A stretch of DNA of 62,612 bases, counting the filler, from Collodictyon triciliatum (taxonomy: Eukaryota), in assembly GCA_043381765.1 (NCBI GenBank). It is 16 parts of 16 records of this genome, joined end to end, with 100 filler letters (N's around TTAATTAATTAA, not from the genome) between each part and the next. Parts side by side here need not be neighbours in the genome. Positions count along the whole stretch, not along the records: positions 20,167 to 24,097 come from JBHJMP010006695.1; 15 more parts are not named here. One strand, 5' to 3'. Shown here piece after piece: positions 1 to 62,612 of this stretch. Within the stretch, counting starts at the first letter, position 1. The number at the start of each line of letters is the position of its first letter. Below the pieces are notes generated by a model. That model was not told the DNA's origin, searched no databases, and saw only the letters and a list, made by a program, of their open reading frames with translations. The translations under genes and the position numbers were made by a program.

Positions 1-216
1 TTTTTTTCTTTTCTCAATCCCGATGCGAAGCGCGGGTGCTCATTCCAGTCTATACAATAAAAACATGGCTTGCTTTAATGCGCTTAGATATAAACACAGG
101 AATTAGTCAATTGCACACTTTGAGTTTAGATATCAAGTTGGGTATATGATTATCACACATCCCGCTCCACCCGAGACGCTTCGGCTTACCTAATCGTCAA
201 TAACACCAGGTTGCAG

Positions 217-422
217 AAAACAGAGCAGAGTTGTCCAAGTACAAAGGTTTTCTCCCTTCACCAGACTCTTACGAGAGTATATTGGCCCGCTTGGATGAGG
301 CCGGAATCATCGATGGCGTGGTGGGGAAGCCGAACCAATCAGTCGACGGCTTGAGCATCGAGACACATAGGCGCATCGTGCAAGAGATGCGCGCTATCTT
401 CATGCAGACAGCTCCAAAATAA
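217..422 (+). CDS. Terminal exon of a DUF4392 / D-glutamate cyclase-like protein (5' part outside the contig)
   Basis: Acceptor ttgcag| at 216, then NRAELSKYKGFLPSPDSYESILARLDEAGIIDGVVGKPNQSVDGLSIETHRRIVQEMRAI...*. The LP...IL..L...G..DGV.G....SVDGL....H pattern matches the DUF4392/DGLUCY C-terminus as I recall it. Confidence 0.65.
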
Positions 423-731
423 ACTTCTCAGACAACCCCGCGTGTAAACTTTGCCACATACATACACACTCAAACGCTCATTTCTACTTCACTACATTCC
501 TTCATATAATTTTGAACTAAAAAACTATTACAATATTAATTTTTGCTTCTTTGAGTCTGTAAATTGACTGAGGGGATTAAAAGGGATATTAATGACCAAA
601 ACATGAATGGAAAGTCACAAAATATGGACAGCCATTTTTCTGTACATACTATCATGTTCCAGTACATGGATAGATATATATAATGTAAATACCCAGCAGT
701 GTGTTTCGCGGCTCCAGCGTTGCATCTTGGT

Positions 732-3689
732 TTATTGAGCGCCTCCGTACGAGCCGTAGTTGTATGAGGCTGAGTACGGGTATTGGCCTGTGGCTGTGGC
801 GGCCGGCACACCTGCGGCTGACTGTGCTCCGTAGTTGTAGCCGTAAGTGTATGGAGAGGTGGCCGCGTTGTAGCCTCCCCATGAAGGTGCGGCCGGAGTC
901 AGGACTGCGGTGGGCGTGACTGGAACTGCAGTTGGTGTGACCGGGACTGCGGGTTGAGGCGCGGCTATGCGGCTGTATTTGTGCGGCGTGTGTGTGGCGT
1001 CGTCTGCGGTGCGCTTGCGGCTCTCCTGTACGCGGGTGCGTTGCACTTGGCGGAGTTGGGACTTTGCTTTGCGGATGCTTGGGAGTGCATGGAAGTGGTT
1101 GAGTATTGTGTTTGTTTGTTTTCAAGTTGTCATGACTTTGTTAAAAAAAAAAAGATTGCTCTTCTTCAGTGTGATGTCCCTTTTAACTATTTTGGAATGT
1201 AATAGAATACTGTATTGGGTGGGTAAAAGAAAATAAAGGCGAGAAAGAATAATGTGGTGAAAGGTGGAGGCCCAATGCGTGCTCTTTTACGTACATTTCA
1301 ACGTCAGCATTCTTGTCATAGAAAAGATCAACTTGGTGGATGGCGAGGTCTTGCTTGTCCTTGATTGGTATAGTAATGCAAAGAGTGAGATGTGTGAGCA
1401 ATGTGCGATAGAGACTGCATATATACACACAGTTGCATGACAAAATAATCGGAATGAAATGAAAGAATATGTACCGTTGAGTGAAATGAATAGGTGCATA
1501 CCTGGTTAGAAAGTTTAGATTCGTCAGCAAGCGCACGTGCATACAGAGCAGAAGCACGCGAGATAGCTTCCGAGCCGCCTACGTTGAATTCCATAGTATG
1601 TCAACCAGAGAACGTGTGCTTTACCAACATAACGGACATGATGATATAGGACGTGTTGGATGGGGGGAAAAATATCGAGTATACAAAATGTGAATTGTGG
1701 CAAGTTAGTACCATATGCAATCTCATAGTTGACGTAGCCGATCCAAAAGGCTTTCGAGTCTCCAGAATTATCAATTGAGTCAACAAACAAAGCGCGACCT
1801 CCTTCGATGTCACCATTTTTCTGTAGTTGGCGATAGTGAGGTCGAGCTTTGTCGTATATTTGGGACGATATGTAGATTTCATAAAGTTGCTCTCAAAATC
1901 TGAGTTTACTTACTGCGAGGTTATTTGCAAGTTGGATGTAAAGATATGCTTGATATTTAACGTCAGCAGTCTCATGAATCTTCTTCAAAATTTCCACGGC
2001 TTTCTCACCCTTCGAATGGCGGCTGAAGAAAGCAGCAGCTTTGACAACAGTCTCGATATGAGAGGAAGCTGTTGCGGTTCCGACTTATTGCATCATAAAT
2101 TAGATTTCGAAGTATTTATTGTGTGTGCTCATTGAGTATCAAAATATTTTGCATTCAATGTCCATTGATTGAATCAATTGTAACGTGGTAGTTCACGAAT
2201 ATATGAGTGAAATAAAAGAAAAATCAAACATGCAATGGAAAAGCATACCAAATTGAGAAAGTAGATTATCGAAGGCTTTTGTAGCTTCCTCGATTTGCCC
2301 TTGCTGTTCCAGGAGCTCGGCTAGCTCAAGATGCAATTCAGGCCTATCATTTGTACGATTATTAAAACATTTCGCATGACTGAGCCAATCTGGGTTTATA
2401 ATGAAACCATCCACTATGAAATAGTTGTATAAGACATATATAAATAATGAAACTTGGAAATCGTGTTAGATGTTTACTCACTTGTCTTTGTTATATACAG
2501 TAGCACCATTACGCAGAATTGTAATGGCAAGGTCGACTTCGTTGTTCTCCTCGGCATAGTTAGCGTAGCGGACCCAGTACTCTGCGTAGTTACACTAATA
2601 GTTGACAGGTAAGACTGAGTTGTCACGCACTTAATTAAAATAGAACAAGGAAAAATCTTTAATCCTGGAATAGTGTGCAGGAAATCGGTAATTAGTAACT
2701 AACGCATGCAATAAGGCATCTTTCAAAGAGCTTCTTTGCTGTTTGGTAGGTCCCCTCCTCAGTTTCAAAATCTAGGTACGCCCTCCAATTGGAAAGCTGA
2801 GCATCGTCAAGCGGTCGGTTATGGAGAAGGCTTCGCTTGATCTACATAAAATACGGATTACGGATTCACAATTTAAGCTGTAGACATATTTTTTTTTAGA
2901 AAACACACATTTATCGCACATATCCCATGACTAAATATACTTACTCCGCTTTCAAATGAGCGTCTCTTGCCAGCCTTTTCAGTTGAGGCGAGGTAGTGCG
3001 GCTCGATACCTAGATAGTTAATGAATAAATGAGTTGGTTGGTTGGTTGGTTGGTTGTCTTCATTTGCTTTTCATAGGTTGAGAACTACTCTGGATTAGTA
3101 AATTAGGGCGACTTGGAACTTATCTTACCAGAAATGTATGCTTGCTTGTAGTCAGCATCTGTTACTTCTACAAGAGTAGAATGTAAGGGTGCAAGTTTAT
3201 GAAAAATGTTTGTAAATGATAGGCTTACTGAGGCTTATTTAGAACATTCGCAATATACTGAATTGGATCGAATAACGAATTATTTCTATTCATATTTACC
3301 AGATTTTCCTTCAGTACTGAATTTTGCGGCAATGGCTTCAGCTTCTTGGGTAGACATAACTTGAGTGTATGCTTTTGCGTTGACAAACTGTTTGAACCTA
3401 TGAAAAAAATATTAGAATAACGTCCGTGATTCAATTGATATCATGTATGCATGATTCTGTTCAAAGTTGTAATGGAGTTTTTAGACTTGTTGGTATATGC
3501 TTATCAATATTGGAATTTTACTTCTCCCAGTACGAATTCAGCATGTGGATGGGGGTAGAAAGAATCACTTTGTAAATGCGGGTCACATGGGTAAAAGCCT
3601 CTTGTGAAATCTCGAAATCGATAAATTTGTCCCAAAAAGTGTGAGAGTTCCAGTCAGAGCCAACGATTGCTGCTGCTCGTTCATAAACC
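732..3689 (-). CDS. PRPF39: Pre-mRNA-processing factor 39 (U1 snRNP HAT-repeat protein), multi-exon, 5' truncated
   Basis: Exons translate to VYERAAAIVGSDWNSHTFWDKFIDFE, IKRSLLHNRPLDDAQLSNWRAYLDFE...LFERCLIAC, NYAEYWVRYA, RPELHLELAELLEQQGQIEEA and DSKAFWIGYVNYE, with a Tyr/Gly/Ala-rich tail ending at TAA 732-734. Confidence 0.9.
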
Positions 3690-3931
3690 CTGAGGAATAC
3701 AAAACGGAATGATAATTAGTGATAGGTTCTAACATATGCCTAACAGCCATTCGTTAGTATCATCGAGGTTGATTTTCTGTGAGTAGGTTGTTTTCTTCAA
3801 TACAAATATTGTTAAGGAATGGTCGAACTTTTGAAGTTAAATATCAGAACTATATTTTAAGAGTCCTTCAGGTGTTAAAGTATCGTGAGGAGTAATTCAT
3901 CCTAAGAATCTGTACCAAGTAGGTCAAAGAA

Positions 3932-4031
3932 NNNNNNNNNNNNNNNNNNNNNNNNNNNNNNNNNNNNNNNNNNNNTTAATTAATTAANNNNNNNNNNNNN
4001 NNNNNNNNNNNNNNNNNNNNNNNNNNNNNNN
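3932..4031. other. Artificial contig-joining spacer (44N-TTAATTAATTAA-44N); 15 copies in the window
   Basis: Identical six-frame-stop 12-mer at 3976, 8014, 12049, 16074, 20111, 24142, 28170, 32198, 36223, 40248, 44273, 48296, 52319, 56340 and 60365, separating ~3.92-3.94 kb contigs. The N run at 61939-62030 lacks the 12-mer and looks like an ordinary scaffold gap. Confidence 0.98.
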
Positions 4032-4235
4032 ATCTTTTATATCTTTTTATATCTTTTTATATCTTTTTATATCTTTTTATATCTTTTTATATCTTTTTAT
4101 ATCTTTTTATATCTTTTTATATCTTTTTATATCTTTTTATATCTTTTTATATCTTTTTATATCTTTTTATATCTTTTTATATCTTTTTATATCTTTTTAT
4201 ATCTTTTTATATCTTTTTATATCTTTTTATATCTT
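4032..4235. repeat. Minisatellite (ATCTTTTTAT)n
   Basis: About 20 perfect 10-bp units at the contig end. Confidence 0.97.
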
Positions 4236-4328
4236 TTCTCTTTTATGTCCGTTTATCGGTCATATGATTAGCTCGGCATCGTGAGGTAACTTTTGGAAAA
4301 GTATCCTCTTCTTACACATGATACTGAC

Positions 4329-7318
4329 CTGTTTGAAAATCTGCTGATTGAAAAATTGCTGCAAAATCTCGTTGGCATAATTGATACATAATTGCTCATA
4401 GCCATTTCTCTAGTAACGCCAATAAAAAAAAATGTAAGCATTACATCCACAGATAAAGTTAACTTCACATTCATCTATCTTAAATGGATGAACTACCTGA
4501 AAATATTCGAATCCATAAATATCTAAGACACCGATAAAAAATGGAGATTCTTCTGTGCCTTTCAGACTTATATTAATCCTCCGAACTATGTCGTCAAAGA
4601 GCCCCGAATAAATTGCTTTTGCTAGAGCGTCCCTAGAATACGCTGCCTTTTGTAGAATTTGTCAAAGAGAAATTCTGTTTGAATCATTACTGATATACGA
4701 AAAATAACCAGAATTTTAGATGAAATATACAGCTGATCTTCTGCACCACAGAACCTTAAAAGGTACGTAACGAACTGGAGACCTGAAAATCATCGACAAT
4801 AAAGAAGAAAAAATACCTTATCTGCTGTTAAATTACTGATAATAGGATTGGCGTCTCGACCTCCCGGGTTGATTATTTTTGTTGTCATTTTCTTTTCCAA
4901 CAAGTCTGCGTTGCATCCGAATAACTCTGATACAATCGAAAGAACTAGACGGAGAAGTAAACTAATTAACATATGGTTTTATTGGCTAATGAACAAAAGC
5001 CAAAAACCTCCACCATTTGTGCACAAACTGAAAGGGAGAATAGAAAAAGGATATTGTTTTACTAGTGCTTTCCTTGTGAATAAGTTGAATTTTTGTTGAT
5101 GAAAAATCATATCAATTTATGACTTGGACGATTCTAAGATAAAAAGTAATAAAAAAAATACCGGGAGAAGAAGAAACAGTTAAGAGGAGAGAAAAAAATA
5201 TGAATATACGCTGTTGTTTTTGTTGTTTTTTTTTTTATAAAAAAAAAAAAACGAAATAGATTTAGATATACCCTCAATATTTTCTATTCGACAAGCATCA
5301 GACCTATTCGAGGAAGAAAATTTTATATTTCCTAGATGCAGTATTCCAGATAAAATCTTCATAATCGAAATTTGATCGTCTTCGCTGATTCCAATTATCG
5401 TCATGCATTCCTAATATGTATTGAAATTGAGACGCGGTGTTATAATTAAAGAAAGATGAAAGAAATGCTGAACATTAATGAGTTTTTTTCTCCATGATTC
5501 TTTTGACGTTATTTTGTGATCTAAGAAATAAAAAAGACTATTTTTTTTCCCTTTTGGTTTTAAATGAAAGATTGTACATGCAAACAGTATTTAATATGTT
5601 GGTCATACTCTAACTCTTTGGAAAAGATTTGAATCTGGGACTCCTGGTATTTCGAAACATCCACTTTGATTCAAATAATTATAATATGATATATCTTGCA
5701 GATGCAGTAATGCTGTTGCGTTGTATATGTAGTCATTAAATTACTGTATGAAATGTCAAAAGTCTTAAGGTCATATATGAACTCCAAAATAAAGTTGCTT
5801 TTCATTCTTGAGAGAAAATGATGAATTTCGGCCATCCAGAGCCAACTTTACATTTCTCCTTTTCTGTAGCTCCTCTTACAAGTTGGTAAAAAATGTGGTA
5901 ATTTCGTTCTCCAGCAGTTTGGGATACAATTCGGGACTGTTGTAATTGTTTCCAGGAGTTGAATTAATTACTTCGCTTTTATTGATTTCATGTATTGATA
6001 TGATTACTGATATATTATTCTATAATAAAATCTAAAAGTCTAATTTTGGAAAGTGATGAAGATTGATTTTTAATGGAAAAATAGAAAAGAAAAATTTGGT
6101 TACTACAATGATACGTGGGTAGCCTCAAACCTTTTCTAACAAATCTAAGAATTAAACAGTTACTTATCATGGGAAAACATTGATGGTTTGGTATTTTTCT
6201 CTTCAATTGGGTAAGTATTGATATATTACACGTTGCGATTGTAGCTCCACTGACATGGTATTGTTTGTTAAACATAATTTTGGTGAATTTTCCCTTAACA
6301 GAAAGGATGAAAATACCATGTATGTGTTAATGGAAATTATATCATATCATCAATGTTCCTAACTTTATTCAATTATTTATTGAAAATTGAATTGGGATAC
6401 ATGTTTCCAAATTTATCACAATGATGAAAGCAATGCCATATAAAGGTGAGGTAGAATTCTTATTCATGTGAGCAATCCAAAACTTACAAATCTACTGGAA
6501 TTATTATTCCTTAGTGTCTTTGCATTCCCAAAAGCCTCTAAAATTGGATTGGCATCCAAAACCTTTTGTTCCAATAAGCCCACCCCTGACCGACCTCCGA
6601 CTGCAGCCAAGTATTTCATCACTATTTTGCTTGTTTCGGTTTTTCCAGCACCACTCTCACCGCTATGACAATGAATAGTGGCAAATAAACAGAAATGATG
6701 AGTGAAGGAAGGAAAGAGCAGAAAATTTTTAACAAAGTAAATGGGGAAAAAACAAGATATTAGCCAAGCTTGTGGCGTTTTTTACTTTCTCATCAGACCT
6801 CATTCAAGGTGGTAATATGTATATATGGAAGGGAAAGGAGGAAATGTGTAAGTCTATCTTAATTTTTTTATAATATTATCTTAATTTTAATTTTTAAAAA
6901 AAACCTGACTATGATGGCTTGACTTCTTTTTTCTTTAATTGAGGCGGTATGAAAAATTGAATGGAAGGTTAAATTTTGGTCTTGTAAAATCAACTATAGA
7001 CCTCCATAGCGAGTATGGAGTTGATTCATAAGAATAAAACTCCAGGATTGTCAATATGGTTAAACTTTGGTTTCATTACCATACCAGCTTTCATTAATCG
7101 ATATGCCCGATCGCAGCATGCAAATACATGAGGAGGTAGAACCCCGATGGATTTTCCTTGGTATCGTCGAATCTCTTCCTCTCCATACAAAGGGAGCGAT
7201 TGAAATGGATTGACAGCTATCAAAATGTATGCTGTATATGTCTACAGATAAATATTACTAAGAAGTGAAAAATGTGGTCTTACTACAAATTGTCTATTCT
7301 GACTAAGTGTATGTCGTA

Positions 7319-7369
<51 letters not shown>

Positions 7370-7735
7370 TATCATTATATTTCAATTAATGACGTTGAAG
7401 GTAGCATTAATATCGGGAAATGGTGAGTTAGTTGCATGTCACCAGGAGATATGAAAAATATCACCAACTTTCGATGGATTAGATTGAGAGAAGTATGAAA
7501 ATAGTGTACTTATTGGGATATGGAAAGAGAGAATAGTAGGAGGGTTCCAAGAATTGGGCCAAAAATATAAAAGGGTATTACGAACACTTACATAAATCTG
7601 ATCCTTTGAAAATCGGAAATGAATGTTATGAAGCAAACTGGGTTCGTGCAGGTACATCAATTGTGTGTTATCCTCCACTCCATCTTGGTTGGGTGGGTTG
7701 ACTGGATAGCAATGGGCTTTCGGTATAGCCACACC
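4329..7735 (-). CDS. Unconventional myosin heavy chain, motor domain (internal fragment, ~12 exons)
   Basis: [33 protein letters not shown]-loop [10 protein letters not shown], switch [49 protein letters not shown], switch [26 protein letters not shown]. All introns GT-AG. Confidence 0.96.
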
Positions 7736-7870
7736 CTGGGAAAAAATGACATTGAGAATTATAAACTCTTCATGTAGGCCAATTGGTATTGGTTTCTTTT
7801 CAATTGGTCGTTCAGAAGAAGTAAAAACAGAGCCGAGGAAACTGCATTCACTCCCAAGGATACAACCTTG

Positions 7871-7911
<41 letters not shown>

Positions 7912-8162
7912 GATAATGATAATGATAATGATAATGATAATGATAATGATAATGATAATGATAATGATANNNNNNNNNNNNNNNNNNNNNNNNNNNNNNN
8001 NNNNNNNNNNNNNTTAATTAATTAANNNNNNNNNNNNNNNNNNNNNNNNNNNNNNNNNNNNNNNNNNNNATGTATGTATGTATGTATGTATGTATGTATG
8101 TATGTATGTATGTATGTATGTATGTATGTATGTATGTATGTATGTATGTATGTATGTATGTA
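7871..8162. repeat. Contig-end microsatellites (ATAATG)n and (TATG)n on either side of a spacer
   Basis: (ATAATG)n at 7871-7969 and (TATG)n at 8070-8162. Confidence 0.95.
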
Positions 8163-9079
8163 TATGATGCAACTACTAATTCAAAAATAAATTCAAGTAC
8201 ATTTCTTCGGCTTCTGCAAAATAAATCTTGTTATATTCTTACCGATACAATCAAAAAAATTGTTGCAGAATGCATGAAAGTTGATCAACTTCATAACTTT
8301 AAATATATTGAATTCCATATATATTACCATGTCGATCAAATAGGTTTTTAAGTTGGACAAAGTGAACGTATAAAAAGAATGAGATAGTAAGCATCAATAA
8401 TAGAAGAGATTGCCTGCTTTTTTACCACGCAGATTTAATCATCCTCTTTCATCAGCGATGGTGCGTAGGCGTGTGGACTATATAATGTCTTGGGCTAAAT
8501 CCATTAAAGATGAATTTAATAAAATCTTTGAATTGAGTTAAGGTAAAAAAAAGTGACTTTTATAAAACGATATTCTATGCTAAATAAGATCAATTAAGAA
8601 ACCTCTATTTTTTAGTATGGTAGGCTGATGGTTGGATATTCATTTATTACCTAGCATGGTCAAATTAATGGCTTCATCTATATTAGATGTAGTCATAGAA
8701 TTCGAATATTTCCTCTACTTTGCTCAGAGCTCAAATATTTTCTCTGCTCTGTTGGCAGTGTGTAGCTTAGGTATTGAGTTTATATTGACGTACACGAATG
8801 AAAAAAATCAAGAATTGTATTTTGGCGTGGCCTCTTGTTGATCAAACTCAACAATTGAAATAAAAAATCATTTAATTATATTGAATATTAAAATAACTCA
8901 TCAGTGACCGAGACAAAACGAATAATAAAAAAATTCAGTGTCTAGTCCTCATACCATCTTCCTGAAACAATATTTCGATAGCTATACCGCTAAACTAAGA
9001 AACAATCAAACAATAGATCTTAAGAATAGTAAGAGTGCTGATACATAATGAGGCAAAGCATCAAACAATTTCTTCGCCA

Positions 9080-10064
9080 TTGGTACGCGAATCCCAAGAA
9101 AAAAAAGTACAGATTTCATAACAAAGGGGAAGATAAATCAGATCAAAAGAACTAACCTGAAAATAGAGACGTAAAATCTTAAAAAAGATGTATCTGAAGT
9201 CTTTGTCTATGGAAAATCCATCTAAGTGCATATTATATGAGCAGCACAGCAACCGGAGACCCAACTGCCGCCACATACCCCTGAGTAAGCATCAAAAACT
9301 GAATGAGATGGGAACATGTGCTACTCCTGACTGTGGTTAATATTATTTTCCCCCTTTTTTTTGATCTAAGGGAAAGAAGGGGTTTTAGATTATTTTTTTT
9401 AAAAGTCCGACGTAATTGCTTGCGCCTTGGTTGAAAGCAGTGACGCGTGTCGGATAAGGGTGCAAGCTAGCGGGGTACAGAAGTTGGATTCATGGCTCGT
9501 CACTATGCACTCGAGAGGATTGAGACTGTGGTTAATACTATGATAATATATTGCCTCGAGCTTTGATGACAACAGAAATCCACAAAAAGATATAGAAGTT
9601 CTGATAACAAGGATGCGTGGCCAGCAATTTGCTTCCACAGGAAGCCTATGCGACCCGTACGACCCAAACTTCCTTGCTTGCGATGATCGTAATAAGAAGA
9701 GCCCTATCAACCTTCACAGGACAGAGGAATAATTGAAATACATCATTATTTGGATATGTAAACGAGTTTTCAGGAAAGTCTTGATCTTTTGTTGGTAAGC
9801 ACCACATAATCCGGGGATAATACAAGGCAAAGATGAAGCAAATCAAAAAAGTTTTGCTGAAAAGATTTGTTCTTGACAGTACTTGTGTCTTTTATTTACT
9901 CTAGTTTTGGCCTGCGTTTGATAGGGTGCCCCGCTCTCGATCATTTCTTTTGGCCTTCCAACGAAAGGAAAGGACTATGTTTTTCTCTATGGTTTTTTGG
10001 TTTGCTTGGTCTTGTGTGTTGATCAGTATATATTTTTTTTTGAATAGCTTTGTGTTTTAGTTTT

Positions 10065-10104
<40 letters not shown>

Positions 10105-11995
10105 AAAGGAATAAAAAAAAAAAAAGGAATGGTGGTCCTCACGAAAGGGATTCCATAGCTTTGTTACGCTGGTGTTTGGTATTGATATTTCTTGCAAGAC
10201 CGATGTGCCATGTTTGAAGATTTATACTGAAGGAAATGGTGCAGATGCGTTCATATGTGGTGTTCATCGTATCTGAAGTTTCTCAAACCGTGTTTCGAAA
10301 GAGTTGGTCGGAGATTACAAGGCGGAGACGTTGGTAGAAATAGTTCGTTTTTTTTCTAATGAATTTTGGTTGTATGGGGGATATGCAATGAAAATCAAAG
10401 GGGAAAATTGTGGACAGGAATAAAAAAAAAAAAGCGAAAAAAAGTGGGACTTGTGTTCCGATTATCTGAATCAGCATCGCAACTGCCTTGCGAATGGATG
10501 ACCAGGAATAAAACTGATAGCAAATATTTCAACTGATTCTCGTTGCTTCAATTACATTACCCAACAAGAAAAAACATTTCATTTATTTTTGGTGCATAAA
10601 GATTATGTGAAAGGGATGAATTGGAACCGATGATAGTAAAATGCTTGTCATTATAAGATTTATGACCCCCTCGATTTTAAACCCCCACATAAAATAAAAG
10701 CACATGAAAAAAACTGACGTACGCGTCAAAGGCCTATTGATTAATCTTATCAATTATGTCTTTTGTTTGAAAATGATGCAGATTATGTTTCAAAAGACAG
10801 TCATTCAACGCGCCTTGATACCTTTTACTGCATAACGTTACTTTCGAGAAGGACTGCAGGCACCTTTTCGGCATGAAATCAATATTGTAGTTTAATAGGT
10901 TGATAATTTGCTCTCTCTTTTATACTTTCTTTTCAATTTACTTGTTTGTTGATTGAAAACATCTTTGAAGGCAAATAAGGCATTCTCTCATTTATTTCCT
11001 TTGGTTTTATTTAAGAAAAGGTTGATGCTTAGTGCAGGCTTCAGTAAAGCAGGCTGCCTATCTAGCACCTTTTCTGATCCATTTTGGTGACTTCCGACAT
11101 CTAGATGCAAAGCCTTGTTTTGGTTTCTGGTTTACGTGTAATCTTAATCTTTTGTAATTATTAAAAAAAAAAAATGATGGATTTTTGATCTTGTTAAATT
11201 ATCAGCTGAAAAAGTAACAATATTTTCTTACTATTAGAAATCCTTTTTTGATGAAAATTACTCAAGTAACGGCCTTAAAGGTGAATGTGACTAACAGATA
11301 ATTGATAACACAGGCCTACCCTGCAAACGCAACTTGTGAAAGTCTCCAATCAAAAAGAAAAAGGTGTATATGCATCGAATGTTGTCTAAAAAAAATTATC
11401 TTTTATTTCTTTTCAACAGTTTATTGAGAGAAAACAAAGCCGAGGAAACCGCCTTCGCCTCTAGGACAGAAATGAGCTGTGGACAAGACAGTGGAAAACC
11501 CCGGATTGTGTGGTTGGAGATTTTGTGTTTTGGTGGAAAAAAGAAAAGGAAGAAAAAAAGAAGAAAATAGAGAGGAGAGAAGTGTTGTCATACACAGACT
11601 ATTCTACCCGAGGTGGTTCGGCTCCAACGCGATTTCTGGTTGTATTCAAGACTGACAGAAGAGCGGATAAAGTTGTCGGGTCAATAAAAGTACGCACATG
11701 GCAGTTACTTCTCAAATCGATTCTGACGAGTCCTTTCAACCATCTATCTCAGACAGGGTTTACATCCTATTTCATTCCATAGGATTGAGTCTTTTGAGGA
11801 GACAACGGGTCACTTTCCTTGCGTTTCTTGCTGGGCGACTGAGACAAAAAGCGATACATCACTGTTTGTCTGGAATTATCGGAAGTGGAGCTTGACCGTC
11901 CCCTGGTTTCGGAACCATGCGTAGCCGGCAGTGGACTTTGCTTAACTGAAGTATGGATACGCGTTTGTGGTTGTAGTAACATACGTTCCTACTTG
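9080..11995. repeat. Diverged copy of an unclassified multi-kb interspersed repeat family
   Basis: 9080-11260 aligns by eye, same orientation, with 42150-44045 (e.g. ttatttggatatgta, agttttgctgaa, tctcgatca). 11410-11995 is the close reverse complement of 44620-45205. Confidence 0.85.
9343..9523 (-). mobile_element. Short, apparently 5'-truncated retroposon (LINE/SINE 3' end) with target-site duplication
   Basis: Flanked by GACTGTGGTTAATA at 9329-9342 and 9524-9537; A-rich 3' end on the minus strand; homologous to 41945-42115(+), 34330-34500(-) and 44140-44228(-). The paralogous site at ~42351-42462 has the empty-site length. Confidence 0.7.
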
Positions 11996-12105
11996 CTCAG
12001 ACTGNNNNNNNNNNNNNNNNNNNNNNNNNNNNNNNNNNNNNNNNNNNNTTAATTAATTAANNNNNNNNNNNNNNNNNNNNNNNNNNNNNNNNNNNNNNNN
12101 NNNNT

Positions 12106-12203
<98 letters not shown>

Positions 12204-12459
12204 CTTCTTCCCTTCTTCCCTTCTTCCCTTCTTTCCCCCTTTCTTTCCCCCTTTCTTTCCCCCTTTCTTTCCCCCTTTCTTTCCCCCTTTCTTTCTTCCC
12301 TCTCTCTCTCTCTCTCTTTCTTTCTTTCTCTCTTTCCTTCGCCCTTGCGCTGAACGGCGGGCACGAACCGGACGGACTTTCGCGGGAGCAGCGAACGCCG
12401 CAGACGGCGAGAATCCGAGAGCAAGAGCAAGAGCAAGAGCGGGCCTCTGCATCGGAGGA

Positions 12460-13569
12460 ATGGTGCAAGTGCGGAAGGAGCACGCGCAGATCGGGGCGTT
12501 TGTGCTTGTGCACGTGACGACGACGGCGCTGTACGTGGGGTCGCTGGGGGCGGACGTCTTCAGCACGGGGGCGGTGGAGGTTGCGTACGAGTGGGGCGGG
12601 GCGTACGCGTACACGGAGGAGTGGGGGCTGCTGGGGACGCGGGTGCCGGTGGCCGGGGGCGTTGCGCAGGCGTTTGCGCAGCGGCCGAATGTGGAGTCGT
12701 TTGCGTATGCCGAGTGCGGCAGCGTGGCGCTCCCGGCCGAGTGCGATGCCGTGCGGGCCGCGGGCGTGGGCGTGCTGATCCTGCAGCTGTGGGCGGTTGT
12801 GGCGGCGCTGGCCACGTGTGCGCTGGCCCTGCACTACCGCGCCCAGAGGCAGGGCCCCCTCGCCTGGCTGCTGCTCGCCCTCTTCAGCCTCATCGAGGCC
12901 GCCCTGGGCCTGGCCGCCTGCCTCGTCTGGCTGCGCGCCGCACACCCCCGCCTGCGCGACCTCCTCCGCCGCCTCTTCCTCTACGACGCCGCCGCCCTCG
13001 CCCCCGCAGACCTGCCCCTCCTGCGCCTCGCCGCCCCGCAGCCCGCCCACTCCCTCTGGCTCGCCCTCGCCGCCTTCCTCCTCTCCCTCCTCTCCCTCCC
13101 CCTCCTCTACGCCATCCGCCGCGCCTTCCTCCGCTCCCCGCATCCAGACGCAGACGCAGACCCCCACCTCCGCCTCCCCCACGACGACCCCTTCGCCTCC
13201 GCCGGCCCCTCCCGCACCCCCGACCTCCTCTCAAACCCCGTCCTCGCACGCATCGCCGCCGCCGACTCCCAGTGGAGCCCTGTCCATGATGTGGCCGCCG
13301 CCGACGACGTTGTCTTCAACATATATCCAAATGGCGATGATGATGATGCAAACGTCCCCCTTGATGTCTACGCCAACACAGGATACTCTCGTACTCTTTT
13401 CATTTCGATGGGCGGTTCTCTCTCTTTTTTTTTATTTTTTTTATTTTGAGTTTGATTTCTTTTTTTGTTTTGATGTCTTATTATATGCATTCCGTAGAGG
13501 GACAAAGCATTGGGCAGAGTGGCACGTTCCGCTATAATCCACCAGAAATTATGAATGTCAAGGGTATGC

Positions 13570-13651
<82 letters not shown>

Positions 13652-13889
13652 GCCTGACCCGTCGCCCGCCTCCCGTCTAGCACTCCGGGCAATGAACGCA
13701 GACCAAGTGTCGATCTGGTTCGACTCCATGGGGCTGGGTGATGAGTCTGTCAGCCTGATTCTGCGCCACGACGTCAGCGGCCGCATCCTCCTCGGCGCTC
13801 CTCCAGACAGCATACGCAGTGCCTTTGGCGCAGACGCGGACATCATCCTCGAGACACTCGAGAGAGTCCGAAGCACCCCAGAGTATTAA
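12460..13889 (+). CDS. Claudin/PMP22/amastin-like multi-pass membrane protein with C-terminal SAM domain (exons 12460-13390, 13498-13563, 13681-13889)
   Basis: About four hydrophobic helices; WGL...C....C..VRAA after TM1; GT-AG junctions keep the frame; last exon MNADQVSIWFDSMGLGDESVSLILRHDVSGRILL is SAM-like. Confidence 0.7.
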
Positions 13890-14448
13890 CCAAGCACCGT
13901 CAATTGGTCTTTGTCTATCTCAATGGTCTGTCTTCCTTTTCCTTTCTCCTCATTATCCGTTCTTTCTTTCTATTCCCACAAATGAAAAAGAGAAGAAGAA
14001 AAAAAAAAACCGCAAACTATCGAGGCAATCTTGCCACCTTGCACCGTCTTTGTGTCCCTGCTCTGACATTCATCATCTAAATATACGTCCTTGTCTCGCT
14101 TTTCACTATTTTCAGTGAAGGAAATGAATAATCACCAAACATTTCATCCAAGTCGATATCATCGTCGCTTTTTGCTTATCTCAATCTAGATTAATCACAA
14201 ATGAAGCAAAAAAAAAAATATGTATCGTTATGTAGTGATTGGTTTGGTTTTAGTCATGCTCTTTCTCCCTCCTCATCACAATTCTTTTTTTTTTCTAGTT
14301 GTTTCTTTCTTGCGTATGTGTTTCGTTTACTCGTTCCCAAGAAGAGAAGACGGAAGAGGGTGATAGAAGAAAAAAAAAAATGAGAAGAGCATCGATTGGG
14401 TATATGAGAGACAAAAGAAAAAGAGGAGGGAGTAAAAAGGTCGCTTTA

Positions 14449-15831
14449 TTACCAGCGTGGAAGCTCGTTTCCTTTGATGAGGGTGCGTGTTGCGCCATCC
14501 TTGTTGACAGTAAGCAGTCGACATACACCTCCAGATGAGCCGTCTCGGTGGATTGCGAGCGAAATGGCTATGTGTGTGGGCATATTCATTTCATTCAACT
14601 CAATCGTTCAAAATGAAAATAATGTTGCCCCTGGTATAACTTCACAATATTTCTTTTTTTTTTCCCCAGCCTCTTTTGCTGGTGTGATTGAAAAAGGAGT
14701 GAAAGTGTGACTGGTTAGTACCTGTCGCAACAAACTTTTCGCATTCCTCGCGAGTAAAGTCAGGTCGATAGTTGGAATCCAAAAAACCAAAGATGTAGGT
14801 AGAGCCAGAACCTAGATAGTCACCAGGTTTGATTTATTTTTTTCTTGGAGAATTTTCTTTTGAAATATAACCCATTATATATAAGTTCTTATCTCTATTT
14901 GTTTATTATTATTTTTTAAAAAAGGTTGTCTTTCTATCTAAACAAATACAAAAATAAGATACATAGTTTTGCTCCCTTTTTTTTTTAACCGCAGTTAAAA
15001 AGATAATTATGTATATAAAGGAAGAAAATAAAGGGGGACGAAAAAGAAAAGAAGTGAGTTTTTTTTTTTAAAAAAAAAAATTAAATTATAATTGGCCACA
15101 CCTCCCGCTGCCAAGGGCTGTTCGCAAACGGCCCCACCAAGAGAGATGCTGTAGACCGACGCGCCGTGGCGAGCATCATAGCCAGCCACGATCAATCCAG
15201 CTGTCAGGTGGTTCTTGTTGTGATATGCCATCATGCGGAACAGATTCGCAGCAACCTTGACCTCAGGCTCCTCTCCAAGCTCCAGTGAGTGCAACTTGAC
15301 GTAGTGGCGCACATAGTCGGTCAGAACTTGTGTGTCCGCGGCAGAGCCAGAGCGGCAAACAAAAATATTGTCTGCAACGCTGGTGATCTTGTCCGACGCA
15401 CGATTCACAACATAGGAACCTAAAGTTTATGTGTATGGAACATTGTAAAATTACATTTTGTTGTTATGTAATAATTGTAATTGGATACCAAGTCGAAATA
15501 AATTATTTTTTTTTTGAAAATACATGTAATGGAGAATGCTATACGCAGTATTATTGATCTAACAATCGTATTACCAGAGGATGTGCGTGAATCTGCCCCG
15601 AGAACGACTCCATCCTTATACTTTGCAGCAATGATGGTTGTCTAGACCAAATATATATCTTTCAGATTTAACAGAGGTCTCAACAACAGTTAGAATAAAG
15701 CAACCATATGCAACAAAAAAAAATATATATAAAAAAACAGCAACAGCAAAGAGTCCATTTGGTTTCTTGGTCAAGTATAAAGGTAAACTCACGCCCATGC
15801 TGACATCTGCTCTGTAAAACATATCTTTCAT
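14449..15831 (-). CDS. PSMB6: 20S proteasome subunit beta-1 (PSMB6/Pre3)
   Basis: Propeptide ..[73 protein letters not shown]; stop TAA at 14449-14451. An in-frame acceptor at ~15853 suggests a possible further upstream exon. Confidence 0.96.
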
Positions 15832-15926
15832 TCCCTCTCCAGAAACCGGATCCTGTAAGCAAAGAGCAAGAGCGAACAAAAAGGTTGGCCTTTGTGCTTT
15901 GAAGTATAACGTGCGCCTTTCGGCCG

Positions 15927-15984
<58 letters not shown>

Positions 15985-16129
15985 TTTATTTTTTTAAAAA
16001 AAATTTTAAAAAAAAAAAAAAAAGAGAGGNNNNNNNNNNNNNNNNNNNNNNNNNNNNNNNNNNNNNNNNNNNNTTAATTAATTAANNNNNNNNNNNNNNN
16101 NNNNNNNNNNNNNNNNNNNNNNNNNNNNN

Positions 16130-19100
16130 ATTTTTTTAATTGTGAATACGAGAACAGGTCATCCACTCTACCTGCGCATTGTGCTGGATGAGCTTCGTGT
16201 GTTTGGAGTGTACGAAAGAGTAGACACCGAGCTTCATGAAATGCTGGAGACAAAGGGAGTTGTTAATTTGTTCGACCTTGTGATGACTCGCTGGGAAAAG
16301 AAATATGGTTTTGTAATACATATGAAATAGTAGTTTAAAATATGATTTTTATTGATTTATGTGTTATTTTAGGAAACATTGCCAGTCTGTCCATCAGTGT
16401 TCTTTATGTGTCGCGCATTGGTCTTGATGAAAATGAGCTGGATAAATACATGGAGCATCGACTTAACCTAATTCCTATGCAAATGAAACGGATGCGAGAT
16501 AACCTTGTAATCTGGTATATCGTGTCTTGTCATATGATTTATACGTATCACTTTTGATAAATTGTATTTTTTATTTTAGGAAATCATTTCTTTTTGTCTT
16601 GCTGGATTCGCTCTTTGTGAGGAACGGGAGGTGATATGGGTATTCATATATTTCTTAATAGTCGTCATTGCTAATCACAATATCTTTATTAGATACGCAT
16701 TCTCTCACCAGCTGCTGGCACAATCCATCAAAGAGCGATACTTTAAGGATGAAGCATACACAAAAAGGGAAGCACGTGAATACGGATTGTGGCTGCTGGG
16801 TGAATACGGCTCTGACACTGAAGACAAGAGTGTTATTGCCGAAATATGTTACAATCTGATGATTTCGAGCGAATATGATAAACTGGTGGACTTTATGAAG
16901 AGTGAAAAGGTTGAATGGTGGATTTTATTTTTTTATTACTGTGACATGTGTTGTAATGTAGTCTTTAGGTTGTTGTGAGCATGCTGGATGGCAACTATCG
17001 CTTCGAGTTTTATGAATGCTGGAGAGAGCTGAATAAGAACGGTTATGACCACAAAGCTATCTATCGTGAGTTGGCCAAGGTGATAAAACTCAATTACATA
17101 TATCAATAATGAATTTATTTTAATGGGTATGCACAACAGCAATTGAATCCTGCTGGCTCTGAGTTGGTTAAGTACTTTCAAGAAATTCAAGAGAATGCCT
17201 TTTTGATTCCGATTCTTGAGCACCGCATTTCTGTTGAGACGGATGAGGGTTTGGTCAGTTGATTTGGATTTTTGTGACAGTGTTGCTAACTTTGGTTTAT
17301 CTATATTAGGTTCAAATAGCAAAAATCTGAATTTTCTAGGGTTGGTTTATCGTCAACTCGGAAAGTATGATTTATTTGATTATGTATTATATTTATCATT
17401 TATTGACTTATTATTTAATAGTAATGAAAAAGCACTGGAGTACTATCACAAATCATTGGAAATCCGACTGAAAGTGTTTGGAGAAGTGCATACTTATGTT
17501 GCCAATTCATATATGGGAATTGGGCTTGTTTATAATAACCTTGGAAAGTATCTTTTATTTGATTACGTATTTTTAATATTTATCCCTTCATTAACTTATT
17601 ATTTAATAGACATGATAAAGCTCTGGAATACTATCACAAATCATTGGAAATTCAACTGAAAGTGTTTGGAGAAGTTCACCCTGATGTCGCCGCTTCATAC
17701 AATAATATTGGGCTTGTTCATCGTCAACTTGGAAAGTATCTTCTATTTAATTACGTATTTTTAATGTTTATTCTTTCAGTAACTTATTATTTAATAGACA
17801 TGACAAAGCCCTAGAGTACTATCACAAATCATTGGAAATTAAACTGAAAGTATATGGAGAAGTACACCCTGATGTTGCCGAATCATATAATAATATAGGG
17901 GTCGTCTATGGGAAACTTGGAAAGTATATTTTATTATTGTATATTTATGTTTATCCTTCATTAACTTATCGTTTAATAGGAATGACAAAGCCCTGGAGTA
18001 CTACCACAAATCATTGGAAATTCAACTGAAAGTGTTTGGAGAAGTCCACCCTGATGTTGCCACTTCATATAATAATATTGGAGTGGTTTACGAGAAGCTC
18101 GGAAAGTATATTTTATTTGATCATGTATTTATGTTCATCCCTTCATTAACATATTATTTAATAGGAATGACAAAGCCCTGGAGTACTACCACAAATCATT
18201 GGAAATTCAACTGAAGGTGTTTGGAGAAGTCCACCGTGATGTTGCCGCTTCATATAATAATATTGGGATGGTTTACTATAACCTCGGAAAGTATATTTTA
18301 TTTGATCATGTGTTTATGTTCATCCCTTCATTAACATATTATTTAATAGGAATGATAAAGCCCTGGAGTACCACCACAAATCATTGGAAATCCGACAGAA
18401 AGTGTTTGGAGAAGTCCACCCTGATGTTGCCACTTCATATAATAATATTGGAGTGGTTTACTATAACCTCGGAAAGTATATTTTATTTGATCATGTATTT
18501 ATGTTCATCCCTTCATTAACATATTATTTAATAGGAATGACAAGGTTCTGGAGTACCATCACAAATCATTGGAAATTCAACTGAAGGTGTTTGGAGAAGT
18601 CCACCCTGATGTTGCGATGTCATACTACAATATTGGAAGCGTTTACAATAACCTCGGAAAGTATCTTTTAATTTGATTTTGTTTATGTTTATCTTTTCAT
18701 TAACTTATTATTTAATAGATATGACAAGGCTCTGGAATTACACCACAAATCATTGGAAATCCGACTAAAAGTGTTTGGAGAAATCCACCCCAATGTTGCC
18801 GCTTCATACAATAATATTGGGATAGTTTACAAGAAACTTGGAAAGTATCTTTTATTAGATAATGTTATGTTTATCCTTCATTAACTTATTATTTAACAGG
18901 AATGACAAAGCTCTGGAATACTACCACAAAGACCTTGAAATTACTCTGAAAGTATATGGAGAGGTCCACCCTGAAGTTGCCACTTCATATAATAATATTG
19001 GAATGGTTTACGATAACCTTGGAAAGTATCTTTTATTTGATTATCTGGTAGTGTTTATCCTTTCATTAACTGATCGTTTAATAGGTATGACAAAGCTCTG

Positions 19101-19340
19101 GAGTACTACCACAAAGACCTTGATATTACACTGAAGGTGTTTGGAGAAATCCACCCTAATGTTGCTGATACATACTACAATATTGGTGGCCTACTCATGA
19201 ACCAGAAAAAATATCAAGAGGCTTTCGACATGTATCAAAAAGCCAACACGATATTCAAGACTGTGTATGGCGCAAACCACCCCCATACGAAGCTTTCAGA
19301 AAAGCGAATGGTGAATGCACAGAAGATGCTGACCCAATAA
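16130..19340 (+). CDS. NACHT/nephrocystin-3-like STAND protein with C-terminal TPR array (5' truncated)
   Basis: TGHPLYLRIVLDELRVFG (GxP motif of the NPHP3/TEP1-like helical domain) and YAFSHQLL (winged helix), then 42-aa TPRs of the type KALEYYHKSLEIQLKVFGEVHPDVATSYNNIG; stop at 19338-19340. Confidence 0.88.
17422..19210 (+). repeat. Tandem ~185-bp exon+intron repeat (126-nt TPR exon + ~55-62-nt intron), 10 units
   Basis: Exons 17422-17547, 17610-17735, 17798-17923, 17980-18105, 18165-18290, 18350-18475, 18535-18660, 18719-18844, 18900-19025 and 19085 onward. All introns are phase 2, GGAAA|GTAT...TTAAYAG. Confidence 0.95.
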
Positions 19341-20279
19341 GTGGCTCGTCTGTTACCCACCCCATCTAAACAACCCATTCATCCACCCATACACCACCAC
19401 CCTTTCCACAAAAACAAGTACAAGTGAGTACTATCTCGATGACCGCCAAACTGAACGAGTGCAGACGACTGCTAGCTTGTTCGCAGGGGCTGGATGAAAA
19501 GAATAAAAAAAAAAAAAACCTAACCTTTCCAGCAGTTGCCGATAAACGTGACACGTCTCCTGTTTGTTTGATAATCGACCTTGAGTATGTGTCACAGGCT
19601 AAAAGGATGATTATGTGTTGGTTATCATTGTGCTACTGAGGTGTTTGCTTTTATTTGATTCATTCATTTTATATTTTTTTCGCTTGGTCAAGTGTCGCAA
19701 TGTCAGCTTCATGGACATAATCTTTTCTTTTTCTTCTTGCGCCCATGATGATGGCAGGCTGTAACGATACATGCACTCGCTTTGTGTGCCTTTATTCTGT
19801 CTTATATTATATTCATCGACTTACTTGAAGGCTCTTAATATCCTTGACCGACTGCGCTGTTGTCTGTTGGATTTGCATCTGCAGTTGTTTGATTTTTCGC
19901 CGAAATGTTTTGTTGTTTGTTTTGTATAAGTTTATTGGCTCCACAGTGCGATTAGTCTCGGTTTTTTCTTTGGCATTCACCTGCTCACTACATTTTTGTT
20001 TACTTTTTCTCTTTTCTTCTGTTTTCTTCTGTTTTCTTCTGTTTTTTTCTTCTCTTTTTTTTTTTTNNNNNNNNNNNNNNNNNNNNNNNNNNNNNNNNNN
20101 NNNNNNNNNNTTAATTAATTAANNNNNNNNNNNNNNNNNNNNNNNNNNNNNNNNNNNNNNNNNNNNTGTTTTTTTGTTTTTTTGTTTTTGTTTTTGTTTT
20201 TGTTTTTGTTTTTGTTTTTGTTTTTGTTTTTGTTTTTGTTTTTGTTTACTCGCAGAGCATGGACCTTTCTGTCATTTAG

Positions 20280-21648
20280 GTCAACGAGGAATTCGGTAGA
20301 CTCGATGAACAAGTCATTTCTTCATTTTCCAAGTTTCAAACAGAACTTGATGGCATCGAAAAGCATATTCTGGAGCAAGTGAAAAGAAAAATTAATTTTT
20401 TTTAACTTTCCTTATCTATGTAATATATTATAGTTGAAGCTAATCAACCTCCTAGATGTGAGTTTTACCAGAAAAATGAACATATCACAATTATAGGGTG
20501 TTTTGCTCATGCATGTCTCTTTTTTTTAGACGAATACATCTCGCCTTACCATTGTCAAGAGTATGTCTATGAACGAGACCAATGCCATGGGGAGAAACAA
20601 ACACCTTCGAGTGAGCATCGATCGATATCACCGCCGTCTAGATTTGTCCAAAGGAGAAACCCACGCTCCATCCCTCTATAATGTCATGACCATGCGCCTA
20701 TTGGTTGACCTCTCCGCCTCCCAAGTTACTTCCATCCATGACAGAATATTTCACTTTGTGATTCCTCAGTTTTTCCAGTTTCCATTGTCAGAATCCTTCT
20801 GGAAAACTGTGTTTGTTTCAAACTCCTCATACCCAATCACACGCTCACTTTCGACGTTAGAGGCATATAACATTATTCCTGTTGGTGACCGTCTTGACTG
20901 GCCCTTTGGTATTGCTGTTCATCCATGTACTGGGCTTCTATACGTAGCAGACTATGGAAATCACCGCGTCGCTGTTCTCAATGAGGATGGTACCTTTTTG
21001 CGTGCTATTTCAAAGTTTGCCAACGGACAGTCGTTCCAAAATCCAAATGGAATTGCTTTCAGTAAAGATGGAAACTTTATGGTGGTGACCGACCACTGTG
21101 CCAATAAAGTCCACCTAATCAACGGGGAAACGGAAGAGATAATTGTTTCCATTGGTAAACAAGGATCTGATGAAGGTCATTTTAACGAGCCGCGCTTCGT
21201 CGTTTTTGATAATGACGATTACTTTTACGTTACAGACCTTAGAAACAGCCGTATCCAAAAATTCAATACCAAAGGTGCTGTTGTCCAAGTATTCAGCGAC
21301 CAATCTACTGAGAAATATTTGGTCAGTCCCATGGGCATAATGCTGAATGATGCGAATGAGCTTATGATCATCCCGCCTGGAGAAACTTCAGTACGTGTAT
21401 ACACTCTGGAGGGGAAATTCCTCCGCTCCATCCCAGTAAGGAAGACGACACAGTACACCTTTATAGCTCGAGGTCCAAATGGTGGCTTTGTCATCTCTGA
21501 CTACACTGAAGACCAGGTTAATTTCTACGAAGCAGATGGGACCCACATCAAAAGTGTGAGTGCACCTGGGGCGGCCGGCTGTGTCTTCGACAAGTCGGGT
21601 CGCTTCTTTGTGCTTGACAGGAAGAGCCATCAGCTCTTTGAATTCTAA
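20280..21648 (+). CDS. Coiled-coil + NHL-repeat beta-propeller protein (TRIM-NHL-like C-terminus, 5' truncated)
   Basis: Exon 20280-20378 (VNEEFGRLDEQV...ILEQ) splices in phase 0 to 20530-21648, which has NHL repeats LDWPFGIAVHP..LYVADYGNHRV, FQNPNGIAF and FNEPRFVVFD..YVTDLRNSRIQKF. Confidence 0.88.
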
Positions 21649-22261
21649 CTGGAAATGCATGCCGCATCGATGCTATCACGATGATTATTTTATCATCCTG
21701 ATCTATCCTCTCAAAAGAAAAGAAAGCGAGAATAAACGACAGTGAAATCAAGAAGAGAAATCGGAAGTATGATATCTATATATACTTAATATTAAGTATA
21801 TATAGATATCAGAAGTAAATATTTATTATTATTTTCTATTAAAAAAAAAAAAAAGGAACAAAGAAATAACGAGTTCGAAATTCCCAGATACAGGCGGCGC
21901 GGCAGTAGACCCTTCTTCCTCCCTTTTCCAGATGTAGACATCATTCCCAATCCATCTTGCTGCATTGTACGCCTCTTTTCGCTCTGGGCTTCATTTCCAA
22001 TTTTTTTTCTTCGGATTTTTGTCATTGATTCGTGGTGAATCGAGTAGAAAAACAAGAGCCGAAAGTCTACAGAAAAGAGCGTCCACGCCAAAGCGGCACC
22101 GGCAAACACTCTTCTTCGTACAAACAAAATCAGAGAAAAAAGAAGAGGAAGTATTAAAGTTGTGCAACTGCGAAGTGAATCGTTCTCTCTTGTTCATATA
22201 ATGTAAACAACTTGCTTTTTTTTTTGCGTCTGATACCCGTCGGCAGGGTTGTGTTATGTTA

Positions 22262-22366
<105 letters not shown>

Positions 22367-22708
22367 AGGAGCGAATGACTATAAAAGAAGAAAAAGGCAC
22401 ACTCGATCAAAAAGGGGTCTACAACACGTGTTTCTTTTCCTTTTCTTTTCCTTTCCTTTTCTTTTCTTTTCTTTTCCTTTTCTAATCTTTTCTTTTTCTT
22501 TTCTTTTTCTTTTCTTTTTCTTTTCTTTTTCTTTTCTTTTTCTTTTCTTTTTCTTTTCTTTTTATTTTTCTTTTTCTTTTCTTTCTTTCCTTTCCTTTCC
22601 TTTCCTTTCCTTAGTTATCTCTTCCTATTTCATTTTTTTCATTTAATCAGATATATATATTCTTGACCTTGTTGGTCTAGTCAACTCTGTGCCTTTCAGC
22701 TCTTTGGA

Positions 22709-23888
22709 ATGGCCTTCACCAAGTGGTTTGCTACGATGTGCCTTGCAATCGCTGTATTGGCTGTCGATCTGGCTGTGTTTGCCTGTGAAAGCAACGCAAA
22801 CTGTGAACCAGGCATTTGTTTTGTGAACGAGTCAAACAACGTTTCTCCCGGGGTTGCTGCCTGCTTTTGCCCCAATGGATACACTGGCTCGGACTGCAAG
22901 ATGATTGTGGAGGAAGTTAATGCCATGGATAGAAGGATCGAAGGCCTTCGTGAATCTGTAAATGTATCATGGGTACTTGTTTGCTCCTTTATGATTCTGT
23001 GTAAGTTAATTCCTCGACCTTGTATTCCACAGCAGTATATCTTTGCACTTAATTCTTTCTTTTTCAAACTTTTTTCTTAGGGTAACTCTTATTTTTCACC
23101 TCCCCCCCCCCCCCCTCTTTTTTTTTTTTTTTTTTTTTTTAAATGCATGTGTAGTTATGCAAGCTGGCTTTGGCATGCTCGAAGCTGGGTCCGTTCGTGC
23201 TAAAAACACGAAAAACATATTGATGAAGGTATATATTTGCCTGAATTAAAACAGAATTGTTTAAGTCTATATTCACCCCCTTTTGTTCTTCGCATAGAAT
23301 ATTCTTGATACCGCCGTCGCTAGTGTGTGTTTCTGGGGCTTTGGCTATGGGTTTGGGTTTGGGTATCGAACAGAAGATTCTGCAAACGGATTTATCGGAG
23401 ATGACGGATTTTTTCTCGCAAAAACCGATGAGTATACTCATTGGATGATTTCATGGGCATTTGCTTGCGTTTCGGTCACTATTGTGAGTGGCAGCCTGGC
23501 CGAAAGATGTAATCTAAAGGCATATGCAATTTTCAGTGCCTCAATGGCTTCTATCATCTATCCTGTCTGCGCTCACTGTACGTTCTTTACTTTCATAAAA
23601 ATTTATTGTTAGTTTAATTTGTAATATTTTAATTACAATAAATGCTTGTTACAGACAACTACTTATAGCCCTTTTTACTTTTTTTTTTGTTTTTGTTTTT
23701 GTTTTTGTTTTTGTTTTTGTTTTTGTTTTTGTTTTATCCTAATATAATTCAAGAGTTAACGGAAAAAAATACCACTTCAAAAAATAGGGGGGTGGTCTGA
23801 GCGTGGATGGGTGAGTCCTTTCAGAGAGGATCGATTCTCGGGAACCAACGGTTATATTGACTTTGCCGGCAGCGGCATCGTCCATGTG
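22709..23888 (+). CDS. Ammonium transporter (Amt family) with signal peptide and N-terminal EGF-like domain (3' truncated)
   Basis: Exons 22709-23000, 23155-23228, 23298-23577 and 23788-23888 give [71 protein letters not shown] and [10 protein letters not shown]. Confidence 0.95.
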
Positions 23889-24050
23889 GTTAGTAATAGA
23901 AGTTTGTTTGTCTTATGAAAGATTGATGCCGGGAAGTGGGTCACGTGAAGTAACAGAGTTGTTTTGGATAAATCTTATTTTTTCTGCATTTTCATTTATT
24001 GGTTAATTTTTATAATTACTTTTCTTTTCTTTTTTCTTTTTTCTTTTTTT

Positions 24051-24097
<47 letters not shown>

Positions 24098-24197
24098 NNN
24101 NNNNNNNNNNNNNNNNNNNNNNNNNNNNNNNNNNNNNNNNNTTAATTAATTAANNNNNNNNNNNNNNNNNNNNNNNNNNNNNNNNNNNNNNNNNNNN

Positions 24198-24398
24198 GTA
24201 AACAGTACCAGTGTGACCATTCAATGTACGAATCGAATCATCTTGCCCTTCAACAAGACAAAATTGGCAGTATAGTATCAATCCTAAAGATATATTAATC
24301 AAAATTATGTAATTTGTAGTCAATAAAATTAAAACAATTAAAATGTAAAACTCACCCAAAAGCAACAGAGCTGCTAAAGACTTTGAGTTTAATCTCAT
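24198..24398 (-). CDS. 5' end of a signal-peptide protein beginning a WD40-like repeat
   Basis: MRLNSKSLAALLLLG|intron|LILYCQFCLVEG-QDDSIRTLNGHTGTVY, which runs into the contig end. Confidence 0.55.
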
Positions 24399-25992
24399 TC
24401 TAAACTAATGTGATGAGTGTTTAAAGATTTAAAAAAATTTTATGAAGTGGTGTAGTACCCAAACAACATATTTTCTTTAACATCTAATATTGAATCACCC
24501 TACTCAAATTTTAATTGATTCATTCAGAAATACATAGATAGACTATAGACATAATAATACTGATATAATAAAATCTCTCAAAATATGAATACTCTTATTT
24601 ATATCCATTGATAAATATGACTATTTTATTTGATGGTATAGTTACTTATTCAATCAATTCATTTATATTAAAAATGCAAAATAGTCATCATATCAAAATA
24701 ACTCGATATCAACTGTTAGTTGATATAATTGATAAAAATTCATTAGACTTCGGTTATATTTTTAGCAAGGTCATTTTTGTATCAATAATAGGTAGATTTT
24801 GATTTGATGCTTGAAGGAAAATCACTTTTAAATTATTAGATGAAAAATGCCTCAAAAACAAATATATCAATTTACGACATACGGAAAACAATATAAAGTA
24901 TGGGACTCATGTAAATTAGCCTCATTATGAATAGGACATGAGAATAAATCAAAAAAATCAAGTTTAAGTTTAAATGATACGATAATACATGTTTCAGTTT
25001 GAGAAAATAGATTTGGTTCGTCTAAGTGATAAATCAAAATTTTTGATAAATACAATAGCTGACATTCCACAAAAGACTTTTTAAATCAAATTATATGCAC
25101 TTTTCAATCAAAATATATGACACCTATAATTAAAAATATAGAAATAATTATTATTATTCAAACAATTTGTACGATTTTAAAAGGATGAAATATGATAAAT
25201 CAGCTATGTGTTATGTATATCAGGAAATTAAATCTATAATAAAATTATGAATAACATGTTACCAAGGAAAACACATGTCAATCATTTGGTTAAATTTTTC
25301 ACATATTTCGTGCATAAATATTGATAAAGTAAGGAAATAATTATTTAAATGATTGTTAATCATGTATTCTATAAAACAGCGTCTAAATTCACAAAACATC
25401 CAATATTTTAATTAATCGATCAAAAATATATCATATATTTAACTTGTTTTTTCAGCATTCAAAGGTTGGACGAGCGAATGATATAATATTTAAAAGTAAT
25501 AAGTGGTTAATGACATGTATTTTTAAGAACTAATAAATTGGCACATTGAATAATTATTAGATATGTAATGGAAATAACATTAAAATTGAAATGATATACG
25601 ATAATTAATTTAAGTGCATGTATTAATATATTCTTCATCAGATGAATATTGTAAAATATAATCTCATAAAATATTCATTTCCAGAATCAGTGGTATCCTG
25701 TGAAAAATTGCTTTATTTGTTGAACATTTATTTTAATATTCCTCTAAATGAAAAGTATAAAATCAAGAAAATACAATTAAAATTAATCAACCTATAATTA
25801 TTCATTCTCATGATGTGCATATTTATCGAGATATACTAATTCAAATCGTTATATTGTTTTCGTATAATATTTATACATATTATTCATCAAAAAATCATAG
25901 CTGTAAAAATAGTCATATTGTTCGATAACTTATATTGTTCAATGATAAAATAAATTACTGTTCGCTGGAGTACATCGAATGAATATTATTTT

Positions 25993-26057
25993 ATTATTTA
26001 GGGGCAAACAAAAATATTTCCTTTTATTATTTAGGGGCAAACAAAAATATTTCCTTT
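25993..26057. repeat. Tandem duplication of ~33 bp in AT-rich intergenic DNA
   Basis: attatttaggggcaaacaaaaatatttccttt occurs twice in tandem. Confidence 0.9.
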
Positions 26058-29009
26058 AGAACATGGATTCAATAATATCTGATAGAAATTAAAATTATAA
26101 TTTAATCTAACTTAGCAAATTGTCTTTCAGTTAACTATATTATTGATTATATTTAAAATATTTAACCCTTGAAGAATAACCATCTATGTACAAAATAGGG
26201 CTCAAGCGATGAACTATATCCTAATATTCGGTAAAATTTCATTAACAACTGATTGCAGTATTAAAAGGTGTTGTGTGAATATTGGATATCATCTCTAATA
26301 GATTTCATGATTCACAACCAGCTTCTGTATCATTTTGCATTTATTTATCTGACTAATGTCAATTATTATCTCATTTTCTATCATAAGTCCCAAATATAGT
26401 GATTTTTAATTGACCTCTCTTTTAATGACATATTTGTCACAGTCACCATATTAATATGATTCATTGAGCTAAAACCAGCTATACTAATCAAAACCAAATC
26501 ACTCTGATAGAAAATTGTTTTATTATTATGACTATTAATAGTGATATGTTATATGTAAATCCTATATTTCATTGAGAATTTGAAGACTATAAGCTATAAA
26601 GGTTCTTTGGAGCTCTGAATAGAATAAGTCTATTACAAAAAGGTTAGTACTAGATTTTGATACAAAATATAATTATTACTATGAGAAAGGCAATAAAGGT
26701 CTGAATGTTAATAAATTTACAAGCGCAATCGTTTCAAAGGTAATATATAATTGAGAATTTAGTCATTGAGGTATTTTCCGTGTGCATCAATAGAGAGATA
26801 ATGTTCCTAGTTGAAAATTGATGAATAATAGATAAAGAAATTAAATTGTAATCGTATTTAATACTTGTACTCTGCCATATTTTGACCAAAGATAATAAAC
26901 TGAACACTATAAGACTTAATAATATGAAACAATCATAGAAGTCATACTGTAAGTGGTGTATTAAATAAATAAATAAATCATTAAGAAATCAACATAAATA
27001 TAAGAGAATATTTGAATACATAAAAAGGATTTTATGAATATACGTGAATGATAACAATCGAAAAAAATAAAAGGGCGTGAACCGTCTACCATATCCTTGG
27101 TTAGTCGGGGCACCGCAAAAACGAATATCGGTATGCGTCTTATTACCTCTGATTGATTTGGAATTGGAAGGGGGAGGGGTGGGTTTGTTGGATTTGATAA
27201 ATCGACATCTATATAGGCAAGGGAGAAAATTGAACTAATTTAGATGATATAACAAAGATAATCTATTGTATTGGTTTATTTATTGGGCGATAAACCTACA
27301 AATCATTTCACTTGGAGAAACGAACAAGGTCTAGTAAGGTGAGGGGTATGGGCGTGAAGCTGTGGGCAAATGATTGCAGGACGGTCAAGGGGAGGGGTGG
27401 TGTATCATTCAGCGGCAGACTGGTTTTTAGCGGGGATATGGTATGTGTTTTTCGATTTGGATATAATAATGGTTCATTAGTTGGTTTTTTTTTTTAAATT
27501 CACATTTGATGCAATTGTGTATCTATCGATTTAATTAAAACGGAATTTAAATTACGGATACCAAGAGTATGCAGATAACTAAGCTTCTCTAGTAGATAAG
27601 TAATTTAAAGATTTTTTGTAGATTTAGTATTCACAAGGCGATACATAATACGATTATTGAAAAATAAACGACGTAGCATGACGATTCTGTAGGCAAACCA
27701 TTCATCTTGATTTAACTTCATTAGAAAATGAATATATAGCTGATATTATTGTATTTATTATAAATATGACAATGATTGATTACATGCATTTTATGTTAGG
27801 TTTAAATATATCAACTAAATAATGAAATAACTAGCATGGCCAGACTCCGATGATAATTCTTAATTTTATAGATTTTGTGCTCCATTAGTAATAGTTTTAC
27901 AAGTGAAATATTTTTTAATTAAAACTATTCGACTTTATGCATGCTTTATTTATATATGTTAAATAGGCAATGTTTTCGAATAAGATTAAGCCTCCTTACC
28001 GCAAAAAAGGATACATGGCTTTTGATTACAAAAATTTACAACGAATATTATTATTTTATTTATTTTTTGGTCATGAATGACTGGACAAAGACATACTTAC
28101 TTCCACACACAACACAACCCAACACNNNNNNNNNNNNNNNNNNNNNNNNNNNNNNNNNNNNNNNNNNNNTTAATTAATTAANNNNNNNNNNNNNNNNNNN
28201 NNNNNNNNNNNNNNNNNNNNNNNNNATCTCTATCTCTATCTCTATCTCTATCTCTATCTCTATCTCTATCTCTATCTCTATCTCTATCTCTATCTCTATC
28301 TCGGGTCAGCTCCGTGTGATGGCTGCCGGGCGCTCGTCTTTTCGAAGGGCCGTGGTTTCCTAACGTTTGCCATTACTTTGCTACCGCGGTGAGAAACCGG
28401 CCCAAGAAGCGTTGCTGGGCGCAGCAGAAGCCAGAGGAAAAGAGCGGGGCATGTCCGACGGCAAATTTCGGCTAGTACTGACAATTGCGGAAACTATATA
28501 CTTTTACACAAAAACAAGTGCACATATATTTATTCTGAATTGATTGGTTGTTATTTGCGCAGTATAATTATTCTTTGTTGCAATCAGGGTTAAAGACATT
28601 ACATTTACAACGACGAAAAAGTGCAAGCAGGCCGCTCCAACCAAAGAAACGCAAGATTGACGTGGGCGAGATGTCAAATGTACAATTCAAGGAATAGCCA
28701 CACGAAGCATCGAATATTCCAACTTTGGATCGAACAAAGAACCAAGACCAAAAAAAAAATTAAAGGAAAAAGAAAAAAGCAAATAAACATATGGCTCGGC
28801 TGTGTGCCAGATATATATGTATATAAACCTTTCTGCCGACAGAGGCATTCACTACAAGCATTAGTGACAAGCTCGGGTTCACACGCGATTCAGCCCTACG
28901 GGCAGCTGCAGTCCCAAAAGAAGCCGCTCTGAGCTCACTTGGCGGGCGTCTCTTCTTTTTGTGCTATCTGTCAAGCACAGCGACAAAGCAGAGAGCACCA
29001 CATAACTCA

Positions 29010-29109
29010 CACAAACACACAAACACACAAACACACAAACACACAAACACACAAACACACAAACACACAAACACACAAACACACAAACACACAAACACAC
29101 AAACACACA
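29010..29109. repeat. (AAACACAC)n octamer repeat upstream of the kinase ATG
   Basis: About 12 units. Confidence 0.95.
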
Positions 29110-29164
29110 GCCCAGTCCGCACAACCACGAAGCCTCGGAATCTCCAACGACTATCGCTGCCTTC

Positions 29165-29683
29165 ATGGGGAATACAGCGTCCACCCAAAACACGCCTCTG
29201 CATGAGCTGCAGAAAATCACCGGAGATCGCAACGTCGCTTCCCTCCTGAAGCGGACGAGACTTGATTTCCCTTATAAGAACATGACTTCTCTTCCAGACG
29301 CAGTCTTTGAGCTGCATTGTTTGGTGGAACTGTACCTCTATCGCAACCGGCTGTCCCTGCTGTCACCGCACATATCTCGCTTGACGGCACTCACATATCT
29401 TGACGTTAGCTACAACCAACTCTCGTCACTGCCGGCAGAAATATCGTATTTGACCGGTCTTGGGGATCTTCGTGTCGGGTCCAACCAGCTCTCGTCGCTG
29501 CCACAAGAGATATCATGCTTGACGGGTCTTAAAGATCTCAGCGTCTACTTCAATCCAGTACTTTGACATATTGTTATTAAATCATAAGCATCACTACCAA
29601 TGTCTTCATCAGCTTCATTTCCTTCATCATTATTAACACCTTCATTTCCTTCATCATTATTAACACCTTCATTTCCTTGGAAA

Positions 29684-29727
<44 letters not shown>

Positions 29728-31632
29728 AAAATTCATCATCACCACCACCATTTTCATTTTTTCTTTTATTGTCATCATCTTCAAGATTAGCATCATGTAT
29801 CTAACGAGATTCTGGTTAGATGGAAGAGCTTCCTCTGGAAATCACAGTGCTCACGAATCTGAGACAACTGTTCATCGAATACTCAGGCAAAATCCACATC
29901 AAGAGAGCACCTCATGGCCTCACAAATCTACCGTGCTGGAATAACTATGCAAACAAAGATTACAAACATATCCGGGCCTTGCAGCTTCATGATCTTGTAA
30001 GTAACACAGCCTATTTGACATTAGGAATAGTTCAAACTACTCCGTTTCTACCAAGACTAACAAACGTGCACAAACCACCCATAGACCTCGAGCAATCTTC
30101 ACAAGACATCACACAAACAATCTGTAGTCAATCCTCTTCGAGCTTCCTCGCCAGCTGTCAATGCCCTACTTAGCGCGTATTCTGGATTCAAACCTCTTCG
30201 AGCCTCCACTCCAGCTTCTTTCTACACAAATAACACATCCGAGTTTGCCTCATTGCGTAGCTCCTCACCAACTGTCAATACCCAGCTGAGAGCATCCGTA
30301 GTTGCCACTTCCCTAGCCTCTTCACCAGCTGTCAGTTCCCCGCTAAGCGAATCTACAGTTAGCTTTACAAGCACCTCCTCACCAGCTGCTAATACTCAGC
30401 TGAGAGCATCCGTAGTTGCCTCTTCAAAAGTCTCCTCACCAACACTCAGTACACAGCAAAGTATATCTACAGTTGCCACTTCATTCGCCACCCCGTCGAC
30501 TGTAAACACTGCAGCAAGCATGGACAGTCAATCAACTTTCCAAACACATTTATCTCCAGACCAACTCGACACTGACAGTGAACCAGTAACTGGCGACTTT
30601 GCAGATGTAATGGATGTTAATTTTTCTGCACACAAAATACTCGGCAAAGGTGGGTTTGGCACAGCGTACAAAGTGAAGCTCCAAAAGGGCACTGTCGCTG
30701 TCAAAGTAATCAACACCGACGCCAAGCCCGGCACTACTGATTACGATGAATTGACGCGTGAGGCGAAGTTGATGGTCAATCTCGACCATACTAACATCAT
30801 AAAACTCTATGCCTACGGTTGCAAGAACCTCAAGGTCTTCTACGTCATGGAATATGCAAACGGCAACAGCATATGGAACCTCATCAAGGCAAAAGGAGCA
30901 CTGCCTTTCGCCAAATATATTCAGTACACTATCCACATCAACGCTGGTTTGAAATACATTCACAGTCGCAGCCCGCCTATAGAGCATCGTGACTTGAAGC
31001 CTGAGAACGTCCTGCTATGTGACGGTGTAGCTAAAATATGCGACTTTGGAATCTCTACTGCTCGCGAAACTGTCTCTCGTTGCACCGACCTACAAGGTAC
31101 GTTCCATTACATCGCACCAGAATATTTCGATGGAAAAGGGTATGGATATTTGAGTGACATGTACACGTTCGGCCTTGTCATCTGGGCCATGCTCTCTGGG
31201 CAGCGACCGTACGAAGGACTGACACTGTACCAGACATTTGCTAAGAAAGGAAGAGGCGAGCTTCCCACAATCCCACCTGTGACTTCCGCCAAACTCGCTG
31301 CCATTCTTAATCAGTGCTGGAGCTTCGAAGCGCGTAGCCGACCGTCTGCAAGTGATCTGGAGCCGAAACTGGCCGACATAAAAGCGAACCCAGGCGTTCC
31401 CGTTGGGGAAATAGGCAAACCAGTCAGGGATATGGACAGCGCCGAGCTGGTCGCATATCTGAAAGCTAAGAATATCAATCAAGCCTTTATATACGTAATA
31501 AGCGAGCACGAAGCTAATGGTCAAGACTTTTTGGAAATGGATGAAGCTGCAATCATATCCGCTCCTTTTTATTTGGCAAAATCGCACGCAAAAATAGTAC
31601 TTAAACTCATCGAGGACGCCAAGCGAACATAG
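29165..31632 (+). CDS. MG-start LRR - Ser/Thr-rich linker - TKL-like protein kinase - SAM protein (exons 29165-29557, 29820-29996, 30085-31632)
   Basis: MGNTAST start; LRRs LxxLxLxxNxLSSLP; kinase motifs GKGGFG, VAVK, HRDLKPEN, DFG, GTFHYIAPE, CWSFEARSRPS; SAM-like tail MDSAELVAYLKA..ISEHEANGQDFLEM. Phase-0 GT-AG junctions keep the frame. Confidence 0.92.
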
Positions 31633-32253
31633 TGCTCCTGGACATTCCAGCTTCGCTCCATCTTTTAACATAGCTTTCATACACATACACACATACATAT
31701 CTGTCTTGCGCCATTTATTTCGCACTCTCCCTAGAACGAAGCAATCCCCCTTAACATCCATAAGGATGAGTCGGAAATATACAAGAATAAACTAAATCCA
31801 AAATAAAGCACAGGAAAACAACAACAACAACAACAAGAAATACATCAATAAAGGATATCGGAGTGCAGCCTATTGATTTGTAGGTGAGGAGGTCGTTGTC
31901 ATCAAGAGGATCAAAAGCCAAACTCTTTTTACATTGCATAATACCGCTACCCTCCACAGGCGTTGACCTAAAACTTGTGGGACTTTGATGAGCGAGACGA
32001 GTTAAAACGAAAGAGAGGCAGGTAAAAGGGTACTACTGTGAAGAGGCCAGCACCGGAAAGAAATCAGTGATAGTGAGTTGGTCAGGTGGGCGACCCAACT
32101 GGTTGATTGGTTGTGTAGGTAGCACGGATTGGATATGCTGTGTGAGATATCTTNNNNNNNNNNNNNNNNNNNNNNNNNNNNNNNNNNNNNNNNNNNNTTA
32201 ATTAATTAANNNNNNNNNNNNNNNNNNNNNNNNNNNNNNNNNNNNNNNNNNNN

Positions 32254-35200
32254 CAGTGATCTAATAAGTTATTATTTTTACAGAATATCAAATAATATCA
32301 TATATTTCTTTTGAAAGGTAAAAAAAGTAATATTATAGTATATACCTTTGCTTTGTGTCAGGTTTTGTAAGCCACTATAATGAGTTAGTAAAGATACTCG
32401 AAAGGTGGTGCGCGTCAATTAACCCCGCATCAAGTACCAGCCTTTTCAAAAAAAATAGATTCAAATAAAACGGTATTCATCTTTGGCGATGTGTTTGATC
32501 AATAAACTATTGAAGAAAAGAAAGAAAAGAAGGGAGAAGTAACAAGCTAGTAAACTAGACTTTGGATTTCAATAGCCATATGTGCCTGCAGTGTTTTCAA
32601 GAGCAACAATCAGCAGTGAAATGTATCAAAGTGCTTTGACTTACTGGCTTTTTAGGTCACGGACTGCATCCCTTTCCATCAGATATATGATTGGATAAGG
32701 TCGATATGTGGGCCATTTGATGCGCACAATGTGCTTTTCTCTTCAACTATTACAATGCAATTTTCTGGTGCTTTTGTTTCTTGATATACGCGAATGTTAA
32801 AGTTAATGTTGATGTACCTTCCATAGGTACGCATTTTATTATGTGCAGTTGTAATATTTCCCTCTGTTCAAAGGCCGTTACAAATAATGATGAAAATCGA
32901 TGAAGAGTTGATTTATTTTCGTGACAGATTATGTATAATTCATAAAAAATTGTACATGTTAAGACATAATCAATGAATCTTCATTTCGCGGCAAAACCAG
33001 TCAAATTTGTCAAACCTATGTTGCGTCTCACAAAAAAAAAAAAATGAAGAAATCGATGAAGAATTGATAGTGTGATGGAAGAGATGGATTGGTTTGCAAT
33101 ATCTGCTTTCATTTTCATACTCCTAGCTATATTTACTTTGAAGACAGTCACTAACCCGCTTATTCAGATATCAAAGACAATAGCCTCATTTTTTCCCCTT
33201 CGCTCCGTCCATTACTTTTCAATGTTTTTTGCTTTGGATTTCTCTGCGCGACTAAAGTTTGTAATAAGAAAACTAAATATACCTATGTCTCTCTCCTTCA
33301 GTATAAAGAATAAGTAACACATTATATGCGACACAATAACCTTGTTCCGAGGTTTGAAAAAAATCAGGCTCACTTGTGTATATAGCAGATCACTCAACAA
33401 GCACATTTCCACCAACGAAAGCACACAGACAGTCAAGAACAAAAGCCAAAGACCAGCACAACACAAGTGATCTATTGAATCCCTATTGCTTGGACACTCA
33501 TTATTTTTAAAAAACACAGAAAAAAAAGCCACCGATCAACATAAGGTCAAGCAAACTGAATAATACAACATGAAAACATACCTTTATTTTCTATTAAAAA
33601 AGCGGAGGTTTATACCTAAGCAAGTCTTTTACCTATGTCAGAAAGTCAGAAGACTTGATCGAGAATGAGAGATGACTTTCAAAAGCTGGCAAATAAAAAT
33701 AAAATGAAAGAAAAAAGAACGGGCCAAAGATGAGTCCCTTCAGCAAAACTTTATGTGATTGGCTCTAGTCTTGCCCAGCATAATCCCTGGTTTATGTTGC
33801 GCACGAACCGACCAAAACTCAAAACACATGGAAACTTATTTACATATCCAAATAACATTAAATTCAACTATTCCTCCTTCCTGCAAAGGTTTTAGGGCCC
33901 TTATCATTACAACTATTCGCAAGCCAAGGAGAGCTGGGACTATTCGGATTTCCAAGCCTTTCTGTTGCAAAAGATTGTTGGCCACGCATCCAAACTATAT
34001 GAAATATCCCTTGATTCTATTATTATTTTTTATGGAAGCTTTAGCTGACTATTCATTTTGTTGTTACTAATAATTTTAAGAGAATTCTATTCCAATCTCA
34101 TGCAGTTTATGATGCTTTCTAGGAGCTTCGGGGTGATTGAATCTCTGGTTGCTCTGCCCACAGTAAGATCACTTCGATGGAGATCCTTCAAACGTAGACT
34201 TTAAGAACGTCTCTTAGATCTTGGGTTTGATTCCAGGTTGGTTGTTGATCTGTTTGCTTTTCTCTTCTCAACTCGGCCTTTTTCATGGGATTTACCTGTT
34301 GGTGGAAAAAAATAAATCCCTCGTTTATACATATTTTCCTTTATTCGATACAAGTGAATGAATGGGTTTTTAAGAAATTTTACAGGACGCCGTAGTTGTT
34401 GCTTCTTGGTTGAAAGCAGTGACATGTGTCGGATAAGAAGTTCAGGCCAGCAGCGTATGGAATCTGAATTTGTGGCTCATCAATATGCAACCGATAGGGT
34501 CGAGAATAGTTGCAATCTTTAAGAGGTGCGACTACCAAGGACTCTGACTTCAATTTGATCAGAGGCCAAATCCCCTTGGGGCGAAAGTCCACGCGACTAC
34601 CCTGCTCTCCTTTACTATCAGATTCCTTGTATTCATTCATTCTATTCGACTCCAAATCCAATACCCTTGACTTATGTATGTCTATTATTCAACGGATAAC
34701 ATATAACAATCAGCAAACCAGCATAACTTCTCCAGCATAGGCATTAGCGAAACCGGCAAGAATATTGTTAATTGTTTTTGCAGACTCCGAAGAAATATAC
34801 CTTTATTTTTTAATTAGCAACTAGAGTATTACTCAAAATCTTGGAAACATAAGTAATGAATTATCCATTCTAATAGTCTGAAGATAGTCGTCCATTCAAC
34901 TCGACTCCTTGAATCTCAAAATCATACTTTAATCAATCAGATTCAGGTATGACACATATTTGGGAAAATCTATATGTATTTTTATGATTCCAAATAAATG
35001 GTAGATTCTGATACTTTGCTATCCTAGTTGATTTTTACCTTTACTTATCACAAGGCGTAGATGATATTGAATGATGTATGAATTAAAAATAGCCAAGTTG
35101 GAAAAAATCAATCATGAATTATTTCAACGATATTAAAAGAGGTTTCATTGAAACAAAAAAATCTATACAATTAATACAATATTTTCGACCTTTTTTTTAT

Positions 35201-36178
35201 TCTTCCATTCCATTTTGTGAAGGACGGTGGAGATATTGGCTTTGGTTCGCTAGCCATCGTTTGCACGGACGCTACTTGGTTGCCGAGTGGCGGAGAAGTA
35301 GTCGGTAATCAGGAATTGCATCCTGCAGTATGGCCTGTGGCCTGGGTCTTGTGCTTGGATAAGAAAGACCAGGACAAAATTTTCAACTATTTAAATATTT
35401 TGATAATTTCTCAGGATGAACTCAAAAAAAACCATTTATATATTTTGATTATTTCTCAGGATGAATTCAAAAAAAAACCATTTATAATAGCACTTCACGA
35501 ACTTTCAGAAAGGGCCCATATGTCATACCATTTCATCGTACAAAGGACTCTGGAGCTCTCATTTTTTGGTGATTAACAAGTCATACAGTAAGTTGACCAG
35601 GCCAATTCATAGCATCGAAAGGAAATTTATTTCAAGGTTTCAAGTTCCATTAATCTAATTTTTTGATTATTAAAAGAAACACATAATTAAAACTTTGAGG
35701 GCATTACAAAGAATAGTGCAATCTTTGCGCCAGATTGACCAAGATTTTGATAGTAAAAAAGTATGATTCTTGTCTAATTTTACCTTCTAATTCCCATCAT
35801 AATTGAAAAGCACGAAAAAATTTAAATTTGTATCACAGAAAATTCCACATGTTTGATATGCAACGACAGAAAAACCAAATACGCACATTTTAAGTACATG
35901 TGTGTAAAGCTTAATTTTTAGCAGATTATCAATCAAAATTCATTCTTAATTTAGGTCTCGTTTTGATAAATGGTTCAATCTGACAAATTCGTGGACTAGC
36001 TGAAAAATCGCATTATTTTATTCAATCTACCACATTTAGCATTAATCATTCATCTTGAATTAGAAACTGGTCGAACTAAAGTCATGGACAAAACTCAGAT
36101 ACAGTTGAAAATGGAAGGGACAAAAGACAAAATCCGTGGGAAAGGGAACTGTTTCGATCTACTACTTGGAGGAGGGAG
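32254..36178. repeat. Unclassified multi-kb repeat; the whole contig is the reverse complement of 40304-44015
   Basis: Co-linear end to end (cagtgatctaataagtt / aacttattagatcactg; ctactacttggagg / cctccaagtagtag), roughly 85-90% identical by eye, with no long ORF. Confidence 0.93.
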
Positions 36179-36389
36179 NNNNNNNNNNNNNNNNNNNNNN
36201 NNNNNNNNNNNNNNNNNNNNNNTTAATTAATTAANNNNNNNNNNNNNNNNNNNNNNNNNNNNNNNNNNNNNNNNNNNNATTTATTTTTTTGGAGGGAATG
36301 GGGGGGGATGGAAAAGGAAGGGGGGGGGGGGGGGGGAAACGGCGAGATTTTGCCTAAACGATGCAAAACGGAGCAAAGAACAAGACTCA

Positions 36390-39300
36390 CCCGGTCAAAA
36401 GATGGTGGTGCCTCGAGGCTGCCAAACAGGAACTTGATGCTGGGGTTGGAAGTGCGGTGACCGCTGGCGCCGATACCATGGAAGAGCAACGGTTGTTGGA
36501 ATGATTGGCTGTATAATTGAACCCAACTACAGAAAATAGGGCATACGGTTGGCGATTATGATAAAGATCATTTACTCTTCTCAATCATGCCAAATAAACT
36601 GAAAAGAAACCGAATTAAAATTATGAAGATCATTTGAAAAAGGAAAGAAAAGAAAAGGACACGGCTGTATCAATCTCGATGGACAATACTTGACTCCATT
36701 GACAGAGCCATAGGCTGTTGCAGTTAAGAAGTCAGACGAGACCGACAACCAAACGTGCATCAAATGGCTTTCTTTCACTGTATTGCTAGGGGTAATTTGC
36801 TTGGAGTTTTGAACGGTGGTATCTCCTCCTCTGGTAGTTCTAGGAAAAGAGTTTTGGATAAGCGTGACAGACCAGCTCTCAAGGTCGCATAACTCGTAGA
36901 TAATTACCAACTCTACAAAAAGTTATCTAGAGTCGATTGATGTTATTCCGACATATATACGAACGTATCCAGACCTATACTGAACGCGCAATCGATTATC
37001 TCCCGTAACCCGGAGCACTGCAAAGTATGCTGCATCAGACTCTAGCCCAGCTCGTGCCATAAGGAAACCCTAGGCAAGAAATTAATGTGAAAAATAACAA
37101 AATTATGGAGAAAGTATGCATGTAATATTTTTTTCTACCTCTATTCAATCTAAGGGAAAGTAATTTTGTGGATGTGATGCCATGTAAATGATACAAAGCC
37201 AAACCTTGGCAAATTCTTGGACATGAGAGCCGGGACATGAAATATAATATTTGTAATCTTTTTGAGCCTGGATGGGGATTTAGTTTTTATATTTTGATTT
37301 AAGGTATTTTTTGAAATAACAAATACAAATACAAAAACAATACTGATATTATCAGCACAATATCAAACGGAAGCATACTCCAAGCCTATTTTCGGAGTAA
37401 GTGAAATGGAAATTGTCCTGGTAATCCTCAACATCGCCAGAGATGACGTTGATATGGTAAACGTCGTTCTGTTGTGGTAAAATGAGATGATCACGTTACC
37501 AATTTCTACACGATCGGAAATTGTGATATTAGTGGAGAGCCCTAAAACTGGTTATTATGAAGCTTACGAGTTCTTTTATGTCCACAGGGATATCTGTTCC
37601 CGGCATGGCTTGAAAAGGCCAACCATTTGCCGAGTCTGTCCTGGCCCACGGGTCGCGGAATGCATTCACCTTGTCTGTGGCGATGTGGTTGAAGTACTGA
37701 TTCACCTGAAAAGAAAAAAAAAAGCATCAACCAACCACTAAAGAAAATAAAAAAAATACATCGATTTCAATCAATTATAAGAAAATTTTAATTATCTATT
37801 CGTCTACACCGACCGAGGTTGAGTATCGGAGGATGCATACAAAAATGATAATGGAAATATGACATAAAATATTTTACATTATTCCACTCTGTTTCGGTGT
37901 TGATCGTGTATACTCTGGAAACAAATCCATTTCGATATACATCTTGTCCGTACTGACGATTAGAATATCCCATGTTAAAAATAACAATATTTTCATTTTT
38001 CCACAAATCGTTGGGAGAGCTGAGGGACTGACCACCGAAGGCAATAGGATCAGAGTCGGGACCATCCGTATACCTTTATGTAATATCGTTTTACAAGGAA
38101 TACACAGACCCAAGCCTGCTTTAAGATTGCCCTGTAAAAGAATTCTCATTCACGTACCTTTCGTTGATATATTGGCTCAGCATAGCGTCAGTAGTGGTCC
38201 ATACAAACATAAACTTACCTCTCATCTCTCTCAGCGTTGGCCACCCAACAATTGATAGCGCATTCTATGTATATTTGGGAATGTAAACTGGATTAAATAT
38301 TCATGTCATGGTGTTATTGTTGATGTTTTTTTTTTTATTGTTTTTTTTTTAAAAAAAAAAAATAAGGGTCTACATATACCTTCAGTGTGATACGTTGAGT
38401 AGAGTTGCGAAGTTCCATAGGGACTCTATTTATCAGATCGTTCGGTGTGAAAACAGCGTTTCCAAGTTTCGATCTGATTAGTCTGTCAAAATCTGCTGTG
38501 GTGTGTCCAGCCTAAATGACATCAACTCTTGTTACATCTATTTCGTTGTATACTCAAAAAAAAAAAAAACAATAATCAAAGAAAATATTTGTTTTGCTTT
38601 ATATTAAAAAGAGAGAGAAAAAAAAGGAAGGGGTTTCATTCAATATGCAGCACAAACCTCGTTCCACTTTTCGCTCTTGTGATCCATCCACACCGTTATA
38701 ATCTCGTGGTTTGGGAGAGCGTTTTGGATTCCGACGCAAACATCCAGGAAATTAGACATTTTGTCAACATTTGACTGAGAATCGGTGGTGGTGTGGTATA
38801 TGTACCAGTCGCTAGGGACATAGACTCATTAAACAGCGTGAAACAAGATACAACGATAAGCATCATTAATGATAATGAAGAAAGAAAGGAGGGTGTTGAG
38901 TAAGAAAACAATAGACATATATATGGTGGGGAATATTGATTGCAAATTCAACAACGAAATTCATAAAGAGAATACCTAGAGATATCCGGGCGAAATAGCT
39001 TATCGATGTACAAGTCCATTTCTACGGAGCGTAATTGCCAATACCCGGCTATATCTGAAACACCTTCGATTCTCTGGTACGAGTTGTGCGCGGACTTTTG
39101 TCGGACTTGATTGTAGCGCAAGTCTTCATAGGCAACACTTGAAACCTATGGAGACAACCAGCAGGACGTAGAAAAAAGAGAAGAAGAAAAAGAAAAGAAG
39201 AAAAAGAGAAGAAGAAAAAGAGAAGAAGAAAAAGAGAAGAAGAAAAAGAGAAGAAGAAAAAGAGAAGAAGAAAAAGAGAAGAAGAAAAAGAGAAGCAGAA

Positions 39301-39751
39301 AAAGAGAAGAAGAAAAAGAGAAGAAAAAGAGAAGAAAAAGAGAAGAAAAAGAGAAGAAAAAGAGAAGAAAAAGAGAAGAAAAAGAGAAGAAGAAAAGAAG
39401 AAAGAAAAAGAAAGAGAAAAAGAGAGAGAAAAAAGAGAAGAAAAAAAGAAGAAAGAAAAAGAAGAAGAAGAAAAAAAGACAAATGGAGGGGTTATTCGGG
39501 GAAAATATCGCTACAGTAAACTAGCAATGAGGTGAAGCCTCATGGAAATTGAAAGATGCCTATTATATACATATTGCACTAACTCTTCTCATGGGACTAC
39601 TCTTACAAAGTAATTTGTTCAGGTTTTTTTCAAAAAAAAAGTATGAGTTTTCATGGATTCAATAAAATGTTACCAGTTGGATGGGAAGTGCATCAACAAC
39701 CAGAGCGACGAATGTTAAGAGGAATGCGACACAGCCCAGATATCGGCTCAT
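36390..39751 (-). CDS. Secreted bacterial-type PI-PLC-like phosphodiesterase with C-terminal beta-rich domain (multi-exon, 3' truncated)
   Basis: Signal peptide MSRYLGCVAFLLTFVALVVDA; LRYNQVRQKSAHNSYQR..RSVEMDLY, DWYIYH, PNHEIITVWMD, GWPTLREMRGKFMFV, GFVSRVY, NHIATDKVN; then SGDVEDYQDNFHFTY, LMARAGLESDAAYFAV, PLLFHGIGASGH. Confidence 0.8.
39176..39480. repeat. Purine-only (GA-rich) low-complexity tract inside intron 1 of the PI-PLC-like gene
   Basis: Units such as gagaagaaaaa and gagaagaagaaaaa. Confidence 0.9.
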
Positions 39752-40303
39752 GCTCTCACCGACAAAGAATTTTGTTTCTCTAAGTATTTCACCGGAGGAG
39801 CTTTGTTTTATTCGGTCGTCTTCGTTTTTGTTTTCTAGCGTGTTTGTTTGTTTTCCGTCTTCTCATGTGTCGTTTTTTCGTTTTGTTTGTTTTTCGTTCT
39901 CTCATTTTTTTTATTTTTATTTTTTGTTTGTTTCATTGGAGAGGATTTTGAATCACGAAGTTTTTTTTTTGATTATGAGAGTGGGAACAGAGGCAAGATG
40001 AATCAAAAGCAGCAGCCTTTGCCCGACCCCCGATCCTTGTAGCTTTATCAATACATTTTTCTTTTTCTTTTTCTTTTTCTTTCTCCTTCTCTTTTTCTTT
40101 TTCTTTTTCTTTTTCTTTTTCTTTTTCTTTTTCTTTTTCTTTTTCTTTTTCTTTTTCTTTTTCTTTTTCTTTTTCTTTTTCTTTTTCTTTTACTTTTTCT
40201 TTTNNNNNNNNNNNNNNNNNNNNNNNNNNNNNNNNNNNNNNNNNNNNTTAATTAATTAANNNNNNNNNNNNNNNNNNNNNNNNNNNNNNNNNNNNNNNNN
40301 NNN

Positions 40304-43300
40304 CCTCCCCCCTCCTCCAAGTAGTAGATCGAAACAGTTCCCTTTCCCACGGATTTTGTCTTTTGTCCCTCTCATTTTCAACTGTATCTGAGTTTTGCCC
40401 ATGACTTTAGTTTGAACAATCTCCGATTGAAGATGAATAATTAATTCTTAATATGATAAATTGAATAAAATAATGCGATTCTTCATCTATTCCACGTAGT
40501 TGTCAGATTGAACTATTTATCAAAACGAGACCTAAATTAAGAATGAAGTTTGATAGATAATCTGATAAAAATTAGGCTTTACACACATGTACTTAAAATG
40601 TGCGTAATTGGTTTTTCTATCGTTGAATATCAAGCATGTGACGAATTTTGTGTGATATAAATTTAAAAATTTTTCGTACTTTTCAATTATGATGAGAATT
40701 AGAAGGTAAAATTAGACAAGAATCATGCTTTTTACTATCAGATTCTTGGTCAATCGGGCCCAAAGATTGCACAATTGTTTGTAATGCCCTCAAAGTTTTA
40801 ATTATGTGTTTCTTTTATTATTATAAAAATTAGATAAATGGTACTTGAAACCTTGAGATAAATTTCCTTTCGATGCTATGAATTGGCTTGGTCAACCTAC
40901 TGTATGACTTGTTTATCGCCAAAAAAAATGAGAGCTCCAGAGTCTTTGTAAGATGAAATGGAATGACAGATGGGCCCTTTCTGAAAGTTCATGCAGTGCT
41001 ATTACAAATGGTTTTTTTTTTGAGTTCATCCTAAAATAATTAAAATATTTAAATTGTCAAAAATTTTGTGCTGGTTTTTCTTATCCAAGCACAAGACCCA
41101 GGCTACAGGCCAAACCGCAGGATGCAATTGCTAATGACCGACTACTTCTCCGCCACCCGGCCACCAAGTAGCGTCCATGCAAACGATTGCTAGCGAACCA
41201 AAGCCAATATCTCCACCGTCCTGCACAAAATAGAAAGGAAGAATAAAAAAATAGTCAAATTGTTGTATTAATTACGTATAGATTTTTTTGTTTCAATGAA
41301 ACTCTCTAATGACGTTAAATTAACTCGTGATCGATTTTATCCAACTTGGCTATTTTTAGTTCATACATCATTAAATATCATTTACGCCTTGTGATAAGTA
41401 AAGGTAAAAATTAACTAAGATAGCAAAGAATTAGAATCGAGCGTTTATTTGGAATCATAAAAATTACATGTAGAGATTTTCCCAAAAATGTGTCATACAT
41501 GAATCTGGTTGATTAAAGTATGATTTTGAAATTCAAGGAGTCGATTTGAACGGACGACTATCTTCAGACTATAAGAATGGATAATTCATTATTTATATTT
41601 CCAAAATTTTGAGTAATACTGTAGTTGCTAATTAAAAAAAAGGAACATTTCTTCGGAGTCTGCAAAAATAATTTTACAATATTCTTGCCGGTTCCGCTAA
41701 TGCCTATGCTGAAGAAGTTATGCTGGTTTGCCGGCTGTTGTATGTTATCTGTTGAATACTAGATATACATAAGTCAAGGACATTGGATTTGGAGTCGAAT
41801 AGAATGAACGAATATAAGGAATCTGATCGGAAAGGAGGACAGAATAGTCGCGTGCACTTTCGCCCCAAGGGGATTATTTGGCCTCCGAACAAATTGAAGT
41901 CAGAGTCCTTGGCAGTCGCACCTCTTAAAGGCTGCAACTTTTCTAGACCCTATCGGTTGCATATTGATAAGCCACAAATCCAGACTCCGTACGCTGCTGG
42001 CCTGAACCCCTTAACCGACACGTGTCACTGCTTTCAACCAAGATGCAACAAATACGGCGTCCTGTAAAATTTCTTAAAACCCCCTTCATTCACTTGTATC
42101 GAATAAAGGAAAATATGTATAAAAACGAGGGATTTATTTTTTTCCACCAATAATAGGCGAATCCCATGATAAAGGTCGAGTTGAGAAGAGAAAAGCAAAC
42201 AGATCATCAACCAACCTGAAAGCAAATCCAATACCTAAGAGACGTTCTTAAATTCTACTTTTGAAGGATCTCCATCAAAGTGATCTTATTGTGGGAAGAG
42301 CAACCAGAGATTCAATCACCCCGAAGCTCCTAGAAAGCTTCACAAACTGCATGAGATTGGAATAGAATTCACTTAAAATACTTAGAAACAGCGAATTGAC
42401 AAATCAGCTAAAGCTTCGAAAAAAATAAAAATAGAATCAAGGGGCATTTCATTTAGTGTGTATGCATGGCCAACAATGCTTTGCAACGGAAAGGCTCGGA
42501 AATCCGGATGACGCCAGCTCTCCTTGGCTTGCGAATATTTGTAATTATGAGGGCCCTAAACCCTTTGCAGGAGGGAGGAATAGTTGAATCTATTGTTATT
42601 TGGATATGTAGATGAGTTTTCATGTGTTTTGAGCATTGGTCGGTTCGTGCGCAACATAACCCAGGGATGATGCTGGGCAAGACTAGAGCCAATCACATGA
42701 AGTTTTGCTGAAGGGACTCATCTTTGGCCCGTTCTTGTTTCTTTCATTTTATTTTTATTTGCCAGCTGTTGATAGACTACCCCATTCTCGATCAAGTCTT
42801 CTGACTTTCTGACATAAACAAAAGACTTAGTGTAAACCTCCGCTTTTTTTAATAGAAAATAAAGGTATGTTTTCATGTTGTATTAATCAGTTTGCTTGAC
42901 CTTATGTCGAACGGTGGTTTTTTTTTTTTTTTGTGTTTTGCTAAAAATAATAAGTGTCCAAGCAGAAGGGATTCAATAGATCACTTGTGTTTTGCTGGTC
43001 TTTGGCTTTGGTTCTTGGCTGATTATGTGATTGTGTCGATATGTTTGTGCTGGTGTTGGTGGTGAAGGTGTTTTTAATGTGTGCTTATGATTCGAGTCTG
43101 AAATTGCTATACCCGATTTTAAAGAGTTGGTCGGAGGTTGAAGTACAAAGACATAAGTAAATTTTGTTGTTTTCTTATTACAAACTCTAGTCGCGCAGAG
43201 AAATCCACACCAAAAATCATAGCAAAAATGCTGGACGGAGCAAATGTGGAAAAAATGGGGCTAGTGTCTTATTTATCTGAATAAGCGGGTTTAGTGGTTG

Positions 43301-44228
43301 TTATCAAAGTAAAAATAGCCTGGAATATATATTTTTTTTAATACTGCAACCCAATCTATCACTTCCATCACATTATCAACTTTTCATCGATTCTTTTTTT
43401 TAGTAACGGCCTTTGAACAGAGGGAAATATTGCAACTGCACATAATAAAATGTGTACCTATGGAAAGTACACTCACATTAACACTCACATAGCAAAAAAC
43501 AAAAGCACCAGGACATTGCATTGTATTAGTTGAAGAGAAAAGCACATTGTGTGCATCATTTGGCCCACATATCAACCTTATCCAATCATATATCTGATGG
43601 AAAGAATGCAGTCCGTGATCTAAAAAAACCAGTAAATCAAAGCACTTCGATACATTTCACTGCTGATTGTTTCTCTTGAAAGCACTGCGGGCACATATCG
43701 CTCTTGGAATCCAAAGACTAGTTTGCTAGCTTGTTAACTTCTTTTCCTTCTTTTTTTCAGTAGTTTATTGATCAAACACATCGCCAAAGATGAATACCGT
43801 TTCTTTTAATCAATGTTTTTTTAAAAGGCTGATATTTGATGCGGGGTTAAGTGACGCGCACCACCTTTCGGGGATCTTTATTGACCCATTATAATGGCTT
43901 ACAAAACCCAACACAAAGCAAAGGATTATGCTATAATGTTACTTTTTTTTACTTTTCAAAAGGTATATGTGATATTGTTGGATATTCTGAAAAATAATAA
44001 CTTATTAGATCACTGCTAGAAATCTCTTTTTTTGTAAGTTACTGATCTCATACAGTCGTTAAGGTCAATGTGGCGCATTGATTTTTTCCTTTCATATTTT
44101 ATTTAAAGAAAGTGTTTTATTATGATTCCACAGCCCGCCCTAGTTGTTGCGCCTTGGTTGAAAGCACGAACGCGTTTTGGATTCATATGCAGGTCGGTGT
44201 AGTATAGAAACAAAATTCATGACTCATC
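40304..44228. repeat. Unclassified multi-kb repeat (copy of 32254-36178; related to 9080-11260)
   Basis: See the 32254-36178 entry. It carries the retroposon-like module at ~41690-42115(+) and again at 44140-44228(-). Confidence 0.93.
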
Positions 44229-44328
44229 NNNNNNNNNNNNNNNNNNNNNNNNNNNNNNNNNNNNNNNNNNNNTTAATTAATTAANNNNNNNNNNNNNNNN
44301 NNNNNNNNNNNNNNNNNNNNNNNNNNNN

Positions 44329-45205
44329 CCCGTACATCGCAAGACCCAAGAGCAGCGCATCTCCAAACCCCGAAAGAAATCCCCACCTTAAACTACCCAT
44401 TCAGACTGACGTGAATATGGTTAACATAGGAGGTATCAAGGCAGTCTTCGTTACTTATCCGAAAGGATACTCCAAAGCGAAGGCAACACAAGAACAAGCA
44501 TCCACCAAATATAGTCTGTTTATCCTGTCCAACCTGTCGCACCGAGAAACAAGGAGTGAGAGCAAACAGCACAAGTCGAATCCAAGCTTGGAACTTCACA
44601 AACTAAAAACAAACCGAGTAAGCAGGAGCGTATGTTTCTAAAACCACAAACGCGTATCCATACTCCGGTTAAGCAAAGTCCACTGCCGGCTACGCACGGT
44701 TCTGAAACCAGGGGACGGTCAAGCGCCACTTCCGATTATACCAGACAAACAACGATGTATCGCTTTTTGTCTGAGTCGCCCAGCAAGAAACGCAAGGAAA
44801 GTGACCCGTTGTCCCTCAAAAGACTCATCCAGTGGAATGAAATAGGATGTTAACCTTGTCTGAGATAGATGGTTGAATGGACTCGTCGGAATCGATTTGA
44901 GAAGTAACTGCCATGTGCTTACTTTCATCGACCCGATAACTTTATCCGCTCTTCTGTCAGCCTCGAATACAACCGGAAATCGCGTTGGAGCTGATTCACC
45001 TCGGGTAGAATAGTCTGCGTGTGAGAACACTTTCTCTCCTTTCTATTTTCTCTTTCTCTTTCCTTTTCTTTTTCTTTCCACCCAAAACACAAAACCTCCA
45101 ACCACACAATCCGGGGTTTTCCACTGTCTTGTCCACAGCTCATTTCTTGTCCTAGAGGCGAAGGCGGTTTCCTCGGCTTTGTTTCCTCAATAAACTGTTG
45201 AAAAG
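44329..45205. repeat. Repeat module shared with 11410-11995 (inverted) and partly re-occurring at 47847-48150 (direct, diverged)
   Basis: Shared decayed ORF PQTRIHT.VKQSPLPATHGSETRGRSS..QT.MYRFLS.SPSKKRKESDPLS; acatcgcaagaccc, cattcagactgac and agcaaacagcaca recur at 47850-48090. Confidence 0.88.
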
Positions 45206-45930
45206 AAACCAAAAAAAAAAGACAGTCCAACAAATATTTATTTAGTAGATATTCACAAAATGTATACTGTTACAAAAACAAATATATTTATAGTTTAATT
45301 TATTTTAATCCACACTTTTTTACATGCAGAACAGCACAACAAAAAATGGAAGAGAGATTCAATTTTTATATATCTTTTCATTTTATCACCAATTAAACCT
45401 CATTCCGGTTGTATTTCGCGTTGTGTATCGGCTACAAAAAAACCCAAAACTTCCTGTCTCTCACACGCGTATGGAAGAGTAAAAATTATGTTGTGTATCT
45501 TATCAAGTTTTTATTATTCGTCAATATATATTGTTTTTTGCGCTATTTATTTTATATGTGCACTCAGAGCCGGATTGTGCGTAATAATGCCATGCAATAA
45601 TGGCAAAGTCTTGAATAAATGGAAACATAATCATCGCTAAGACCATTTGTAGGCGTTTTAATCATTATATTTATTGCTCCGGATGTTGCACTTTTGCATT
45701 TATAATATTATCAGAATTAATACCCATGCTTCACAACGAGCGTTTAAAATTCCATTTAAGATAAAGAATATGTAAAACGCTGTCCATATATTATACAAAT
45801 CAACATGAAATTCTACATATCACATATTTTGTGAAAACAGAAGCTTGTATTTTTTGAAAACATTTTAATTTTATTGTTTATATTTTATCTTATTTTTTGT
45901 TTGTTGTTGGATGTGTCCATTAACATTAAC

Positions 45931-45977
<47 letters not shown>

Positions 45978-45985
45978 CATTATTA

Positions 45986-46061
<76 letters not shown>

Positions 46062-49000
46062 CACAAGAAAATAAAAAAACAAAAAAGAAACCTCTCGATG
46101 TACCGGCCTTGCGAAAAAAAATAAAAAGCTATATCCCGTTTCTTCCGACCTTGCCCTGGTATGATGCAATGTGGTCTTCTCGATTCAAAAAAATGGGAAT
46201 TTAGTGCTTTTGAGAAATGTTCAATTTCGAGAATTCAGTAACTGGGATTTTAGGTAAACTCCAACCAAATTCACGGATATTAGACCACACTAGACCACAA
46301 TGCACCACGGTTTAGGAGTATATGTTAGCGGAGGATTCACGATTGAGAATTGTCACTTTGGTTGTGAATTTTTAATATTTATGTAACACGACCAGAACAA
46401 ACAATCATAGGGAATCAACAACTAGTATAAGGGAATGTCACAAAGCAAGCAATCCAAAGACCAGGTAACCAATACCAATGCAGGTGTGTCGGATCTACAG
46501 AACAGACTTCCTGAAGATTTTTTTGACACTGTTGTATCTGGTATTGGAGATTTACCACCAGTACAAAGAAGAGAATCCACACGTCGATCTAACTGACCCT
46601 CAATACCGATATTTACCAAAGTATTTTGATTCTGGACATATGTTAGTTAAATGGCCGAATTCTCCCATATATCAAAAAAATTGTGCTTTGTCTTATGATT
46701 ACATGGTATTTTAAGTTGAAACTTACGATTTTTTTTCAAGATAAGACCTTGAAAAAGTTTGCTTAGATGTTCGAGATATTACAGCCTGAGCTCATAGTTT
46801 TTGGTTTTTTTTATAAAAAAAATGTATGTGTCACGTTTAGTTAAAATATACAGTGATACAAATACAGCTGCTCAACTATAACAAACTCACATAATTTATC
46901 ACTTAAAATTCACAAGAAAAAATTCATAAAAATTGAAGCTCTCTGATGTATCATACGGCTATAACCATAAAACATTAGTCAAAAAATCAGCATGAATCAA
47001 ATTATAGTACATACTTTAAGGCTTACAATCTTACCTTTATTTCAAACTGTAGTGCCAAACCCACCCGATTCATATTCAATTCTAAAAAAAAGTGTATAAC
47101 AAAACCGCCTTCGTATCTGTCTTAGTATTTAATATTCTTTTGAGCTTTAATTAATGCATTTATATAAAATTCAAACACTGCATGGTCAAATATATTATTG
47201 CTTTTTTTGATTTTAAGTTTATTTTGACAAGTTTTAACGAAGATGTGTTTAAAATACGACATAACATATTTCTTAATGGTCAAACAACTGCATAAAAGCT
47301 CAAATGTTTACGTTGCTACAAGTAAATTTTCAGCAATCTCATAAATAAATTGAGTGAAAGCTGCAACGCCCCTGTCAAATACGTTTATACCCAAGCGGCA
47401 ACATAAACTTTGAGGGATATCATATTTTGTCAAATTTTTATCAATATCTTAAATATTTGTTCGCCTCATATGTTCGTGTAATAAAAAAAATTAAATCTCC
47501 TGTATCAAAAAAAACCAAAAAATTTTTCTCTTGTAAATATGATAAAAAGTAAGTGCAGTTAGATGCGTTATAATGATTTTAAAAAAGTATTACCGGTTTC
47601 GGATACAATTTTATAAAATTGGATTTTACGTCAAAGTAAAAAATATTATTCGATATTATTTTGCCTCTCACAAAATAAAAATTAATTCATCGCTCAACAA
47701 TGAACCACGATGGTCTCTCGTAAATTGTATCTTTGGGTATAGTATACCGCTTATGCCTACAGAAATGCGAATTTTTTCTGTAAAACTGATGTCCTATTCC
47801 TATATTCTACCCAAGGAATTCTGATTTACCATAACTCCTTATGTACGCGCACATCGCAAGACCCTAGTACAGTTTACTTCCGAACATGAAAAAATCCTTT
47901 ATTAGATTAATCATTCAGACTGACATGTATATAATTGACATAGAAGACATCAAACCAGCAGTTCTGACATATCAAATAAAATAACCAGCAATAAATAACG
48001 TAAGAATCAACACCCACTACTTGTAGTCTCTTTAACATTTACCCATCCGTCGCACCAAACACCAAGAAGCTACAGCAAACAGCACAGGCCAAATCCAAAC
48101 TTGAAGCTTCACACACAAATGACAGTCCGTGCAAGCAGGAGCACATGTTCCTTTTTTTTCCTTTATTCGATTCAAAGTGTAGCGAGGTTATGCCATACAA
48201 AGGGGCGGGATGGGAGCGCATGGGAGAGAGCAAACGCGAGTAGGAGAAGACNNNNNNNNNNNNNNNNNNNNNNNNNNNNNNNNNNNNNNNNNNNNTTAAT
48301 TAATTAANNNNNNNNNNNNNNNNNNNNNNNNNNNNNNNNNNNNNNNNNNNNAGTGAGTGAGTGAGTGAGTGAGTGAGTGAGTGAGTGAGTGAGTGAGTGA
48401 GTGAGTGAGTGAGTGAGTGAGTGAGTGAGTGAGTGAGTGAGTGAGTGGGTATTTTTTTTAAGAAAAAATGTCATGATGATTAAAAAAAAAAATAATGAAT
48501 TTATACAAATTTATATATATATTATTGAAGTGAAATCTCCAGATAAAAAGGAAAATTAATGGCGAAAAACCAGAGTGCTAGTTTAAAATGAAAAAAAAAA
48601 TATTTGCTCCAGTCGAACCTTGTTATAGGCATTCTGAACAGGAGGGCAGACTGCTGTCATAATGCCTTTATATTCGAATGATAAATCAATAGGAATCAAA
48701 ATGTAAAATTTTATTTTTCTTTATTTCTTTAATTATTTTTTTTTATATTTTTCGGCTTATTATCTTCAAAAACTACAAGAAAATAAGGGGGAAGAGATGA
48801 TAGTTACACGAGTCTGCATGTTGGAAGCAATCAAACAACGAGGAGGTGTAAGTATTCATGGTTCGTTAAGGCGCGCCCTGAACTCTGATCGCAGTCGATC
48901 TCCTATGAGCGGCATTAGTCTAGCGGCTAGTCTCTTGCGGTCGATATGATCATTATCAACATTGGCAATACTCTGCGTCCCTCACAAATTGATCGCTTGT

Positions 49001-49282
49001 GAAATGCAGGAGGCGAAGGAAGCAACAACGCTCAACAGCGACCGCGAAAGGCACGCCACCACAACCTTGCCAAGCAACCCGAACCCAACTTTCTCTTGTT
49101 CTTTTTTCTCATATATATTATCTCTTTGCATTTCTTTACAACTTCGGCCCCCATTCCCAAGACCCTTGCGGAAGACACATGAAAACAGAAATGCAACAAC
49201 ACGTCTGTGCCCACTTCATTATTTGTTTTGTTTTTCTTTTCGTTGTGTTTATTTCAGACTGCTAGTTGCAGCAAGCAGGTCT

Positions 49283-52166
49283 CTAGTGGCGGTTGGTGCG
49301 ACGCAGCTGCTGCACGCCCTCCCCGATTCTGGCCCAATCAATCTGTATCTCGGCGCCCGACTCCGGAGGCTGAATGAACCCGCAGCGAATCAGATATTGG
49401 AAGTAGACAAAGAGCAGGCTGGGGACCGGGTCGGAGGCCGCATCGTCCGGATGCGTCGAGGCAGTGACAAAAGGCGGCGTTTTCGGGCTGTGCCCACCAT
49501 CAGGGCGAGATTCAGATTCAGGGCGAGACTCAGACTCAGACGCTGACTTCGGCTGCGGCTCCGGTGCTGTCACGGATGCAAAGACACGAAGCAGGTTCGA
49601 GCGGAGATAGACGGGGTTTCTGCCCAAGGGCCACGCGTCGGAGAAGTGCGCAAGAACTGGGGCCAAGGCGTTGTCCGCATGGGGCTCGGCCGCGGCGGCT
49701 ATGAGGCGGGCCCTCCAGTCTGTGTAGGAGCAGGCCTCGAGGGCGTAGCCGAAGGAGCGGAGCGCGTCGTAGAGGGCGTTGTGGGGGAGGGGGGCCGGGC
49801 TGACGTGGTGGTAGACGCGGCACAGGGCGGCCGGGATGCGGGTGAGGGCGGCCACATACCCGGCCACGCGGTCGACCGGGGTCATGTCGAAGGCTGCGGC
49901 GGCCGGCATCTGCGGGGCGGCGTGCAGCTGGACGCAGCCTTTGAGGAGGCGGCACAGGAAGTCGTCTGTGTTCCACGCGCCGGTGGCGGCGGCGCCCGTC
50001 ACAAAGCCCGGCCGGTGCACGCAGACAGGCAGGCCCGCAGACCCGGCGTGCAGCACCATCCGCTCAGAAACCCATTTTGTCCGGGGGTATCCTCCGCGCA
50101 CACCCTTTGGCGCGCCCAGCGCGTCCCACTCGGCCACGGCGGGGCGGCCTGCGTGCGCCTGCGAGTCCAGCACGCTGGTGGTGGAGATGTGGTGGAAGGC
50201 CTTTGTGCGGGCCGCTCCGCCCTGGACAGCCAGGCGCAGGGCCTCCAGCGTGCCCGTGACGTTGGCTCCCTTCAGGCGGCCGTATGGCAGCAGCCAGTGC
50301 ACAAACGCCCCGTTGTGCACAATCACGTCCGTCTCCTCCGCAACCCGTGAGTACGTGGGCCCGTCCAGCCCCAGCATCTTCTCCTCCAGGTCTCCGACGC
50401 ATGCCACAATCCGCTCGCGGTATGCCTCCCGCCACACTCCGCACGTCTTCATGCCCCGCTCGATTCTCTCCATCCCTTCCTCGTGGCTTCGGGCTCGCAC
50501 GTGGCAGTACATCTTGGTGGGAGAGCCCTCGAAAGACGCGCCGTGCTGCTCCAGCAGTGCAGCCACAAGGAATGTCCCGAGGAATCCGGTGGCCCCCGTG
50601 ACAAAGATGCCTCTGGGTCGCGTCCACCGTTCGATATCTGCGGCGGCGTACTCTGGGACTTGAATCTCGCGCTCCTCCTGAGGCTCAGAGCCTTTCCCTG
50701 CAATGCTGGCTGGTAGGACAAAGTCTTCCGGAAGTCTGGCTTCCTCCTCCATGTCCAAATCCTCTTCTGAATCGTAGCCATCCTCGTTACCGGACATGCC
50801 CTCGCCCGTGGTTGCTGGGTTGTTTTCTGTCCCCGTCCCACCAGTGCTCTTGGCGTATGCATCGATGGCTTTGCCTAGTTGCTTAATGGTCGGATTCTCT
50901 AGTATCATTCGCATCGGGAAGCTCTGTCCAAACTCAGTTCTCAGGCGAATGTTCATTCTCGTTGCTAAGATACTGTGGCCGCCAAGGTCGAAAAAGTTGT
51001 CATCAACAGAGGTCGGGGTTCGTTCCAGAAGCTCAGCCCAGATCTTTAGGAGTCTTCCCTCTGTAGGGTTGACAAGATGCAGGAGGCTCTCCGCAGATTC
51101 ATTGGACTCTGGTTGTGATGGATTCTGCGCACTTGTTGGGGGAGGAAGTGCTGCGCGGTTAATTTTTCCATTAGGTGTGAGCGGCATGGCCTGTATAATC
51201 ACCACAGCGGCAGGCACCATGTAGGTAGGAAGCTTGGCTTTGAGGAATTCGCGCAGCTCTACAGAAAGTACTGTCGGGTTGATGTCGCCTTTGATGCGCT
51301 CTCCTTTCGAGTCGAATTCTGTCGGTACAACATAGCTCACCAACTTTTTATCGCCCTGCTTGTCGGTGTAAACAACCGTAACATTCTCTTTGACAGAGAG
51401 ATGCTTACTGAGATGGGCATTTACTTCACCCAATTCAATGCGAAATCCTCGAATTTTAACCTGAGTGTTTCAAAGATAACGTATTGAACAAAATCCCAGA
51501 TATATACATATAACAACTGTGTAGATACGGGAAGATAGGAGCATACACATGGGGTTAAATGAGAAGTGAATCAACTCCTCTGTAAATGCACATATCAGGA
51601 ATGTGTGTTTAATTATCAATTACTGTTGGTTTGTATATATATGTAAGTGAATAGAGACCTGGTCATCCGCACGGCCTATGCATTCAACGTTTCCATCAGG
51701 CATGTATCTACCCAAATCTCCTGTCTTGTACATGCGGTCGCCGGTGTCATCAGATTTGAACGGGTTGACAAAGAATCGCTCATTAGTTTGCTCTTGAAGT
51801 CCGATATATCCTTTGGCAAGATGGGGGCTTCTCACTGAATGTTATAAAGTTTAATTGATGAACAGCAAACATACGCAGCGGAACTTCAATTTGTCTTTCT
51901 TCATGGCGTTCACTATTATTGTTATTATTATCATTATTTTCCTAAAGCTCGTATTAAAAAAAAATTCAAGGGTGAGTTAAAATATTACTGAAAATCTCTG
52001 CTGTTTCACCGATACCAGATAATTGGCCGGCAGCGTTAATGACAAGAAGCTCGGCATCTCTCATTCCTCGGCCACAGGGAACCACTTCTTTCATCGCATC
52101 ATATCTCTCAGGGGTAAAATCAACTTCATAAAATCCAACAGCTCTTTGTGTCTCTGTGGAGCCGTA
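49283..52166 (-). CDS. LYS2: L-2-aminoadipate reductase, NRPS-like A-T-R enzyme (5' truncated; exons 52166-51989, 51834-51659, 51460-49283)
   Basis: Lys2-typical [49 protein letters not shown], carrier motif [11 protein letters not shown], reductase motifs [45 protein letters not shown]. Confidence 0.9.
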
Positions 52167-52776
52167 CTGAGGTTATTATCATGATTTTCATTAAAAAAAA
52201 AAAAAAAAAAAAAATTAGAAAAAAAAAAAAAAAAAATTTGGGAAAAAAAACAATAAAAAAAAAAAAAAAAAAAANNNNNNNNNNNNNNNNNNNNNNNNNN
52301 NNNNNNNNNNNNNNNNNNTTAATTAATTAANNNNNNNNNNNNNNNNNNNNNNNNNNNNNNNNNNNNNNNNNNNNAAAAAAAGATAAAAAAGATAAAAAAG
52401 ATAAAAAAGATAAAAAAGATAAAAAAGATAAAAAAGATAAAAAAAGATAAAAAAAGATAAAAAAAAGATGAAAAAAAGATAAAAAAGATAAAAAGGACAA
52501 AAAAAAATTATGTGCAAGGAGAATATTGATGATTGGATGAGCTGTTTATTGAATGTAAGTCTTCAATTTGTCGGGTTGTTTCTCTTGGATAGTTCCTTTC
52601 CTCGCTCTTTTCATTTCTCATTCTCGTGCATGTGTTTGGCCCTCAAAATATCTGGTAGAATTCAATGGCACTTATTCTTAAAGGGAAGTCAATAATGCCA
52701 AATTTTTTTATATATTTTTCAATCAGAATAATGATATAGCTACGCCATGAACAAGAAGTGGATGCGATAAAAGGAC

Positions 52777-55700
52777 CTTGTTGTTTGATAGGTCGAGGCT
52801 CTCCATAGCTGTCAGACGGAGTAAGCACTCAGGAACTGTTGTGAGCTAAAAAAAATTTTTAAATCAGCAGTTTTTGATGACATCAGTTTCCTAAGAGGTG
52901 TCACTCGTGAAAGTTGTTACGACAACATTTCCCTATTCATTCATTTCTGTTTTTTTTAAACTAACATGGTTTCTAGCCAGGCAGAGCTTCTTGAGGTTAG
53001 ACAAAAGTGTTATCGATTCAGGCAGAGTCGATATCTAAAAAATAAATAAATGAAACATATCGCCTTCGACATTACACATGAATAAGAAAAACATGTTGGA
53101 AAACGGACTCTGCACCATGAACGGATAAGTCGAAAGTTATGATACTCCATTTTTTTTAAACACCTTGTTGAGGGATAGGTCAATTGATTGGAAATGTCTC
53201 CAAGTCTCCATCAGTGCGGAGCCAAGAGGTAATCGACGCCCAGCCCAAATAAACTCATACAAATCGAGAGTGTTGATGGAGGCTGAGAAGCTTATCCACA
53301 TAGAGTCGAATTTTGCTGTGTTGCTCATGGTTGGCAGGTGAATAATACCTGTTGGTGCTCTCTTTATATTGATGTTCTTGCAACTTTCAATTTGAAGTCG
53401 GCTTAGTTTTTTCAAACAAAGAACCCCATTTGAAAAACACTCAATCTAAATGTATGCTTATGATTAAAAAATAAAAATAAAAATAAAAATAAAAATAAAA
53501 ATAAAAATAAAAATAAAAATAAAAATAAAAATAAAAATAAAAATAAAAATAAAAATAAAAATAAAAATAAAAATAAAAATAATATTAATATCAATAGTTA
53601 TAGTAATAGAAATAGTAATAATAATAACAATTGAAGATTGCAATAGATTTATCTATCTAGAATTATCTCACAACTTTACCGGATTCTCAAAGACGTGCAG
53701 CATCGTGAGGTTTGTGAGCATGTATAGTTCATCTGGCAGGGTAGTAATCATATTATGGCTCACATCAAGAGACACGATGTTTGTAAGTAAAGATATAATC
53801 TCGGGCAGGTCACTGACTTCATTTTTGCAGACGTTCAGGCTTGAAAGGTTTTTCAATTCAGAGATGGTGTGGGGAATGTGCGAGATTCTGTTGCTCCCAA
53901 TATTTAGCTCAGTGATTTTTTTCAAGTGTCCGATTTGTTCGGGCAAGGAGGTTATTTTGTTGAAATTTGCGTCAAAATGCTCGAGATTTGTCAAGGATGA
54001 TATGTCCAGAGGAAGCTCACTCAGAAAATTCTGTGATATGACGAAACTCTTCAGATCAGCAAATCTTGGATGGTAAGGCGGAAAGTAAGGAATCGCATTT
54101 TTATGAACATTAATAGATTCCAGAGATTGAAAGTCAAATATCCATCTAGGGATTTCAGAAATCTAATATTGGTGTGGTCGGTTTGTGATGAGGAAAACTG
54201 TTAAAATTGACTTTTTGTTTCCATGTTTATTTATACCTACGTTCAACTCATAGGATACATTATTTTTCATTTTTCTAGCGAATCATTATTTTTATTTTCC
54301 GTGATAAATTTGAGAATATCTTGATTAGGAAATGAATTTTCCACATTCACTAAACAAACCTCATTTTTTGAATAGTCCCAGGTTCTACACACATCCGGAA
54401 ACATTGCAAGTTCATCGGGCACATTAGGCAGTGAAAACCCAGATATTTTGATTGTTCGACTTTTTGCACTAAAGTATGTTACAAGTATCCGAATCTTTTG
54501 GGAAAAATTATTGTATGAAAGATTCAGCGCCTCGATGTTTGTCATGTGTCGCATGTCTGGTAATTCTGATATCTATGGCATGTGATTATATCTTAAGAAT
54601 GGCCCCTCTTTTCGAACCACTTTTTTTTTTAAAAAAAAGGTGAAAAGGTATTCTAGAATGGTAATTTTATCATTCTTTCTAATATACGTACATAGCCAAA
54701 AAGAAAAAAGAATTTAAAAATGAGCGTAGTCACCTTATTTCCGGAAAAATCAAGAGATTTCAACCAGGGCATGCGAAGCAGGCAATGTGGAATTTCGACG
54801 AACTGTGCCAAAAATGATTACAGTTTAGACTAGGCAAATTGCATCTTTCTTGTCGCTTGGCGGACGATAAACACTCAAGTTTTTTTTTTACTTTGAATCG
54901 AATAAAGGAAAAAGTTTTATTTAAAAAAGGACAAATTGTCAAAAAGTGGAAAAAGTAATAGATGCCGAAACATCGGGCATGGTGATTACATTATTGTGAT
55001 TAAAACACAATTTTTCCATCATACTCAGAGATGTCATTTCTTCTGGTAAAGTGGATATCTAAATATTAAACAGTTAGGCTTCAAACAGGAGTCAGATTTA
55101 TCACGTACCGATGGTATGCTTTTCCATCACTTCAATTTACCATATTAAATGAGGCGTCTAGCGAGATCAACCGGCTCCATTTTTCTTGGTCGATGATTAT
55201 ATGCTCGATTTTTTGGTTTGCTATAACTTTCTCATAGAGCTCCACAGTTCCAGGGGACTCAACGAAAGATAGTATGGTTCTCACAACGATTTGATTTTCC
55301 TTCCAGCATGGTAATAAACTCAATCCAACTGGAGCTCTCATTACCGACAACATATCTTTCATACCAATGCAAACGTATTTAAGCTTTGTGAGCGCTGTGA
55401 TGCCCTCAGGGAAATGATTGATCTAAGGGAAGTTACATAATGTTAGGGTCAAAAATGCGCATCAGTATTTACAATTCATTGGTTTTCGTTCATTTTTGAA
55501 TGAATCCACAGAGTTATTTGGGGTTAAATACAAGTATTTTTCGGGTGCAGAGACAAACCAAGTTCCCTTCGATACAAAGCCTCTCAATGTTCCGCATTGC
55601 AGATATCTCATTGGGGAGCATTGATAGTTTATTGACAAACATATTAAACTCCACCAGTCTAGTGAGTAAGGAGATCCATTCTGGCAGCATGCTTAGGTGG

Positions 55701-56059
55701 TTTTGGGAAATATTCAACTCTGTCAAAGTGGTCAAAACAGACATCTCATCGGGTAAGTGTGATATCCTGTTGTTGTTCAGGTTGAGCGACTGGAGCCTCG
55801 AGAGCAGGGATATTGACGTCGGCAATAGAGAGATGTAATTAGAAACGAGGGCCAGATGAGTGCAGAATATGAGATTCTGTGTGTCTGGACCCCAATTAGG
55901 TTTGAGGCTGAAAATGTCCCTAAGCTTTTCGCTCGTTTCTTGATCCACTTGGCCTTCATGTTGGTCTGATGCATCGCCAAGCGGATCGTCTTTCCGTATC
56001 TCTTCGCGTGAAGGATTAGGTTCGTGGATTCTCTTTTGCTTTGACTTTTTGTTTCCCAT
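52777..56059 (-). CDS. MG-start cytosolic leucine-rich-repeat protein, at least 9 exons (3' end uncertain)
   Basis: ATG at 56059 (MGNKKSK); many 23-aa LRRs (LTNLEHFDANFNKITSLPEQIGHL); all introns read are phase 0 GT-AG directly after the N-x of an LRR. Confidence 0.88.
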
Positions 56060-56222
56060 ATAGGCTTTGTTTCTGCAGAAAAAAAAAAGTAGCATTCATG
56101 CCTTCTGTTTTTTTGTTGTTTTTTGTTGTTTTTTTGTTGTTTTTGTTGTTTTTGTTTTTGTTTTTTGTTTTTGTTTTTTTTTGTTGTTTGTTTTTGTTTT
56201 TTGTTTTTTTTTGTTTTTTTTT

Positions 56223-56295
<73 letters not shown>

Positions 56296-57304
56296 NNNNN
56301 NNNNNNNNNNNNNNNNNNNNNNNNNNNNNNNNNNNNNNNTTAATTAATTAANNNNNNNNNNNNNNNNNNNNNNNNNNNNNNNNNNNNNNNNNNNNCAAAT
56401 CCAAGGAGCATAGAATTCATTGATTGTTATGTGTTAAACGTGTTGTCCATTGAGGTTCTTGTTATGGTTGACTCTGAAAAGAATACGAGTTTATCGATTT
56501 TCGACAACAAATAGTCCTCTTATCTTGAAATGAAAAACTGATGGGACATAAAGCCAACAGAGTTATAGCGCAAAGAGCATGGTGGAGATGCTGGTCAGAT
56601 TCATACGGTCGAATGACAGGATTCGCATGTCTGAGATTTTGAGATGACGGCAAATACAGGTGGAGCGAAAAAAAAGAAGCGAATGTTGGTTACTTTAAGC
56701 TATTGTGTCGGAATGAATTTTTTTTTTTTCATTTTCTCAGTCGCTCGATTCTACGTGAGATAGGATATGCTTCAGTTGTATATATTTTTTCAGTATTCTC
56801 CATGAGACTTTTTTTTTTCGTGGATGATTATTTACGATACAAAAGACGGCGAGTTCCTGAAAAGAAAGAGGGTGAATCAACAAAAGACAACATTTCCACT
56901 CAATTGAGGACAGGTATATAAATACGAAGGAATCTCTGGTACCATCAGACAGGAAATATGATGGCGATTACGAATATGGGGTGGGAAAACGGATGTGATA
57001 TGCACACGGCCTTTTCATCACACCGCCTGCAAAGAGAGACATTGGTGATATCAGAGAGTATGACAACATGAACAAGTGCCGATGCTTATCGCCTATGCTT
57101 TGGGCCACGCTTACATGTGCGCAAGAGACAGCGGATGGGGATGTCAGCGGCAAGTGAGTTATGTGTGTGTATGTGTGCGTTGGTTATAAACAAATAGTGG
57201 GGGGTCTCATGTTAAGTCCATTGATTTTTCTGCATCTGGAAAATGTTTGCTACACTATATACCTCATCCTTCCTGAGGTTTATCTTTTCTTATTCATCAT
57301 CGAT

Positions 57305-57466
57305 AAGTGGTCGGCTCGTAAGCACAACCACCACTCGCATAAATTATGCTGTCGAGCCACCCTAACGGATGTTCGTGCCAACCAGAATGCGCCACGTGCA
57401 ATGCACATCCCACTTGACAGGCCTCCCGCCTTCGTGATCACGAGACGACCCCAGCCAGGTAAGTAT
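57305..57466 (-). ncRNA. U1: U1 spliceosomal snRNA
   Basis: Starts ATACTTACCTGG; loop I GATCACGAAGG (U1-70K site); loop II CATTGCAC (U1A site); Sm-like ATAATTTATG; terminal hairpin GTGGT...ACCAC; length ~160 nt. Confidence 0.93.
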
Positions 57467-59531
57467 GCACGTGGCTGCCGGAGTGAAAGATGCACCCTCT
57501 ACCCTTTGCTATTTGTATAAGCGCATCTTCATTTCGCATTTCTCGTGTTGTGGGTCTACAAGTGTCTCCATAAACTCACATCTGGAAAATATAGACAAAC
57601 ACTCGTTCATCTGCAAATGTAGTGAGTTCGGGTTATCAGTTTGCTCGAATCTGTGGTCGTGGTGCGTAAGTTCATTGTGTTGCACACACAAGTGTTCAAA
57701 CCTTGTTGCCCACGACATCGGTCATATAACGGTCTTTTGGTATTGCTTTCCGTCATTAATATATTTTATTCAAATGAAAAATAAAATAAAAAAAAAAGAG
57801 ATACAAGTAGCGCAGGGCGCCTTACATTAAAACTGACATGAAGCAAAAAGAGCAACTCCAACAAAAAGATCCGTGCTGTAGCGGCTCAGAGCGACGGAAG
57901 CGCAAACAGCAAGCCTGGCAGACTCCTTGTTTACGGTGTCTGCGCAACCACAGAGCGAGTCAGCAGCCAAGACTCCAGAGCAACGTATTGAATGTCCATG
58001 CTTCCTTAACACAACATCTAGGCATGGTCTACTCAAGTGCATTCGGCGCACACTTATGAGAGGAGCAACTCATCTCTGATGTATATGAGAGTGATATTGT
58101 GCGAGGCATGCGGCCTTTGAAGAAAAAAACCAGAAAGGGTCAGCGTTTAACCTGTTTTCCCTTACAACCTTTCAAAACTACAATTGTCACAATTAGGAAA
58201 AGCTTGAATGGAGTACGCATTGGAATAAAACTGATGCAGATTCTGTGGGGGTTGAAAGGGGAGAGATGAGCATGGAATGAAGCCAGTAAGCAGGTTGTTT
58301 GTGTGTGGATATTGTCGATTGATATCTTGGATAAGTAAAGATAGTATGTGTATGAATGGCAAATGATATGTTGTTACTCTACCTAATGGCTCTGTCAGGC
58401 TCAAGTCATATGAGAAAGTGAGTATTTTCGTGCTCCAAAAAACTACCCAAGAAGATGCATCGCGCGAGTGTCTTCAGTCTGTATGAACAGGTGATTGGGG
58501 CGACCACCAACCCTTAGCCAACTGAGCAGACATATACAGAATAGGTGTTTATGAAGCAATAATATCAAATGTCTGATGAAAAGAGCTCAAACAAGCTTCA
58601 GAGATAGAAGATATTCGCAACCCAACTGGTGAAGTCTATTGAACGGGAATAATGTAAGTGATAGGTGGTGGCCTCCTACGAATCATCTTCATTAATATGC
58701 ACAACACATCGCCCGATGCATTTTTTTCTCGTTTGTCTTAACGCCGAGAGAATAGGAAAGGATTCAGAGAAGCGCTTTGTTGAACAAAATGGTAAAAATA
58801 TGTTTATATACAGTTCGTAGCAGGTAGAATCTGGAGACTAAGAAATATTGAGCTTGTGACATTTTCTATACCACCCACCAAAATTATAAGGTATTCTGGT
58901 ATATGTCAAACCTGCCTGGCAAGATGAAGGATATCATACTAGCGAGTCTTACAAGATGCGAGGACATTAGTGTATAATGAGTAATCCAGGGAAATGTCAG
59001 AGAAATAAGAAGTTGGAGATGAATATGGTTTTATATCAGATGTATCCAAGTCTTGTTCTCAGACCCAAATCACGATTCGTACGACACAGAGTCAACTTCA
59101 AGCAAATCTAATGGCGTCGCTGTGATGTCAGTGAGATTGATGAGTGATTTGAGCGTATAAGGCGAGCTACCCTCTTCCACTCCCATGAAGCGACCAACAG
59201 GATAGAAGAATATTGGTATGTTGTAATAAAGGAACTACGAGATATAAGCAGCTTCGGGATGATGGAGGACAATACCACACAGATTGCTGGAGGCGACAGA
59301 GACCATTGTTGTGGAGATTGGTTGGAGGCAAGAGGATGTGAGATAACTTCAGCAGCTTGTGGAGGCGCTGAGGTTGGATGGAGCGTGATTGATTGAAACA
59401 AAAATACAAAGTGGAAGCTAAAAGAAAAATTAGATAGTCGAATGAGCAAAGAGGCAAGACTTTGTGAGACTGAATGAAAGCGAAAAAAAGATGAGACTTA
59501 GGGGTGGGAGCGAGAAGGCAAAAGTAGCAGT

Positions 59532-59604
59532 TGCTCACAGCAGGGATCGAACCTACGACCTTGGCGTTATTAGCACCACGCTCTACCAACTAAGCTATGC
59601 GAGC
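59532..59604 (-). tRNA. tRNA-Ile (anticodon AAT)
   Basis: GCTCGCA/TGTGAGC acceptor stem, D arm TAGCTTAGTTGGTAGAGC, anticodon arm TGGTG-CT-AAT-AA-CGCCA, T arm GTAGG-TTCGATC-CCTGC; TTTT ~10 nt downstream; TATATAAA ~35 nt upstream. Confidence 0.96.
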
Positions 59605-59940
59605 TCCTTCTTGCCGTCTTCAGGCACAATATATGTTTATATACTCTACATAAGCTTCCCTTAATTTTCTTCCCTTCATTTGCGCCCCTAAAACACATAT
59701 TATCTATATCCTTCAATTTTCTAATCACAACTTTGATTGATGCTCAATATCAAACCATAACAATAGTAGCTTCTAGCGTTTTTCCTATATCATCGCTCCA
59801 TACCAAACTTAACAACCAGTGGCGATGAAGGGTGCTCCGTGTTTCTCTTGGTTTTTAGTATTGCATTTCTGAATTCACCTAATCGAAGATAAGCGAATAT
59901 TTGTTTAATATGAAAAAATAATCTATTTCAACACACAGAA

Positions 59941-60320
59941 CCCATAATTATTTTCTTAGAAGACCAAGAGGATGCACAAAGAGCGATTGAAGCAGTGTCA
60001 CGTTTCAACAAAGCTACCGGAAGTCGAACAAACTTTGCCAAATCCAAAGATGTTGTCTTCTCAAAGGATTGTATAGATGACTTCTTACTCATGATACTTC
60101 GTAAATCATCAAACGAACCCATTAAGTACCTTGGCATCCACTTTTGTACTGACCCTCACAAAATAAAGGTCAACTGGGACAATCTCAGTCTGAGCGTTGT
60201 CAGGACTACCAATGTCTGGAAAAAACATGGCCTGTCAGCAGCTGGAAAAAAAGTTGTCTGGAACACCTTTATTCTTCCCAAGGCTTTGTATTCAGTGACT
60301 GGGGCGGAAGTCCCTGGAGG
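59941..60320 (+). mobile_element. Non-LTR retrotransposon (L1/Tx1-like) reverse transcriptase fragment, 5' truncated
   Basis: IFLEDQEDAQRAIEAVSRFNKATGSRTNFAKSK...PIKYLGIHF...NW...WKKHGLSAAGKKVVWNTFILPKALY matches the post-YADD and thumb region of L1/Tx1 RTs; the YADD motif itself is absent. Confidence 0.85.
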
Positions 60321-60422
60321 NNNNNNNNNNNNNNNNNNNNNNNNNNNNNNNNNNNNNNNNNNNNTTAATTAATTAANNNNNNNNNNNNNNNNNNNNNNNN
60401 NNNNNNNNNNNNNNNNNNNNAA

Positions 60423-60597
60423 AAAGGACTTGCCCGAGTTTAGCACTGTCCTGTCTCACGCTTCCAAGGACAATCGCGAAGTAGACACGCCCTTTGTTTC
60501 TGACGCGAGGCGAGAAGCTAAATATCTGGACAAAGTTGTCGATGCAATAGTTGGCGATTTGATTGTGCGGTCTTGTGCAGACATACTTGGAGAATAA
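60423..60597 (+). CDS. Possible terminal exon of an unknown protein
   Basis: Open, GC-richer frame KDLPEFSTVLSHASKDNREVDTPFVSDARREAKYLDKVVDAIVGDLIVRSCADILGE* followed by AT-rich sequence; no family recognised. Confidence 0.3.
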
Positions 60598-62543
60598 CAG
60601 CATCGGGTGATATTGTCACTTCCATCGCGAAACCTCTCATCATTTTCTTTTCTTGGTAAAATGAACAAAATGCTAAAAAAAAAGTTGTGATTTTTTCCCT
60701 CTATGGCTTTTCCATATTGATTGTTTTTTTTTTCATATACATACATATATAAAAGAAAATTATAACCAAACCTGCAAATGGTTTCTGCGTGTCTAAGGGA
60801 AAGTATTTTCGTTGTGCTGTTACACCCTCTCAAAGACAAGAAGAAAATTGCGCGCCCAAGATTCTTTGTATTTGTTACCAAGTACGATATAGTTATGCGA
60901 AGGGGTTATGGGTTGGCAAAAAAAAAAAAAAAGAGAACGATAATGTCTTTTTTTCTGACTGGCTGGTTCTCTATCCTACTTGATGAATGTGTTGCTCTCT
61001 TAATGACCTTTGAGTTATTTCTCCAAGGGGACAATATGATTGGGCAGACCCGCTGTTTCCCCGTGAAAGTGCCCTGCCATCTCACTTTTTTTTTGAAGAT
61101 AAATTAAACACAGCATACCACAAAAAAATGGTGTGTGATTTATGCAGTCCGGGAATATACATAGGAGCAACGTTGAATGGACCGGAGGTAGTAGACTGTG
61201 GTACCAAAAAAAACAACATTTATTGCTCTATTTATTTAATTAATTATTTTTGGCCCTGTATCTGCGGCTTGCCCTCGCCTTTGTGGGTGATTAACTTCGT
61301 TTTGTGCCCCAACGAAAGCCCGCCCTTTTTCGCACAAACACACCCAACCCAAGAGAAGGGCTCTGTTAATACCAATTCTGGAGAGAAATTTGACCCCGCT
61401 CCTTTGTCCACACACTTCCTCATTTTATTCAACGAAATAACCAATTCAAGGATGATTCACTGGAGCCTCGGTCGTGGAAGACATTGGGTTCCCTACGAAA
61501 ATCTTGTCTGATCCGAAGATGATCCGAGTCGATCCAGGTACCTCATCACAAATATGGAAATAAATTGTGCCTATACATGTGTCCATATAAGGTGAACATC
61601 GTCTGCTTCTTGAATTGAGGAACGCAACAAACAAATGCGATTATTACTATTCCTAAATACGCAACGAAATAGTACAAATGTCACGAATAGAGTGTATAAA
61701 ATTATAGTGATTACAACACAACGGCTGATAATGGAAGTAGGTGGATCTCTGATTCTCCTGCACAACGAAAAGGATTTACTATTGTGGAATTCGTGCCAAG
61801 TGCGGAGAATCTTCCATAAACATTTATTTTCATGTCGACAAAGAACCCATTGGGACGCAATTGAAAGTAGGGTCGGGTTTTTTTTTTCGGTTAAATGAAA
61901 ATGGACTTTCGGGCCTTTTTTTTCTTTTCTTTTCCTTTNNNNNNNNNNNNNNNNNNNNNNNNNNNNNNNNNNNNNNNNNNNNNNNNNNNNNNNNNNNNNN
62001 NNNNNNNNNNNNNNNNNNNNNNNNNNNNNNTTTTAGAGATTTCGCTAGCTTTGAAAAAAAAATCAAAATTTAGATGGGATTTTTTTCTCAATGGCCAAAG
62101 GGTTTGGAGTAATTCTCGAACACAACGACCCTAATTTATATTGGGGGAAACCCAATCCCAATCCTATCCCATAAAATCACAAAGGAGGCGGCCGAGAAAC
62201 AGAAGATCGAATCACGCAGCCAAGCACGGGAGGAGCGTGGGGCACGAGAAACGGAAGAACAAAAACACAGTGCCTGTTTTTGTTATTTTGGTTTGTCTTT
62301 TGTTGTAATTTTTTTTTCTTGAAAATGAAAAAAAAATCCCGCAAAGAGAGAAGAGGGGCACGTTTAGCTCCTCCTTCTCTTTTTCTTTTGGTGAGTACAC
62401 CTACAAGCAAGACCGACTCACAGAGACTGCTTCCACGCAGAGACCGACGGGAAAGAAAAAGAACGCAAAAGAAAGAAAAAGAAAATACATAAAGAGAAGG
62501 AAAAATAATGCAAAGAAGGGGACCGAGGCGATCACACACAAAT

Positions 62544-62546
<3 letters not shown>

Positions 62547-62612
<66 letters not shown>
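62547..62612. repeat. (CA)n microsatellite
   Basis: Read directly. Other simple repeats: (TTTC)n 12105, (CT)n 13574, (TAT)n 22262 and 45930, (ATCTCT)n 28226, (CTTTTT)n 40060, (GAGT)n 48352, (GATAAAAAA)n 52375, (ATAAAA)n 53470. Confidence 0.97.

Follow-up and report, generated by a model that had tools for sequence, protein, structure and literature searches.

The universal channels for ammonium are the proteins of the Amt/Mep/Rh family. As far as is known they are regulated from the cytoplasm, i.e. via GlnK, via phosphorylation of the C-terminus or via fused kinases and cyclases. Amt proteins have an outward-facing N-terminus, and the pre-protein of E. coli AmtB, for instance, carries a cleavable signal peptide and has its N-terminus outside. 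In the case of the plant transporter AtAMT1;1, the structural report describes a TM1 that extends outside the membrane and by this extension takes part in trimer contacts, as well as an N-terminal "hook" with a C3-C24 disulfide that is needed for oligomer stability and for transport and that renders the protein sensitive to redox conditions (PMC13745463). In plants, a small disulfide-bonded outer element at the N-terminus can, according to recent structures, control the stability and activity of the trimer. The structural report on Mep2 describes an N-terminus that is 20-25 residues longer, is glycosylated at N4, builds a vestibule and contacts ECL5 of the neighbouring monomer. It also states that growth on ammonium was unimpaired after deletion of residues 2-27, so that N-terminal extensions can be dispensable (PMC4852598). 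The signalling by Mep2 depends on its cytoplasmic C-terminal region.

The locus described here lies in a window of 62,612 nucleotides (the whole stretch of DNA that was analysed, artificial joiners included) from Collodictyon triciliatum (assembly GCA_043381765.1). The gene is with high confidence identified as an AMT1-like ammonium transporter, and as a transcribed one. The complete reading that we prefer, namely an AMT1-like Amt gene with an extracellular, EGF-like, disulfide-stabilised structural cap, has in our judgement about an even chance of being correct, the role as a structural cap being a best guess only.

Like the plant AMT1 proteins (AtAMT1;1, LeAMT1;1), the window protein appears to combine an N1/N2-type body with an extension of TM1 and a disulfide-stabilised N-terminal element (here predicted), and it is to the hook of plant AMT1 that we would most liken the function of this element. 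In contrast, the plant proteins have a single disulfide within some 25 residues, without a leader or a recognisable domain, whereas the window protein is predicted to have a leader, a six-Cys EGF-like module (probably with three disulfides) and a longer stalk. What is new here, judged from the sequence, is a full EGF-like domain with a leader of its own at the place where plant AMT1 has a disulfide hook. With Mep2 the protein would share a longer extracellular N-terminus, which in Mep2 is N-glycosylated, makes the outer domain larger and touches a neighbouring monomer (PMC4852598), and which has a predicted sequon before TM1 here. Unlike the window protein, Mep2 has neither a Cys knot nor a leader, and its cluster is without N1/N2 (PMC11152129). 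The sensor Amts Ks-Amt5 and Sd-Amt1 are the best structural matches (to the model of an orthologue, see below) and have N1/N2 in common with the window protein, and sensor Amts and tandem-Amt fusions alike show Amt modules joined to other domains. Nevertheless, the fusions of sensor Amts are C-terminal and cytoplasmic (histidine kinase, GGDEF), and those in the relatives found here are C-terminal as well (cyclase, kinase, cNMP-binding, PP2C, C2, RGS, Kelch), whereas the fusion in the window protein is N-terminal, presumably extracytosolic, and without an enzymatic module. The precursors of EGF ligands (Spitz/LIN-3, neuregulin) likewise consist of a signal peptide, a single EGF, a juxtamembrane segment and a TM, but they are single-pass proteins that are released by proteolysis and act on EGFR; the E-values that connect them with the module are modest (1e-4 to 1e-3). 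The claim of homology is limited to an EGF-like module. AmtB, finally, is an Amt made with an N-terminal leader too, but it has no domain between the leader and TM1.

Architecture of the first exon

An orthologue of the gene was found in the transcriptome of Diphylleia rotans, to which the protist that carries the window gene is related (P0004 in our numbering; 506 aa, complete ORF, EukProt), by a word-based search with exon 3. Its layout is identical in order, i.e. leader, EGF, linker and Amt, and the module is present in all three isoforms. Residues identical between the window protein and P0004 number 5/22 (leader), 14/32 (EGF part), 4/23 (linker) and 128/163 (Amt part), and all six Cys are invariant.

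Positions 22709-22999 of the window translate without a stop into 97 residues, in a single exon that ends at 23000, in phase 1, with a GTAAGT donor. The exon contains the leader (M1-A25), the six-Cys module (C26-C63), the linker (K64-V86) and the start of TM1 (S87-L97). Translation of 22709-23000 thus confirms the single-exon series of leader, EGF-like module, linker and Amt TM1 given in the preliminary description, and the fusion is, as stated there, not an artefact of a splicing model, since its parts lie in one exon that is joined to the Amt body in cDNA (23000|23155). The start codon and the hydrophobic leader occupy 22709..22783 (+). The ATG at 22709 is the first one downstream of an in-frame stop, and a reading by hand of the 21 loose upstream letters of an RNA contig that covers this region (X6, see below) gives an in-frame TAA as well; the start codon is sound. 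By eye, the leader has a Lys (K5) followed by a hydrophobic stretch (W6-A25), and V-F-A|C fits the -3/-1 rule; in P0004, the maximum Kyte-Doolittle value of the leader is 2.07. The leader may be either a cleavable signal peptide (with V-F-A|C as the site predicted by this heuristic) or an uncleaved anchor, and the same topology would be expected from both.

The six-Cys module (22784..22897, +; C26, C32, C37, C52, C54 and C63) is delineated by pattern, profile and conservation. Its spacing is C26-x5-C32-x4-C37-x14-C52-x-C54-x8-C63, and the loop between C3 and C4 contains two N-x-S sequons. The features by which an EGF module is recognised, i.e. the number of Cys, their spacing and the CxC...G-aromatic-x-G...C end, are present in the window copy as well as in P0004. 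When the window is translated in all six frames (125,220 codons), the motif CxC..G[FYW]xG..C turns up once, namely in the module itself, and a looser six-Cys pattern matches elsewhere in these six frames only the translations of microsatellites; a chance origin of the module therefore seems unlikely. Compared to a profile made of the two modules (window and P0004), 29 sequences in the PDB matched at E<=1, all of which contain EGF by name, the best being Spitz/LIN-3 (1.3e-4), neuregulin (6e-4) and Notch (4e-3). At the level of Pfam, the module of P0004 lies above the cut-off of EGF (PF00008; 23.8 versus 21.5 bits), whereas the window copy lies below the cut-offs of both EGF (13.5 versus 21.5 bits) and EGF_2 (PF07974; 15.9 versus 22.1 bits). 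AF2 modelling of exon 1 (on a 4-row alignment with two distinct sequences) gave a pLDDT of 51.8 and a hairpin formed by residues 36-39 and 50-53, and in P0004, whose AF2 model has a mean pLDDT of 91.1, residues 23-55 have a pLDDT below 50, the alignment being shallow there with two distinct sequences. At such values the EGF fold, a two-stranded beta-sheet with three disulfides, is putative in both proteins. The EGF domain claimed earlier thus holds with respect to the six-Cys signature, the PDB profile matches and the passing score of P0004, and falls short with respect to the score of the window copy. We consequently use the label "EGF-like" for a module that is well supported by sequence, and do not treat the window copy as a certified Pfam member.

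The juxtamembrane linker (K64-V86; 22898..22966, +) is helix-prone, as seen in the translation and in the model of P0004. Its hydrophobic residues (I66, V70, M73, I77, L80, V84) are by eye spaced 4-3-4-3-4, and the preliminary description had spoken of a short coiled coil. AF2, however, predicts for P0004 a single unbroken helix (residues 61-101, pLDDT 93-98) that runs through the linker into TM1, whereas the match to the Amt family in Pfam has residue 79 as its first. The better reading of the linker is therefore that TM1 is prolonged outwards, reaching roughly 18-23 residues beyond the membrane. What remains of the earlier claim is the helix-prone segment with its regular spacing; the linker is poorly conserved between the two proteins and one of the heptad positions is a Thr in P0004. 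A complex prediction with three copies of residues 23-101 of P0004 scored 0.09, compared to a mark of 0.42, and is uninformative either way. Directly before TM1, both proteins have an N-x-S sequon (N85 in the window protein, N76 in P0004), which is consistent with exposure of this segment outside the cytosol.

Transporter body and transcripts

The Amt part starts within exon 1 with the first 11 residues of TM1 (S87-L97) plus one nucleotide of the next codon (22967..23000, +), and it continues with the remainder of TM1 and a loop in exon 2 (23155..23228, +), the region of TM2-TM4 in exon 3 (23298..23577, +) and exon 4 (23788..23888, +; ...W-GWSERGW...), which has a GTTAGT donor at its end and is followed by an exon that lies outside the window. 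The gene's contig stops in a poly-T run at 24097, which explains the missing later exons; later Amt parts were looked for within the window and none were found past exon 4. The exon borders are supported by a cDNA contig of 1541 nt (X1) that is 99+% identical to the window and has the joints 23000|23155, 23228|23298 and 23577|23788; for exon 2, joints are seen in a metatranscriptome (X2) as well. In X2 there is also a joint of depth 2 (22972|23155), whose donor precedes the main one by 28 nt. As the frame would be shifted by it, this joint is treated as a rare mis-splice or as a variant of a relative. Small word shares in three further runs (X4, X5 and X7) were not counted as evidence.

Exon 3 is 75% identical to P0004 and on its own matches Pfam Ammonium_transp (PF00909) with an E-value of 6.2e-18 (65.1 bits, cut-off 23.2). 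For the complete P0004 the match to this family covers profile positions 2-399 (1.6e-118), and its AF2 model has the whole fold of 11 TM helices. Exons 1-4 together, i.e. the first part of the gene, splice into 249 codons without a stop. Conserved site residues of the first half of the protein are present across exons 3-4 (AHW-GW and the Asp and first His of the DFAGSxxVH type), the second His, the Phe gate and the Ser falling outside the window. The roles of the Trp of the outer site and of the Asp and first His of DFAGSxxVH are known from work on AmtB. Past exon 4, X1 runs on for another 978 nt, the first letters of which (30 shown) were read by hand as VGGISGLVGAH, as expected for an Amt. 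This length agrees with a P0004-sized ORF plus about 180 nt and thus leaves room for at most some 60 extra C-terminal residues. By every test that is open to a partial sequence, the window protein is an Amt.

The gene could be suspected of being an artefact of chimeric assembly, a fragment of a pseudogene or, in its Cys-rich part, a spacer that arose by chance, because the window is a chain of short contigs, the gene is cut at 24097 and the window copy of the module is under the Pfam cut-off. However, EGF and TM1 lie in one exon of one contig, the spliced cDNA is 99+% identical, the 249 codons are free of stops, there is an orthologous complete ORF, and the EGF-type motif is unique in the 125,220 codons. 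This explanation is thereby largely refuted, and we regard it as very improbable.

The RNA runs were available as assembled contigs, and true RNA starts cannot be read from these. The first position covered by X1 is 22920, which lies past the EGF part and directly after a 24-nt tag that looks like a template-switch oligo, and there is no depth upstream. In another run (X3) the same tag abuts position 22810, and a further X3 contig spans 22844-22937. A lake metatranscriptome (X6) contains a contig of a close relative, with five differences, that covers 22679-22888 and so includes the start codon, the 5' UTR before it, the leader and the greater part of the module. The Cys-rich part is thus transcribed, as the X3 and X6 contigs cover it; among the contigs examined, none that stems from the organism of the window runs all the way from the ATG into the Amt body. 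Transcripts that start downstream of the Cys-rich segment would, by the preliminary description, refute it: X1 is of that kind, yet X3 and X6 do cover the segment. The start of X1, right after the tag and without upstream depth, could also mean that the main product has no EGF part and starts internally near 22920, where the first in-frame ATG encodes M73, and that the long form is an isoform made in small amounts or under certain conditions. This product would be an ordinary Amt with a short N-terminus. M73 precedes TM1 by 14 residues, and the N-termini of many relatives are that short (median 31.5 aa, see below). Against this, X1 and X3 have different 5' ends (22920 and 22810), as truncated cDNAs would, X3 covers 22810-22937 and X6 reaches up to and includes the ATG, and the module occurs in every Diphylleia isoform. 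Moreover, the six Cys are kept in a module of 44% identity between flanks of 17-23%, which argues that the module is translated. We consider a main product without EGF fairly unlikely.

Relatives and the role of the N-terminal head

P0004 was compared exhaustively, by phmmer, with 1.84 billion representatives. This yielded 22,232 matches at E<=0.001, of which the best 150 were examined. Neither of two Cys patterns, both of which do match the window protein and P0004, was found in these best 150 of the 22,232, nor did the same 150 contain a match to a Pfam EGF family (89 at E<=0.01, 22 at E<=0.001 and 39 at E<=0.01). Long N-termini as such are not rare: among the best 150, 111 have a recognisable TM1, and 35 of these have an N-terminal extension of at least 45 aa, the median being 31.5 aa. 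Some of the extensions have hydrophobic leaders, many relatives being without any, and there are extensions that are rich in Cys (P0138, P0139, P0146, P0151 and P0167) and ones with helix-prone segments before TM1 (P0115, P0118, P0185 and P0214). The closest single-domain representative, P0117 (402 aa, 55% identical to P0004), starts inside TM1 after a non-homologous head of 13 residues; it is probably a gene model that misses its first exon, in which a further N-terminal module might be hidden.

Word-based protein searches with exon 1 (against longer proteins) and with residues 1-100 of P0004 returned nothing beyond P0004, which is weak evidence of rarity, and the ESM Atlas gave no usable match to the same 100 residues. 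In a metagenome scan with an alignment (A1), none of 262 pattern matches was confirmed; a scan with exon 3 gave two uninformative loci, the first a 38%-identical Amt whose longest ATG-initiated ORF starts inside the Amt body (L001) and the second a match of 17 residues (L002). In the literature, as judged by titles and the starts of abstracts, a full-text search found no description of an EGF-Amt fusion, and one on signal peptides gave unrelated papers only; a survey mentions in its text N-terminally fused Amt modules that it does not name there (PMC11152129). A common and already described architecture would have counted against the preliminary description; this one is absent from the best 150 of the 22,232 relatives and from the literature in so far as titles and abstract starts reveal it. 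The layout appears to be rare but conserved, and is represented so far by two sequences and a partial environmental relative in one protist lineage.

At their other end the relatives are far from uniform. C-terminal fusions are frequent among the best 150 of the 22,232 (C2, PP2C and RGS domains), and the top scorers are tandem-Amt proteins of 1,000-2,800 aa (1,400-2,800 aa for the fused ones) with cyclase, kinase, cNMP-binding, ion-channel and Kelch domains. Judged by the relatives found, protist Amts would thus be unusually modular at both ends. The tandem-Amt proteins comprise P0102-P0125, P0143, P0164, P0173 and P0250, many of them fused to a guanylate or adenylate cyclase, to a kinase or to a cNMP-binding or ion-channel domain, and by their appearance they are candidates for ammonium sensing in protist signalling.

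According to the preliminary description, the EGF module turns the protein into an ammonium transceptor that is regulated by a ligand, by contact or by cleavage, i.e. a partner is bound or the ectodomain is shed, with a change of transport or signalling as the result. In favour of this, the order of signal peptide, single EGF, short stalk and TM is that of membrane-tethered EGF ligands, with Spitz/LIN-3 and neuregulin as the best matches. In addition, the Amt body carries the pattern QX6EX15NX2D[F/T]X54-60TX2[S/T], which was matched as a regular expression at residues 100-186 of the window protein and 91-177 of P0004 and was published as the N1/N2 "ammonium receptor" signature (PMC11152129); among the best 150 of the 22,232 relatives it occurs in 10. 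The same text, however, also lists the signature for plain transporters, namely AtAMT1;1-3 (PMC11152129). A similar ambiguity holds for the structure: in a Foldseek search with the model of P0004 the sensor Amts come first (Ks-Amt5 and Sd-Amt1, followed by Af-Amt1 and AmtB, with TM-scores to the target of 0.89-0.94), but their margin over AmtB and Af-Amt1 is negligible. The highest-scoring relatives being tandem-Amt giants with cyclase, kinase or cNMP-binding domains, the clade would seem to be often wired to signalling, whereas a Pfam scan of P0004 gave EGF and Amt as its only domains, without a cytoplasmic transducer, the protein ending 15 residues after the Amt match, and the window's cDNA leaves little room for such a domain. 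EGF-like modules are, furthermore, most often structural, and we know of no binding partner, cleavage site or receptor for an EGF-Amt. Taken together, we hold a transceptor to be unlikely. In a more specific form, the EGF-like head would be a sensory or signalling ectodomain, in which the binding of a soluble or surface partner (prey, mate or matrix) gates the N1/N2-type ammonium site via the rigid extension of TM1, or which is shed like a tethered ligand. We see this as quite unlikely; if true, it would make the protein the first Amt that is controlled from outside by a protein domain, and in the case of shedding an ammonium transporter would double as the carrier of an extracellular signal.

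The leader and the module could also serve the sorting or folding of an Amt of the endomembranes, e.g. of the food or contractile vacuole of this phagotrophic cell, with the module facing the lumen in a protective or anchoring role. The leader and the sequons imply passage through the secretory pathway, and disulfide knots resist proteases, which counts in favour of this possibility. Dictyostelium Amts are reported as localised (PMC2653498). Many relatives, on the other hand, reach membranes without a leader, and an endomembrane role appears rather unlikely to us.

The structural cap is favoured because of the precedents of the AtAMT1;1 hook and the N-terminus of Mep2. For a capped Amt of this kind, the leader would carry the N-terminus across the membrane, in agreement with the outward-facing N-terminus of Amt proteins, so that the EGF-like module and the N-x-S sequon before TM1 would be exposed to the exterior or to a lumen. 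As a rigid helix, TM1 would reach about 18-23 residues past the membrane and bear the disulfide knot at its tip, and a trimer would thus carry three capped stalks on its outer face. The cap may stabilise the trimer and/or shape the outer vestibule, transport through the pore being otherwise ordinary. A recognisable disulfide-knot domain on a stalk that is predicted to be a rigid extension of TM1 would then be a natural test of the importance of the outer face. If the cap is merely structural, the gene would represent a lineage-specific variant and a tidy annotation.

Other sequences in the window

Contigs of about 3.93 kb were strung together artificially to form the window, by means of 15 identical joiners (N44-TTAATTAATTAA-N44) with a spacing of about 3.93 kb (3932-4031, 7970-8069, ... 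60321-60420), one of which (24098..24197) follows directly past the end of the Amt contig. The GC content per 2 kb varies from 0.22 to 0.56 across the window; given this spread and the joiners, adjoining pieces are not genomic neighbours and might even stem from different organisms. The Amt gene's contig corresponds to 20167-24097 (JBHJMP010006695.1), and its true genomic context is confined to that piece. Its sole true neighbour is an open frame of 372 codons (20530-21648, +) with four NHL repeats (Pfam 5.2e-22), which stops about 1 kb before the start codon of the Amt gene, the interval containing long (TTA)n and (CTTTT)n microsatellites.

On other contigs, Pfam-type domains were recognised in several frames: TPR_12 repeats (17207-17659, +), a proteasome beta-subunit exon (15007-15426, -), leucine-rich repeats (53668-54162, -) and a protein kinase preceded by a Ser/Thr-rich region (30085-31632, +). 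An open frame at 49283-51469 (-), which is free of introns, has a GC content of about 0.5 and runs off its contig, encodes AMP-binding_C, PP-binding and NAD_binding_4 domains and is, by this combination, the predicted tail of a carboxylate-reductase or an NRPS-like enzyme.
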